A DNA stretch of 49,002 bases from positions 1 through 49,002 of IMG/VR virus record IMGVR_UViG_3300049142_000071; one strand, written 5' to 3'. Positions within the stretch are counted from its first letter, which is position 1; the number at the start of each line of letters is the position of its first letter. Under the pieces are notes generated by a model. That model saw only the letters and a program-made list of their open reading frames with translations. It made no database searches and was not told where the DNA came from. The stretch comes from a virus. Its lineage: Duplodnaviria; Caudoviricetes. Positions 1 through 49,002 of the stretch are shown piece by piece. The position numbers were made by a program, and so were the translations under genes.

Positions 1-3
1 CTG

Positions 4-45
4 TCGGGGTGGCGGGATTTGAACCCACGACCTCTTCGTCCCGAA
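4..45 (-). other. Attachment-site core: duplicated 3' half of tRNA-Pro(CGG), not an intact tRNA
   Basis: Minus strand reads TTCGGGACGAAGAGGTCGTGGGTTCAAATCCCGCCACCCCGA: anticodon loop CGG, T-arm GGTTCAAATCC, acceptor 3' strand. The upstream sequence (CCGCTA...) cannot form the 5' anticodon stem or D-arm. Confidence 0.9.
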
Positions 46-391
46 TAGCGGGGGCCTGGAAGTTGCGGCGTGGCCCTATGTCGTCTGACCTGCACTGTAG
101 CGCGCGAACGCCCTGGTCAGGGTCGTCATTTCGGAGAAGGCTTCCGAACCCCCGACCGCTGGGGAACTCGTGAGATACCTCTGACACACCTCTCGATCCT
201 CCAAGATCACACCCCGCTGACACCCAGAATCCGCACAAGTAGCTGAGAAGTCTCCGCAGCTCAGGGGCCAGAGAAGACGAGAGCGGCTCCCCACCGTACA
301 GAGGGGAGCCGCTGCTCGACTACCGGGCCCCAGAGGGGGCCAGCCATGGGCCCGGATCACAGGCGTGCGGCCGGACCGCCCCTGTGGCGCT

Positions 392-455
392 TGTCCTAAA
401 ACTCGGACAGCTCGAATATGGCAGGCCCCGCGCGCTCTGTCCAGTTTCTCGGACA
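392..455. promoter_or_regulatory. Two putative repressor operators TGTCC-N8-GGACA
   Basis: TGTCCtaaaactcGGACA (392-409) and TGTCCagtttctcGGACA (438-455), upstream of the XRE gene. Confidence 0.6.
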
Positions 456-624
456 ACAACCCGCCATACGCGTCAAAGGTCCGCACCTGCCCTGGCATCC
501 TGTCGCGGGGCGACAGACACTGGTGCGCCTATGCGTGTCACATCGAGTGCACGCTGAGCGGCAACCGGGAGACAGCACGTAATGCTGGGGGTGTGACCGG
601 ATGACACGCGAGGAGACGGGGATC

Positions 625-1044
625 ATGACTGAGGCAACGCAGACGGGGGGAGGCCCTCTCTCCGATCTCGTGCGCAAGCGGAAGGACGAGCTCGGGCTCA
701 CACTGCGGCTCCTGGAGGAGCGGTGCGTGGATCCGCACCCCGACCCCAATAGCGGGCAGGAGGCCGGCCCTCTGTGGGGTCGAAGCACGCTGAGCCTGCT
801 GATCAACGGGGAGCGCATCAAGCCGCCGAGTCCCGCCAAGATCCGCGCCCTGGCGGCCGGCCTGGATCTGTCTGTCGACGACGTGCGTGAGGCTGCCGGC
901 AAGCAGTTCTTCGGGGTGGACACCCTCAGGACCGGGGATCGCAAGGTGCGGGCCTTCGTGAGGGACTTCGAGGGGCTGAGCCCTGAGGACCAGCGAAAGG
1001 TCTGGGACCTCCTCGAAGCGCACCGCCCAGTGCGGGATGAGTGA
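625..1044 (+). CDS. XRE-family HTH protein, probable immunity repressor
   Basis: LSDLVRKRKDELGLTLRLL...GRSTLSLLING...PSPAKIRALAAGLDLSVDDV HTH pattern. AGGAG lies upstream of ATG 625. Next to att and opposite to the lytic genes. Confidence 0.75.
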   Translation: MTEATQTGGGPLSDLVRKRKDELGLTLRLLEERCVDPHPDPNSGQEAGPLWGRSTLSLLINGERIKPPSPAKIRALAAGLDLSVDDVREAAGKQFFGVDTLRTGDRKVRAFVRDFEGLSPEDQRKVWDLLEAHRPVRDE

Positions 1045-1231
1045 ACTTCCAGCCAACTACCCCGACCGTCCCTGTAGTTGAGCAGTGCTCATTACGCGCT
1101 GTGCTTTACCTATTGGCTGAAAGTCACCACTCGGTGCATGATGGGCGTTCGCCTGGGGGGCGAAGTGATTGGTGATCTGTGCTGCCTGCTCGGTGCTGGG
1201 GCAGGCCAGCGCAGACGAGCATGGGGGCTAC

Positions 1232-1747
1232 ATGCCAGACGAGCAGACACCATCCATCGTGTATCACCTCGATTTCGCTGGACGTATCCCAAAGGGCCAG
1301 GTCATCCACGTTGACGACCACCCCGGCGGCCAGGCCGACGTGTACTTCCACCCGCTCCACGTCCGTGAGCCCCTCGTGTGGGAGCTGAACTGGCTGAGCC
1401 TCAACCATGTAGGCCTCGGGTACTGGCGACAGCGATCGACGCACGAGAGCCAGGTACACGAGGACGCAGAGAACCTGAACATCGCCGAATCGGCATGGAA
1501 AATCGTTCCTCGCAGCAGGATGCCGGCAGGCCGACGGATCTTCTTCGTCGAGAACAAGGGGACGTGCCTCTGGCTCATCCGCTCCGGCTCCTGCACTGTC
1601 ACGGTGCAGAACGAGATGAACCGCATGCTCCTTCGAGCCGCCGGCGACGGCCTCTGGGAGCAGTCCTGGGATGACGGCCAAGAACTCCCGATAGCCAGAC
1701 CCTGCGTCCCCCTCGTCGTGCCTCCGCTCGTACCGACCTCGGTCTAG
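1232..1747 (+). CDS. Hypothetical protein with an internal two-fold repeat
   Basis: ORF with GGGGG upstream of ATG 1232; two R[IM]PxG..E[LM]N..GxGxWxQ units; followed by a terminator. Confidence 0.7.
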   Translation: MPDEQTPSIVYHLDFAGRIPKGQVIHVDDHPGGQADVYFHPLHVREPLVWELNWLSLNHVGLGYWRQRSTHESQVHEDAENLNIAESAWKIVPRSRMPAGRRIFFVENKGTCLWLIRSGSCTVTVQNEMNRMLLRAAGDGLWEQSWDDGQELPIARPCVPLVVPPLVPTSV

Positions 1748-1768
1748 CTGGGTCCCCCTCCCGCACCG

Positions 1769-1801
1769 CAGCGCCCCCGGCCATGAAGGCCGGGGGCGCT
1801 G
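1769..1801 (+). terminator. Intrinsic terminator hairpin
   Basis: CAGCGCCCCCGGCC-atgaa-GGCCGGGGGCGCTG, perfect 14-bp stem just after the 1747 stop. Confidence 0.8.
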
Positions 1802-1896
1802 TTGTCCCTCCAGACTGCCTGGGGGGCTCGTACAGGAGGGACGTCCGCGAAGGGGGGTGTAGCGACTACTTCCCTGCCCCCTTCAAGATCACACAA

Positions 1897-1914
1897 ATTA
1901 GGGTCAGCCCTAAT
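1897..1914. promoter_or_regulatory. Palindromic putative operator
   Basis: ATTAGGG-tcag-CCCTAAT in an AT-rich stretch about 35 nt upstream of the small XRE gene. Confidence 0.5.
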
Positions 1915-1947
1915 CCCTTTTGATCATGCCGTCGTAAGCGTGGACGC

Positions 1948-2184
1948 GTGCCACGACCCACCCCGCCCGACGAACGGGTCATCGTCCGCCGCCGCCAGGT
2001 CGGGGAGCAGATCCGCCGTGTGCGCGAACACCACAACCTCACCCAGCAGGCCGTGTGCGGACGGTCCGGGATCGACCTCGCGACGTACAGCCGCATCGAG
2101 CAGGGTCACGCGAGCCCACTCCTCGACACGCTGATCCGCATTGCCGACGCGATCGGTGTCGAACTCGCCGAGCTCGTCCGCTGA
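1948..2184 (+). CDS. Small XRE/Cro-C1 HTH regulator
   Basis: VGEQIRRVREHHNLTQQAVCGRSGIDLATYSRIEQG..SPLLDTLIRIADAIGV is a canonical HTH_3 pattern. Confidence 0.9.
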   Translation: MPRPTPPDERVIVRRRQVGEQIRRVREHHNLTQQAVCGRSGIDLATYSRIEQGHASPLLDTLIRIADAIGVELAELVR

Positions 2185-2221
2185 GCGGCCCCCGCTTCAC
2201 AACCAGCCGGAGGGGCGAGTC

Positions 2222-3355
2222 TCAGATCACTGCGCGCCAGCTACCCCTGGCCAGCCGGGTCTGTCCGTCTGGAGTGATGAGCACACGGGCTCCTCTCACC
2301 GGTAGCTCGCCGTGCTGAAGCCAGTAGGCGCGCAGCTCGTCGAGAATGTCCCACAGCCGTCGGGGCCCACTCTGGTGAACGACAGTGTTTCCGCCGGCGT
2401 CAGTGACGGCGCGCGCCCATGAACCGTCAGGGTGCGCCATGACAGCTGTGCGCCGGCCTTCCTGCTCGCGGTAGTCGTGCGCGATGCCGGGGGCAGTGAG
2501 GCCGAGCATCGAGTCGAGGTCCCATGCATTGGCCACGTCCACGACCGGGTACGGGCTCGTCGTCACGTCCTCGCCTTCGAGGTCGTGCGCAGCGGCGAGC
2601 AGGCCGCTCAGGCCGGGCGGGTAGTCGGCGGCGTGCCGTGCGTGCATGAAGCCGGCGCGGTCCCACTCGACGCGGCCCTCGGCACTTCCGTCCGCCCTCT
2701 TCTCCGCAGTGATGAGCAATGACGTTCCCGCGAGGGTGGTGACCAGTCGCCCCCCGGTGCAGAGCGCTTGGAGCCAGCTCTCTGGGATGCTGCGGACGGC
2801 GACCGTCGCGACGATGCGGTCGAAGCTGTTCTCCGTGAAGGGCAGAGGGCCGGTCGCGTCGACGGCCTGGACGGTGGGATGGAGCCCGATCAGGTCCAGG
2901 CGGTCACGCGCTATCTCGGCGAGGTAGCTGTCGACGTCTACGCTCTTGACCGCTTCTGAGCCGAGGCGCCGCGCGGCGAGGGCGGTCCCGTATCCGCTGC
3001 CGGTGCCAACGTCGAGCAGCTCGTCACCGTCGTCCATCCGTGCGTGTTGGAACATGCGCACGACGAGACTCGGTAGCGTCGCCGAGGACGTCGGCCGGCC
3101 CGTCGGGTGGTCGTCAGCCTTGGCTTGGTCTGCGTGCAGGGGGCCGACCTGAGTCACGAGCGACCGGTCAGCGTACGCGGCGCGGAACCACTCGGTGTCC
3201 GTGACCGCCTCGCGCAGCGTCCACCGTCCGTCGTCGACCTCCCACCACTGGGGGATGAACAAGTGCCTCGGAGTGCGGGCCACTACCGGACGCCACCGCG
3301 ACGTCCTGTGGGTGACGCTGTCGGCCAGGTTTACGGCGGCTGTTTCCCAGATCAC
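2222..3355 (-). CDS. RiPP-associated protein-L-isoaspartate O-methyltransferase (PIMT) homologue, TgmC/FxlM/OlvS-like
   Basis: PRHLFIP, PTSSATLPSLVVRM, SAM motif LDVGTGSGYGTA, FDRIVAT, GGRLV, and a long C-terminal domain with HQSGPRRLWD. GTG 3355 overlaps the radical SAM stop (GTGA). Confidence 0.85.
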   Translation of the reverse strand: MIWETAAVNLADSVTHRTSRWRPVVARTPRHLFIPQWWEVDDGRWTLREAVTDTEWFRAAYADRSLVTQVGPLHADQAKADDHPTGRPTSSATLPSLVVRMFQHARMDDGDELLDVGTGSGYGTALAARRLGSEAVKSVDVDSYLAEIARDRLDLIGLHPTVQAVDATGPLPFTENSFDRIVATVAVRSIPESWLQALCTGGRLVTTLAGTSLLITAEKRADGSAEGRVEWDRAGFMHARHAADYPPGLSGLLAAAHDLEGEDVTTSPYPVVDVANAWDLDSMLGLTAPGIAHDYREQEGRRTAVMAHPDGSWARAVTDAGGNTVVHQSGPRRLWDILDELRAYWLQHGELPVRGARVLITPDGQTRLARGSWRAVI

Positions 3356-4257
3356 GCGGACGCTCCGAGGGCGGGCGCAGGTGCGAAGTCGTATGCAGGA
3401 TTGCACGCTTCGGTGCTAGCAGGGTCGCAGTCGCCCGAGTCGTCCGGCGGGCAGGCGTTGCTGGGCGCCGGTACAGCGTCGGTGAGTTCCTGCCATCGGT
3501 CGCTGCGAAGAATGTCAGCGAGGCGCTGTTCGCGGACGTTCCCGGCTACCAGGAAGCGCGACAGGATGCAGCCGGACACGGCACCGTTGGGGTCGACGGA
3601 TACGCGGTAGCGGAAGCAGTTCCCGCACAGTTCCGAGGTGCTCGGGATGGACCTGGAGTCGGCGGCGCGGCCCACCATGCGTGCGCGGTCGATCTGGATC
3701 CGGGAGACGCCCAGGGCCTGCAGCTCTGCCTGCGCCTGGGCGACACGCTGCCCTTCGAGAACCTCGACGATGCCGACGCGGAGGGGGATTCCCCGCCGGA
3801 CAGCCTCGGTGATGTTGCCGCGAGTGCGCTTGAAGCTGCCAGGCCCGTTGGTGATCTGCTCGTGTTCTTCTGCGCGGTCGCTGTAGTAGCTGGTGGCGAG
3901 GCAGACCCCGGGCCGCTCGAACGCGGACCACAGGCCGGGGCGGACGTGGGTGAGGTTCGAGTACACCTCAACCCGGAGTCCGGCCGACAGGGCGTGGTCG
4001 ATGTACTGCGGCAGGTGCGGGGAGAGAGTCGGCTCGCCCCCGATGAACTGGACAGCCGGGATGCCGAGCTCGGCGACGTCGCTGATGACCTGTTCCCAGT
4101 CCGTACGGCGCATGTTCCCGGCGCTGACCTTCGGGCCGGAATCGGTACAGCAGTGTGTGCACTGGAGTTGGCAGGTGCCGGTGATCTCCAGTTCGACGGA
4201 GCGGATCGCGGCCGTGATCGCGTCGACACCCGTGTGGGGGACAGCGACAGTCGTCAT
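3352..4257 (-). CDS. Radical SAM protein with Twitch/SPASM-like domain and Cys/Asp/Pro-rich C-terminal tail
   Basis: CQLQCTHC (CX3CX2C), FIGGEPT, LCGNC...VDPNGAVSGC...GNVRE. RBS AAGGAG upstream of ATG 4257. Confidence 0.92.
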   Translation of the reverse strand: MTTVAVPHTGVDAITAAIRSVELEITGTCQLQCTHCCTDSGPKVSAGNMRRTDWEQVISDVAELGIPAVQFIGGEPTLSPHLPQYIDHALSAGLRVEVYSNLTHVRPGLWSAFERPGVCLATSYYSDRAEEHEQITNGPGSFKRTRGNITEAVRRGIPLRVGIVEVLEGQRVAQAQAELQALGVSRIQIDRARMVGRAADSRSIPSTSELCGNCFRYRVSVDPNGAVSGCILSRFLVAGNVREQRLADILRSDRWQELTDAVPAPSNACPPDDSGDCDPASTEACNPAYDFAPAPALGASA

Positions 4258-4397
4258 GTGCTTCTCCTTGTGAAGGGGGGCAGCCCCGCCCTGGGGCGCG
4301 GGCGTCGGAGGATGCGACCCTGACCCTGCGGTCGCCATGGGGCCCACGTCACTGGGGTGCGTCTTCAGTGGCGCCGGGCGTCTACCGCGAGTGATCG

Positions 4398-5219
4398 TTA
4401 GTTCGCCTTCGGGCAACAGGGGCACGGCTGCCCGGCTGGCATGTGCGCGGCTCCCGTGCACGCGTGGTCGCCGCCGAAGATCCGCGCCGTCGCGCACGGC
4501 TCGCACGGCAGGACAGCTTTCGAGAGGCGCTTCAGCAGTCCGGCATACCGATGGCCGTTGCGGACCAGGCGCCACAGGGCACGTCCGGTCTCGCACTTCT
4601 CGGCATCGTCGACGCACTGCTCGCACTGCGGGGCGTGCTTGTGAAGGGCACCGAAGGCAGCACTTCCGGAACAGGCCTTGCAGCCGCGGGGGAACCAGTC
4701 GTAGGCCCCGTCCAGGCGTCCCTTGCGGCGGGGGCCTAGGTCGACGGCGGTCTCGGCGGTGAGGATGACGCCGCACCAGACGCAGGCCTTCCCGCGGACT
4801 TGGCCCTCGGACAGCACAGAGAGGGTTGGGAGCACGAGGAGGGCGAGCGCCTGGCGGGCGCCGTTACTGTCCTCCAGCGCGGCCTGGAGGGCGCGGGGGT
4901 CGGTGATCCATCCGTCGGTACCGGGGCAGACGCGCCAGTGCGGGCCGCGGCCCTCGGTGAGCCGTGCCGGGGGAATTGCCACGGTCGATCCCTCACCGAG
5001 CGCGCGGGTGCCGGCCACTTCCCACCGCGCGGCCGTGCCGACGGGGGTGAAGAAGTACAGGAGTGAGGTGAGGGGGTCGTCGACAACCGCTCCGCAACGT
5101 GAGCCAAGGATGGCGACGGCCGATACTCCGACGGTGCGCGGTACGCGGATGACGTCCCAGTCCTGTCCGGCCTCTTCGAGCGTGCAGCCTGCGGCGGACG
5201 GTAAGCGCGTGGTCGGCAT
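4398..5219 (-). CDS. Hypothetical protein: N-terminal Streptomyces-type domain plus Cys-rich putative Zn-binding region; TTA codon at residue 6
   Basis: RBS GAGGAG; motifs CVWC, CKAC, CEQC, CEPC, CPCC. Confidence 0.75.
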   Translation of the reverse strand: MPTTRLPSAAGCTLEEAGQDWDVIRVPRTVGVSAVAILGSRCGAVVDDPLTSLLYFFTPVGTAARWEVAGTRALGEGSTVAIPPARLTEGRGPHWRVCPGTDGWITDPRALQAALEDSNGARQALALLVLPTLSVLSEGQVRGKACVWCGVILTAETAVDLGPRRKGRLDGAYDWFPRGCKACSGSAAFGALHKHAPQCEQCVDDAEKCETGRALWRLVRNGHRYAGLLKRLSKAVLPCEPCATARIFGGDHACTGAAHMPAGQPCPCCPKAN

Positions 5220-5286
5220 CGATGGCTCCTCGGGGCGCCTGGTGGATCAGGTGCGTACAAGGGTGGCCCTGTCGTTGGGGCATGCC

Positions 5287-5369
5287 GAGGACTTGCAGAG
5301 GTCTTTTCGCTGCCGTAAAGAGGACTTTCGTGCGCTCGGTAGGGTGGCGGCTGGCCAATTGGAGGACTC
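5287..5369. promoter_or_regulatory. Direct repeats GAGG(A/T)CT(T/C) in the divergent promoter region
   Basis: Copies start at 5287, 5298, 5320 and 5362 (spacings 11, 22, 42). Confidence 0.55.
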
Positions 5370-5410
5370 GGGGCGACACTTGCGGCAGTGCTCACCACGG
5401 AGGTGCATCA

Positions 5411-6625
5411 GTGGCACGCCCCGCAGGAAACCGTCGCCTCAAGGCCGCACGCCTCGCGGCTGGTTACCACTCTCAGCAGGCCCTCGCCGATGTCCTCAAG
5501 GTCGGCGTTCGGCAGGTCCGCCGGTGGGAATCCGAGGCGCCGCCCTGGCCACAGCCTGAGGTAGCCCAGGCTCTCACACGGGTCCTGGGACAGGAGTTGG
5601 AAGCGCTCGGATTCACCCCGCCCGGCGGTGTCCCAGCCGGGCCCCGCCGCACGGTGCTGGCTGCGACTGGAGGGCTCGCCGCGGTCCCTACCCAGACCGT
5701 CGCAGTGCAGCCCGCGACCGCGGCCGACGACTACGCGGCGGTCACCCGCTCGCACCGGCGGCTGTACTGGTCTGTCGCGCCGGCCACCCTGCACCCTGCC
5801 GCGCTCGCGCACGCCACCTTCGGCTGCGCCCTGCTGCCGGAGACCGTCGGCCAGACCCGGACGCGCATCGCCGCGGCCCTCGCCGAGACCTGGCTGCTGA
5901 GCGGAAGGATCGAGTTCTTCGACATGCGCGACGCCGACCGCGCGCAGCAGACCCTGCTCCGTGCTCTCCAGGCTGCGGGCGAGGCTGACGATCCGCTGCT
6001 CGGCGCCGCGATCCTCGCGCACACCGCGTTCATCCCTGGGTGGGCCGGTGAGCGGGAGGCCGCAGTCGAGCGCATGGTGGCCGCGCGCACCTACGCCCGC
6101 CGCGGCCCTGCGTCGGCCGAGCTGCTGGCGTGGCTCGACGCCGTCGAGGCCGAATGCGAGACCCGGTGCGGCAACACCAGGACCGCGCTGCACCTGATCG
6201 GTCACGCCGAAGACGTCCTCGCCGCTGGCTCAGAGCACAGCTCGCCTGAATGGCTCGACTGGTTCAGCCCGGTCCGGCTGTCGGCTTTCAAGGGGAACAC
6301 CCAGCTGAAGGCGCGGCATCTGCCGCAGGCCCGCGAGACCCTGCTCGGCGTCCTGGACGCGCTCGACCCGGCCGAGGAGAAACAGGCGACGGTCGTGCTC
6401 GGCGACCTCGCTGCCGTCGAGGCGGCCGCCGGTGACCCGGAGGCCGCGTGCGGGTACGCGCTGAGGGCGCTCGATCAGCTCGAGCGGACGTGGTACGCCA
6501 TGGGCATGGACCGGGTGCGCGAGGTGCGGCGCACCCTGGCGCCGCACCAGCACGAGCAGTGTGTCCGCGACCTCGACGACCGCCTCTACGGCTGGTCGAC
6601 GACCGTCAGCGCGCTCAGCCGTTGA
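5411..6625 (+). CDS. XRE HTH transcriptional regulator with TPR-like helical C-terminal domain
   Basis: NRRLKAARLAAGYHSQQALADVLKVGVRQVRRWES HTH, followed by Ala/Leu-rich helical repeats. RBS GGAGG upstream of GTG 5411. Confidence 0.85.
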   Translation: MARPAGNRRLKAARLAAGYHSQQALADVLKVGVRQVRRWESEAPPWPQPEVAQALTRVLGQELEALGFTPPGGVPAGPRRTVLAATGGLAAVPTQTVAVQPATAADDYAAVTRSHRRLYWSVAPATLHPAALAHATFGCALLPETVGQTRTRIAAALAETWLLSGRIEFFDMRDADRAQQTLLRALQAAGEADDPLLGAAILAHTAFIPGWAGEREAAVERMVAARTYARRGPASAELLAWLDAVEAECETRCGNTRTALHLIGHAEDVLAAGSEHSSPEWLDWFSPVRLSAFKGNTQLKARHLPQARETLLGVLDALDPAEEKQATVVLGDLAAVEAAAGDPEAACGYALRALDQLERTWYAMGMDRVREVRRTLAPHQHEQCVRDLDDRLYGWSTTVSALSR

Positions 6626-7268
6626 ACTCGGCGATCAGGCCGGGCAGTTCCAGGAGGCTCTCGACCCTGAAGGTCGGGAGCTTCTCCGCTTCCTCAGTCC
6701 GCCACTGGATCGTCGCCCACGGACCACGGTGTACGAGGGCCGTGTGCATCCCCGCGGCGACGGCCGGGCGGAGGTCGTTGTCGACTCGGTCGCCGACGTA
6801 GAGGATCTCGTCGTTGGCGACCGGGGTGACCTCGGCGACCCGACGGAAGAACTCTGGGTCTGGCTTGCTGGCGCCCCAGTCGTCCGAGGTGCCGATCAGG
6901 TCCACATCGTCCGTGAACAGCTCGCGCAGCAGCTTCCCGGCGCGGACCGTCTGGTTGCCCGCGATCCCGAGCCACAGGCCATCCGCCCGCAGTTGGTGCA
7001 GGGCGGGGCGCACGTCGGCGTACAGGTCCTCTTCGCCGAACGTCTCGGGCTGGCCGGCGGCGGCCCGCTTCTCTCGCTCGTCATATAGGTCGAAGCCCGG
7101 CCGGAATTCCTGGAAGGTCTCGCGGTAGTCGCGCCCCTGCGCGATGACTGCCCCAAACATCGAGTGGAAGGTATGGCGGGGTACGCCGAGCCAGTCGGCC
7201 CAGGTCCCGTACTCCCGAGTCTCGTCCACCAAGCACTCGCCGACATCGAACACCACTGCACGAATCAT
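6615..7268 (-). CDS. HAD-superfamily hydrolase/phosphatase
   Basis: Motif I VVFDVGECLVD, SKPDPEFF, and motif IV YVGDRVDND. Confidence 0.92.
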   Translation of the reverse strand: MIRAVVFDVGECLVDETREYGTWADWLGVPRHTFHSMFGAVIAQGRDYRETFQEFRPGFDLYDEREKRAAAGQPETFGEEDLYADVRPALHQLRADGLWLGIAGNQTVRAGKLLRELFTDDVDLIGTSDDWGASKPDPEFFRRVAEVTPVANDEILYVGDRVDNDLRPAVAAGMHTALVHRGPWATIQWRTEEAEKLPTFRVESLLELPGLIAEFNG

Positions 7269-7275
7269 GGGGGGC

Positions 7276-7281
7276 AGCGTA
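7276..7281 (-). promoter_or_regulatory. Putative -10 element for leaderless HAD transcript
   Basis: Minus strand TACGCT-gcccccc-ATG: TANNNT 7 nt before the start, no Shine-Dalgarno. Confidence 0.55.
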
Positions 7282-7293
7282 GTCGGGCACGAC

Positions 7294-7329
7294 GAAAGGC
7301 CCCCTCCCGCCCGAAGGGCGGAAGGGGGC
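7294..7329 (-). terminator. Terminator ending the late operon
   Basis: GCCCCCTTCCGCCC-TTC-GGGCGGGAGGGGGC followed by CTTTC on the minus strand, just after the tailspike stop. Confidence 0.75.
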
Positions 7330-7352
7330 GCTGTCGATGCTGCGTGGCGGGG

Positions 7353-9656
7353 TCAGACCTGGTACCAGGCCCAGGCGGTGCCGTTGTACACGGCCTGGAA
7401 GCGCGCGAAGTTGCCTGCACTCACGGTCGTGGTGGTGCTGCCGGTGGCAGTGCCGGTCGGGTAGATCAGCTGCCCGGCCGTCGTCGCCACGGTGAGCGTG
7501 CCGGTGCCGGTGTTCTTCGCGACGTACTCCACCGCGCAGTAGTCGGCATTCGGCAGCGTCAGCGTCAGGGGCCCCGAGGTGGTGTCCATCAGGACCGTAC
7601 GGTCGATCGGACTGGTCGTGTAGTTCGCCGTCTTCCGGACGATCGCCCGCGGCGCCTGACCGTCGATCAGCTCGATCCCTGACGGCTGCACGACAGTGAC
7701 CCCGGAGCGGGTGAACAGCCCGGTCAGGGTGATCTTCCCGAGGGCGCCCGCCAGGGCCGCGGTCGAGTTGCCGTCGAACGTCGGTGTCCCGGACTCGGTC
7801 TGCAGCTGGTCGATGTCGACGCGCGGCCCCACGCCCTGACTGCCCACGCCGATGAAGTACACCTGCCGCGTGCACTGCTCGATGCTCGCGGTACCCACGA
7901 ACATCGGGTGTGCGGCGCCTACCGACCCGGCGTACGTGCCCACCGGACACAGCCCCGCCCAGCAGTAAAGGATCATGACGTGGTCGATTCGGGTGTGCTC
8001 GCTGAAGAACAACCCGTAGGTGAAGCCACCTTGGATGCTGAGGTTCTTGACGCGGGTCAGGACGTTGTTGCCCGGTGCCGGCATCAGGGCGGCGATGCTC
8101 AGGCCGGTGCCGAACACACCGGGGCTGGTGTAGTCGGTGCCGGGGACCACGCCGAGGGTGGAGATGCTGACGTTCTCCACATGGGCGTTGGCGGCGCCGA
8201 ACAGGTTGAAGGCCCCGTACGAGATCCCGAAGGCGGTGTGCGGGAGGAGAAACGCCATGTCGGTGATCATCGGCATGACGTTGGAGAAACGGGCCACCGC
8301 CCCGTACGCCAGCCCGTTGCTCGTGCCCTCATTGGGCGCCGAGATGATGCCAGGGTTGCCGTTCGCGTTGATGTCCGCGAGCTGTGCTGCTGTTGAGGCG
8401 TAGAACCCGAAGCTGATCCAGCAAGAGCCGCCGTACTGCGGCACCTTCTGCTCCCAGTGCCTAACGCCGGCGCCGGACACGGCCCCTCGGAAGTGGGGAA
8501 TCTTCTTCACACCGGTGGTCGGGTAGACACTGATCGGCACCTGGCCGTTGCCGCTCTTGCTGGTGTCGAGTGGCCCGTCGAGGATGTACGCGCCTGGCGG
8601 GCTGTAGACCTCCGCGGTGGTGTGGTCGGCAACGAGATACGCCTCGGCGGCCGCTGTCGCCGCGCGGATCGCTGTGTAGTTGTTGGTCCCGAAGACCACG
8701 ACCGCGTTGCTGATGCTGGTCGGCGGGGCCGTGGTGAGGCCCATGCTGGTGGGGCTGTTGTAGCTGGCGAAGGTGGTCTTGAAGGCGGTCACGCCGAACG
8801 TGCCCGCGCCTTGGACCAGGACCGACTTCCCTACCAGGCCGGCGTGGAACCGGGCGCTGGTCGTGCACGTGAGCGTCGGGACTCCGAGAGTGACTTGACC
8901 GTCGAAGACGAGCACCGCGTCTCCGACCGCGCCGTAGTCGGTGACGTCGAACACCCACTCCGGGCTGCTGCCGGACGGGTCTGCCCACGCTGCGGCATCG
9001 TCGCCGGTGGCGGTCAGCACCTGCCCGGCGGCAGGCGTCCCCGACACCGAGACCCCGTTGACGGCCACGACCCCTGGGTCCGGGTAGTTGCCGCCGAGGT
9101 CGCCGCCGGCCGGGCCGGACGGAGGCCGGGAACCGGTGAACCGCTCGTCGTCCCCCGCGGCCACCGTGCCCGCCTCGGTGCCGACGTCAGCTGTCGCCGC
9201 TTCCCCCAGCTCGAGGTTGTCGCGCGCCGCGGCCGGGTTAGGGAGGTCGCCCAGGTTCTGGGCCTTGGCGAGCAGGGTGGAGGCGTCGGCGAGCACAGCG
9301 AACTCGCCGGCCACGGGGTCTGGGATCAGCACGTCGGACAGGACGACGCTTGGCGTGGCCTTCGGCAGGCTGATGTACCGGACCCAGTTCGGCGCGTTGG
9401 TGAAGTCGCTCTCCACCTTGTACGTCCCGCCCGACGGGTTCATACCGGTCGCGTCCGTGGCCACCAGGGGCACGGTGAACTCGCCGTTCTCGAGGTGCGC
9501 TACGGCCGTCCCGCCGAACGTGAAGTCGTCCTCGGCGACCGTCGCCAAGCCGGGGCCCGTGAAGAGCAACCGGCCCTTGATCCACTTTCCGTCTGGCCGG
9601 GTTAGCGGCCGACCTGAGGAGACGGTGACGGTCTCCACACCGGCAGGCAGAGGCAT
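7353..9656 (-). CDS. Tailspike/fibre-like protein with beta-helix (pectate-lyase-like) domain
   Basis: WVFDVTDYGAVGD motif typical of beta-helix N-termini; Gly/Thr/Ser-rich. RBS GAGGAG upstream of ATG 9656; the ORF-track start at 10103 is too long. Confidence 0.75.
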   Translation of the reverse strand: MPLPAGVETVTVSSGRPLTRPDGKWIKGRLLFTGPGLATVAEDDFTFGGTAVAHLENGEFTVPLVATDATGMNPSGGTYKVESDFTNAPNWVRYISLPKATPSVVLSDVLIPDPVAGEFAVLADASTLLAKAQNLGDLPNPAAARDNLELGEAATADVGTEAGTVAAGDDERFTGSRPPSGPAGGDLGGNYPDPGVVAVNGVSVSGTPAAGQVLTATGDDAAAWADPSGSSPEWVFDVTDYGAVGDAVLVFDGQVTLGVPTLTCTTSARFHAGLVGKSVLVQGAGTFGVTAFKTTFASYNSPTSMGLTTAPPTSISNAVVVFGTNNYTAIRAATAAAEAYLVADHTTAEVYSPPGAYILDGPLDTSKSGNGQVPISVYPTTGVKKIPHFRGAVSGAGVRHWEQKVPQYGGSCWISFGFYASTAAQLADINANGNPGIISAPNEGTSNGLAYGAVARFSNVMPMITDMAFLLPHTAFGISYGAFNLFGAANAHVENVSISTLGVVPGTDYTSPGVFGTGLSIAALMPAPGNNVLTRVKNLSIQGGFTYGLFFSEHTRIDHVMILYCWAGLCPVGTYAGSVGAAHPMFVGTASIEQCTRQVYFIGVGSQGVGPRVDIDQLQTESGTPTFDGNSTAALAGALGKITLTGLFTRSGVTVVQPSGIELIDGQAPRAIVRKTANYTTSPIDRTVLMDTTSGPLTLTLPNADYCAVEYVAKNTGTGTLTVATTAGQLIYPTGTATGSTTTTVSAGNFARFQAVYNGTAWAWYQV

Positions 9657-9666
9657 GACGTGCTCC

Positions 9667-10347
9667 TCACGTGTACTGGCGGCGAGTGGGGTCGAGACCG
9701 GCGGACAGCAAGCTGCTGCTTTCGTTGCTGGGCTCGGGGTCGGGGGCGTCGTCCTTACGGCACACCAGGGCATTCGGGTCCCAGGACGGGGCCTCCAAGT
9801 GATAGCCGGACGGACACGTCTGCCCGTCCTTGCCCGCAGGTCCCGCAGGTCCCGCAGGGCCCGCGGGTCCTGTCGGGCCGGGCTCGCCCTGCGGGCCGGC
9901 GGGACCAGTGGGGCCCGGTGCCCCGGGGGGCCCTGCGGCACCGGGCTCGCCCGCGGTCCCGTCCTGACCGTCCTGACCGTTCTGGCCGGGTGCACCTGGT
10001 GCGCCCGTCGCTCCTGGGGACCCTGACGGCCCGGGTGTTCCGGGATCGCCCTGCGGGCCGCGTGGCCCGGGGATCGGGACCGGTACCCGGGTGCGCTCGT
10101 CAAGGTCCTTCACGGCCTGGCTCGGGTCCGGGGCCTTCGGTGTCTCGCCCGCTGCCTTCACCTGCTCGCGCAGGATCCTCACGTCCGAGGCCAGAGTGCC
10201 GACAGCTTGGCCCCGCCGGTCGGCTTCGTCGGCCAGCTGGTTGAACACGGACCAGCCGACGACAGCCACGCCAGTCAGCGCGATCAGCCAGCAGAAGACG
10301 GCGATCCACCGCCAGCGCCCTGCCAGGGCCCGCTCTGCACGGGTCAC
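9667..10347 (-). CDS. Membrane-anchored collagen-like protein in the lysis cassette
   Basis: N-terminal TM ([19 protein letters not shown]), coiled coil, 28 consecutive G-X-Y triplets, then CPSGY...C. Confidence 0.85.
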
Positions 10348-10634
10348 TGAGGATCGCCTCCCAGATTGACGACTTGGATCCGGAGGCGCGCGCGCTCTTC
10401 CCGTAGGCGCGCGTTTTCCTCTCGGTCGGCGAGGCGCTGCTCGAGCAGCGCCTCGATCTTCTGGTCCTTGGCGGCGACCTGCTCACGCAGCTTGTCGCGC
10501 TCCTCCTGGACCTGGTCCAACTCGGAGTTCCAGCGGGCGGTTGCGTTCTCGCCCCGCTTGCCGAGGTACGCCACCACGCTGCCGGACATGACCCCGATCA
10601 GCGCGAGGAGTGCGCCGATGGTGGTGGCGTCCAA
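10344..10634 (-). CDS. Lysis-cassette membrane protein (one TM plus coiled coil)
   Basis: [19 protein letters not shown] followed by an E/Q/R heptad-rich segment; GTGA coupling to the next gene. Confidence 0.75.
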
Positions 10635-10689
10635 GGAGGCTCCCCTTACTTATCCGAACTCCCCCGTTGGCTGATGTACGAGCCGTGTG

Positions 10690-10959
10690 TCAGACGCCCT
10701 TGGCCGTGGACGCGCTGTTCGCCGCCCCGCGCCAGCGCGCCAACAGGCCCTTGCCGAGGGCGACGACAGCCGCGAGGCCGCCGGTCCCGACGGCCTGCCA
10801 GAACGAGGCGTGGAACATGTCAGCCGGGCCGGACGCGGTCACGACCGCGGCGGTCCCACCGAGGAATGTCCAGGTGACGCGCTCGGCGAGGTCTCTGGCG
10901 TAGGTCCCCGCGGTCTTGATGACGGTCTCGGCCTCGCCGGACAGGGTGTACTCGGGCAT
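10690..10959 (-). CDS. Holin (r1t-like)
   Basis: 89 aa, DLAERVTWTFL motif, two hydrophobic segments, directly downstream of the endolysin. Confidence 0.75.
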   Translation of the reverse strand: MPEYTLSGEAETVIKTAGTYARDLAERVTWTFLGGTAAVVTASGPADMFHASFWQAVGTGGLAAVVALGKGLLARWRGAANSASTAKGV

Positions 10960-10980
10960 GGTGATGGTTCCTTTCGGGGG

Positions 10981-11907
10981 TCAGGCGGTGACGGTGAACA
11001 GCCCGGTTTTGGCACCGAGCTGGGTGAGGGACTTGATGCCGGGGATGCCGTTGGCGTCGGCGCCGGTGTAGCCGAGGTGGCGCTGCCACTTGCCGTACGC
11101 CGTGACGGTCGTGCTGCCGAAGGAGCCGTCGCCGGCGTAGGCCTTGCTGAGGTACCCGAGCTTGAGGAGGGCGGCCTCGACGAGGTTGGTGCCGGCCATG
11201 TACGTGACGTGGCCCTGCTTCGCGCCAGGGTCGGTCTTGGCCGCGGCGATGAGGCGGGACAGGTCGACCTTGGGCTTCGACGGGGAGGGAGCGGGCGAGG
11301 TGACCGGCTTCCCCGGGGTCTTCGCGAGCTGCTTCTTCACGTCGGCGCGGAAGGTGTCCATGTCGAAGCTCGGGTCGATCTTCCCGGGCTGGACCTCCTT
11401 GTGCCCGGCGACCGACTTCTCCGACCAGCCGTGCGCGCGGCAGATGGCGGCCGCCCAGAGGACGGCCTGTCGGTACTGGTCCGTCGGATATGGGTCCTCG
11501 CCGTTGCCGAGGTTTTCGATCTCCAGCCCGTACAGGGAGTCGTTGCCGTCGGTGTCAGCGCGGTCGTCCTTCGGCAGGGGCGAGGACTCGGCCATCAGGG
11601 CGTGGATGACGTCGCCGTCGACGAGACCGGCGTGATTGGCGCGGCCGCTCCCGATCATCCAGAGGCCGGCGGTCTTGCCCAGCCAGGTGTGGCAGAGCGG
11701 GCCGGGCAGCCCCGAACGGCCGTTGAAGCAGAGTTCCTTGTCGTTGTGGCCGGCGGTGTGGTGGATCAGCACGCCGACCACGGGGCCGAAGCTCTTGCCG
11801 GTCGCGGCGTCGCGGTTGTGGGTCTTCCAGTCGGCGTGCTCGTGCACGGTGAGACCCTCAGCCTTCAGTGCGGCCAGCATCTTCGCCGCGGACAGGGGCG
11901 TGGCCAT
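10981..11907 (-). CDS. Endolysin: N-acetylmuramoyl-L-alanine amidase plus peptidoglycan-binding domain
   Basis: VLIHHTAG, GRANHAG, GLEIEN, GHKE...KIDP (Amidase_2); C-terminal DGSFGSTT/ANGIPG repeats; TGATG coupling at 11907. Confidence 0.92.
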   Translation of the reverse strand: MATPLSAAKMLAALKAEGLTVHEHADWKTHNRDAATGKSFGPVVGVLIHHTAGHNDKELCFNGRSGLPGPLCHTWLGKTAGLWMIGSGRANHAGLVDGDVIHALMAESSPLPKDDRADTDGNDSLYGLEIENLGNGEDPYPTDQYRQAVLWAAAICRAHGWSEKSVAGHKEVQPGKIDPSFDMDTFRADVKKQLAKTPGKPVTSPAPSPSKPKVDLSRLIAAAKTDPGAKQGHVTYMAGTNLVEAALLKLGYLSKAYAGDGSFGSTTVTAYGKWQRHLGYTGADANGIPGIKSLTQLGAKTGLFTVTA

Positions 11908-12179
11908 CAGACACGCTCCGGCCATGCCCAGTGGAACGACCCCTCGCCGAGCGTGCGCGAGGTCGCCCAGAAGGTGTCGGTCCCGTCCAGGAGCACCTGG
12001 AGGTTGACCGCCGACTCTGGTGTCTCGCCGAAGATGCGGACGATCACCGCCGGGTAGACGTCGCCCTCCCGTGCCTGGTTTCCAGCCAGCACGAAGGAGT
12101 CTGTGCGGCGCCGGTTGATCTCGTCGGCGTCCTGCTCGCTGAGGGTGTAGTGGACGATGCGCCCAAGGGACGGTTTCAC
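11907..12179 (-). CDS. Conserved phage hypothetical protein
   Basis: MKPSLGRIVHY...YPAVIVRIF...VNLQVLLDG...WAWPERV; RBS GGAGG. Confidence 0.75.
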   Translation of the reverse strand: MKPSLGRIVHYTLSEQDADEINRRRTDSFVLAGNQAREGDVYPAVIVRIFGETPESAVNLQVLLDGTDTFWATSRTLGEGSFHWAWPERV

Positions 12180-12246
12180 GATGCCTCCAAAGAGAATGCC
12201 CCGGGCCGGGCGGCGCGGGGCGTGCGGGCGGGGTGAGACGGGTCGG

Positions 12247-12393
12247 TCAGACCGACGGACCCTCTGAAGTGGGTGGCTCGGGCGGGGTGTCGGTGGGGAC
12301 GGGCTCGGGCTCGGCCAGGCCGAGGTCCTCGAGGGTCCCCATGTCCCCAGCAGCCAGGGACGGCTGAGGCTGGGTGGGCAGCGGTACGAGCAC
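12247..12393 (-). CDS. Small Pro/acidic hypothetical protein
   Basis: 48-codon ORF filling the gap after a tail gene; GAGAGG upstream of GTG. Confidence 0.4.
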   Translation of the reverse strand: MLVPLPTQPQPSLAAGDMGTLEDLGLAEPEPVPTDTPPEPPTSEGPSV

Positions 12394-12410
12394 GGAGGCG
12401 GGCCTCTCTG

Positions 12411-13052
12411 TCAGGGGGCGGGCTCGACGAGGAGTTCGCCGCTGAGGGTCTCGGCCGTCGAGGACGTGCCGGAGCTGATGTTCCACTGCGGGATGATCGT
12501 GATCGTCTCTCCGGCGGTCATCCCGGTCAGGAGCGTCCGCTTCGAGGCGACCACACGTTTGCCCTGAGCCGACAGGCCGGTGCGGGTGAGGTTCGAGAAG
12601 GTGAAGCCCAAGCTTCCCGTCGCCCGCCAGGCCGCCCAGATCGTGCTGGTGTCGGTGTTCGTGTTCGAGATGCTGGCGCTGATGGTGACGAAGGCCTTGC
12701 CGGACGGCGGTGCGGTGAAGACCGGCCGCGGCCAAGCGCCGGACGAATAGTCGACAGTGGTCTGCGTCTGGTTGTACGGCGCGTCGGAGACCTGGAACGT
12801 CTGCACCGGCTGAGGCGGCCACACGATCCAGGAACTGTTGCTGTAGATCTCCAGGCGCCGCTCGGCCGTCAGCCACACCGTCATGCCCTCAACCGGCGCC
12901 GTGAGCGCTGCGTTGCGGGCCGATGCCGAGGCGAACCGCATCACGCTCCGGCCGGTCAGGGCGTTGATCGTGGCGATCAGCGCCTCGATGTTGGGCTCGT
13001 CCGACAGGGTCGGGGCCGGGATGCTCTGGGCGAAGGAGTCGGTGGTGGCCAT
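12411..13052 (-). CDS. Minor tail protein
   Basis: MRFASASARNAALTAPVEGMTVWL motif common in actinophage tail proteins; gene position. Confidence 0.75.
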   Translation of the reverse strand: MATTDSFAQSIPAPTLSDEPNIEALIATINALTGRSVMRFASASARNAALTAPVEGMTVWLTAERRLEIYSNSSWIVWPPQPVQTFQVSDAPYNQTQTTVDYSSGAWPRPVFTAPPSGKAFVTISASISNTNTDTSTIWAAWRATGSLGFTFSNLTRTGLSAQGKRVVASKRTLLTGMTAGETITIIPQWNISSGTSSTAETLSGELLVEPAP

Positions 13053-13068
13053 GGCCGCCCCTCTCTGG

Positions 13069-13833
13069 TCAGGAGACGCGGTGCAGGCGCATCCACGAAT
13101 CGGCGTACAAGAAGGTGGCCGTGGCGCTGGAGCCGCCCTGTGCCCAGGCCAGGGCGACGTTTCCGGCCGTGGCAGCGACACGGATCGTGCCGGAGATATG
13201 GACGGCGAACTTGGTGGTGCTGATGGCGCCGTACGTGCGGGTGCCGGTGATGTCGGTGGCCTCGGTGCGGATCGTGTAGCCCGCCGTCGAGCTGACGTCC
13301 AGCTGAGTTCCACCGCTGCCCGTGGCGGACGCGAGGGTGGTGCCGTTACCGAGACCGATCCAGGTGCCGGCCGTGCTCGCGGGCACCGACCAGCCGAGCA
13401 GGATGTCGGAAGCCCCGGAGTAGAAGACGACCGCGTTGAGGTCGTAGACGGCGCCCGCGGTCACGGGCAGCACGATCTGCGTGTCAGCGGCCGCCGTGGC
13501 GGTGTTCGCGCGGGAGGTGTCGGCCGTGCGGATCGCTGTGCGCGTCGCGCCGATGGCGTCGGCGGCGGTGGCCGGGCGGCCGAGAGCGATCCAGTTCCCG
13601 TTGCCGGACTGCAGGAGGACGATGCTGTCGCCGACGGCCGGGTTGCGGTAGACGTCTTCCAGGTAGCGGGCCCGGATGGCGCCCACGTCGACGGTGCCCG
13701 GTGTCACGCCGACGGCGGTGACGGTCGCTGTCTGGAAGTCCGAGCGGCGTACGGCCGGATCGCTGGAGGCCTGCCGTCTGGCCTCGGCGAGGAGAGCGTC
13801 GACGAGCGAGGCCTCCGCGGAGGAGAGTTGCAT
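13069..13833 (-). CDS. Minor tail protein
   Basis: Thr/Ala/Gly-rich beta protein; TGATG-coupled within the tail operon. Confidence 0.7.
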   Translation of the reverse strand: MQLSSAEASLVDALLAEARRQASSDPAVRRSDFQTATVTAVGVTPGTVDVGAIRARYLEDVYRNPAVGDSIVLLQSGNGNWIALGRPATAADAIGATRTAIRTADTSRANTATAAADTQIVLPVTAGAVYDLNAVVFYSGASDILLGWSVPASTAGTWIGLGNGTTLASATGSGGTQLDVSSTAGYTIRTEATDITGTRTYGAISTTKFAVHISGTIRVAATAGNVALAWAQGGSSATATFLYADSWMRLHRVS

Positions 13834-14933
13834 CAGGAGTCCTCCTTGCCGCCGATCAGCGACAGCGTGAACTCGCTGGAAGGCTCCAGGCCGATGGTCA
13901 GCGACTGCACCTGGTGGAGCTCACGCGTGCCGTCCAGGTAGATGGCACGCAGCACGTCTCCGGGCTCCAGGGCGGGGTTGGGGAGGCTGGACAGATCAGC
14001 GACCGCGTTCGGCAGCCGCCTCGAGGCGAGCTCGGCCGTCGCGGCCGCCGTGCACGCGGCCGTGGTCGTCAGCGTCGACGAGGAGATGAAGTCCGGCCGG
14101 TGCCCGAAGGGGCCGCCCCAGTAGGTCGGTGAGGTGGGGTCGTTGTCGACTACCAGCGCCGAGACGCGGACGGTGTTGTCTTCGGTGTTCTCGCCCGTGG
14201 CCAGGATCCCGTTGAAGACGCCGGCGGCAGACATGCCGCCGCTGGCCTTGATGAGCGTGCCGCGCTCGCCCGCGGCGACGTCCCACACCGGTGGTGTGGT
14301 GAGCGGGTCCGGGAGCGGGGCGACGACGAGGGTGCCGTTCGCGTCGCAGTAGACCTCGCAGCCAGCTGCTCGGGCCACCTCGCGGATGGCGTCCATGCGG
14401 TCGCCTTGCACGTCCCACGTGGTGGTGCCGATCGCTGTGTCGACGAGGCGGCTGGTGTCCACGGACAGGGACGGCATTGACGACGACACCAGGTAGTTGA
14501 TCGCGGTGGACACCGTGCCGTAGCCGCGCGTTGAGGTGGCGACGGTGAACTTGTCGTCCGACAGGTAGGCCTCGAATGACTTGCCCTCGAGCGTGACCGG
14601 ACCCAGGGCGCGGTCCCCGGTGACCTGGTCCACGCGGAAGACGCCGAGCGGCACGAGCTCGCGCTTGCCGCCGCCGTAGTCGATGCCCCGCCGGATCACC
14701 AGGTAGGCGCCGTAGACGTTGACCCGGTCGCGGGCCGAGCGCGGAATGAGGGACACGTCGGGCACGGTCACCGTGCAGGTGCGCCGGCAGGCCGAGCCGC
14801 GGTCCGCGGTGACCGAACCCCCGGTGTGCTCGAGGAGCTCCACCACACCGTCCGTGCGGTGGAGCTCCACCTCGGAGATCACGCGGTGGGACTCGGCGAG
14901 GGTGTTCAGGAAGCGGGCGGTGGCCGGGTACAC
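13833..14933 (-). CDS. Minor tail / baseplate hub protein (DUF5047-like)
   Basis: GGSVTADRGSACRRTCTVTV, VPLGVFRV, PNPALEPGDV; second gene after the tape measure. Confidence 0.75.
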   Translation of the reverse strand: MYPATARFLNTLAESHRVISEVELHRTDGVVELLEHTGGSVTADRGSACRRTCTVTVPDVSLIPRSARDRVNVYGAYLVIRRGIDYGGGKRELVPLGVFRVDQVTGDRALGPVTLEGKSFEAYLSDDKFTVATSTRGYGTVSTAINYLVSSSMPSLSVDTSRLVDTAIGTTTWDVQGDRMDAIREVARAAGCEVYCDANGTLVVAPLPDPLTTPPVWDVAAGERGTLIKASGGMSAAGVFNGILATGENTEDNTVRVSALVVDNDPTSPTYWGGPFGHRPDFISSSTLTTTAACTAAATAELASRRLPNAVADLSSLPNPALEPGDVLRAIYLDGTRELHQVQSLTIGLEPSSEFTLSLIGGKEDS

Positions 14934-14936
14934 CGA

Positions 14937-17192
14937 TCATCCCCCTTCCCTGGGCCGGTTGAGGAGCACGTCGAACCAGGTGGCGTACTTGCGTAGGACG
15001 TCGCCCCACGTCGCGTTCTCCACCCGGATGTCGTTCCAGAGGCGGTCGGCGGACCCGCTCTGCCCGCCGGTGGGCCGGTCGACCTGGGTCAGCGGCAGAG
15101 TCCACTCGTCCCAGCCGCTGTCGGGGTCGGGGTCCGGGGTGTCGGGCACGGCCCCGACCGAGGCATACAGGTCGCTCCAGCCGCTCGCTGGGGAGGCCTG
15201 CACGAAGACGACGTGCCCCGGGGCGAGCAGCCAGTTGAGGCCGGCCTTCTCGTCGGCGGTGCGGGTGAACACGCCCAGCTCGCCGGTGTATCCCGCGCGC
15301 ACACCGGTGAGGACCACTGAGTTGCGGCGGCCCAGCACCCGGTGCGCGCCCTCCTCGATGTCCTGGGTGAGGGTGGGTAGCGGGTCCCGGGCCATGAGGC
15401 GGATGTTGCGCTGTGGCTCGAGCGGGTCCTTGAGCCACACCAGCAGCCGTGACCCGGCTGCCAGGGTGACCGTGCTCGTTCTGCGGTAGGTGATGACCAT
15501 GCCGGTGGTCGTCGAGCGGATCTCCGCCTGGTAGTACACGGCCACGCCGAGCGGCGCCTCGTAGTCCTCGGCATGGAACTCGTCGCTGACCAGCGGGACT
15601 TGGTCGATCAGGCCGTCGCTGCCGCGGACCAGGTCGCGTTTGCCGTCCGCGGTCACCCGGTACAGGGTGATCGGTGCTCCGGCGGTCAGCTCACGCAGCA
15701 CGATGTCGATCGAGCCGGTGGTGTCGTCGGCCGTGATCTCGCTCTGAGGCTTGATCTGGCGCAGGGACACGCTGTCGATCTGCAGCGTCGAGGATGCGGA
15801 CGTCGCGGTGAGCGTGAACTCGAGCTGGGCGGTGACCGCGCCGGCGGGCGCGGCCTGGTCGTCCTGGATCGTGTACCACAGGCCGTCCGAGGGCAGAGCC
15901 GCGGACGACGAGGTGGTGGTGGAGATCAGCGTCGAGGAGGCGTTGAACCAGCGGATCCCGACGGTGAGCGTCCAGCCACCTGCGACCCGTTTGAAGGCGC
16001 CGCCGACCCGCCAGTTCACGCCCGCGGTCACCTTGTAGGTGCCGGAGCGCAGCACGCTCGCGGTGGCCGTGCTGCTGGTGACGGTGAGGCTGTAGGAGTC
16101 GGAGTAGGCCTGCCCGCCCCATGGGGTGGAGCGGGCCAGCGCGGCCACGCCGGAGGACGTCGTCCAGGAGCCCACGCCCTGTTCGAACCCGGAGTCGGCG
16201 AACAGCACCACGTTGTCGTTGGTCAGGCTGTTGGTCGTCGCGCTGGTGCGTTCCTTGACCACCACACCGTCGAAGCGCACGACCTGGGTGGCGCTCGCGC
16301 CGGTGATGCCCAGTGCGATGCTCGCGGTGACAGCGCCAGCCGGGGCCACGGCGGAGGCGATCTGCCGGTAGGCGCCGGTGGCGGGCGGCGCCACGGTGGA
16401 GCGGGTCGCCTGGATCTGGGCGCCGGCCGCGTTGTAGAACCGCAGCTCCGACCAGACGGTGGAGCCGCTGGTGGGCGGGTTGATGTACCCGTAGGCCAGG
16501 TACTCTCGGCCGGCCACCACCGAGGGCCGCTCCGCGCACAGCACGGAGGCGTTGCCCGCTGCGGTGACCGTCATGGTCAGCATCGGGCCGCCGGAGTAGT
16601 ACCAGTTGACCGACCACGAGAACACCGGCACCGTGCGCGAGAGGGTCGCGTTGGACTCCACCGTCCAGGCGCTGGTGTCCAGCAGCATCTGCTCGGCGTT
16701 GAACGACAGCAGGTTCTTGGCGAACCGCTGAGGCAGCCCCAGGTAGATGTTCTCGAAGAACTGGGTGACGTTGGCGGCGGCCGGGGTCATCGACGACAGG
16801 ATGACCCGGGCCGTGACCGCACCGAGCGGGGCGACACCGCCGACCGCGATGCGGTGCCAGCCCGCGGATGCCGTCGCGGTGACCGGCGACCAGGTGATCG
16901 AGAGTTCAGCCGCCGCCGCATCCAGCCACTGGATGCCGATCCGCTCCGGCACGGTCCCGCCGGCGGCGTCCGCGAAGGCCTCGTAGGTCTCGCCGACGGT
17001 GACCGGGTACTGCGAGACCGTACGGGCCTGCGCCTCCCCGGCCGCCACCGACTTGACCATGAGGCAGCCGTCACCGCCGGTACGACCGCCCGAGCCGAGG
17101 CCCAGCGTGGCGTTGAGCTTCGCCGTCCAGCCGCTGGTGCCAGGGTCGATCGTCTCCGTGGTCGGCGACAGGAAGTTCCCGGGGATGGCCAT
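14937..17192 (-). CDS. Distal tail-like protein with three carbohydrate-binding-like repeats
   Basis: First gene after the tape measure; three units of roughly 150 aa each ending in APxGAVTA. Confidence 0.7.
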   Translation of the reverse strand: MAIPGNFLSPTTETIDPGTSGWTAKLNATLGLGSGGRTGGDGCLMVKSVAAGEAQARTVSQYPVTVGETYEAFADAAGGTVPERIGIQWLDAAAAELSITWSPVTATASAGWHRIAVGGVAPLGAVTARVILSSMTPAAANVTQFFENIYLGLPQRFAKNLLSFNAEQMLLDTSAWTVESNATLSRTVPVFSWSVNWYYSGGPMLTMTVTAAGNASVLCAERPSVVAGREYLAYGYINPPTSGSTVWSELRFYNAAGAQIQATRSTVAPPATGAYRQIASAVAPAGAVTASIALGITGASATQVVRFDGVVVKERTSATTNSLTNDNVVLFADSGFEQGVGSWTTSSGVAALARSTPWGGQAYSDSYSLTVTSSTATASVLRSGTYKVTAGVNWRVGGAFKRVAGGWTLTVGIRWFNASSTLISTTTSSSAALPSDGLWYTIQDDQAAPAGAVTAQLEFTLTATSASSTLQIDSVSLRQIKPQSEITADDTTGSIDIVLRELTAGAPITLYRVTADGKRDLVRGSDGLIDQVPLVSDEFHAEDYEAPLGVAVYYQAEIRSTTTGMVITYRRTSTVTLAAGSRLLVWLKDPLEPQRNIRLMARDPLPTLTQDIEEGAHRVLGRRNSVVLTGVRAGYTGELGVFTRTADEKAGLNWLLAPGHVVFVQASPASGWSDLYASVGAVPDTPDPDPDSGWDEWTLPLTQVDRPTGGQSGSADRLWNDIRVENATWGDVLRKYATWFDVLLNRPREGG

Positions 17193-17195
17193 GGA

Positions 17196-20100
17196 TCACC
17201 GATTCCTTCCTGCGCTGACCACACCGGTCAGGACGCGGTTGCCTTGCCGTACGCGGACGTCGATCAGCTCGGCCAGCGCGCCGTCCTTGGTGTGGACCTC
17301 CACCACGAACGGCTCCGTCCCCGACGCTGCTGTCCCGGGGCCCGGCTGGACCGACCGGACGGCAGGGACCGCAGCGTCAGCGACGCGTGCGGCCGCGGCC
17401 GCGACCGCGTTGGCGGTGTTGTCCAGGCCGACCCGGACGCCCGCGCCGGCCATCTCGCCGACACCCGTGGTGACCCTGGACGGCGACTTGATCTTCAGCT
17501 TCCGCTTGATGGCCGTCACCAGAGACCCGCCGAGCCTGTTCATCGCGGCCTGCAATTCCTTCTCCTGGGACTGCAGACCAGTCAGGAACCCACGCGCGGC
17601 GTTCTTACCGCTGTCGAACATGGCGTCGGCCACGGTGTTTCCGTAGCTCGTCGCCAGCTTGGCGCCGGAGGCCGAGAGCTGGTTGAGCTGGGCGATCTGC
17701 CCCTTGCTCGCCTTCGCCAGCACACCAGCCAGGCCACTGTCCGGGCCGAGCGCCCCCAGCTCCCCGATGAGGCTCTGGCTGAGACCCCGCTTGGCCAGGC
17801 CAGCGATCGTCGACTGGGACGTCCGCACAGTTTTCTGCCGGCCTTGCAGACCGGCGATGATCTCCTTGACCGAGGTGGACTCCCCGAAGTTGCCCAAACC
17901 GAGGAAGTCAGCCGCCGCCTTCTTCCGGTCGGCCGCGGTCTCCTTGGCCGCCGTGATCCGGGCATCGACCGCATCGCGCCGCTTGGCCAGCGACTGCAAT
18001 TTCGCGGAGGCCGCCGTGGTCGACGTCGTCAGGCGCTTCGCGGAACCGCCCGCCGTACGCAGGTCCTTCGTCAGCTCGTCGAACGCCTTCTTGATGTCCG
18101 ACGCGCTGGCGGTGAGGGCCTTGCTCACGGAGGACAGGTCCCCGGGCAAGTCCTTGCGTGCCGCCGTGGCCTTGGTGCCCTTGGCGTAGCCGGGCATCGC
18201 ACCCAGGCTGCCCGCGACGTTGAGGGAGTCGCGGTGGTTGAGGACCTGCTCGCCTCCGCCGAAGTTGACCAGCTCCGGCCCGAGTTCACCGACCCATGCC
18301 CAGCCGGGGGCTGCGCCCCTGGTGCCGCGGGCGTAGCCCTTGAAGCCGTACCAGTGCGTGAACAGCGAGTTGCGGTATCCGCGGGCACCGGGGCCGATGA
18401 CCACGCCGTCTCCGCCGCGGCTCTCGACGTTGGTCCCGTTGATGGTGCCGGCGGTGTGGCCAACCCCCTTGTTCGTGATGCCGATCTTGTAAGGGGAGGC
18501 TGCGCCGAGGACCCAGCCGGGCGGGGCCGTGGCACCGGAGAAGGCACCGGTCGCCCACCGCCGGTGAGGCTTCTGGCCTCGGATGACGGACTCGATCGCT
18601 GAGACCAGGCCGCTGCAGTCCCAGCTGGGGTTCCCGTTGCCGCCCCATTGGTACGGCTTGCCCGCCTGGGTGCGCGCCCAGGCGAGGCCGGCCGCGAAGC
18701 CCTTGCCGCCGATCCCCGCCGCCTCGAGCTTCTTGTCCGCCGAGCCGGAGTAGCCGATGATCGCCGACAGCATCTTGCGGGGGATGCCGGTGACCATGTC
18801 CTTGTACAGGGACGCTGAACCGGAGATCTTGTCGATCAAGGGCTTGACGATGCTGTTCAGGCCCGCCAGGGCGGAGGCCTTCATGCCGTCCTTGAGCCAG
18901 GACACGCCCTCCTTGGCGAGGTCGACGCCCTTGGACGCGGCCTTGCCGATCCAGCCGAACAGGCCGCCACCGGACGCGAACCCGGGCGAGGACGAGCCGC
19001 CGCCGGCCGCCGCCCAGTTCCGCAGGGCCATGACCGCGCCGTGGCCGCCCGCCCCGCGCACCTCCTTCGCGGTCCAGACGTGCTCGTTCTTGCTGAGCCA
19101 CGCGGGCACGGAGTCCGACGTCTCGGTGCCCGCGCCGAACACCGGGCCTCCGACAGCGAACTTCGCGATCGGCGACAACTTCGGTGCCCCGAACGCGGAG
19201 GCGACCTTGTTCCAGACGGGGACGATCCCGCCGTTGTAGACGGTGTTGATCACGAAGGCAATCGGCTTCTTCGCCAGGTTGGCGATCTTCCCGAACTGTT
19301 CGCCGATGACGTCCTTCGCCGCGGTGAAGGCCTTGCCGAGCGCGACCGCGGCCGCACGGCCCTGGTCGATCGGCGGCTTGATCCCCCTCTCGTACAGCCA
19401 TGCCGCCACGGTCGCGATGCCGCGGAACGCGGGCTGGATGGCGTTGCGGTACAGCCAGGTGGCCACGGAGCCCAACGTGCGGATGCCCGCCATGAACAGG
19501 CCGTAGGTGACCTTCACGCTGGACCACATGAACTTGGCTCCGGCGACGATCCAGCCGACCACCGGGGAGAAGGCGTTGCGCCACAGCCACATGCCGACGC
19601 TGCCGAGCAGGCGCACCCCTGCCATGAACAGGTTGAACTGGGCCTGCACGCCAGACCAGAGCCACTTGGCTCCGGTGACAATCCAGCCGATCGCCGGTGA
19701 GATCGCGTTCGTCCAGAGCCAGGAGAAGATCGCGCCGAGCGCCTTGACCGCGAGGTAGATCGGCCCGAACACGACGATCGTCATGACGGTGAGCCAGATC
19801 CGTGCGGCGGTGCTGATGAACCCGAACACGGGCTTGATCACGGCGGACCAGAGCCAGGAGAAGGCGGTGCCGATGGCGGACAGCCCGGTCATCAGGCCAG
19901 CGAACGCGGGCTTGATGACGTTGTTCCACGCGAAGAGGGCGGCGGCCTGGATGCCTGCCCAGGCCGTCTGGACGATCGCCCGGAACGTCTCGCTCTTCTG
20001 GTAGGCGATGACGAGGGCCGCGCCCAGGGCGACGATCGCCGTGATCACCAGGATCACGGGGTTGGCGTTCATGACCGCGTTGAAGGCGAGCTGGGCGATC

Positions 20101-21521
20101 GTGGCGCCGCGCTGCACGGCGGTCCAAGCGAGGATGGCGCCGCGGTAGAGGGAGAACACGAGGGTGGTCGCGGCGACGGCGATCTGCTGGGCGAGGATCG
20201 CCGCAGTGAACCCGGCCACGGCGATGCCGATCGGGATGAGCCACGTGCCCATGTCCTGCAGCCAGCCCACGACGGCCGTGCCTGCGGTCCACAGCCCCTT
20301 CAACGCGCCGATCACGGCGCCGCCCACGACGACGGCGACCGTACTCAGGGGCGGCAGGACGGTCCGGTTGAGTACGCCACCCACGCGGGACAGGACAGGC
20401 AGGACCTGTCCGCCGATGACGTTGACGAACGCCTGGCGCAGACTGCGCTGGAAGACGGTGATCTCGTAGGAAGGCCCGCTGTGCAGGTCCTTACCGAGTT
20501 GCTTCGCCGCACCCGAAACCTTCCCCATCGCGGACGCGGCCTTGGAGGGATCCAACTTCAGCAAGGCGGCGCCCATGTCCTCGGCCTGGGTTCCGAACAG
20601 GCCGACCGCGGCGGCATTCTGCTTGACCGGATCCTTCGTCGCCCGCAGGCGGTCCAGGACCAGTTGGAGGCCGTCACTCGCGCCCTTGCCGCCCTTGGCG
20701 ATCTGCAGAGACATCTTCTCCGCGTCCAGGCCGAGCTCCTTGTAGGCGGTCTGGCTGGAGGCCGACATGTCAATCGACCTGATCGAGAACTCTTTCAGGC
20801 CGTCGGCGATGATGTCGGTGTCGCGGGCGCCGCCCTGGAGGCCTTGCTGGAACAGGCCGAGCGCGGTCTTGCTGTCGAGGCCCAGCTTGCGCAGTTGGAC
20901 CGGGTACTCCTGGAGCGTCTCCAGCAGGTCCTCGGCATTCGGGCCCAGCTTCTGCATCCCGACCGTCAGCACGTCCAGGGCGGCCTGAGCGTTCGGAGCC
21001 AGGCCGTTCTTCAGCTGGGCGGATACCGCCTGCGACTGGAGACTGAAGTCGGTGCCGAAGGTCTTGGAGAAGTCGGCCATCTGGCCGGACAGCACGCGGA
21101 TCTGCTTGGTCGTCGCGCCGGTCGGCAGCAGGCCGCCCTGGACAGTTGCCCGGACAGCCTCCGCGGCGGTCTCGATATCGCCGGTGATGGCTTTGCCGTA
21201 GAGCTGGCCGGCCACCTTGCCGTAGCGCGCCGCGTCCTTCTGCGTGGCGCCGAGCTGCGCCTTGAGGGTGCCGGTGACGGAGCCCTGCTCCATCGCCTGA
21301 TTGAACGCCTCGGTGAACTGTTCGCCGATCTTGCTGGCGATCTCCGTGACTCCGATCGCGGCCAGTGCGCCGGTGAAGGAGTCACGGAACCCGCCGCCGG
21401 CGGCTTCTCCGGCGTCGTCGCCGGCGTCCCCGGCGGGGCCGATGAGCTGACGGCGCAGCTCATCGCCGATCCCGCGTACGGAGGGGATGACCTGAAGTGT
21501 GGCGTAGCCGACGTTCGACAT
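17196..21521 (-). CDS. Tape measure protein with NlpC/P60-like peptidase motif
   Basis: 1441 aa, Ala/Gly-rich with periodic Trp repeats and MNANP motif; PYQWGG...WDCSGLVS...GHTAG. Confidence 0.93.
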   Translation of the reverse strand: MSNVGYATLQVIPSVRGIGDELRRQLIGPAGDAGDDAGEAAGGGFRDSFTGALAAIGVTEIASKIGEQFTEAFNQAMEQGSVTGTLKAQLGATQKDAARYGKVAGQLYGKAITGDIETAAEAVRATVQGGLLPTGATTKQIRVLSGQMADFSKTFGTDFSLQSQAVSAQLKNGLAPNAQAALDVLTVGMQKLGPNAEDLLETLQEYPVQLRKLGLDSKTALGLFQQGLQGGARDTDIIADGLKEFSIRSIDMSASSQTAYKELGLDAEKMSLQIAKGGKGASDGLQLVLDRLRATKDPVKQNAAAVGLFGTQAEDMGAALLKLDPSKAASAMGKVSGAAKQLGKDLHSGPSYEITVFQRSLRQAFVNVIGGQVLPVLSRVGGVLNRTVLPPLSTVAVVVGGAVIGALKGLWTAGTAVVGWLQDMGTWLIPIGIAVAGFTAAILAQQIAVAATTLVFSLYRGAILAWTAVQRGATIAQLAFNAVMNANPVILVITAIVALGAALVIAYQKSETFRAIVQTAWAGIQAAALFAWNNVIKPAFAGLMTGLSAIGTAFSWLWSAVIKPVFGFISTAARIWLTVMTIVVFGPIYLAVKALGAIFSWLWTNAISPAIGWIVTGAKWLWSGVQAQFNLFMAGVRLLGSVGMWLWRNAFSPVVGWIVAGAKFMWSSVKVTYGLFMAGIRTLGSVATWLYRNAIQPAFRGIATVAAWLYERGIKPPIDQGRAAAVALGKAFTAAKDVIGEQFGKIANLAKKPIAFVINTVYNGGIVPVWNKVASAFGAPKLSPIAKFAVGGPVFGAGTETSDSVPAWLSKNEHVWTAKEVRGAGGHGAVMALRNWAAAGGGSSSPGFASGGGLFGWIGKAASKGVDLAKEGVSWLKDGMKASALAGLNSIVKPLIDKISGSASLYKDMVTGIPRKMLSAIIGYSGSADKKLEAAGIGGKGFAAGLAWARTQAGKPYQWGGNGNPSWDCSGLVSAIESVIRGQKPHRRWATGAFSGATAPPGWVLGAASPYKIGITNKGVGHTAGTINGTNVESRGGDGVVIGPGARGYRNSLFTHWYGFKGYARGTRGAAPGWAWVGELGPELVNFGGGEQVLNHRDSLNVAGSLGAMPGYAKGTKATAARKDLPGDLSSVSKALTASASDIKKAFDELTKDLRTAGGSAKRLTTSTTAASAKLQSLAKRRDAVDARITAAKETAADRKKAAADFLGLGNFGESTSVKEIIAGLQGRQKTVRTSQSTIAGLAKRGLSQSLIGELGALGPDSGLAGVLAKASKGQIAQLNQLSASGAKLATSYGNTVADAMFDSGKNAARGFLTGLQSQEKELQAAMNRLGGSLVTAIKRKLKIKSPSRVTTGVGEMAGAGVRVGLDNTANAVAAAAARVADAAVPAVRSVQPGPGTAASGTEPFVVEVHTKDGALAELIDVRVRQGNRVLTGVVSAGRNR

Positions 21522-21547
21522 GGGACACCCCCGTAGTCAGTTGTGGA

Positions 21548-22000
21548 TCAGGTGATCTCCCCGTGGGCCAGAGCGCGGCGGCGGTCGGCGGCCCGGGCGA
21601 GGGCGGCCTTGCGCTTGGCGATGCGCTCGGGGGAGTTCTTGTCGCGGCCGCGGCCCACCCCGGGACGGTCCATCGGCTTGGGCGGCTTGGACTGCTGCGA
21701 TTCCTTGACGCCCTCGTTCTGACGCTGCCAGTTCGCTACCCGAAGCTCGTCGATCGTCAGGGCCTGCAGGTGCTCCTGCAGACCCCACAGCCCGTCCGTC
21801 TGCCCGAGCGCGATACGGGTGCGGGCGCGCGGGGGGAGTTGGCGGATGTACCCGCCGAGCTCCCGCCACGTCAGCAGCGGCACGCCGGCGCTGTCGCGGC
21901 GGAACAGGTCCGACAGGCGGATGCCGTAGTGCTCGCGAAGGTCTGCCTGGACTGCCTCGCCGTGCTCCCTCAGGAGTCGGACGAGGCCTGCGATTCCCCC
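21548..22000 (-). CDS. Tail assembly chaperone, -1 frameshift extension (gpGT-like)
   Basis: Open -1 frame (IAGLVRLLREHGEAVQADLREHYGI...) entered at slippery GGGGGAA 22000-21994; no start codon of its own. Confidence 0.8.
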   Translation of the reverse strand, partial: GGIAGLVRLLREHGEAVQADLREHYGIRLSDLFRRDSAGVPLLTWRELGGYIRQLPPRARTRIALGQTDGLWGLQEHLQALTIDELRVANWQRQNEGVKESQQSKPPKPMDRPGVGRGRDKNSPERIAKRKAALARAADRRRALAHGEIT

Positions 22001-22341
22001 TCGTCGACACCGCAGTGCGTGCGGTAGGCGTCGAACAGAGCCTTCAGCTTGTACTGCGGCAGCGGGGTGGCGTGGAACTCCTCCCACTGCTCCTTGCCGA
22101 GGGCGACCTTGAAGGCGGCGGTCATGGCGCCGATGTCGCCGCGGTCGGCGGACGCCATGAGGGGCCAGATGTCCAGGGCCTGGATGTGCTCCATGGTGAA
22201 GCGCCGGTTGGGGTTGTCCTTGGACGCCCACAGAAAGCGGAACGGCGTGAGGTCGACCTCGGCCTGGACGGCGTTGAGGTTGAAGTCGAACGGCTGGTCG
22301 TCCGGCGCCTTGCTGGTCGTCGCGGTTCGGTTTGCTGCCAT
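21970..22341 (-). CDS. Tail assembly chaperone (gpG-like)
   Basis: Between the major tail and tape measure genes; ends GAG GGG GAA TCG (EGES). Confidence 0.82.
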   Translation of the reverse strand: MAANRTATTSKAPDDQPFDFNLNAVQAEVDLTPFRFLWASKDNPNRRFTMEHIQALDIWPLMASADRGDIGAMTAAFKVALGKEQWEEFHATPLPQYKLKALFDAYRTHCGVDEGESQASSDS

Positions 22342-22346
22342 GGGAG

Positions 22347-22703
22347 TTACTCGCTTTCGGTGCTGTCGGTCTTGGGCTTGAGGACCTGGACGGCCTCGGC
22401 CAGGAGCGTGAGGCGCACGGTGCCGGAGCCGTCCGCGGCGAGCCTGATGTCCATCGGCTCCTGGGCCACCAGCCACGGGAACGGCTTGCCGTCCACCGTG
22501 ATCTCGCTGCCGCGTACGGCGATCTCCTTCGCGCACACGGGCTCGGCCGGCGTGCTCGGCTGCTCGGCCGTGCGCCGTTCCTCCAGGAGGGCGGCGGCCA
22601 CGCGGGAGCGCTGGTTGCGCGGGAGCTCGTCGCCCTTGTCGATGACGCCGAGCTGCACGGCCTTGGCGTGTAGCTCGATGTCGGTGAACTGCTGCAGAGG
22701 CAT
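22347..22703 (-). CDS. Hypothetical protein between major tail protein and chaperone
   Basis: Strong RBS AAGGAGG upstream of ATG 22703; 118 aa. Confidence 0.7.
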   Translation of the reverse strand: MPLQQFTDIELHAKAVQLGVIDKGDELPRNQRSRVAAALLEERRTAEQPSTPAEPVCAKEIAVRGSEITVDGKPFPWLVAQEPMDIRLAADGSGTVRLTLLAEAVQVLKPKTDSTESE

Positions 22704-22789
22704 GGGCCTCCTTCGCTTCGCGGTTCGGTGGGGTGGTGCACCGGGGCGCGGTCCGAACCGCGACGAACTTCCCGCGCCCCGGCGGTCGG

Positions 22790-23560
22790 TCAGGCCGTGA
22801 CGGTCACGGCGCAGGTGTCGGTCTGGCCCTGGTAGCTGGCGGTCACCGTGGCGGAACCGGCGGCGATGCCGGTGACGAACCCGGCGGACACCGTGGCCTT
22901 GGTGGCGTCCGACGTGGACCAGGTCGCGCTGGCGGTGACGTCGGCGGTGGTCGCGTCGGAGTAGGTAGCCGTCGCCGCGAGGGCGCCGATCTCCCCGTCG
23001 GCGACCGTTAGCGTGGCCGGGGTGACGGAGATGGACGACAGGACCGGGGTGGCCTGGCGGTCGAACAGGACGCCGTCGTCGGTCGGGAAGATCGTCGCGG
23101 CGATCGTCGCCGACTCGAGGTCGGTCTCGTTCTCGCCGTGGTCGCCGTCCAGCGAGCACTCGGCGTACTGGGCCGTCGCCAGGCGGCGCACCTTCTCGCC
23201 CTCGCGGGTCTCGAAAGCCACCTTGACCCGCTCCGGACGCGGCACCTTGATCTGCGTGTCAGTGGACCCGGGCCACACCAGCTTGCGGGTGGTCTCGTTG
23301 TCCTCGAGGGCCGTGAAGGACTTGGTCAGCTTGAAGTGCTGACGGGACGTACGGACGAGGATGCCGCCCCACGCGAACTTGTCGTCGGTGTCCTCGTCGC
23401 GAGTCTCGGGGAAACCCTCGTCTCCGTCGAGCAGACCGACCAGGTGCCAGTCCGGCCCGAACGGAGTCGCCGCGTTGGCGGGAAGCGTCGCGCTCAGGTT
23501 CCAGGACACGTACACGTCCGCGTCGGTCCAGAGATTTGCCTTTGTCGGGTCGCCGGCCAC
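22790..23560 (-). CDS. Major tail protein with C-terminal Ig-like (Big_2) domain
   Basis: Position; LVGLLDGDEG, KFAWGG; SISVTPATLTV...DVTASATWSTSD..KATVS Ig motif; RBS GGAAGGAGG. Confidence 0.88.
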   Translation of the reverse strand: MAGDPTKANLWTDADVYVSWNLSATLPANAATPFGPDWHLVGLLDGDEGFPETRDEDTDDKFAWGGILVRTSRQHFKLTKSFTALEDNETTRKLVWPGSTDTQIKVPRPERVKVAFETREGEKVRRLATAQYAECSLDGDHGENETDLESATIAATIFPTDDGVLFDRQATPVLSSISVTPATLTVADGEIGALAATATYSDATTADVTASATWSTSDATKATVSAGFVTGIAAGSATVTASYQGQTDTCAVTVTA

Positions 23561-23698
23561 GGCGCCCTCCTTCCAGATAGCAGATGCAGGGAGCCGCGGT
23601 TCGGCAGTACGGGCCCGCCGCCCAGTCGCTGCGCGCGCACCGGGGTCTCAGCCCGGCGGAGGCTCTCTGCCTCGTCGCTGGGCGGCGGGTGATCGTGG

Positions 23699-24115
23699 TC
23701 AGGCCAGTCGGGGCCTGATGTTGGCGAGCACGGTGAACGTCGACAGCGGGGCGCCGGAGACGTCGTCGATCGCCGAAAGCGGCCCGGTGCCCGGGCGGAC
23801 ACCGCGGATGACGGTGCCGGAGTGGACGATGAGCAGGCCCTGGCAGAGCATCGCCAGATCGTGGGCCTGGTCGTCGTCCTCGTGCCAGCAGGTGACCCGC
23901 AGAGTGACGCGCGCATTGGCCATGGACGAGTGCGGAACGTCGGTGTCCTTGCGGACCATGACGTACCGGAACACCTCTTCCGGGACGCGGGTGGTGGGAA
24001 CCTTCGTGCCGACCGTGACGCCAGTCGCGAACGGCTCGAGGCGTCCAGTGAGTGCCGTACGCAGGACGGCGGCGCCGGCGGCCTGGGCGTCGTCGAAGAC
24101 AGTGAGCGTCTTCAC
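23699..24115 (-). CDS. Tail terminator/completion protein
   Basis: Immediately upstream of the major tail gene; GTGA coupling. Confidence 0.7.
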   Translation of the reverse strand: MKTLTVFDDAQAAGAAVLRTALTGRLEPFATGVTVGTKVPTTRVPEEVFRYVMVRKDTDVPHSSMANARVTLRVTCWHEDDDQAHDLAMLCQGLLIVHSGTVIRGVRPGTGPLSAIDDVSGAPLSTFTVLANIRPRLA

Positions 24116-24393
24116 CGCTGCCACGCCTTCACTTCGAGGCCCACCGCGCCGGCGGCCCGGGTGAGGATGCCATCGCGCGCCTGCCACGCCATGCCGCGAA
24201 CGTCCTCGATGGTGACCGAGGCGGCGCCGCGGTCGGTGGTGTAGCCGTGCACGGACACGCGCGTGCCCGCGGGCACCTGCGGGCGGACGTGCGCGGCGAT
24301 CGCGCCCGCCACGTCGTCGACCGCGCGCCGGAGCTCGGGGCCTTGAAGGAACTCGCGGACACCGCGGTGGTCGAGGCGGAAGGACTGCAGCAC
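24112..24393 (-). CDS. Neck protein (HK97 gp10-like position)
   Basis: LDHRGVREFL...TTDRGAA...QARDGILTRAAG; synteny. Confidence 0.65.
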   Translation of the reverse strand: MLQSFRLDHRGVREFLQGPELRRAVDDVAGAIAAHVRPQVPAGTRVSVHGYTTDRGAASVTIEDVRGMAWQARDGILTRAAGAVGLEVKAWQR

Positions 24394-24403
24394 GGGAGGC
24401 CTC

Positions 24404-24754
24404 CTATCCGGTCGCGCGGATCATCGTGAGCTCGATGTGGTGCACCCCGCCGGTGAGCGGGTCGGGCCACTCGGCGACCTCGCCGTCGACCTCGTAGGTG
24501 CCGCCGCGCCACTCCAGGCGGTCGGTGGCGGTGATGTCGGGGCGGGTGCCCTCCTCGGACTGCACCCGCCACCCGGTGGTCACCGAGTCGCGGGTGTCGT
24601 CCTGGCCCTCCTGTTGGATGGCGGGCTGGATGTTCAGCTGGCCGATCGGCAGTCGGCTGACCGCGGCATCCGACCAGTCCGCGATCTTGTTGCCGCCGCG
24701 GTCCGTGCGCTCGCTCGCGCGTACACGTACGAGGCTGTCGAAGAAGAACATCAC
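24404..24754 (-). CDS. Head-tail stopper/adaptor
   Basis: DRGGNKIADWS, DITATDRLEWRGGTYEVDGEVAEW; synteny. Confidence 0.72.
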   Translation of the reverse strand: MMFFFDSLVRVRASERTDRGGNKIADWSDAAVSRLPIGQLNIQPAIQQEGQDDTRDSVTTGWRVQSEEGTRPDITATDRLEWRGGTYEVDGEVAEWPDPLTGGVHHIELTMIRATG

Positions 24755-25318
24755 TCACACGTCCCCGGACGCTCGGACCTTGTACTTCTCGACGGCCTTC
24801 GTCCATGCCTCCGTGGCACCGGCCGCGGCCTGCGCCCCGAACGTCACGGACTGCCCGCCGACGGCCTTGGACTGCACGCCCACGACGATGTTGAGGGCAG
24901 CCTCGGCCCGCTCGTTGACGACCTCCTGGATGTCCCCAGGGATGTCGTCCACCGGCCAGCCGTGGCTGTAGGTGACCTGCAGGCAGCGCAGCCGGTCGGG
25001 CCAGTGCAGGCAGCCCAGCCGCCGCAGGATGCCCGCGTCCGACCAGCTGTAGTCGGTGCCCTCCACCAGCTCGGTGCCGTCCAGAACGACCGCCGAGACA
25101 GCGGTGACGGGCCACACGGGCAGCAGCAGGGACGCACGGCCGGAGCCGTCCAGCACCACCACGTCGTCGGCGACGAACGTCACCGGATGGTGGACCTGCC
25201 CGCGGAAGCGACGGGACGCGGCCCGCAGCGCGTACAGCAGCTTCGGGTCGTCCTCACTCCGGCCGAGCTTCGCGGCGAGCTCGGCCGGGTCGGCGAGGAA
25301 CTCGTCCTCAGCTGCCAC
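24755..25318 (-). CDS. Head-to-tail connector/adaptor
   Basis: LADPAELA, VTYSHGW...IPGDI, VGGQSVTF; synteny. Confidence 0.75.
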   Translation of the reverse strand: MAAEDEFLADPAELAAKLGRSEDDPKLLYALRAASRRFRGQVHHPVTFVADDVVVLDGSGRASLLLPVWPVTAVSAVVLDGTELVEGTDYSWSDAGILRRLGCLHWPDRLRCLQVTYSHGWPVDDIPGDIQEVVNERAEAALNIVVGVQSKAVGGQSVTFGAQAAAGATEAWTKAVEKYKVRASGDV

Positions 25319-25865
25319 CGTCGGCGGCCTTGGTCTCCGCAGCCGTACGCGCCTTGTTCGCCGCGACTGGCTGCCGCTTGGCCGCAGTCTTCTTCGCGGC
25401 GGTCGTCTTCGCCGCGGTAGGCGCCGGCGTCGGCTGCTGGCTGTCCGCCGCTGCCGGCGTCGCGCCCGACGCCTGGCCATCACCGCCGTCGTCCGCAGCC
25501 TGCTGCACCTGCTGCGCGCCCTGGCCCGCGTCGTCGCCCTGGCTGGCGCCGCTGCCGCCGCCGTCGTCAGCAGGGCCATCATCGGCCTCGCCTTCTTGGA
25601 CGGGCTCGACGGGCTGGATCGTAGATGCGCCGCCGACGACGTCGTCCGCCTTGGCTCCGAGCCGCTTGGCGTCATCGTCGGACAGCTTCATCACGGTCTC
25701 TACGCCACCACGCGTGACGCGGTACTTCTTCAGGGGTCCGCTCACCGCGGCTACCTCCTCAATGAGTTGGTCCACCGGCACCGCGTTGGAGGGCGGCCCG
25801 CACGTCGCGTTCTCAGCTCCGCACGGGCAGCGCCCTCCAGCGTTGCGGTGGATGAACAGGCTCAC
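25308..25865 (-). CDS. Hypothetical capsid-associated protein with low-complexity C-terminus (alternative start 25745)
   Basis: GTGA-coupled start at 25865; strong internal RBS GAGGAGGT before GTG 25745. Confidence 0.65.
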   Translation of the reverse strand: MSLFIHRNAGGRCPCGAENATCGPPSNAVPVDQLIEEVAAVSGPLKKYRVTRGGVETVMKLSDDDAKRLGAKADDVVGGASTIQPVEPVQEGEADDGPADDGGGSGASQGDDAGQGAQQVQQAADDGGDGQASGATPAAADSQQPTPAPTAAKTTAAKKTAAKRQPVAANKARTAAETKAADGGS

Positions 25866-26074
25866 GGCGCGATCAGACCGGCTGCCCTCAGCTTGGCGAG
25901 CAGCCCGTTGAGCGTCGTCCGGGCGGCCGTCAGGTCGGTGACGACCTTGTCGAACTCGGCCTTAGTGGGGTTGGCGCCGGCGGCGGCCGTCGTGGTGACG
26001 GCCGCCATGTCGGCCTGTGCCGCGGCCTGCCGGCCCTCGCGGGCCTTGCCCCCGGCGGGGTCCAGGTACGCCAT
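25862..26074 (-). CDS. Small head decoration/fibre-like protein
   Basis: PTKAEFDKVVTDL...LNGLLAKLRAAGLIA, directly after the capsid gene. Confidence 0.6.
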   Translation of the reverse strand: MAYLDPAGGKAREGRQAAAQADMAAVTTTAAAGANPTKAEFDKVVTDLTAARTTLNGLLAKLRAAGLIAP

Positions 26075-26089
26075 GGGATCAGCCTCCTA

Positions 26090-27418
26090 TCAGGCGGTCA
26101 GGTCGATCTCGACGAACGCGGACGGCTGCAGGATGCCGAAGGCGGCCCGCATCTCGGCGAGGATCGCCACCAGGTTGCGGACGAAGAAGTCCAGGTGGCT
26201 GTCGGTGACCTGGACGGTGGCCTGCTCGCGGTCCCACAGGACGGCCTTGCGGAAGTCACCGACGTAGCCGGTGCCCTGCGGTACGGCCTCGGTCTCGATG
26301 ATCGGCAGGTTCCACAGCGGCTGCGCCGTACCGGTGCCGGACGGGCCGCCGAAGTAGAACCTGGCCTCGTTGTCCTGCAGCAGGTCCAGGGTCTCGAGGT
26401 CCGTCGGGTGCAGCAGGTAGGCGTTGGCGATGCTGCGTCCGATGGTGCGGACCTTGGTCTTGGCCTTGCGCAGGGTGGTGAGCAGGTCGGTGTCCCAGGC
26501 CTGCGCCTGGACGCCGGACACGTTGCCGAGGCCCTCGAAGTTCTCGCCCGTGCCGTCGCCCTGGATCATCTGGTCCTCGAGCTCCTCCTCCAGGCCGTAC
26601 AGGAGGAACGCGTCGATGAGCGTCCTGATCTGCGCGGCGTCGGAGAGGGCCCGCTTGGTGGCCGGCATCCAGTGCGCGATCGTCTTGACCGCCGTGGTGA
26701 TCTTCGCGAGGGCGAGGCCGGATTCCGGCTTGTAGCCGCCGCCCGCGTTGTTCACCAGCGCGCCCGCGCCGCCCGGTGCGGTCGGTGCCGCCGAGCTGGT
26801 CGCCTCCGGGACGGGGGCCGCGTTGTTCGTCACGGAGGTGACGCGCACGTACTCCACCGTGTCCGAGGTGGTGGTGCCCGGGGTGACGACGTCCCGCAGC
26901 CGCAGCGGCCGCTGGAACACGTCCAGGCCCACCTGCAGACCACGCCAGTCGTTCTGGACCAGGGCTCCGCCGGAGGTGTCGGAGCCGCCGGTGACCAGCG
27001 ACTTGACCCCGAACATCTCCGACTGCACGCGCTGCTTGGCGCCGAACTTGCCGTTGGGCGCCTGGGCGAGCAGGTGCTTGTACTCGGCGGACTCGGTGAA
27101 CTGCTGGCCGAGGCTCTTGGCCTTGTCCGGCAGGATGAATCCGGACGCGGTCTGCCGCTGGCCCTTCTCGTCGGTGTTGACGTTGAGGGCGATGTCGTCG
27201 CCGAGCTCGGCGAGCGTACGGCGCAGCTCGTCGTTGCCCTTTAGCTTCTCGATCTCGGCCTTGAGTTGGGTGGCCTTGCCCATGTACTCGCGAAGCTGGG
27301 CGGACTCCTCGGTGGTGAAGTCGCGTTCGCCGTCCTGTTCGGCGGCGAGGGTGATCTCGCGCGCCTTGAGGAGCCATCCCTTGGCTTCCTCGGACAGCTC
27401 CTTGATGGTCTTGGCCAT
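26090..27418 (-). CDS. Major capsid protein, HK97 family
   Basis: N-terminal coiled-coil delta domain, GGALV, QMIQGDG, FFVRNLVAILAEMRAAF; RBS AGGAG upstream of ATG 27418. Confidence 0.95.
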   Translation of the reverse strand: MAKTIKELSEEAKGWLLKAREITLAAEQDGERDFTTEESAQLREYMGKATQLKAEIEKLKGNDELRRTLAELGDDIALNVNTDEKGQRQTASGFILPDKAKSLGQQFTESAEYKHLLAQAPNGKFGAKQRVQSEMFGVKSLVTGGSDTSGGALVQNDWRGLQVGLDVFQRPLRLRDVVTPGTTTSDTVEYVRVTSVTNNAAPVPEATSSAAPTAPGGAGALVNNAGGGYKPESGLALAKITTAVKTIAHWMPATKRALSDAAQIRTLIDAFLLYGLEEELEDQMIQGDGTGENFEGLGNVSGVQAQAWDTDLLTTLRKAKTKVRTIGRSIANAYLLHPTDLETLDLLQDNEARFYFGGPSGTGTAQPLWNLPIIETEAVPQGTGYVGDFRKAVLWDREQATVQVTDSHLDFFVRNLVAILAEMRAAFGILQPSAFVEIDLTA

Positions 27419-27428
27419 GCCGTATCTC

Positions 27429-28340
27429 CTATTCCGTGAGCGCTGCCTCGAGCTCCAGGAGCTCGAGATCGGTTCGCAGACGGGCGGAGACGGATCCGGC
27501 CTTGGCGGCATCCTCGGATGCTTCGCGGGGGCTCGGGGTGGTCTCTTCCTCGGTGCTGCTGGTGGTGTCCTCGGTGGCGGCCTGGGCGGGCGCGGGCTCT
27601 GAGGGCTTGGCGGGCGGCGTGTCGCCGCTGGCCGCCGCAGAGCCGGGCTGGCCGGTCTCCTCCGGGGTGTCGTTCTTCTTCGGGGCGGCCGGGCCACGGG
27701 CCTTGTCGGGCTCCGGGGCAGCGGCGGCCAGGACCTCACCGATCGACTCGTAAGCCGCGGTGAGGGTGTCGAAGTTCTTCTGGGACAGGACGCGGCCGGC
27801 CTTCGCGCCGGCGGCGAGGCCCGCGGCCTTCGCGGCGAGCAGCTCGGTCTCGCGGTTCACGCCGAGCAGGCACGGCCCGACCTCGTGCAGGTCCAGGCGG
27901 CGCAGCTCGTAGTAGCCGCCCCAGGGGTGCTCGTCGTCGGTGATCCAGCCGCCTTCGCCGACGTCGTACGCGAAGGAGAACTGGGTGACCCTGCGGCCCT
28001 TGAGCAGGCGGTAGACCTGCTTCGCGGTCGGGTTGGCGTCCTCGCCGTCGAGGTCGTCGATCTGCCCGGTGACCTCGAGGCCCTGCAGCGTCTCGGTCGC
28101 CTTCAGCACGCGGCCGATGTGGGAGAACGGGTCGCTCCACTGGTGGGCCCAGATGACGGGGATGTCGTCGCCCTTGGCCGCCCACTCCTGCAGGGTCTGC
28201 GTGAAGGCGCCAGGCCTGACGACGTCGCCGTAGCTGTCCTCGTTGTTGAACACGCTGACCAGGGCGACGAACTGTCCCTCGTCCAGGCCGTCGGCGACGC
28301 CTGCCGCCTTGACCTTGGCGGTCACTTCCATCGTGCGCAC
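27429..28340 (-). CDS. Prohead protease, HK97 family
   Basis: SVFNNEDSYGDVVRPGAF, VIWAHQW, QFSFAY, LHEVGP. Confidence 0.92.
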   Translation of the reverse strand: MRTMEVTAKVKAAGVADGLDEGQFVALVSVFNNEDSYGDVVRPGAFTQTLQEWAAKGDDIPVIWAHQWSDPFSHIGRVLKATETLQGLEVTGQIDDLDGEDANPTAKQVYRLLKGRRVTQFSFAYDVGEGGWITDDEHPWGGYYELRRLDLHEVGPCLLGVNRETELLAAKAAGLAAGAKAGRVLSQKNFDTLTAAYESIGEVLAAAAPEPDKARGPAAPKKNDTPEETGQPGSAAASGDTPPAKPSEPAPAQAATEDTTSSTEEETTPSPREASEDAAKAGSVSARLRTDLELLELEAALTE

Positions 28341-28341
28341 G

Positions 28342-28623
28342 TCAGTGCTCCTTCCTGATGAGAGCCGCGCGCAGGGTCGCCTCAGCTCGCCGGTAGCCGT
28401 CCTCGTCGTCGCGGTTCGAGAAGGAGAAGGGTTCGCCCTGGCGGGCGATGAGAAGCTGCCAGCCGGTGACCTCACCGCTCTCTTCGCGCCACAGCGCCAG
28501 AGCCAGGCCGTGCGGGTGGAAGACACAGCGGTTGATCAGCCACAGCAGGCCGGAGTCGATGAGCTCGCTCAGGGGCTGCAACCCGCCCTGGGGTTCGGGG
28601 TAGACGTTGGCGTCCTGGGCCAC
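28342..28623 (-). CDS. Hypothetical protein between portal and protease
   Basis: 93 aa ORF tightly packed between neighbours, RBS GAGGAGG; SGLLWLINRCVFHPHGLALA. Confidence 0.7.
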   Translation of the reverse strand: MAQDANVYPEPQGGLQPLSELIDSGLLWLINRCVFHPHGLALALWREESGEVTGWQLLIARQGEPFSFSNRDDEDGYRRAEATLRAALIRKEH

Positions 28624-28626
28624 AGG

Positions 28627-30567
28627 TCAGCCCTCCTCGTAGTCGAGGTCGCAGTTGCAGTTGACGAGCTCTTCGGTGCGCCCCTGGCCGTCGCCGGGCC
28701 AGCGCAGGCCGTTGGAGAACACGTCGTCCAGGGAGACGGACTCGCCGTCCTGGGCCTTGTGACTGGGCCGCGGGTTCTTTCCGCCGGTCCGCCAGATCTT
28801 CTTTGTGAGACCGGACGCGCTGGCTGCATCGTGGCTGCCGAACGAGCGGGTCTCAGTGGCGGCGGTGCGGGCCCGTGCAGCGGCCGCGGAGCCCCACGCT
28901 GCCGCGGCCGACTGCAGGTCCTCCCGCCAGCCGTCGCCGCCCTCCTCCTGCACCTTGGCGACGGCCGCCCGCCCGGCCTCCTCGTGCTGCGCCGCGTGCG
29001 TCTCGGCGGCAGCGAGGATCCAGGCGAGCATCACCTCGGCTGACCAGTTCTCGGCCTCGGGGTTGTAGACGTCCAGCACGCCCCACGCGCCGACCTGGGC
29101 AAGCCGGTAGCCGTGGTGGGACAGCAGCGCCTGCAGCTGCGCGAGTCGGTCCTCGGAGCCCTTCGCCCACAGCTCGAGGAGGTTCGGCATGCCGTCGTCG
29201 TCGGCCTTCGCGCCGGCGGCCGCCAGGAGGGCGTCGGCCTGCCGCTCGGTGAACGCGACCAGCGTGCTCTCGAGGGCGTCACGTTCGGACGCGAAGGTGC
29301 CGAGCGACGAAGGCCTGCCGGAGGCTTTCCTACGCGGCAGGCCGCCCGCTTTTGGGGCGCCGTCCCCAGGCGCCGGGGCGGTGTCCCGTGGACTGGCGAG
29401 GCCGCCCTCGGTGACGTTCATGGGCACGATCAGCTCGTCGCCGCCCTCCACCCGGGGCAGGTTGTTCCGCGCCCGGATCTCGTTACGCGTCATCCACGGG
29501 CCGCCCGTTGCGGTCGACGCTGCAGCGGCCTGGCTCTCAAAGTCGCCGCGCATCTTCGACTCGACGTTGAACTCGCAGTAGACGTTCCGGTTATCCGGCA
29601 GGTCGGGCAGGATCTGCGCCTCGAACTCCTGCTGCAGATCCACCGTCCAGGGCCCCAACGTGTCCTGGTACAGGTGGGCGTGCTGCTCCTTGATGTTGGA
29701 GTAGGTGGCGTGGTCGAGGATCCCGATCAGCGGCGGCGGGATGTAGTAGGCGGCCGCGGCCTCCTCGCGGGTCAGCTTGCGGGCCTCGATGTACTGGGCC
29801 TGCTCGGGGTTGAAGCCAACCGGCTTGTAGTCCATGCCGTCTTCGAGGATCGGCGTGCCGCCCTCGGCGCCGCCGCCCTGCGAGAACGTTCGCCACATCT
29901 CTCGGAAGCGGCGTCGGTCCTTCGCGTCCCACTCGGGGGCGTCGGCCGGCCGGACGAGGACGCCGGTGAGGCGAGACCCGCCCCTCCACATCTGAGCCCG
30001 GGACTTGGCCGCCTCGGACGACTCGAGGATGAGTTCACGCAGGGACTCGATGGGGGACTCGCCGTAGGTCATATCGGTGGGCGAGTAGCCGTGAATGTGG
30101 ATCACCTCGTCCACCCCGAACTGCCGCCCGCCCGCGGTCTCGTAGTACTCGGGGGCGATCCAGTTCCCGCCGTACGGGCGGATCAGCGTGGGCGGCACAG
30201 GCAGGATCCGCAGCCGCCCGTCGAGCTTCAGCTTGATCCCGAAGAAGTTGTCGTACAGGGCCCTGTCGCTGACGATGCGCTCGATGAACCGGTACTGCGT
30301 CATGCGGGGCAGCGGCTCGGCGAGCAGCTGCGCCAGCGGGTGATCGCGCAGCCGCTCGCGGTCGGTGTCACTGATCCGGCGAAAGACGTGCACGCCGAGC
30401 TGGGCGATGTTCCGCGCGATGAACCCGATGACCGTACGGACCTGCGGCTGCGTGCGCCAGATCGTCTCGTACTCCCACGGCTGCGCCCGGAACGTCGCCG
30501 GCGCGTAGGCGGGCAGTACGCCGGCCCCGGTGGTGGCCAGTTCACCGGAGCTGACCACGAACGCCAT
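28627..30567 (-). CDS. Portal protein (HK97 family) fused in frame to a MuF-like minor head domain
   Basis: HPLAQLL, EVIHIH, GESPI, ILEDGMDY, WMTRNEIR; C-terminal KKIWRT..RPSH..DG..WPGD..VNCNC. Confidence 0.93.
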   Translation of the reverse strand: MAFVVSSGELATTGAGVLPAYAPATFRAQPWEYETIWRTQPQVRTVIGFIARNIAQLGVHVFRRISDTDRERLRDHPLAQLLAEPLPRMTQYRFIERIVSDRALYDNFFGIKLKLDGRLRILPVPPTLIRPYGGNWIAPEYYETAGGRQFGVDEVIHIHGYSPTDMTYGESPIESLRELILESSEAAKSRAQMWRGGSRLTGVLVRPADAPEWDAKDRRRFREMWRTFSQGGGAEGGTPILEDGMDYKPVGFNPEQAQYIEARKLTREEAAAAYYIPPPLIGILDHATYSNIKEQHAHLYQDTLGPWTVDLQQEFEAQILPDLPDNRNVYCEFNVESKMRGDFESQAAAASTATGGPWMTRNEIRARNNLPRVEGGDELIVPMNVTEGGLASPRDTAPAPGDGAPKAGGLPRRKASGRPSSLGTFASERDALESTLVAFTERQADALLAAAGAKADDDGMPNLLELWAKGSEDRLAQLQALLSHHGYRLAQVGAWGVLDVYNPEAENWSAEVMLAWILAAAETHAAQHEEAGRAAVAKVQEEGGDGWREDLQSAAAAWGSAAAARARTAATETRSFGSHDAASASGLTKKIWRTGGKNPRPSHKAQDGESVSLDDVFSNGLRWPGDGQGRTEELVNCNCDLDYEEG

Positions 30568-30788
30568 CAGCCCTCACCGCCCGCCAGGACCTGGATGAAC
30601 TCCACCCGGGCCCGCTCGACGACGACCTCGCCGTCCACCGTCTGCGGGGCGCGGCCGGCCTCGAGGAGCTCGGCGTCCCGCAGGACCAGCAGCGGGCCGC
30701 GCTTGGCCCACAGGATCGCGCGGAACGCCTTGTCGGACAGGTTGACGACGACTCGCTTGCGTACGGCTGTGCGGCGCCACCAGAACAT
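30567..30788 (-). CDS. Small protein between terminase and portal
   Basis: 73 aa, VVVNL...LVLRDAELL...VDGEVVVERARVEFIQV; RBS GGAGG; TGATG coupling. Confidence 0.75.
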   Translation of the reverse strand: MFWWRRTAVRKRVVVNLSDKAFRAILWAKRGPLLVLRDAELLEAGRAPQTVDGEVVVERARVEFIQVLAGGEG

Positions 30789-30816
30789 CCGCGGCCTCCC
30801 CTCGGGTTCGGCCGCG

Positions 30817-32613
30817 CTACACGACCATGATTTCGTCGTCCTCGCCCTCGGCGTACCGGGACTTCCGGCGCGGCGGGCGAGCGAGGATCTCGGACATGGC
30901 GGTCAGCAGGGCGGACACGCCGTCGATCTTGTCGCCGGAGTTCTTCTTGTCCGGCTTGACGTTGCCCGCGGGATCCATGACGACCGCGAGGTTGTCGACG
31001 CACCAGCGGACGACGGGATTGCCGCCGTGCCGCAACACGGTCCGCTCCGGTGTGCCCTGCAGGATGAGCCGCTGCGTCTCCTTCAGCACGGGCGACATGG
31101 TCTGGAAGCCCTGCCGGACCTTGACCAGGTTGGCCCGCTCGGACACCAGATCGTTCGTCAACTGGCTCGCGTTCCACGGGTCGTAGCCGATAGACCGGAC
31201 ACGGAAGGCGTCGCGGTCCTTACGGATCTGCGCCTTGATCCAGTCGTAGTCGGCGACGTTGCCCGGGGTGGCGGTCAGCCACCCCTCCTTGACCCACGTC
31301 GACGCGGCCTTCGCGGTCCGCTTGTCGAGGGACTCGAGGTTGTCCTCCGGCGTCCAGAACCGCCACAGCGCGTCCAGCGTGCCGTCCTCGTCGTTCGGGA
31401 ACAGCCAGCACAGCGCGCACAGGTCGGAGGTCGCGGCGAGGTCAAGGCCGCCCCAGGTCTCGCGGCCCGCGAGGGCCTGCTCGTCGACCATGCCCGCGTT
31501 GCGGTTCCACGCGTCCAGCGGCAGGAACTTCACGTCCTGCCGCGTACGGATCCCGAGGTGCAGCCGCTTGAAGGCGGCCAGATCGGCGGGCGAGGACTCA
31601 GCCTTGCGCGAGGCCTTCGCCAGGTACGCCCTCGTCGGCGAGACGCCGAACCCCGGGTTCGCCGCCCGCCAGGTCGCCTCGGCGTGCGGGTCGGCGTCCT
31701 TGTCCGCGGCGAAGATGACGCCGTACACGCTGTGGTCGACCAGGACCCGGCGGGCCAGCTGCTCGATCCGCCGGCGCTTGTTGTCGTACGGCGTCTCCTT
31801 CTTGCCGGTGTCGGCGGTCGTGATGACCACGCCGAGCGGCTGACGCCGGGAGCCGGTGCCGGACTCCAGCGTCTCGAGCATGTCCGGCGTCTTGTGGATG
31901 TGCAGCTCGTCGCACACGTAGCAGTGCAGGTTCGCACCGTGCTGCGCATCGGCGACGTTCGAGATGACCTGGAAGTACGACCCGGACCGCTGGTGGAGGA
32001 TCTTGTCCTTGAGCGGCTTGACGTGCCCCTTCAGCGCGGGCGCCGAGTCGGCCAGGCGTCGGATCGGGTCGAAGACGAACCGGGCCTGGTCCTTCGTGGT
32101 GGCTGCGGCCAGTACCTCCGCTCCGGGCTCTCCATCGGCGCAGGTCATGTAGATCGCGATGCCGCCGCACAGCGTCGACTTGCCGTTCTTGCGCGGCACA
32201 TCGACGTACAGCTCCTGGACGATCCGCACGTAGCCGCCAGCGGCATCGTCCCAGTGAACCCACCCGAACACCGGGGCGATCACATACCCGACCTGCCACG
32301 GGTCCGGCTTCAGCGGCTGACCGGCCCACTGCCCCTTGGTGTGGCGCAGCTTGGAGAAAGCGCTGATGACCTTGTCGACGCGGGCCGGGTCGAAGACCGC
32401 GCCGGGAGCCTCGCCGGGCGAGGGGGTCTGGAACAGCGGCGGGCAGTCCGGCAGCGGGATCCCGCGCGAGAGCATGTACCAGGCGACCTCGGGAGCGAGC
32501 TTCAGCTCGTCGAGCGTCTCCTGGTCCGGCAGCACGATGTGGTCCGTGCGCGGCGCGGTGCGCGCCTTGCCGGGCTTGCGTGAGCTACGCGAAGGGGTTG
32601 TCGTCCTCGCCAT
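30817..32613 (-). CDS. terL: Terminase large subunit
   Basis: Walker A VPRKNGKST, Walker B VCDELH, nuclease motifs GLDLA, YDPWN, KIDGVSA. Confidence 0.96.
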   Translation of the reverse strand: MARTTTPSRSSRKPGKARTAPRTDHIVLPDQETLDELKLAPEVAWYMLSRGIPLPDCPPLFQTPSPGEAPGAVFDPARVDKVISAFSKLRHTKGQWAGQPLKPDPWQVGYVIAPVFGWVHWDDAAGGYVRIVQELYVDVPRKNGKSTLCGGIAIYMTCADGEPGAEVLAAATTKDQARFVFDPIRRLADSAPALKGHVKPLKDKILHQRSGSYFQVISNVADAQHGANLHCYVCDELHIHKTPDMLETLESGTGSRRQPLGVVITTADTGKKETPYDNKRRRIEQLARRVLVDHSVYGVIFAADKDADPHAEATWRAANPGFGVSPTRAYLAKASRKAESSPADLAAFKRLHLGIRTRQDVKFLPLDAWNRNAGMVDEQALAGRETWGGLDLAATSDLCALCWLFPNDEDGTLDALWRFWTPEDNLESLDKRTAKAASTWVKEGWLTATPGNVADYDWIKAQIRKDRDAFRVRSIGYDPWNASQLTNDLVSERANLVKVRQGFQTMSPVLKETQRLILQGTPERTVLRHGGNPVVRWCVDNLAVVMDPAGNVKPDKKNSGDKIDGVSALLTAMSEILARPPRRKSRYAEGEDDEIMVV

Positions 32614-33064
32614 CGTCGGCCCCTCTCGCCAGGGCCTGCTCGCTCGAGGGGGTCAGGCCGAACTGAGCGGCGTACGCCCGGAGCTCGCGGCCGGCGGACC
32701 GGGCGATCGACACGGCCGGGTGCGGCACGGTCCGCGTCGTCTCGCTGCCGGAAGCGCTGATGGTCGTGACCTCGGACGTGATGCCCTCGCGGGTGACCGT
32801 GCGCGTTGCCGTGACGAACTGGGACCAGGTCTCGCAGTACGCGGCGAGCGTCGCGCGGTCCTCCTCCTTGAGGAGGTCCAGGCGCTGCAGGCCGGGAGCG
32901 ACGCGCTTCCACTCGGCCTTGGCCTCGGCGCTGAGCCACGTCGGTGGGTTCGGTGCGATGCGGCGGAAGGCCGGCCCCGGGTTGACCTTGCGGCCGCCGG
33001 AGTCAGTCCCGTTGCCGCGGCCGCCGATGAGCTTCAGCGCGGCGGGCTGAGCGGTACGCCCCAC
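32585..33064 (-). CDS. terS: Terminase small subunit, P27 family
   Basis: PPTWLSAEAKAEW, LAAYCETW, HPAV, FGLTPSS; RBS AGGAGG upstream of GTG 33064. Confidence 0.92.
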   Translation of the reverse strand: MGRTAQPAALKLIGGRGNGTDSGGRKVNPGPAFRRIAPNPPTWLSAEAKAEWKRVAPGLQRLDLLKEEDRATLAAYCETWSQFVTATRTVTREGITSEVTTISASGSETTRTVPHPAVSIARSAGRELRAYAAQFGLTPSSEQALARGADDGEDDNPFA

Positions 33065-33179
33065 GGCGATCACCTCCTGACCTGCTGTTTCACTCAGCGT
33101 GACGACTCAAGGGGCCCACCGCCCGAAATTTTTTCTGAGACGACGTGCGCCGAGTTGACCGCGCCGGGTCCCCAGCCGA

Positions 33180-33404
33180 TCACTCTGGTGATTTCGACTC
33201 CCCTACCCCCTCAGAAGGCTCCGGGAGGACCCGGAGACCTTCGCCGGACGCCGAGGAAAGGACGACCAGGTCCTCCACGTCGAGGAGCCGACGGCCCGCG
33301 TCCACGACCAGCTCGTGCGCGGTCTCGTACGGGACGCCTCCCTGGGTCAGCTCGGTGTAGTAGCTCGCGAGAGCCTGCGCGGTAGTGATCTTCTTGCTCG
33401 TCAC
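33180..33404 (-). CDS. Hypothetical protein
   Basis: 74 aa ORF between HNH and terS, with AGGAG upstream. Confidence 0.55.
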   Translation of the reverse strand: MTSKKITTAQALASYYTELTQGGVPYETAHELVVDAGRRLLDVEDLVVLSSASGEGLRVLPEPSEGVGESKSPE

Positions 33405-33432
33405 GGCGTGACTCCTGAGGCGTGATGAGGGG

Positions 33433-33837
33433 TCAGCGGGCGCGGCGTCGCCGTGCGTTGGCGCGGGCGGCCTCGAGCTTGCTCTTCTCGTCGTGGCACG
33501 CGGTGCAGGCGAGGCCGAGGTTGTCGAGGGAGCGGCGTGCGCCGCCTTCGCTGATGGGGATGACGTGGTCGAGCTCGTGTGGGTGTGTCGAGCGGTCGTC
33601 CTCGTCGTACAGGTCGGGGTCGACGGGCTCGGCGCCGCACATGTAGCAGCAGCCGTTGTCGCGCAGGGTGACCTTGCGCTTGAGGGTGCGCCACTCGCCT
33701 GAGGTGATGCCGTAGCGCTCGGCCTTGTTGTCGCGTCCTGCCCAGGGGATGCGCTGGTGGTCGTCGCAGCGTGATCCCTTGGTGGCCAGCTCGTGGCACT
33801 CGGGGTCGGTGCAGCGCGAGGGTGGGGCGTACGGCAT
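33433..33837 (-). CDS. HNH endonuclease (packaging-associated, HK97 gp74-like)
   Basis: RDNGCCYMC...ELDHVIPISEGG...DNLGLACTACH; upstream of terS. Confidence 0.92.
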   Translation of the reverse strand: MPYAPPSRCTDPECHELATKGSRCDDHQRIPWAGRDNKAERYGITSGEWRTLKRKVTLRDNGCCYMCGAEPVDPDLYDEDDRSTHPHELDHVIPISEGGARRSLDNLGLACTACHDEKSKLEAARANARRRRAR

Positions 33838-33886
33838 GGGTGTACCTCCCCCGGTATGCCCCGGGGGTGGGTACGCCCGGGGTGGG

Positions 33887-34279
33887 CTACTCCTGGGGAG
33901 CCTCAGCCTTGGTGATCCCTGTGGCCTCGCCGTTGACCATGGTGGCGAAGACGCGAGCTTGGGCTTCCTTGCGCGCGGGGACAGGCACGAGGACGATCCC
34001 TTCCTCGTGCTCGATGGTGATGAAGAGCTGGCTCATGTCCTTCTTGGCCCAGATGGCGAAGATCCCAATGAGGGCGACCCTGGTGGCGGTGATGCGCTTG
34101 CGGGCGGTCTCTCCGGCCTCGATGGTGACGCGGGCGCCCTCGATGGGGATGGGCTGCTGGTTGGGCATGCGGACCTTGCCGCCCATGACGGTGACTCCTG
34201 CAGCTGCAGCGGCTGCAGTGATCTGCCGCTGGCGTGCGGCTGCGGCTTTCTCCTCGGGCGTCTTCTTGCTGCCGAACAT
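33887..34279 (-). CDS. Hypothetical protein (RITATRVALIGIFA motif)
   Basis: RBS AGGAGG upstream of ATG 34279; 130 aa. Confidence 0.7.
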   Translation of the reverse strand: MFGSKKTPEEKAAAARQRQITAAAAAAGVTVMGGKVRMPNQQPIPIEGARVTIEAGETARKRITATRVALIGIFAIWAKKDMSQLFITIEHEEGIVLVPVPARKEAQARVFATMVNGEATGITKAEAPQE

Positions 34280-34458
34280 GCCGGCCCCCTCCTGTGTCGC
34301 GGTTGGGGCCCATGGTTCCACGGGAGTTGGCGAGCAGGGAGGGCGTTGGGTGGCACCCGCCGGGCACAGGCCGAGCGGCTGGCCCCGAGCAATGCACAGC
34401 CGCCACGTAGACCTCCCCAGGTCTTGGCGGGTGCGCGGGCGGGTGCCGGGCAATGACG

Positions 34459-34491
34459 AAGGCCCCGACGACTGGGGGTCGTTGGGGCCTT
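34459..34491. terminator. Hairpin in the putative late-operon leader
   Basis: AAGGCCCCGACGAC-tgggg-GTCGTTGGGGCCTT, 14-bp stem with one imperfect pair. Confidence 0.6.
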
Positions 34492-34565
34492 GATCAATGC
34501 CTGTATGTGAGTCCGTTTTCGGACATGGGTGTGCGCGAAGATCGTGGCCCACGAATCGGCGCACG

Positions 34566-34793
34566 TCAAGCGCTGTTGACCTCGGCGCGGCGGGCGCGGG
34601 TGGAGTTGGGCTTGGGGGCGGTCTTCGCGGCCGTCACGGCGTCCACCGCGTAGAGGGGGTGCCTGTCGCTGCCTGCGGCACGGGTGAGGATGCCGCGGCG
34701 TACCCAGTCGCGGATGGTCGCGGGCTGCACTCCGCAGGCCTGTGCGGCGAGTTCCGTGGTGAGGTAGCCGGGGGGTATGGAGACGTAGCGCAT
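34566..34793 (-). CDS. MerR/Xis-type HTH protein, candidate late regulator (alternative start 34802)
   Basis: YLTTELAAQACGVQPATIRDWVRRGIL...LYAVDAV. Confidence 0.8.
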   Translation of the reverse strand: MRYVSIPPGYLTTELAAQACGVQPATIRDWVRRGILTRAAGSDRHPLYAVDAVTAAKTAPKPNSTRARRAEVNSA

Positions 34794-34822
34794 GTGTTCC
34801 ATGGTGCGGGAGAGCCTTCGAG

Positions 34823-35542
34823 TTACGCGGCGTCCGTTGCGGCGAGCCGTACCCGGGCGGTGTCGGCGATGGTTGGGGACTGCTCGATGCCGAGGAAGGA
34901 GCGGCCCTCGAGGAGGGCGGCCTCGCCTGTGGTGCCGGAGCCGGTGAAGGGGTCCAGGATCAGACCGCCGGGTGGGGCGATCTGGACGAGCTGGCGCATG
35001 ACGGGGAGGGGCTTCTGAGTGATGTGCTGGCGGTTGGCGCCTCGGGGTTGGCTGCCGGTGAGGAAGCCAGGGAGGTAGATCGTTGGCGCGTGGCGGTAGG
35101 GATCGCCGCGGCTGCCCCACAGGACGTACTCGCATTCGCGGCGGAATCCGTTCTTCACGGGTCTGCTGATCGGCTTGTGCCAGGGGATGATGCCGCGCCA
35201 TGTCCAGCCGGCGGCCTGCAAGGCGTCCGAGGTGGCGGGGAGTTGGGCCCAGTCGGTGAAGATGAGGGCGGAGGCTCCGGGCTTGGCGAGGCGGTAGGTG
35301 TCGGCGAGGACCAGGGCGAGCCAGTAGGTGTAGCCGCGCTGGTCGCGGTTGTCGCCGTCGAAGTCGGGGAGTTGGTGCTGGGCGTCGCCGCTGACGTACT
35401 TGCCGCGGGCGGTCTCGGCGCGGCGTGCTGCGTTGGTGCGGCCTCCGCTGTTGTAGGGCGGGTCGCAGATCACGGCGTCGACCGGTGTGCTCAGCGAGCT
35501 CAGGATGGTGAGTGAGTCGCCGGTGTGGAGTGTCCAGGTCAT
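34823..35542 (-). CDS. Orphan DNA methyltransferase, N6-A/N4-C, beta class
   Basis: Catalytic DPPY precedes HITQKP and the SAM motif DPFTGSGTT. Confidence 0.93.
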   Translation of the reverse strand: MTWTLHTGDSLTILSSLSTPVDAVICDPPYNSGGRTNAARRAETARGKYVSGDAQHQLPDFDGDNRDQRGYTYWLALVLADTYRLAKPGASALIFTDWAQLPATSDALQAAGWTWRGIIPWHKPISRPVKNGFRRECEYVLWGSRGDPYRHAPTIYLPGFLTGSQPRGANRQHITQKPLPVMRQLVQIAPPGGLILDPFTGSGTTGEAALLEGRSFLGIEQSPTIADTARVRLAATDAA

Positions 35543-35616
35543 GATCAAGCTTGAATCGATCACCTGTTCTAGTGAACAGGGTCGGCCCTAACTCTCGTCC
35601 CGTACGGGGCGGCTGT

Positions 35617-35646
35617 AGCCCCGCCGCGCGGTGGCACGGCGGGGCT
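35617..35646 (-). terminator. Hairpin closing the membrane-protein cassette
   Basis: Minus strand AGCCCCGCCGTGC-cacc-GCGCGGCGGGGCT. Confidence 0.65.
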
Positions 35647-35669
35647 CGGGAACAGCGTGCCTGATCTGT

Positions 35670-35837
35670 CTAGCTGAGTTCGGGCTGCTGGATGCCGTTC
35701 CGCTCGCGCATCGCGATGTTGGACTGGGTGTTGTACTGCTCGCGCTGCTCAGGCGTCCACTCGACGATCTGCTTGGGCAGGCTGTCGACGAGGTTGCGCA
35801 GGGCCTGGGTCTCGGGTCCGGTCTTTTCGCGTGCCAT
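35670..35837 (-). CDS. Small hypothetical protein (55 aa)
   Basis: RBS AGGAG upstream of ATG 35837. Confidence 0.65.
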   Translation of the reverse strand: MAREKTGPETQALRNLVDSLPKQIVEWTPEQREQYNTQSNIAMRERNGIQQPELS

Positions 35838-35874
35838 GGTGGTGGTCTCCTGTCTCGTGTTCGGGATGGGTGGA

Positions 35875-35920
35875 CCGGGGCGGGCCGCGTCTTCTTGGCA
35901 GTTGGGGCGGCCCGCCCCGG
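35875..35920. repeat. 14-bp inverted repeat (intergenic hairpin)
   Basis: CCGGGGCGGGCCGC ... GCGGCCCGCCCCGG with an 18-nt loop. Confidence 0.8.
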
Positions 35921-35923
35921 GGT

Positions 35924-36661
35924 CTATTGGTCGCGCCACACGACGTGCGTGCGTACGGGGTTCTCCCGGTCCTGGACGAGGACGGCGCGCACCCTGTCGT
36001 CGTCGTTGTCGTCGGCGGGCTGACCTGCACCGACGACACCCGGAGAGGGGTAGGCCTGCTCTGGGGAGGGGGCCTCGTCCCAGCGCAGCCCCGCCGACGC
36101 CGAACGCCCCTGCATCCGCACGTCCTTCACCGCCCACCCCAGCCCGGCGGCCGTGGCGCGCACCGCGTCGGTGGTCGTGCCGAGGTGCTCGGCGAGGGGC
36201 TTGAGCTGTGCGTGCGGGGTGCCGATGTCGCGGACTGCGGCGACGAGTGCGACCGGGGAAACGGGCGGCGGGCTGGGGCGCTGCTCGACGGACGGAGCGG
36301 GCTGCGTACCGCCGGCCTCGTCCGGCTCTGAAGCCGGGAGCTCCTGCGGCTTCTCCTCGCCCCGGCCGGCCCGGTACGCGGCCACGACCCACACGATCGC
36401 GGACACGGTGAGGAGTCCCGACCAGGCGCCGGACTCCACCCGCTCGTGCACCCGGTCCCCGGCCCGGGCGAGCACCGCAGGGCCGCGCAACAGGGCGATA
36501 TAGGCGAAGCCAAGCTGGACCCACCACGGCAGTCGACCGACGAACGCTGCCACCGCCCTGACGGCCCGGCCGATGGACCGGGCGAGCAGGCGCCGACTGC
36601 CGATCGATACACGGTCCGCGGCCGTACGCAGCCACTCGCGGGTACTGGGCACGCTGGTCAC
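35924..36661 (-). CDS. Membrane protein with C-terminal HTH-like domain
   Basis: Two hydrophobic segments, then HAQLKPLAEHLGTTTDAVRATAAGLGW; GTGA coupling. Confidence 0.7.
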   Translation of the reverse strand: MTSVPSTREWLRTAADRVSIGSRRLLARSIGRAVRAVAAFVGRLPWWVQLGFAYIALLRGPAVLARAGDRVHERVESGAWSGLLTVSAIVWVVAAYRAGRGEEKPQELPASEPDEAGGTQPAPSVEQRPSPPPVSPVALVAAVRDIGTPHAQLKPLAEHLGTTTDAVRATAAGLGWAVKDVRMQGRSASAGLRWDEAPSPEQAYPSPGVVGAGQPADDNDDDRVRAVLVQDRENPVRTHVVWRDQ

Positions 36662-37254
36662 AGCAGCTCGCCCTTGGCGATCGTGCCGATGGCCAGCTGC
36701 CCGAGTCCGTTGACGCCAGTGACGACCTGGTCGGCGATGAGGGCGGCGGTGCCGGTGCTGACGCAGAGCAGGCAGCCGATGAGGACGCCCTTCCACCACT
36801 TGCCCTTGGTGGCCTTGGCGATCGACTTGCGCAGCAGCCACAGGGAGACCGCGAGGGCGGCGACGACGATGGCGCCGTAGCTGTCGATGCGGGGTGTGGC
36901 GGCGGTGCCGAGGGTCTGGCTGGGGGTACCGGTGATCCACTTCATGGCGAGGTCGCCGACCGAGTTGCCGCCCCAGCGCAGGAAACTGGCGAGGGTGCCG
37001 AGGATTCCGGCCGGACAGGCGATCATGAGGATGCCGCAGACGATCCCGAACCCGAGCGGGATCAGAGCCTTCGCATCCTTGGACGGGCCCGTGGCCACGG
37101 GGGGAGCGCCCTTGCCTGCCTTGCCGCCCCCGCCCGCTCCGCCCTTGTGCCAGCGCCACAGCTCGACGCCCAGCAGCGCCAGGCCGAGAGCGAATCCGGC
37201 CGTGGAGATCGTGGTGGTCGTGTACTGGCTCGCGGCCAGCGTGGTGGCGCTCAT
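36658..37254 (-). CDS. Multi-pass membrane protein
   Basis: About four hydrophobic segments; ATGA coupling. Confidence 0.75.
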   Translation of the reverse strand: MSATTLAASQYTTTTISTAGFALGLALLGVELWRWHKGGAGGGGKAGKGAPPVATGPSKDAKALIPLGFGIVCGILMIACPAGILGTLASFLRWGGNSVGDLAMKWITGTPSQTLGTAATPRIDSYGAIVVAALAVSLWLLRKSIAKATKGKWWKGVLIGCLLCVSTGTAALIADQVVTGVNGLGQLAIGTIAKGELL

Positions 37255-37823
37255 GGGGTCTGCACTCCGGTGATCCAGTAGACGAACGTGGTGAGCGGGA
37301 GGGTGAGGAAGGTGGCCGTGATCACGGCGTAGAGCAGCCAACGGGCGATCACGGCCCGGATCTTGGGAAGCCAGGCCTCCGGGTGCGCCTCCCAGGCGCG
37401 GATCCGGCAGACGTTGTCCCAGACGGCGATGAGCGCCCAGACGATGGTGGCCATCACCCACGCGGCCCCGAGGCCCTGCTTGCCGCGGACGTCGTTGAGG
37501 ACCCACGCCCACGGGCCACTGGCCGGGAACGCGGCGAGGACCATGACCAGGTGGTAGCCCCAGCGGATCCGCCGCCACCATGGCGGCTCCGGGTCCGGCT
37601 CCGCAGGTCCGCCCATGTCGACGGTGACGTGGACGTGGACGTCGACCGGAACCGGGGCGGGCGGCGGGGTGGGCGCGGAACGCCACCAGTCCGGAGGCCG
37701 AGCGGGCGGCGGTGCCGGAGGGGCAGGAGGCGGCGGCGGAGGACTCGCGGGGGCCGGTAGGGGCGCCGCCGCGGGTATCACCCTGGTCGGGGTGATCGGG
37801 CCGGGCTTCTTGTGGCCGCTCAC
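37251..37823 (-). CDS. Pro-rich membrane protein
   Basis: Poly-Pro N-terminus followed by about three TM segments; GTGA coupling. Confidence 0.72.
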   Translation of the reverse strand: MSGHKKPGPITPTRVIPAAAPLPAPASPPPPPPAPPAPPPARPPDWWRSAPTPPPAPVPVDVHVHVTVDMGGPAEPDPEPPWWRRIRWGYHLVMVLAAFPASGPWAWVLNDVRGKQGLGAAWVMATIVWALIAVWDNVCRIRAWEAHPEAWLPKIRAVIARWLLYAVITATFLTLPLTTFVYWITGVQTP

Positions 37824-38113
37824 AGCGACCATCCCGCGCAGCCGACCGCGACGACCGCGGCTCCGGCCCAGGCGGTTGCGATCAGGACACGGCCGTCGTC
37901 GTAGGCCCGGAGCGCGGCAGCGCCGGCGAGGAAGCCGAGAACGAACCCGAGCGGGGGTACCACGACCAGCGTGACCAGCAGCAGGAACGGCAGGCTGACG
38001 GTGACTCCGGCTCCGGCCAGCAGGGAGATGAGCCGGCCGCGGCGGCGCAGGAACCACGCGGTGGCGACGCCGGGGGCGAGTCCGGCCAGGACGAGCAGGG
38101 TGATGAGCAGCAT
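37820..38113 (-). CDS. Small hydrophobic membrane protein
   Basis: 97 aa, almost entirely hydrophobic; GGAG upstream. Confidence 0.7.
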   Translation of the reverse strand: MLLITLLVLAGLAPGVATAWFLRRRGRLISLLAGAGVTVSLPFLLLVTLVVVPPLGFVLGFLAGAAALRAYDDGRVLIATAWAGAAVVAVGCAGWSL

Positions 38114-38125
38114 GGCGGACTCCGG

Positions 38126-39751
38126 TTAAGGGATGAGGGTGGCGGCGAGGGCGTCGCGCAGCAGCTCGGCCTTGGGCTGGCCCACGCCGAGCTCGGCCTT
38201 CAGGACGCGGATCGGCGCGGGTCGGCCGTGCTCGAGGCGGTGGGCGGCGTCGACCCGGCGGGCGCGCTCGAGCAGGTCCTCGGGTACGCCGGGTACGGAC
38301 GGCGTACTCGCCGTACTCGGGGGTGGGGGCACGGCGGGGGCCTGTACCTCGGGTACGGGTACGGGTTCGGGTGCGCCGTGTACCTCCGCGCGGGTACGGG
38401 CCTGTTCGGGTCCGGCCGCGCGCTCCTCGGCGGCCCGGCGGTGGATGAACGCGAGAGGGTCCTCAAGGCCTGCGGGTGCGTCGGGTACGCGAGCGTGTAC
38501 CTGCGTTCGGGTACGTGGCGGCCGGATCATCTGGGCGGGTACGGCGCACGCGTGCTCGCGTCGTACCTCGGCCTCGGTGGTGACGTCCAGGTGCAGGCCA
38601 CCGGCCTGGTACGCGTACTCGACGGTGTCAGGTACGGCCTGGTGCACGGCAGGTAGCTCGGCCGGAGCGGCGAACAGCGCGATCTCCCGTACCTGCTGGT
38701 GCACCTCGGCGGGCGCGGGGGGCTGCTGTACCTCGGGTACGGGCGCGGGTACGGCGTGCAGCGCCACGTGTACCTGCGCCTCGGAGACGGGTACGCCGTA
38801 CCCGGTAGACAGCGACGCGAGCTCCGCCTCGGTGGCGTCCGGGTGCGCGGCGCGGATCAGGAGGACGGCGTCGAGCGGGTCCATGCGGCGCAGCTCGGCT
38901 CCGGTCACGCCCAGCGGGGTCGCCGGGTACGCCTCAGGTACAGGCTGAGGTACCCACGGAGAGGTGACGGGTACGGTGCGCAGCTCGGCGGCGCCGCGGC
39001 GGGCAGCGAGCAGCTGCAGGAGCCGGTGGCGCTGCTCGGCGTTGGTGGCGGCGCCGGAGCGGGCGACGGAGGCCTTGAGGGCGGCGCGCCCCCATGGGCC
39101 GAGGTGGTTGCGGGAGGCGAGGCGTACGGCGCGGGCGGTGGCGCGGTCGCGGGTGACCTGGGCGGCGGTGCGTCCGCGTACGGCCAGGCCGAGGTGGGAC
39201 AGGAGGCGCTCGCGGAGCTCGTGGCCGATCTGGGCGGGCAGGCCGGTGGACAGGGCCTCGGGCTTGGTGACGCGGATCTCCAGGCCCATGGCGAGGTGCC
39301 AGAGCAGCGCGGCCATGATCGGGCCGAAGACGGAGCGGATGAGGCCGCCCCAGAACCCGGACTCGGCGAACGCGGGCACCAGCTGCACGCCGGTGATGCA
39401 CCAGACGAGTACGCCGGGCACGCCCGGGGTTCCGGCCTCGGTGTCGGTGGCGGTGGCCTTCTTGTTGGCGCGGGCCATGACCGCGCATGCGATGAGGGCG
39501 ATCTCCCCTGCGGCGAAGAGGCCCAGGCGCTCGTTGTCGGTCATGCGGAGCTGGTGGCCGGCGAACCGCCAGGAGGTGTCGGCGGAGAACGCGGTGGCGA
39601 CGAGCGCGCCGAGCCCTGCGGTGAGGACGGCACCGCTGGTGCGGTGCGCGATGTAGGCGGCGAGACCGGCCAGGAGTACGACGAGGACGCCCGCGGCTGC
39701 GACGGTCGGCCAGTGGCCGGCCGTCCACGCGATGGGCTGGTCCAGGGACAC
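38126..39751 (-). CDS. SpdB/DUF2637-like protein: N-terminal TM bundle, Pro/Val linker, C-terminal HTH-like domain
   Basis: About five TM segments; VPEV-type repeats; EDLLERAR...APIRVLKAELGVGQPKAELLRDAL. Family assigned on architecture only. Confidence 0.65.
   Translation of the reverse strand: MSLDQPIAWTAGHWPTVAAAGVLVVLLAGLAAYIAHRTSGAVLTAGLGALVATAFSADTSWRFAGHQLRMTDNERLGLFAAGEIALIACAVMARANKKATATDTEAGTPGVPGVLVWCITGVQLVPAFAESGFWGGLIRSVFGPIMAALLWHLAMGLEIRVTKPEALSTGLPAQIGHELRERLLSHLGLAVRGRTAAQVTRDRATARAVRLASRNHLGPWGRAALKASVARSGAATNAEQRHRLLQLLAARRGAAELRTVPVTSPWVPQPVPEAYPATPLGVTGAELRRMDPLDAVLLIRAAHPDATEAELASLSTGYGVPVSEAQVHVALHAVPAPVPEVQQPPAPAEVHQQVREIALFAAPAELPAVHQAVPDTVEYAYQAGGLHLDVTTEAEVRREHACAVPAQMIRPPRTRTQVHARVPDAPAGLEDPLAFIHRRAAEERAAGPEQARTRAEVHGAPEPVPVPEVQAPAVPPPPSTASTPSVPGVPEDLLERARRVDAAHRLEHGRPAPIRVLKAELGVGQPKAELLRDALAATLIP
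38284..38974. repeat. Intragenic GTAC-core repeat array
   Basis: About 28 GTAC by hand count; CTGTACCTCGGGTACGGG repeated exactly at 38342 and 38726. Confidence 0.9.
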
Positions 39752-39773
39752 GGAGGACTCCAAGAGGATGGGA

Positions 39774-39807
39774 GGCCGCCCCCGCGCTGGGGGCTGCGGG
39801 GGCGGCC
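39774..39807. repeat. 12-bp inverted repeat (intergenic hairpin)
   Basis: GGCCGCCCCCGC-N10-GCGGGGGCGGCC. Confidence 0.8.
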
Positions 39808-39820
39808 GGTCTGGAAGCGG

Positions 39821-40009
39821 TCAGCTCTCGGCGGGCTCGACGGTGTCGCCTCGGGCCGCCATCCGCGTGAAGGCGAGCTGGTCCCGGGCGGCGCCCTCGG
39901 CGCGCTGCTGCTTGCCCTTCGAGCGTCTGTCGCTGGCGCAGACCTCCGGCGTGGCGGGCTGGCTCGCGATCACGTTCGGCTGGCGGTGGTCCAGGCGGCG
40001 GGCCATCAC
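39821..40009 (-). CDS. Small hypothetical protein
   Basis: GTGA coupling to the upstream gene; ends just before a hairpin. Confidence 0.5.
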   Translation of the reverse strand: MMARRLDHRQPNVIASQPATPEVCASDRRSKGKQQRAEGAARDQLAFTRMAARGDTVEPAES

Positions 40010-40323
40010 ATGCCCTCCGCGATCTCACGGAGCTGGGCGGCGTACTCGCGGCGGACGACCTGCCCGGTGATCTCCGGGACCTTGGCGCGCAGGGCGGGGG
40101 TGAGGGCCGGGTCCATGGTGGTGGCCTGGATGAGGGCGTGGCGGCCGATGGTGGTGATCGGCTGGCCGGGCCGGTTGGTCTCCAGGCGGCCGGCCATCTC
40201 GGCGAGCATGCGCCGGACCTGGGGGCGGATGCCGGTGCAGGTGCAGTCCTCGAAGGTGCGCCCGCATGCGGGGCACGTCGGGACGGCGGCCGCGGCCTGG
40301 CGGCTGATGTCGGGGGTGTTCAC
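40006..40323 (-). CDS. Hypothetical protein with CxxC..CxC, probable paralogue of the upstream gene
   Basis: CPAC...CTC; GTGA coupling; RBS AAGGAG. Confidence 0.7.
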   Translation of the reverse strand: MNTPDISRQAAAAVPTCPACGRTFEDCTCTGIRPQVRRMLAEMAGRLETNRPGQPITTIGRHALIQATTMDPALTPALRAKVPEITGQVVRREYAAQLREIAEGM

Positions 40324-40625
40324 CCGAGCTCCTTGGCAGCGGCGCGCAGGCGGAGGGCGGCCTCGCCACGGGTGATGCCGGACAGGTCAGGCAGGACGCG
40401 GCGGGCGCGGTCGATGCTGTCGGCGCGGACGACGTGGGGCAGCGGCGTGAGGACGGCGTCGGTGGCAATGTTCATCGCCATGGCGCCGGCACGGCCGGTC
40501 ATGGGCTCGGCGGGGTCCATCTCGAGCATGCGGGCCATGACGATGAGGACCTGGGCGCCGTAGGACGGCTGCTCGATCAGGCGGCGTAGGGCTACGTCGG
40601 TCGGGGTGGGCTGGGTAAGGTCCAT
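40320..40625 (-). CDS. Hypothetical protein, first gene of the membrane cassette
   Basis: RBS AAAGGAG upstream of ATG 40625. Confidence 0.7.
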   Translation of the reverse strand: MDLTQPTPTDVALRRLIEQPSYGAQVLIVMARMLEMDPAEPMTGRAGAMAMNIATDAVLTPLPHVVRADSIDRARRVLPDLSGITRGEAALRLRAAAKELG

Positions 40626-40661
40626 GGCGGACCTGCTCCTTTGATCGCTGGGAACGGGTCC

Positions 40662-40709
40662 CCCCTCGCCCCGGACCTGCGGAGGTGCAACTCCGCATGG
40701 GGCGAGGGG
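40662..40709. repeat. Long hairpin in the cassette 5' leader
   Basis: CCCCTCGCCCC/GGGGCGAGGGG outer stem and TGCGGAG/CTCCGCA inner stem, loop GTGCAA. Confidence 0.75.
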
Positions 40710-40738
40710 TTTTCCGTTGTGCCGAGTACGACCGTAGC

Positions 40739-40767
40739 GAGAAGTGTGGACAATGTCCACACTTCTC
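40739..40767. promoter_or_regulatory. Perfect 29-bp palindromic operator between divergent genes
   Basis: GAGAAGTGTGGACA-A-TGTCCACACTTCTC. Confidence 0.8.
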
Positions 40768-40782
40768 CGGGAGGATGTCCCC

Positions 40783-41040
40783 ATGCCCGATGCCCCCGAG
40801 CGGCAGGAGCCGGAGAGGGAGACGATGACCATCCCGAAACTCGCTATGCGAGCAGGAGTGAGCCGGACCTACATCCACCGGCTCGCGACTGACCCCGATG
40901 AGGGATGGCCGGCACCCGTCTTCAAGCCGGGTAGCAGCAGGCCTGAGTACGACGTGGCCTGGTTCGACCAGTACTGGACGAAGCGTCAGGCTCGCGTCCG
41001 TCAGGGGAAGCGGACAGACCTGCAGCAGCCTGAGGAGTAG
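40783..41040 (+). CDS. AlpA/excisionase-like wHTH regulator
   Basis: MTIPKLAMRAGVSRTYIHRL...WPAPV...YDVAWFDQYW; RBS GGAGG. Confidence 0.8.
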   Translation: MPDAPERQEPERETMTIPKLAMRAGVSRTYIHRLATDPDEGWPAPVFKPGSSRPEYDVAWFDQYWTKRQARVRQGKRTDLQQPEE

Positions 41041-41053
41041 CTCGCGTACGCCT

Positions 41054-41086
41054 ACGCCCCTGCCGTTGGGAAGTCGGCAGGGGCGT
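41054..41086. terminator. Bidirectional terminator between convergent genes
   Basis: ACGCCCCTGCCG-N9-CGGCAGGGGCGT. Confidence 0.8.
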
Positions 41087-41106
41087 CTTGCTGTCCTCAC
41101 AGCGGT

Positions 41107-41772
41107 CTATGCCGCAGCGGTCTCCTCCAAGGGACGCGATCGGCCGGGCTGGAAGTGGCGTAGGGCCAGCCAGGTGTCGGGCGGGTAGACGCACAGGCAG
41201 AGGCCGCATTGCACGGGCCGGGTCATGTCCGCGTAGAGGCGGTGCCCGCACACGGTGCCGTCCTCGTCGACGGTGGCGATGCACCGTCCCAGGAGTGTGG
41301 GCTCGGGGGGCTCGTCGAGGGCGCGGCCGGGCTGGACGACCGCGCGGACGCGGTCGACCAGGCGGGCAACCTCCTTGGCGAGCAGGCCGCCGTGTTCCCA
41401 CAGGGCGATGAAGTGGATCTGTTGGTAGAGGCCGCTGGCCGCCACGGTGATGCGGCGTTGCAGAGACGCGGCGCGGGCCGGGGCGGGTAGGCCGCGGGCT
41501 TCGCAGACGGCAGCGTGCCAGTCCTCGAGGACGCCGACGATCCCGCCGGCGGCGCGCAGGTCCAGGACCTCCTCGGAGAGCGGGAGCGGGGCTTCGGCGC
41601 GGCGGACGCGGCCGCCGTACTGGGCGGTGCCGGTGGCGCCAGGGGCGAGCCAGGCCTCGAGCGACGCCCACATGCGCGGGAGCCGATACAGGTGGTCCAG
41701 GGTCGTGCGGGTGCAGCCGGTGCAGAGACTGCCGTGCTCGATACGGTGCTTGGTGCACAGGGTGCAGATCAT
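41107..41772 (-). CDS. Zn-finger phage protein, candidate late-gene regulator
   Basis: CTLC..CTGC at the N-terminus and C..CG..CGLC at the C-terminus; last early gene; RBS AGGAAGG. Confidence 0.7.
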   Translation of the reverse strand: MICTLCTKHRIEHGSLCTGCTRTTLDHLYRLPRMWASLEAWLAPGATGTAQYGGRVRRAEAPLPLSEEVLDLRAAGGIVGVLEDWHAAVCEARGLPAPARAASLQRRITVAASGLYQQIHFIALWEHGGLLAKEVARLVDRVRAVVQPGRALDEPPEPTLLGRCIATVDEDGTVCGHRLYADMTRPVQCGLCLCVYPPDTWLALRHFQPGRSRPLEETAAA

Positions 41773-41830
41773 CGGGTCCGCCTTCCTGCGAGGTGGGGCG
41801 TGGGGGCAGCGGGTGAGAGCGTTCGGCTGG

Positions 41831-42118
41831 TCAGTCGTCGGACTGGTCGGGTGACCTGAGGCTCTGCAGGTACTGCTCGATCTCCTCGGTGGTCATCGGC
41901 GGCGGGGCACCCGGAGTGGGGCGGCAGTAGACGTAGCCCGGCGGGATCGAGTCGTCGTACACGAGCGGCCATTCGCACGACCGCGCTGCTGAGAGGAACT
42001 CCGGGGTGGCTCTGGGCTCGACGGCCTTGGGGCGAAGGATGTCTCTGAGCAGGTCGAGGGTGCCCCGCTCGGCGGCGACCTCTTGGACGGGGTCGATGCG
42101 CACGAAGAGGATCTTCAC
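41831..42118 (-). CDS. Hypothetical protein
   Basis: GTGA coupling; RBS GAGGAG. Confidence 0.6.
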   Translation of the reverse strand: MKILFVRIDPVQEVAAERGTLDLLRDILRPKAVEPRATPEFLSAARSCEWPLVYDDSIPPGYVYCRPTPGAPPPMTTEEIEQYLQSLRSPDQSDD

Positions 42119-43428
42119 GGCGTCTCCTCGGCGAGTGGCGGACCCTCGTAGTTGCTGGAATGGCCGCTGGCGTCAGCGGCCGGCCGGACCGTCCAGCCGC
42201 CGGCGGAGAGGCTGATGTAGGCGAGAAGGAACTGAGCGCGGCGGGCCGGGCTCGTGCTGGGAGGAACGGTCAGGACGCCTTCACCGACCGTCAGCGACCA
42301 TGTGCCGTCAGGGTTGTGCCGCCAGGCCGGGACCACGGCCGTGGTGTTGAGGACGTACGAGGGTGTCTGGAGGGCGGTGCGGATCCGGCGGGCGGCGTCG
42401 CGCATGGCTTCTCGGGCGGGCTCGGCCAGCCCGATACCGGTTGCCGCGAACTCCAGATCAGGTGCGACAGTGCCCACCCGTTCGAGGGCGGCCTGTGCTG
42501 CCTCCAACTCGCCTTCAACCCAGGTCAGCTCACCCAGCTCCTTCTGGGCCCGGGCGATCCGCGAACGGTGGTTCTCGAGGAAGCACTGGCTCGCGGCCTT
42601 ATGGTTGCTGAGCACGGTGGCGGCGACGTCCAGGCGCTGCTCCGCGGTGGCGCGGTTCCACCACCAGATCCACTGTCCTGGCGTGTCATCAGGGCTGGGG
42701 TAGTCGCCGCCGAGTTCCTCGCCGGCGCGGAGCCTGGCCACCTCCGCCGCCGCCAGCTCGGTCCCGGAGTCGTCCACCCGTGTCGGCGTGGTGGCCTGCG
42801 CAGGATCCTCGGGGTGGACGACTTCGGACTGCTCAGCGCGTGTGCGCTGCTCCTGGGCTTCCGTCCCGTAGCGCTCCAGCTTCTTGCGCAGCGCCCGGTT
42901 TTCGACTCGGTGGTCGGCGACCACGGCGCGCGCGGTGTCGGCCTCCCGCATCTCGGTCTCGACGAGCTGGCGCAGGAGTTCGGCCTCCTCGACGCTGAAG
43001 CGGATGCGGGCGGCGTGGGAGAGGAGGTTGCGGAGGCTGGCGCGGCGGGTGGTGCGCTGCGCGTCCTCGTCGGCGACCGGGGCCTGCGCGGGGATGGACA
43101 GGTCTCGCGTCCCGGCCTTCAGCCAGTCGGGCGGGCGTGGGGTGTGTGCGTCGAGCCCAAAGATGCTGCCGGGGGCGTGGCGCCAGACGGCGGGGTCTCC
43201 GGTGAGTTCGATGAGGTCGCCGCAGACGCAGCGGGGGCCGTCGTCGCTGCCCGTCGTCGGGGCGCCGTCGGGGGCGTCGGTCTGCTCGACGACGGGCGTC
43301 GACAGGGCGTCGGCGATGCGTCGGACCTGCGTCGTCAGGCCGTCGAAGGCACGGACGACGGCCGGCGCGTCCGGGCTGGGTTGGCTCATCGCCGGGTCTC
43401 CAAGGCGGTGATCGCGGGTGTCGCTCAT
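42115..43428 (-). CDS. Mosaic coiled-coil hypothetical protein
   Basis: TGATG coupling; CVC motif; heptad-rich segments. Confidence 0.65.
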   Translation of the reverse strand: MSDTRDHRLGDPAMSQPSPDAPAVVRAFDGLTTQVRRIADALSTPVVEQTDAPDGAPTTGSDDGPRCVCGDLIELTGDPAVWRHAPGSIFGLDAHTPRPPDWLKAGTRDLSIPAQAPVADEDAQRTTRRASLRNLLSHAARIRFSVEEAELLRQLVETEMREADTARAVVADHRVENRALRKKLERYGTEAQEQRTRAEQSEVVHPEDPAQATTPTRVDDSGTELAAAEVARLRAGEELGGDYPSPDDTPGQWIWWWNRATAEQRLDVAATVLSNHKAASQCFLENHRSRIARAQKELGELTWVEGELEAAQAALERVGTVAPDLEFAATGIGLAEPAREAMRDAARRIRTALQTPSYVLNTTAVVPAWRHNPDGTWSLTVGEGVLTVPPSTSPARRAQFLLAYISLSAGGWTVRPAADASGHSSNYEGPPLAEETP

Positions 43429-43733
43429 CAGGTGCTCTTCCGGTAGTTGGTCTCGATCTCGGCGAAGGCCTGCTCCTCGGCGAGCGTCAGCCGGGTGTCG
43501 CCGGGTGGACGTAGGCCGGGGCTGGTGGCCCGTTCGATCTGGTCGCGCAGGTCGTCCTGGGTGTCGGCGTGTTCGGACTCGCGGACGGCAGCGATGACAC
43601 AGACCAAGGCCGCGGCGGCGGTGAGGAGGCTGACCCAGACGGGCACGGTTTCCCACGTGCGGCTGGTCAGGTAGCCGAGCCACAGGAACGCGAGGCAGTA
43701 CAGGGAGGTGATGGCCCGAGCGAGTCGACTCAT
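43428..43733 (-). CDS. Two-TM membrane protein
   Basis: ATGA coupling; two hydrophobic segments. Confidence 0.65.
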   Translation of the reverse strand: MSRLARAITSLYCLAFLWLGYLTSRTWETVPVWVSLLTAAAALVCVIAAVRESEHADTQDDLRDQIERATSPGLRPPGDTRLTLAEEQAFAEIETNYRKST

Positions 43734-43948
43734 GGCGTCACCTGGATCTCGGCGAGGGGCACGCCGGCGGCGACCTGCCGGTACAGCTCCTGCAACCTGT
43801 CGCGGGCCTTGGCGTCCCGGCGGTAGAGAGCCGCCCGGGCGGGCCCGGGCAAGTTGCCCCAACAGCCGTAGCAGAGGTACATGCCCGACCCCTTGGGCTG
43901 CTTGCAGCACGGGCACGGGGTGGTTGTCGGTTTCCTGGTCCCGCTCAC
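43730..43948 (-). CDS. Small Zn-finger protein
   Basis: CPCC...LCYGCW; GTGA coupling. Confidence 0.65.
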   Translation of the reverse strand: MSGTRKPTTTPCPCCKQPKGSGMYLCYGCWGNLPGPARAALYRRDAKARDRLQELYRQVAAGVPLAEIQVTP

Positions 43949-44163
43949 TGGCTGAACTCCTGCTCTTCCAAGGGAAGTTGGTCGTCGGCCACGGGTACGG
44001 GCCGGGCGAGGACGGCACGGAAGCGGGCCGGGTCCTGGCGGATCGCGGCGCGCTGGGCGGGGGCGAGCTTGCGCCAGCAGCGGCCGCCGATCCCGCCCCG
44101 CTGCCGTGCGGCTGCGGACCGGGTCGGCTGGTGACACATCGGGCACTCGACAGGCGTACTCAC
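43945..44163 (-). CDS. DUF6011-like Zn-finger protein
   Basis: CPMCHQP..S..RQRGGIGGRCW; GTGA coupling. Confidence 0.65.
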   Translation of the reverse strand: MSTPVECPMCHQPTRSAAARQRGGIGGRCWRKLAPAQRAAIRQDPARFRAVLARPVPVADDQLPLEEQEFSQ

Positions 44164-45677
44164 CCGGCACCGCCGACCGGGGCGGTGGCGGCCCGCCAGG
44201 CGTCGAGGACGCGCTTGGGGATCTGGCCGACGCGCGGGCAGGCGATCCCGTTCTCGGCGGCCCATGCCCGGACGGTGCGGGTGTCGTAGTCACGGACGAC
44301 CGTGCCGGCCTTCCGCTTCTTCTTCGCCGGGGCGAGCTCGGCCTGGCGCGCGGTGAGTTCGGCGAGCTGCTTCTCCAGCTGCTCGCGCTGGGTGGCGATG
44401 GCGGTCAGTTCCTCATCCGTGGCGTGGCGGTTGCGCAGGCCGGTGAGGATGGCGCGGCCGCGGGCGGCCTGGTCCCGGATCTCGGGGTCGGGGTGCTCGT
44501 CGCCCCATGCCAGGAGGTCGTCGACCGGGAGCTTGGAGGCGGTGAGTTCGGCGGCGGTTGTGTCGGGCATCAGGTCTGGCTCCTCGGTCGGGGCGGTGGG
44601 GTTGGGGAGGTGGAGGCGGTTGTCGCGGGCGGCCTGCGGGCCGCCCTGCTCGTCGATCTCGTCGAGCAGGTTCTTCAGGGCCTGGACTGTCACCGGCGGC
44701 TCCTTCTTCGGCAGGGCAGCGCGCAGGGTCTCGTCGGTGAGGTGCGGCCCGGAGATGCAGGCGCTCACACCGCAGTTGCTGAACACACGCCCTGCTGGCG
44801 GGCGGCCGTAGTGCTGCTCGAACACGACGTGCCGGGCGTTGAACCGCGTGTTCTCGGCGTAGAGCTGGGGCAGGCGACCGGACATCGGCCCGGTCCACCG
44901 GGCATGCCCTTCGCCGTACGGCTCGACGTGCTCGGCGAGGACCTCAGCCTTGGGACGGGAGGCGTGCCCGCCGGTCTGCCCGGACGGCTCGAGGCCCGCC
45001 TGGCGGCGGATGCGGATGATGGTCGGAGGGCTGATGCCGACCTGCTCGATGATCTGGCTGTACGGCGCCCGGGCGCGCAGCAGCTCGATGGTGCGGCGCT
45101 CGATCTCCGCGCGCTCCTCAGGCGTGTACCGGTATCCCGGACCTGTTCGGTATGGGATGCCGTACGCCTTCCGAGTCGCGGTGACCACCGGGGAGCTGAC
45201 GTTCAGCTGCTTCATGATCTGCCGGTGTGTGAGGCCTTCACGCAGGAGCTCGGCGACGTCCTCGCGCGGCGTCGCGGGGGCAGGCTCGGCCCGCTTGCGC
45301 GGCTTGCCTACGGTCGGCGCCGGGCCGGGCTTGGCAGCAGTCTTCTTCGGGCGTGCGGGCGTCTTGGGCTTCGCCGGCACGCTCGCCTTCGCGGCCGGGG
45401 CCGAAGCAACGGGGAGCTGGCGAAGGACGTTCAGGGCGGCACCGCGGTCGGCGGGCAGGACGGGCAGTGCGCGGCGTTCCTGGTAGGTGAGGCCGCCCCA
45501 GATGCCGTTGGTGGCCTTGCTGTCGAGGGCGTCGTGCAGGCACTCGGCGCGAACCGGGCAGCCGCCGCAGATCTCCTTGGCCTCGGTGGGCTTGGCCGTG
45601 GCGAACCTACGGCTGTTCTTCCCGCCGCAGGCCGCGGAGGCAGGCCAGTCCGCGGCCGCCAGAGTGGGCCCGGTCAC
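44160..45677 (-). CDS. Multidomain regulator: WhiB-like, two HTHs, His-Me-finger-like segment, Lsr2-like DNA-binding domain
   Basis: W...AAC...AKEICGGCPVRAECL...GIWGGLT..ER (WhiB); VRAWAAENGIACPRVGQIPKRVLDAW (Lsr2 C-terminal). Confidence 0.85.
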   Translation of the reverse strand: MTGPTLAAADWPASAACGGKNSRRFATAKPTEAKEICGGCPVRAECLHDALDSKATNGIWGGLTYQERRALPVLPADRGAALNVLRQLPVASAPAAKASVPAKPKTPARPKKTAAKPGPAPTVGKPRKRAEPAPATPREDVAELLREGLTHRQIMKQLNVSSPVVTATRKAYGIPYRTGPGYRYTPEERAEIERRTIELLRARAPYSQIIEQVGISPPTIIRIRRQAGLEPSGQTGGHASRPKAEVLAEHVEPYGEGHARWTGPMSGRLPQLYAENTRFNARHVVFEQHYGRPPAGRVFSNCGVSACISGPHLTDETLRAALPKKEPPVTVQALKNLLDEIDEQGGPQAARDNRLHLPNPTAPTEEPDLMPDTTAAELTASKLPVDDLLAWGDEHPDPEIRDQAARGRAILTGLRNRHATDEELTAIATQREQLEKQLAELTARQAELAPAKKKRKAGTVVRDYDTRTVRAWAAENGIACPRVGQIPKRVLDAWRAATAPVGGAG

Positions 45678-46042
45678 CGGCCCCACCGGCTCTGCGGCTG
45701 GCCGAACAGCGGGGGCTGGACGGTGGGGCGGCGCCGTGCGGGCCGCGACCTCGGCGCCGCGGGCGGCGGCGTGCTCTGCTGGCTGCCGCCGGTGCAGGAC
45801 CCCCAGTGCGCGATCGCCTTCCACTCCAGGAGCTCGACGTCGGGCCGCTCCGCGTCGAGCTCGCGCACGACCAGGCCGCCGAGCCCGGTGGTGTGCGCGG
45901 CGTACCCGCCCGCCGGGGACGGCAGAGCGTTGAGCGGGATGCGCCGGCCCTTGAGCGATCCGGTACCGGTGGCCCAACGGATCTGGGCGCCGCACCGGGT
46001 GCAGGTGGTGACGCCCTGGGTGGGGTGCGGGGTCGTGGGCAT
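45674..46042 (-). CDS. Zn-binding phage hypothetical protein
   Basis: CTRCGAQIRWA...IPLNA...HWGSC; TGATG coupling. Confidence 0.7.
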   Translation of the reverse strand: MPTTPHPTQGVTTCTRCGAQIRWATGTGSLKGRRIPLNALPSPAGGYAAHTTGLGGLVVRELDAERPDVELLEWKAIAHWGSCTGGSQQSTPPPAAPRSRPARRRPTVQPPLFGQPQSRWGR

Positions 46043-47868
46043 CAGGACTCCTCTCCGCGCGGCTGAGGCGCGGCAGTCCGGGCGGTGTGAGGTGTGGCGC
46101 GGCGGCGGCCGCGCGGTGTCATGCATGGGCGCCAGGCCTCGGCGAGGCAGCCGGGTTGCGGGCATGGCCTCGAGAGGTCCCCGACCGCGGGGGCGCGGCG
46201 CGCCGCGGCGCGGAACTCGGCGGGCACGTAGTCGTCGCGCATGGGCGCCTCCTCGATGACGCGCGGGACGGTCGGCGCCGGCCGGGGCCCGGCGGGCGCG
46301 GGGGCCGTGGGTACGCCGTACTCGGCGCGCAGCAGCTCGCCCGCGCGCAATACGCCGTACCGGTGGAGCGCGGCCGCGGGCCCGTGCTCGGCGGCCACGG
46401 CCAGGACCTCGGCATCGTCGGCCTGGCTGCGCTGCCGGTACGTCGCCTTCGGCAGCGTTCCGGGGCCGGCCGCACGGGCGGCCTGCAGCTCGGCGAGCCG
46501 CTCGCCCCAGGCCCGGGCCTGGCGCCACTGCTCGCTGGTGATCTGTCGCTGGTGGGCGCAGGTCTCGCAGGTCTCGCCAGTGGGCCACACGGTGCCGTCC
46601 TCGCACAGCGGCTGGCCGCAGCCGCGCGGGACGACGGCCACGGCCAGGAGCCAGGCGCCGACGTCGCGGATGGTGCGGGCGTCGCGGTAGCGGGCGGAGA
46701 TCCGGGCGGCCATCCGCTGAGGGGTCATCAGGGTGCGGGCGGCGTCGTCGAGCTGGCGGCCGATTTCGCGGGCGACCCGGCGGAGCATGAACCTGCTGAC
46801 GCCGTCCAGGAGGTGCCGGACCGGGGCCAGGCTCTCGTGGATGCGCTTGGTCCACTCCAACTCCGGCCCGGCGTACGGGGCGGGAGGACTGGCAGGGGTG
46901 GGGCGGGTCCCGCGCGGAGCGCGAGCGGCGTCCGGCCGGAACGTGTCCGGCACGGTCCCGTCGAGGTTTTCCACAGGGGCGGCGACCCACTTACGGTCAC
47001 TTCGCCTACGGCGGGAACCACCCACGGTCTGCGTCTCATCGGGTCGGTCAGTCTGGTGATCTTCCTTAGACGCGAGGGATCCGTCATGATCGCCCGAACC
47101 CGATCCGTCATAGACGACCGGTGACCCGGCCTCCCATAGCGGGAGTTGCTCGTCCTGGTCCTCGAGGGCCGCCGCCTCCGGCGCGGCCGGAACCGAGTGG
47201 AGCGGGTGGCGGTGGGTCTCGTAGGCGTGGCGGCCCTGCTCGCCCTCACGGCGCCGCACGGTGAGCCAGCCCGTGGCTTCGAGGTCGTCGACCAGGCGGC
47301 GGGCCTGGCGCTCGCCGAGGTGCTCGCCGGCGCGCTGACCGGTGTGGTGGTGCAGCATCTCGCCCAGCTCGGCCGCGGTCACCGGGATACGGCGGGCGGT
47401 GGCGTAGGCGAGGAGCGCGTACAGGCGCAGCAGGCGGGGGGTGAGGGACTCGGCCGCGCGGACCGGGATGCGCACCCACAACTCGCCCTCGGCGAGCGGG
47501 CGGACCACACGGTGCGCGGACTGGCCGCGGCCGCCGCGCAGAGTGCGCCGGACGGTCGGCACTTCGACCAGGCCGTCGACGGTGTCCGGGCGGGCGAGCG
47601 CGCGCAGGCCTCGCTCCGCCGCGCTCTTGGACATGCCGAGGTACTCAGCGAGCACGGCGACCTTGGCGGTGCAGCCCTCCGGGCGGAGGGCGAGCGCTGC
47701 CACCTTGACGTAGACGGCCAGGGCAGCATCGCTGTACTGGACGCCTACGACCAGGCGCAGAGGCACACGAACCGTGAGGCCGCCGTCGCGCGGGCGCACC
47801 CCGGCAGCCGCGCTGTGCGGCTCGGGGTGCGGTGCAGCCGGAGTGGCTGCGAGCGCGGCGACGGACAC
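46042..47868 (-). CDS. Replication initiator-like protein with two wHTH domains and Cys clusters
   Basis: VAVLAEYLGMSKSAAERGLRAL and AAELGEML...QARRLVDDLEATGWL; CGQPLCEDG..CETC; CPQPGC..C..H. Confidence 0.72.
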   Translation of the reverse strand: MSVAALAATPAAPHPEPHSAAAGVRPRDGGLTVRVPLRLVVGVQYSDAALAVYVKVAALALRPEGCTAKVAVLAEYLGMSKSAAERGLRALARPDTVDGLVEVPTVRRTLRGGRGQSAHRVVRPLAEGELWVRIPVRAAESLTPRLLRLYALLAYATARRIPVTAAELGEMLHHHTGQRAGEHLGERQARRLVDDLEATGWLTVRRREGEQGRHAYETHRHPLHSVPAAPEAAALEDQDEQLPLWEAGSPVVYDGSGSGDHDGSLASKEDHQTDRPDETQTVGGSRRRRSDRKWVAAPVENLDGTVPDTFRPDAARAPRGTRPTPASPPAPYAGPELEWTKRIHESLAPVRHLLDGVSRFMLRRVAREIGRQLDDAARTLMTPQRMAARISARYRDARTIRDVGAWLLAVAVVPRGCGQPLCEDGTVWPTGETCETCAHQRQITSEQWRQARAWGERLAELQAARAAGPGTLPKATYRQRSQADDAEVLAVAAEHGPAAALHRYGVLRAGELLRAEYGVPTAPAPAGPRPAPTVPRVIEEAPMRDDYVPAEFRAAARRAPAVGDLSRPCPQPGCLAEAWRPCMTPRGRRRATPHTARTAAPQPRGEES

Positions 47869-48006
47869 GGGCGGTTCTCTTTCTGGAGGGATCGGTGCTG
47901 GGGGCCGGGTCCCGCCCGCCCGGGGGATTGGAGGGCGGGACCCGGTGTGGCGGCCGCCGCGGGCTCAGGGGTGCCCGTCGGGGGATGGCGGCCGCCGGTC
48001 AGGTGG

Positions 48007-48456
48007 TCACTGGGAGGTGCTGGTGTCCCGGCAGGTGTGTTCGCGGCCCTGGGTGAAGTAGCCGGCCTCGCAGCAGGCAGCTGCCGCCGCCTCGTGGTTT
48101 GCCAGGAGCGCCTTGATCTCGCGGGAGGCCTCGTCGCGGGCCTTGTTCATGTCCTCGAGGAAGTCGTCGGCGGCGGCCTGGCCGTCGGTGGCCTCGATGT
48201 AGGCGAGTGCTGCGCCGATGAGGGCGGCCGTGGCGCACCTCGGGATGATGACGCCGATGTCGTCGCTGGTGCCGCCGATGTTGTTGGTCAGGTGGAGTGA
48301 GACGGCGGAAGTGCCGTGTCCGCAGGGGAAGTCGGGGTTGAGGCCGGCGCCGCCGCCGGTGGCGACGAAGGTTCGGCTGGGGTCGGTGTGCTTGATCTTC
48401 ATGGAGTAGCCCGTCCGGTCGGTGGGTTGAGAGCTGGGCGGGTGAGGCGTGGTCAT
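48007..48456 (-). CDS. Hypothetical protein
   Basis: 149 aa ORF in the early operon; start uncertain (48456 or 48402). Confidence 0.6.
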   Translation of the reverse strand: MTTPHPPSSQPTDRTGYSMKIKHTDPSRTFVATGGGAGLNPDFPCGHGTSAVSLHLTNNIGGTSDDIGVIIPRCATAALIGAALAYIEATDGQAAADDFLEDMNKARDEASREIKALLANHEAAAAACCEAGYFTQGREHTCRDTSTSQ

Positions 48457-48479
48457 CGCCCGCCCAGCGGCTGGCGGGG

Positions 48480-49001
48480 TCAGTCCTCGCGCAGGAAGCG
48501 GCGGGCGCGGGCCCGCTCGAGGGCCAGGGCCGGGATGACGAGGTCATACAGGCGGCGGCGGGCGCAGCCGTCCGGGCCGGTGGTGGCGGGCCGGTAGGCG
48601 ATCCAGCCGCGGCTGTGGAGGGTCCGCAGCGCGACATCGGCCTGCATCTCGCTGAGCCCCGTGGCCCTCGCGAGGTGACCGGTGTCGGGCTGGTGCGACG
48701 AGCCGATGCGGCCGCTGTCGTGACGCGCCCGGAACAGCAGGTCGTAGGCGACGAGTCGGGCATGCGGCGGGAGACCGCTACAGGTGAGGGCGTAGCGGAA
48801 CGTCCTGCGGAAATGCTCGGTGTCGGTGAGCACTCCAGGGGCGATCGCTTCTTCCGCGGTGAGGGTGCGCGGCTCGTACAGCGGGCGCCGCGGGGCGGTC
48901 TCCTCGGCGACCGGTTCCGGGGCGCGCGCGTGCTCGGGCTCGGCCACCGCAGCCGGGGCGGGGGCGGCGTTGGGGGCGTTCTTGGAGCGGGCGAGGTCGC
49001 C
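48480..49001 (-). CDS. wHTH protein, possibly 5'-truncated by the window edge
   Basis: SGLPPHARLVA...PDTGHLARATGLS...ALRTLHSRGWI; frame open to the end of the window. Confidence 0.7.
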   Translation of the reverse strand, partial: GDLARSKNAPNAAPAPAAVAEPEHARAPEPVAEETAPRRPLYEPRTLTAEEAIAPGVLTDTEHFRRTFRYALTCSGLPPHARLVAYDLLFRARHDSGRIGSSHQPDTGHLARATGLSEMQADVALRTLHSRGWIAYRPATTGPDGCARRRLYDLVIPALALERARARRFLRED

Positions 49002-49002
49002 G

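Follow-up and report, generated by a model that had tools for sequence, protein, structure and literature searches.

A radical SAM and PIMT gene pair in a Streptomyces prophage, with a fused Cys-x-Pro tail as the probable substrate

A two-gene cassette carried by a Streptomyces prophage encodes a radical SAM enzyme and a homologue of protein aspartyl O-methyltransferases (PIMT/PAMT), and the radical SAM enzyme carries at its C-terminus a tail of Cys-x-Pro units that, on the evidence of sequence, is probably its own substrate. The cassette lies in a window of 49,002 nucleotides, the whole stretch of DNA that was analysed (IMG/VR record IMGVR_UViG_3300049142_000071). For the two genes together we lean, with modest confidence, towards a reading in which the radical SAM enzyme would act on the Cys-x-Pro units at its own C-terminus and the PIMT, coupled to it, would then convert a tail Asp to aspartimide or isoAsp. 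The initial annotation of this DNA had arrived at a like inference, and the comparisons below support it. Among radical SAM RiPP systems the cassette possibly represents a new class, and if the reading is true it would make self-modifying peptides of a kind not yet described. The features of the cassette are the following.

3352..4257, minus strand: radical SAM/Twitch enzyme, 301 residues, without an N-terminal RRE and with a C-terminal Cys-x-Pro tail
4264..4269, minus strand: AAGGAG ribosome-binding site 5' of the radical SAM ATG, read from the sequence
4150..4173, minus strand: SAM-cluster motif C29-x3-C33-x2-C36, invariant in A1 and in 115 diverse cores, for which it was also a selection criterion
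3568..3627, minus strand: Twitch/AuxI cysteines C211, C214 and C230 (C214-x10-G225-x4-C230; motif as defined in PMC6231123)
3391..3453, minus strand: predicted core peptide with three C-x-P units (C269, C277, C285) and the invariant D273 followed by Ser
2222..3355, minus strand: PIMT/PAMT homologue of 377 residues, a protein aspartyl O-methyltransferase of the RiPP type (PF01135; TIGR04188 below its cutoff)
2993..3013, minus strand: SAM motif DVGTGSG of the PIMT, read from the sequence
2303..2323, minus strand: WxxxGxL of the PIMT, a variant of the WxxxGxP motif (motif from PMC13001092)

The initial annotation of this DNA had described the two genes as translationally coupled, and the GTG start of the PIMT indeed overlaps the TGA stop of the radical SAM gene in a four-letter junction, GTGA; the ribosome-binding site lies 7 nt ahead of the radical SAM ATG. 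Its placement of three C-x-P units, eight residues apart, at 3391-3453 is exact (C269-Y289 of the tail correspond to 3453-3391). The CX3CX2C and GGE motifs and the partial TIM barrel of the radical SAM superfamily are all present in the enzyme, with PF04055 spanning residues 24-161 and PF13186 spanning 214-265, and the barrel is followed by one auxiliary-cluster module, a Twitch domain (PF13186, C211/C214/C230, fold match to SkfB); on sequence features it is assigned to the Twitch-domain radical SAM enzymes. The seven-cysteine SPASM motif is represented by its CX9-15GX4C half, without CX2CX5CX3C. Downstream of the Twitch/AuxI cysteines the window enzyme (P0001) has no AuxII motif, which is found in 1 of 257 family proteins, and the remark that the tail spacing departs from the canonical SPASM AuxII motif holds.

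PF01135 spans residues 93-227 of the 377-residue PIMT, which thus consists of a PCMT domain and an extra C-terminal domain. TIGR04188, the graspetide methyltransferase model, aligns over residues 9-366; its score of 266.6 bits is below the cutoff of 380, and no ATP-grasp match occurs among 92 flanking ORFs, so that the protein is set apart from graspetide methyltransferases on both counts. At the WXXXGXP site the window PIMT and its close relatives read WLQHGEL; G349 is invariant, and the Trp is lost in distant relatives.

Conservation of the tail was examined in close homologues and at genomic loci. A search that retained 1593 of 5734 candidates (E up to 1e-20) supplied a close family whose best 120 members were examined, the named organisms among these being almost all Streptomyces. 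The full motif, C-x-P-x-D-[SGA]-x-x-C-x-P-x5-C-x-P, is kept by 117 of these best 120 homologues, and 373 of their 374 tail cysteines stand in a C-x-P context; 115 of the proteins have three tail cysteines, with six in four others and five in the last. Across 77 aligned sequences C269, P271, D273, C277, P279, C285 and P287 are invariant. Tail columns are as conserved as those of the core (0.82 vs 0.73). At 94 genomic loci (100 examined, less four duplicates and two that lacked an in-frame Twitch motif), 384 of 402 tail cysteines occur as C-x-P, against 2 of 654 cysteines in the enzyme core. Such counts indicate that the tail motif is not due to chance.

The same unit recurs, at other spacings, across the wider family. 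A profile search (E up to 1e-30) returned sequences that form 900 clusters at 50% identity, and the best 150 representatives were inspected for tails, of which 131 could be scored, 13 had no motif and six ended too early. Among the 131 scorable representatives, which come from a profile (A1) built on the tail as well as the core and so perhaps biased towards proteins with a tail, 873 of 915 tail cysteines are in C-x-P context, Pro being found at +2 in 95% of cases and at +1, +3 and +4 in only 2-4% (background 15%). The one other clear signal near the cysteines is at +3 (Asp 22%, Asn 10%). The number of units per protein runs from 0 to 55 and the distance between units from 3 to more than 20 residues, most often 4-6. 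The variable repeat number predicted by the initial annotation is thus borne out, both here and in the three, five or six cysteines of the best 120 homologues; its CX7CX7C unit is not, since by these sequence comparisons the invariant unit of the family is Cys-x-Pro and the eight-residue period is confined to the subfamily of the window enzyme.

Because the Cys-to-Pro distance alone stays constant, one local reaction per unit is suggested, most simply a thioether from the sulfur of Cys(i) to a carbon of Pro(i+2), which would close one small ring per unit with a change of -2 Da. Provided that the tail is the substrate, a thioether is the likely modification. An unlikely alternative is that the tail undergoes a different reaction, such as an anSME-like oxidation of Cys to thioaldehyde or formylglycine, a sulfur link to position i+1 or an epimerisation, with Pro serving as a recognition or turn element. 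The sulfatase target motif of anSME, C-x-P-x-R, resembles the unit seen here, and both anSME and the epimerase EpeE are among the fold matches of the window enzyme. Arg at +4, however, is without enrichment (53 of 873 units, 0.8 times background), and the residue that follows C230 in the family is Val or Ile, at the position where anSME would have Asp, its catalytic base. A SPASM enzyme itself, anSME oxidises Cys by way of a thioaldehyde and has two fully ligated auxiliary clusters (PMC5491770), as against the three Twitch cysteines and missing AuxII motif of the present enzyme.

The placement of the repeats varies among family members. Two proteins (P0211 and P0222) carry C-x-P repeats at both ends, and two others (L107 and L111) carry them at the N-terminus only, in closed reading frames with nothing after the stop and with intact enzymes that have no C-terminal Cys. 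The tails of P0262 and P0277 are built of multiple cassettes with repeated spacers and, in sequence, look like multi-core precursors. A single split case was seen, among 68 weaker metagenome loci that were screened: at locus L116 a separate 77-residue peptide, with a YVKP leader and eight C-x-P units among ten cysteines, is encoded between a PqqD gene and a radical SAM gene. The radical SAM protein of this locus has its own PqqD domain (RRE) and an AuxII-type Cys cluster, and is a distant relative of the window enzyme (32% identity over 247 columns).

These forms bear on an explanation that we regard as improbable, namely that the tail binds metal, as fourth AuxI ligand, AuxII surrogate or metallothionein-like Zn/Cu sponge, while the radical SAM enzyme acts elsewhere and the tail, folded around metal, may be what the PIMT modifies. 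The first tail cysteine, C269, lies 39 residues past C230, a distance that is fairly constant (35-54 in most relatives), and could be a structural fourth ligand; the later AuxI ligands of SkfB and BtrN sit where C269 lies (PMC6231123). Cys and Asp are both invariant in the subfamily, Asp is known as a cluster ligand in PqqE (PMC6231123), and the PIMTs of cysimiditides require Zn-tetracysteine folding (10.1101/2024.10.02.616296; PMC13001092). AlphaFold2 models the enzyme core with a pLDDT of about 90-98 and the tail as unfolded (below 50 at residues 270-272 and 274-290) despite its conservation on a par with the core, although a tail whose fold depends on metal would likewise be expected to score low when the metal is left out of the model. 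Against this explanation, a fixed Fe-S role of the tail is difficult to reconcile with the family, because the units number from 0 to 55 at free spacing, can be placed at the N-terminus only, beside enzymes that are intact, and occur as a stand-alone, leader-bearing peptide next to a relative with AuxII-type cysteines of its own. Nor would a metal sponge need strict Pro at +2, and no other conserved candidate substrate gene is present among 1628 small ORFs from 99 loci (the 22 largest clusters judged by eye).

How a fused substrate might be recognised and modified is suggested by the architecture of the enzyme. SkfB is its top match both in sequence (E 5e-17) and in fold (TM 0.69) at 20% identity, with epimerases and C-C cyclases scoring nearly as high. 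The match of the family profile to SkfB begins at SkfB residue 110, beyond the RRE of that protein; the window enzyme has 28 residues before C29, room for an RRE is absent in 104 of 111 fused members (at most 40 residues ahead of the SAM motif), and no PqqD match was found in the cassette or in the 92 flanking ORFs. Tethering would replace leader and RRE recognition. In CteB an open AuxI site is filled by a substrate Cys (PMC6231123), and by analogy a tail Cys may occupy the site that the three cysteines of the Twitch cluster leave open, whereupon the 5'-deoxyadenosyl radical would abstract H inside the same C-x-P unit. The reaction could proceed in cis or across a dimer, and the product would be intracellular, either remaining tethered or being freed by a general protease.

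The gene that follows the enzyme offers a further view of the tail. The initial annotation expected PIMT co-occurrence, and a PIMT is immediately 3' of the enzyme in 10/10 loci of a first GTDB scan; at the 94 loci the downstream partner is a PIMT in 49, a 110-residue ORF in 18, a kinase-like ORF in 16, a 120-residue ORF in four, an AAA ATPase in three and another gene in one, with no partner in three. The kinase-like ORFs gave sub-cutoff APH matches in two of ten scanned, and among 15 recovered the HxD catalytic-loop pattern is present in 12 and the [VI]DW and FVK motifs in all. Tail type changes together with the downstream partner: a C-x-P-x(0-3)-D-[SG] site is found at 46 of 47 PIMT loci but at 9 of 45 others, and at one locus within the PIMT clade (L043) the PIMT is lost and the tail has decayed. 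In a quick tree of the enzyme cores, each partner class forms one or two clades (7 changes vs a minimum of 6), and the tail-partner match, as judged from this tree, is the outcome of a handful of events and not of 94 independent ones. Because the partner classes are mostly single clades, a Fisher test of the match does not count as valid evidence.

It is quite probable that the PIMT acts on a tail Asp. In RiPP pathways a PIMT methylates a single Asp of a substrate that is already modified or folded (PMC13001092), and in the window the PIMT would methylate Asp273, at the invariant D273-S274 site of the modified tail, to give aspartimide or isoAsp. That the enzyme instead modifies C-x-P sites in a protein encoded elsewhere, in the host or an invading phage, with the tail as autoinhibitory pseudo-substrate or decoy, seems very unlikely to us. 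The cassette does lack a protease and a transporter and is frequent on viral contigs and plasmids, and an enzyme that modifies itself might complete only a few turnovers. An external substrate would not, however, lead us to expect a tail that follows its tailoring partner, with a PIMT-type Asp site in PIMT clusters, or multi-cassette tails resembling multi-core precursors.

As the initial annotation had noted, there is no separate precursor near the cassette: the survey of small ORFs contained no conserved precursor-like gene, and a separate leader-core gene was met only at the distant split locus. Its parallel observation on proteases and transporters also stood, none being conserved beside the cassette among the small ORFs of the 99 loci or the 92 flanking ORFs. 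The same gap exists in the literature. Lee et al. (PMC10787088, section 2.3, Fig. S13b and supplementary table) catalogued 249 two-gene rSAM+PAMT clusters ('rSAM-associated?') for which a neighbouring precursor or substrate was not found. These clusters have the same two-gene layout as the window cassette and belong to the same family, and five of six homologue accessions tested appear in their table as the rSAM partner; the clusters are left uncharacterised, and the fused Cys-x-Pro tail goes unmentioned in those parts of the paper. If the fused tail is the substrate, the missing precursor of the published pairs would therefore be explained, and the tail is a concrete candidate answer for the 249 clusters.

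The initial annotation knew of no characterised example, which needs qualifying: the gene pair is already known as a precursor-less orphan, whereas the fused Cys-x-Pro tail as likely substrate is new within the literature searched. A fused radical SAM precursor or CxP class is described nowhere in that literature, which lay largely outside subscription journals. The words 'rSAM' and 'radical' occur 0 times in the available text of a 2026 review of aspartimide RiPPs (PMC13001092), and the accessible portions of PMC12186529, PMC10288494 and PMC8939145 do not describe the cassette family.

Known systems share some of these properties. The sactisynthase SkfB (PDB 6EFN; PMC6231123) has, as here, a Twitch domain whose AuxI site appears open, but it carries an N-terminal RRE, acts on a separate precursor and lacks both the fused tail and the PIMT. 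The ranthipeptides of CteB/CteA, PapB/freyrasin and NxxcB (PMC8326336) resemble the family in their short-range repeated Cys motifs, and Cys32-Thr34 of CteA is an i to i+2 thioether; unlike the family, these systems have full SPASM domains with AuxII, RREs and separate precursors, and the thioether acceptors given in the part of that source available to us are Asp, Asn or Thr, with no Pro. Sactipeptide and ranthipeptide pathways are recognised by an RRE or stand-alone PqqD and a separate leader-core precursor, neither of which the cassette has; their products are defined by a thioether from Cys-S to C-alpha (sacti) or to C-beta or C-gamma (ranthi). Its architecture fits the logic of the fused borosins such as OphMA (PMC8429565), in which enzyme and core form one chain that modifies itself iteratively and which have fused and split forms, and self-modification is predicted; borosin chemistry is N-methylation and not radical SAM chemistry, and no second tailoring enzyme acts on the fused core in the account consulted. 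Should the prediction be right, radical SAM chemistry would join the self-modifying RiPP precursors and aspartimide formation would gain a new scaffold.

On the PIMT side, a long enzyme with a C-terminal domain, here with WxxxG in a variant of the WXXXGXP motif, is shared with imiditides/pamtides, cysimiditides and the lanthi-, lasso- and graspetides that a PIMT tailors (PMC13001092), and the candidate D-[SG] site is comparable to the D(T/S)AD site of lasso peptides (same source). The cassette differs in having no separate precursor, no CXXCXGXG motif and no LanBC, lasso or ATP-grasp enzyme; cysimiditides/type II pamtides carry two CXXCXGXG motifs in a separate precursor (10.1101/2024.10.02.616296), neither of which is in the window tail. 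With enzyme and candidate substrate co-expressed from one gene, the family of 900 clusters, in which tails were inspected for the best 150, lends itself to a one-gene experiment, from which, if the favoured reading is right, a Cys-Pro crosslink usable for peptide engineering may emerge.

Terminase, portal, tape measure, endolysin, holin and tail-fibre matches confirm a prophage context, and the cassette has the tail-fibre gene on one side and the tRNA-like end at 1-45 on the other. The part of the initial annotation that called the system phage-carried is upheld by these genes, although the cassette is not phage-specific. The family profile matches 80 of 401 Streptomyces genomes (a count that includes one unpublished genome, G135) and 4 of 401 in a phylum-wide sample of genomes, as well as 28 plasmid records and two phage records; 22 distinct viral contigs have a family member, with a fused C-terminal tail in all 22 and a PIMT in eight. 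Among the 92 ORFs flanking 17 PIMT loci, ordinary chromosomal genes and XRE/DUF5753/HATPase genes predominate, alongside a few integrases, resolvases, recombinases or lysins. The cassette is thus a general actinobacterial one, mobile and often found on prophages and plasmids.

Recurrent prophage carriage makes phage defence a testable function, and a role in defence or superinfection exclusion is a conjecture from analogy. The analogy, a functional one only, is with the lanthiphages/lanthivirins (10.1101/2024.06.26.600839; 10.64898/2026.08.26.747419), actinobacterial PIMT-bearing RiPP clusters that are mostly without a transporter, in the coi cluster without a protease, and commoner on prophages or plasmids; these differ from the cassette in their lanthionine chemistry, separate precursors and demonstrated anti-phage activity. 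More doubtful still is the general picture in which RRE-less rSAM/Twitch enzymes form a large undescribed class that installs Cys-Pro thioether rings in fused repeats of up to 55 units, with swappable partners (aspartimide PIMT, kinase-like and others), as intracellular anti-phage or superinfection-exclusion modules spread by actinobacterial prophages and plasmids. If that picture is true, no earlier radical SAM RiPP maturase would have been its own substrate, and the crosslink would be of a new type.

The genes and sequence elements around the cassette are these.

1..45, minus strand: 3' half of a sequence resembling a tRNA, present once in the record
1948..2184, plus strand: gene for a small XRE HTH protein, convergent with the PIMT gene (domain match)
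4398..5219, minus strand: ORF of 273 residues upstream of the cassette, accessory, without Pfam, NCBIfam or PHROG match
5222..6625, plus strand: NsdA-family HTH/TPR regulator, divergent from the cassette (NF053720, 209 bits, cutoff 75)
6615..7268, minus strand: HAD hydrolase, a context gene convergent with the regulator

ARAGORN found no whole tRNA in the window; the tRNA identity of the element at 1..45 is our reading of its sequence, and the element is likely an att end of the prophage. The HAD hydrolase is not conserved alongside the cassette in other loci. The regulator probably starts near 5414, and a homologue of the 273-residue upstream ORF is present at three other loci.

Several gene families accompany the radical SAM (rSAM) enzyme and its Cys-x-Pro (CxP) tail. 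Two are small uncharacterised partner families of ~110 aa and ~120 aa (L053:4605-4949 and L080:6130-6495), each occurring with one tail type; neither had a Pfam or NCBIfam match among the members scanned, and the ~110-aa family had no Atlas match. A kinase-like family (loci L069, L079, L084-L086, L088-L091 and L093-L099) is a candidate for peptide kinases. The neighbouring tails are Ser/Thr-rich and have the terminal pattern C-x-P-G...C-x-P-[RKH]. On the Amycolatopsis japonica plasmid pAmyja1 (L104:1681-4697), a cytochrome P450 occurs with an rSAM enzyme bearing a CxP tail and with a phosphotransferase; this set includes a possible third tailoring enzyme.

At one locus the cassette is split:

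L116, 503-4580: nucleotidyltransferase, PqqD, 77-aa CxP peptide, rSAM enzyme with a PqqD domain, and a 299-aa ORF

Its PqqD weakly matches Tat-signal, and the 299-aa ORF, which has no Pfam match, looks HprK-like.

Very long tails, of 34-55 CxP units, occur in L199 (an IMG/VR contig) and in the representative proteins P0262, P0277 and P0240; the 42-unit tail is carried by a viral contig. These tails are split up by recurring hydrophobic-x-Ala-Cys spacers, which may serve for recognition or cleavage.

Broken copies were found at five loci, and loss of the cassette appears to be frequent. At L041 an insertion-sequence-like element cuts the enzyme off from its tail, and the damage at L023, L042, L006 and L102 consists of frameshifts or a deletion.

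Mycobacterium abscessus prophages also carry a family member (L103:2071-2955, i.e., gp78 of MW584157.1; the same gene is present in MW584209.1). The gene has lysis genes on one side and the integrase on the other. An in-frame TGA, which may be a nonsense change or a site of recoding, parts the enzyme from its five-unit CxP tail, and a gene annotated 'RNA demethylase' comes after the tail.

Other ORFs in the window are:

1169-1747 and 601-1044, both plus strand: HTH gene and 192-aa ORF, flanked by the cassette and the att-like end
4398-5219, minus strand: 273-aa ORF, second half Cys-rich
44160-45995, minus strand: 611-aa ORF

Neither the 192-aa nor the 273-aa ORF had a family match; the latter resembles a fusion of two small accessory genes of Streptomyces. 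The 611-aa ORF has WhiB-like, HNH-like and Lsr2-like PHROG matches, all in a single chain.

What the first reader, a model, noticed from the sequence alone, without database searches (positions are those of the whole stretch)
29312..29356. Complete -1 frameshift signal at the portal/MuF junction
Seen: codons 404-406 are GCC CCA AAA, giving an in-register X XXY YYZ heptamer C CCA AAA (29356-29350) built from codons rare at this GC. A 6-nt spacer follows, then a 9-bp stem GGCCTGCCG/CGGCAGGCC (29343-29312) with an inner AGG/CCT pair. The -1 frame reaches TAG (29332-29330) after six codons, giving about 412 aa, a normal portal size. The zero frame gives the 646-aa portal-MuF fusion. Established: CCCAAAA drives -1 frameshifts in structural genes of some Firmicutes phages (e.g. 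Lactobacillus A2). Portal is a dodecamer, while MuF proteins are low-copy. Inference: a truncating frameshift sets the portal:portal-MuF ratio, the reverse of the usual extension logic.
Basis: partly seen in the sequence, partly recalled or inferred. Interest (0 to 1): 0.82.

Follow-up and report, generated by a model that had tools for sequence, protein, structure and literature searches.

The report
Frameshift splits phage portal from MuF
In this Streptomyces-type phage's fused portal-MuF head gene, a slippery CCCAAAA site, a predicted RNA hairpin and a nearby out-of-frame stop are kept together in dozens of diverged relatives, so some ribosomes likely slip back one base and make a plain portal beside the fusion, which would limit how much MuF goes into the head.

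Summary
Among 52 dereplicated homologous genes, 45 keep C CCA AAA G. Lys406 is AAA in 46 of 52, against 0-5 at 11 other conserved Lys columns. A stem opens after a 6-nt spacer, with compensatory changes. All 45 reach a -1 stop within 22 codons (null 20%), giving a 409-427 aa portal. A second clade (~54% portal identity) keeps the signal. One relative, L120, is the mirror image: same heptamer, portal stops in frame, MuF lies in the -1 frame; two other runs reproduce that junction. Limits: 11 of 79 clade members and all 72 distant fusions lack the heptamer, so it is dispensable; protease cutting at K-A/S is the likely back-up. No frameshift product was measured. Truncating -1 shifts are known (copA, csoS2); nine literature searches showed none in a portal gene. 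This scan noted the truncating form twice and the extending form repeatedly on other DNA.

The parts
28627..30567 (-). Portal-MuF-like fusion ORF, 646 aa (70.9 kDa), zero-frame product
   Evidence: phrog_2662 over aa 27-644, E 2e-145
29461..30444 (-). HK97-family portal domain (aa 42-369)
   Evidence: PF04860 E 3.7e-81; TIGR01537 above cut-off; PDB portal matches over aa 40-381
29350..29356 (-). Slippery heptamer C CCA AAA (followed by G), codons 404-406
   Evidence: kept in 45 of 52 dereplicated homologues
29344..29349 (-). 6-nt spacer
   Evidence: first stem pair G-C at this offset in 44 of 45, the position before it not consistently paired
29312..29343 (-). Predicted stimulatory hairpin: 9-bp stem plus inner 3-bp helix
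   Evidence: compensatory changes at three pairs and four loop lengths
29330..29332 (-). -1 frame stop TAG in the hairpin loop, ending a predicted 412-aa (46.0 kDa) portal
28627..29295 (-). MuF-like (head morphogenesis) C-terminal region, approximately aa 425-646; boundary estimated, no structure model obtained
   Evidence: phrog_2468 head morphogenesis E 2.9e-15; PF04233 E 2e-4, 22.5 bits, below the 29.6 cut-off; cultured homologues annotated 'portal and MuF-like fusion protein'
27429..28358 (-). Prohead protease (Peptidase_S78), candidate for cutting the linker at K-A/S
   Evidence: PF04586 E 1.5e-20; role in the linker is inferred
26090..27412 (-). HK97-type major capsid protein; K137-S138 is a candidate delta-domain cut site
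   Evidence: PF05065 from aa 167; K[AS] list; cut site inferred

Best explanation
The portal-MuF fusion gene carries, at its domain junction, a conserved slippery heptamer, predicted hairpin and -1 stop that likely act as a programmed -1 ribosomal frameshift, so the gene would make a free ~412-aa portal alongside the 646-aa fusion. Shown: the anatomy, its conservation at codon and base-pair level, the near -1 stop, and one relative with the two frames swapped. Inferred: a ribosome with CCA in the P site and AAA in the A site pauses at the stem 6 nt downstream, re-pairs on CCC AAA, and ends at TAG after SGRPAA. AAA rather than AAG is likely needed because Streptomyces has a separate tRNA-Lys(CUU), which could not re-pair on AAA. 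Inferred purpose: the portal ring (12 subunits, recalled) then carries MuF on only some subunits, in line with the 1-2 copies per head of SPP1 gp7. The prohead protease probably trims both forms at the Lys-Ala/Ser sites in the linker, which would explain why fusions without the signal still work.
For: K406 is AAA in 46 of 52 versus 0-5 at 11 other Lys columns; P405 is CCA in 45 of 50 versus 0-6 at 34 other Pro columns. The preceding codon takes 6 forms (CTC, GCC, CCC, GTC, TTC, TCC), all ending in C in 45 of 45, against 20-50% C at such third positions. Only one other in-register X XXY YYZ (Y = A/T) occurs elsewhere in the 52 genes. A -1 stop follows within 22 codons in 45 of 45 (null 20.3%), at 7 different distances; products 409-427 aa. 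The +1 control is scattered over 5-107 codons. Stop-making third-position T: 55 of 252 opportunities in the linker versus 306 of 4946 elsewhere. Stem pairs 0-5 pair in 44-45 of 45, with G-C/C-G, U-A/G-C and C-G/G-C swaps; stem of at least 9 pairs in 36 of 45, null 4.6%. Second clade: CCCAAAAG in 24 of 24 loci, -1 stop after 15-26 codons in 20 of 20 scored. Near -1 stop (26 codons or fewer) in 67 of 67 truncating carriers versus 4 of 11 non-carriers (rows are related, not independent). L120 mirror form: portal ends 5 codons after the heptamer, MuF open for 236 codons in -1; junction identical in contigs of runs X2 and X4; its MuF has dN/dS 0.19-0.31 against 6 relatives. Most full-length stand-alone portals at ~50% identity are 400-450 aa. 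A Streptomyces genome carrying a relative has both tRNA-Lys(TTT) and (CTT). The same phage has a G GGG GAA tail-chaperone shift site.
Against: No direct measurement (ribosome profiling, reporter or proteomics). The heptamer is missing in 7 of 52 close homologues, 11 of 79 clade rows and 72 of 72 outside rows; none of 15 cultured fusion phages examined has CCCAAAA. Three of the 7 close non-carriers keep a near -1 stop, and hairpin energy does not differ clearly between carriers and non-carriers (p 0.07). Third-position T enrichment, carriers versus non-carriers, is not significant (5 of 40, p 0.21). 23 of 62 distant fusions without the heptamer also have a -1 stop within 26 codons. In the synonymous-site scan the junction window (0.50) only ties with codons 106-114 (0.49). 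K406 is kept in 52 of 52, including non-carriers, so the residue is also under protein-level selection. L120 is a single lineage, its runs may be one campaign, and its stem alone is not better than shuffles (z -0.16).
Confidence: 0.84

Rival explanations
1. Only the full fusion is made; the prohead protease frees the portal at PK-A / xK-S, and the DNA signal is an inherited relic.
For: Linker Lys is followed by A/S/G in 103 of 107 cases versus 75 of 485 in the portal part; K406 and K414 are kept in 52 of 52. 72 distant fusions and 11 clade members do without the heptamer. HK97-type K-S cleavage is recalled, not from a call.
Against: Protein-level selection cannot hold rare CCA and AAA codons, a C-ending codon under six residues, compensatory pairs and NNT stop codons at 65-93% nucleotide identity. 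It does not explain L120, whose MuF lies in the -1 frame of the same heptamer. Cleavage likely co-exists with the shift.
Confidence: 0.08
2. The hairpin and A-run are a transcriptional or RNA-processing element (sense attenuator, RNase site, or antisense terminator reading hairpin-TTTT), not a recoding site.
For: The hairpin folds on the opposite strand too (-26 kcal/mol, z -1.89). Some non-carriers keep a strong stem (L003 -24.0, L020 -35.9).
Against: The T-run is only 4 nt and lies 6 nt from the stem; the terminator scan does not call it. No Rfam match. It does not explain the conserved CCC, the -1 stops or the L120 frame swap. An attenuator here would cut expression of the downstream capsid gene.
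Confidence: 0.05
3. The rare codons and hairpin only make a translational pause, letting the portal domain fold before MuF is made; any slipping is incidental.
For: The site sits exactly at the domain junction, and AAA and CCA are rare codons.
Against: A pause does not need an X XXY YYZ match or -1 stops, and cannot express L120's MuF.
Confidence: 0.03

Closest known systems
Halothiobacillus csoS2 (CsoS2A/CsoS2B) truncating -1 frameshift; passages seen in PMC5009743 and bioRxiv 10.1101/2023.07.07.548173
   Same: One open ORF for a shell-assembly protein; a -1 shift ends translation early, giving short and long isoforms whose ratio matters for the particle.
   Different: Carboxysome scaffold, not a phage portal; measured at about 50%, while here efficiency is unknown.
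E. coli copA / CopA(Z) truncating -1 frameshift (PMC5009743, PMC9548414 passages) and dnaX tau/gamma (recalled)
   Same: Truncating -1 shift that frees an N-terminal domain. C_CCA_AAG is listed as highly shift-prone in E. coli (PMC5009743); the site here differs by the last base.
   Different: Host genes, not virion proteins. No SD-like element is evident upstream in the 6 sequences inspected, and no conserved pseudoknot was seen in 9 folds.
Phage structural-gene -1 frameshifts: lambda gpG/GT tail chaperones, T3/T7 capsid extensions, Lactobacillus A2 major head and tail proteins (PMC5009743, PMC4493119 passages)
   Same: Heptamer plus downstream structure in a phage structural gene, giving two products at a set ratio.
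   Different: Those shifts extend the protein near the end of the ORF; here the shift is mid-ORF, shortens the product and lies in the portal gene. The A2 heptamer sequence is recalled, not verified.
'Portal and MuF-like fusion' genes of Arthrobacter and Microbacterium phages (PMC7302621 passages)
   Same: Same domain order, size (639-685 aa in the 12 loci) and head-module context; about 50% portal identity for the Arthrobacter ones.
   Different: None of the 15 cultured examples examined has CCCAAAA at the junction; the paper describes the fusion but no frameshift there.

Membership tests
Programmed -1 ribosomal frameshift (heptamer plus 3' structure) | In-register X XXY YYZ heptamer | tested here: met
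   C CCA AAA
Programmed -1 ribosomal frameshift (heptamer plus 3' structure) | Stable 3' structure 5-9 nt downstream, supported by covariation | tested here: met
   6-nt spacer
Programmed -1 ribosomal frameshift (heptamer plus 3' structure) | Signal conserved beyond protein need | tested here: met
   lost in 11 of 79 clade rows
Programmed -1 ribosomal frameshift (heptamer plus 3' structure) | Shifted product or ribosome drop-off shown | not testable with these tools
   No ribosome profiling, proteomics or reporter data available
Truncating type (dnaX / copA / csoS2) | Zero frame open, -1 frame closed shortly after the site, short product a complete domain | tested here: met
   45 of 45 within 22 codons; portal domain ends near aa 380; stand-alone portals mostly 400-450 aa
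Truncating type (dnaX / copA / csoS2) | dnaX-type upstream SD-like stimulator (recalled feature) | tested here: inconclusive
   None evident by eye in 30 nt upstream of 6 sequences; no formal test
Extension-type phage structural frameshift (G/GT, A2, T7) | Zero-frame stop after the site, second domain in the -1 frame | tested here: not met
   Not met in the window; met in relative L120
HK97-family portal | PF04860 / TIGR01537 above cut-off | tested here: met
MuF1 (PF04233 Phage_Mu_F) | Pfam score above the gathering cut-off | tested here: not met
   22.5 bits versus 29.6, E 2e-4; best called MuF-like, from PHROG head-morphogenesis hits and curated annotations
MuF superfamily (MuF2-4 of PMC5576092) | Match to the MuF2, MuF3 or MuF4 profile, or MuF fold | not tested
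   MuF3/4 profiles not fetched; no PF06152 hit listed at E up to 5; the structure job was not finished

The most novel reading that the evidence does not exclude
The portal/MuF junction is a general recoding switch in tailed phages: what selection keeps is a mixed portal ring, with MuF tethered to a tunable share of subunits, and a lineage can flip between 'fusion cut short by a -1 shift' and 'portal extended by a -1 shift' through a single-base indel at the same CCCAAAA site, as L120 appears to have done. Apparently fused portal-MuF genes would then hide a second, main product, and the shift rate would set the MuF dose delivered per virion.
Probability: 0.45. Interest if true: 0.8.

Novelty: new variant of a known kind. 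Interest (0 to 1): 0.66.

Why it matters
A portal ring needs many subunits while MuF/gp7 proteins are present at 1-2 copies per head (SPP1; PMC5576092), so an in-frame fusion poses a stoichiometry puzzle. A truncating shift answers it, and it sits mid-ORF, where tools that look at overlaps between adjacent genes (PRFect, PMC10885494) do not look. It also gives a clean handle on the poorly understood MuF: synonymous changes at the heptamer would force all-fusion, and an in-frame stop would force no-MuF, with the portal sequence unchanged. The natural non-carriers and the mirror-image L120 are ready-made comparisons. If confirmed it would add the portal to the phage genes known to use recoding.

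Tried and rejected
The heptamer alone is at chance level in the window. Rfam gave no match; the promoter/terminator scan gave nothing at the site. The MAFFT alignment of 44 junctions misplaces the 3' arm because loop lengths differ, so pair counts were made in a script that picks the best 3' offset per sequence; this leans towards pairing, but not towards the pattern of double changes. The synonymous-divergence scan did not single out the junction. No conserved pseudoknot in 9 folds. A 401-genome class search with the MuF part gave 8 genomes with a match; the 8 distant loci from it gave nothing usable on the junction. The metagenome scan gave no second mirror-type lineage, only the L120 contig again (L291). 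Runs X3 and X5 did not cover the L120 junction. No cultured phage with the signal was found: 0 of 15 examined, best phage-collection matches below 60% identity. The third sequence (L176) was given at wrong coordinates and is ignored. The group table ('1 change') counted only non-carriers against outgroups; losses were read from the drawn tree (at least 4) and (8 changes). The AlphaFold job never returned (pending). No expression data were sought; the single run search went to L120.

Full report
Context. The window is a whole 49,002-base virus record, 70.5% G+C. The head module runs on the minus strand: TerS, TerL, a 73-aa ORF, the 646-aa portal fusion, a 93-aa ORF, prohead protease and HK97-type capsid. 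The closest named homologues are portals from Streptomyces genomes at up to 96% identity, so the host is inferred to be Streptomyces. Residues 42-369 match PF04860. The C-terminal third matches PHROG head-morphogenesis families (E 2.9e-15) and PF04233 only below its cut-off, so it is MuF-like. Cultured homologues are annotated 'portal and MuF-like fusion protein'.

Observation. All stated elements are present at the stated coordinates. The hairpin beats 199 of 200 shuffles. One CCCAAAA per window is what chance gives, so the case rests on homologues.

Conservation, first clade. Searches gave 52 and 18 loci. I dropped partial genes and distant (40% or less) matches, kept 61 full-length genes including the window's, and dereplicated them at 97% to 52 (pairwise nucleotide identity 64.5-93.1%). 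45 of 52 have C CCA AAA G. Lys406 is AAA in 46 of 52, against 0-5 at 11 other conserved Lys columns. Pro405 is CCA in 45 of 50, against 0-6 at 34 other Pro columns. The preceding codon encodes Leu, Ala, Pro, Val, Phe or Ser but always ends in C (45 of 45), against 20-50% background; only one other in-register heptamer occurs elsewhere in the 52 genes. A sliding synonymous-divergence scan was less selective: the junction (0.50) ties with codons 106-114 (0.49).

Hairpin. With the 5' arm fixed after a 6-nt spacer and the best 3' offset chosen per sequence, the first six pairs form in 44-45 of 45. Pair 1 is G-C in 37 and C-G in 8; pair 4 is U-A in 36 and G-C in 9; pair 6 is C-G in 21, G-C in 4 and mismatched in 19. 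Four loop lengths occur, one of them in a different codon register. The base before the stem is not consistently paired. Stems of at least 9 pairs occur in 36 of 45, against 4.6% of control positions.

The -1 stop. All 45 carriers stop within 6-22 codons, at seven distances, giving 409-427 aa; 20.3% of control positions do so. Every such stop needs a rare NNT codon: 55 of 252 opportunities in the linker against 306 of 4946 elsewhere. The +1 frame shows no such limit (5-107 codons). Most full-length stand-alone portals near 50% identity are 400-450 aa (some on short contigs).

Losses. Seven of 52 lack the heptamer, at least four separate events on the quick tree. Four of the seven have lost the near stop (49, 63, 112, 114 codons) and three keep one (6, 22, 23). 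L003 and L005 sit among carriers and read TAC where their kin have TAG. With the wider set, 67 of 67 truncating carriers against 4 of 11 non-carriers have a stop within 26 codons; these rows are related, so the p value overstates the case.

Wider distribution. Three more scans were scored (129 loci passed the filters). A second clade at about 54% portal identity has CCCAAAAG in 24 of 24 loci, and the 20 scored stop after 15-26 codons. On a FastTree of the MuF part of 151 rows, all 68 carriers fall in one clade (support 99) of 79 rows, with 8 state changes; 0 of 72 outside rows carry it. None of 15 cultured fusion phages examined has CCCAAAA; one, 1191A, has a different heptamer near the junction. 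So the signal arose once in a Streptomyces-type lineage and is dispensable.

Mirror-image relative. In L120 (P0125) the same heptamer is followed by a net one-base loss relative to its kin. The portal stops five codons later, and MuF is open for 236 codons in the -1 frame; a 7-bp stem again starts after 6 nt. Contigs of two of four other runs span the junction with no differences. Its MuF shows dN/dS 0.19-0.31 and GC3 0.85, and it nests among truncating carriers. Against over-reading: it is one lineage, the runs may be one campaign, a recent accidental frameshift is not excluded, an in-frame GTG at L120:3706 exists, and its stem is no better than shuffles. Still, a chance indel would rarely land within a few bases of the heptamer.

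Mechanism. Shown: anatomy, conservation, covariation, stops, mirror form. Inferred: tandem slip CCA AAA to CCC AAA at a ribosome paused by the stem. C_CCA_AAG is highly shift-prone in E. coli (PMC5009743). A Streptomyces genome carrying a relative has four tRNA-Lys pattern hits, one TTT and three CTT, two of them confirmed by ARAGORN; with a dedicated CUU tRNA only AAA should slip, which fits. The phage also has a G GGG GAA site in its tail chaperone. Inferred purpose: SPP1 gp7 binds the portal at 1-2 copies per capsid (PMC5576092), so a shift would limit MuF per ring. Linker Lys is followed by A/S/G in 103 of 107 cases, and K406 is kept even in non-carriers, so protease trimming probably acts as well (HK97 K-S cleavage recalled). 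Both products could then end at the same Lys.

Known systems and novelty. Truncating -1 shifts are described for copA and csoS2 (PMC5009743; bioRxiv 10.1101/2023.07.07.548173); dnaX is recalled. Portal-MuF fusions are described in PMC7302621 without a shift. Nine full-text searches showed no portal-gene frameshift; the library lacks most subscription papers. I saw passages only, never whole texts or supplements, of PMC7302621, PMC5576092, PMC5009743 (first 300,000 characters held; 'portal' 0 times there), PMC9548414, the bioRxiv paper, PMC5221750, PMC4493119, PMC10885494, PMC7260188, PMC3483164, PMC4205034, PMC6893835 and PMC13313380. Supplementary annotations could bear on the novelty claim. 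PMC355979 (A2) was not held. My reading was formed before I consulted the scan's notes. They hold two truncating cases on other DNA (e1-6090209, probably this family; e1-5906449) and many extending cases; these are unchecked notes, not support. The 'two cultured phages' of e1-5906449 prompted, which found none in this family.

Verdict. A real, conserved, very probably functional truncating -1 frameshift signal (0.84); new variant of a known kind; interest 0.66. No structure model was obtained, so the domain boundary is from profile matches.

Noticed in passing
window 21994-22000 (-): G GGG GAA in register near the end of the 123-aa tail assembly chaperone (22341-21970); the -1 frame is open for 150 codons up to the tape measure gene. 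Looks like the usual G/GT frameshift.
   Followed up: partly
L120:3607-3631: Mirror-image arrangement: same heptamer, portal stops in frame, MuF in the -1 frame; junction identical in two other runs.
   Followed up: yes
L063 (Arthrobacter phage 1191A), portal codon 423: A different in-register heptamer, G GGT TTG, in the linker, with a -1 stop 5 codons later and a -29.7 kcal/mol fold over 70 nt. May be chance at 53% G+C.
   Followed up: no
L020 and L068, portal-MuF linker: No heptamer, but in L020 a very strong hairpin (-35.9 kcal/mol) starts about 8 nt after Lys406, with a -1 stop 23 codons on; L068 has the same linker sequence. Relic or another signal.
   Followed up: no
L176-L199 versus window: Portal and MuF parts are mosaic: this clade has portal 56-59% but MuF mostly 61-68% identical to the window, while the L008 group has portal 76-79% and MuF 42-47%. 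The signal stays at the seam.
   Followed up: partly
window 30567-30788 (-): 73-aa ORF between TerL and portal (phrog_6750, unknown function); the gene at the same place in five Arthrobacter phages is annotated 'RNA binding protein'. Homology not tested.
   Followed up: no
window 28342-28623 (-): 93-aa ORF of unknown function (phrog_3954) inserted between the portal fusion and the protease.
   Followed up: no
window portal codons 106-114 (about 30226-30252, -): Synonymous divergence as low as at the junction (0.49); unexplained.
   Followed up: no
window 22790-23560 (-) and 42115-43683 (-): Other in-register heptamers, G GGT TTC at 23417 and G GGA AAC at 43654; conservation not checked.
   Followed up: no
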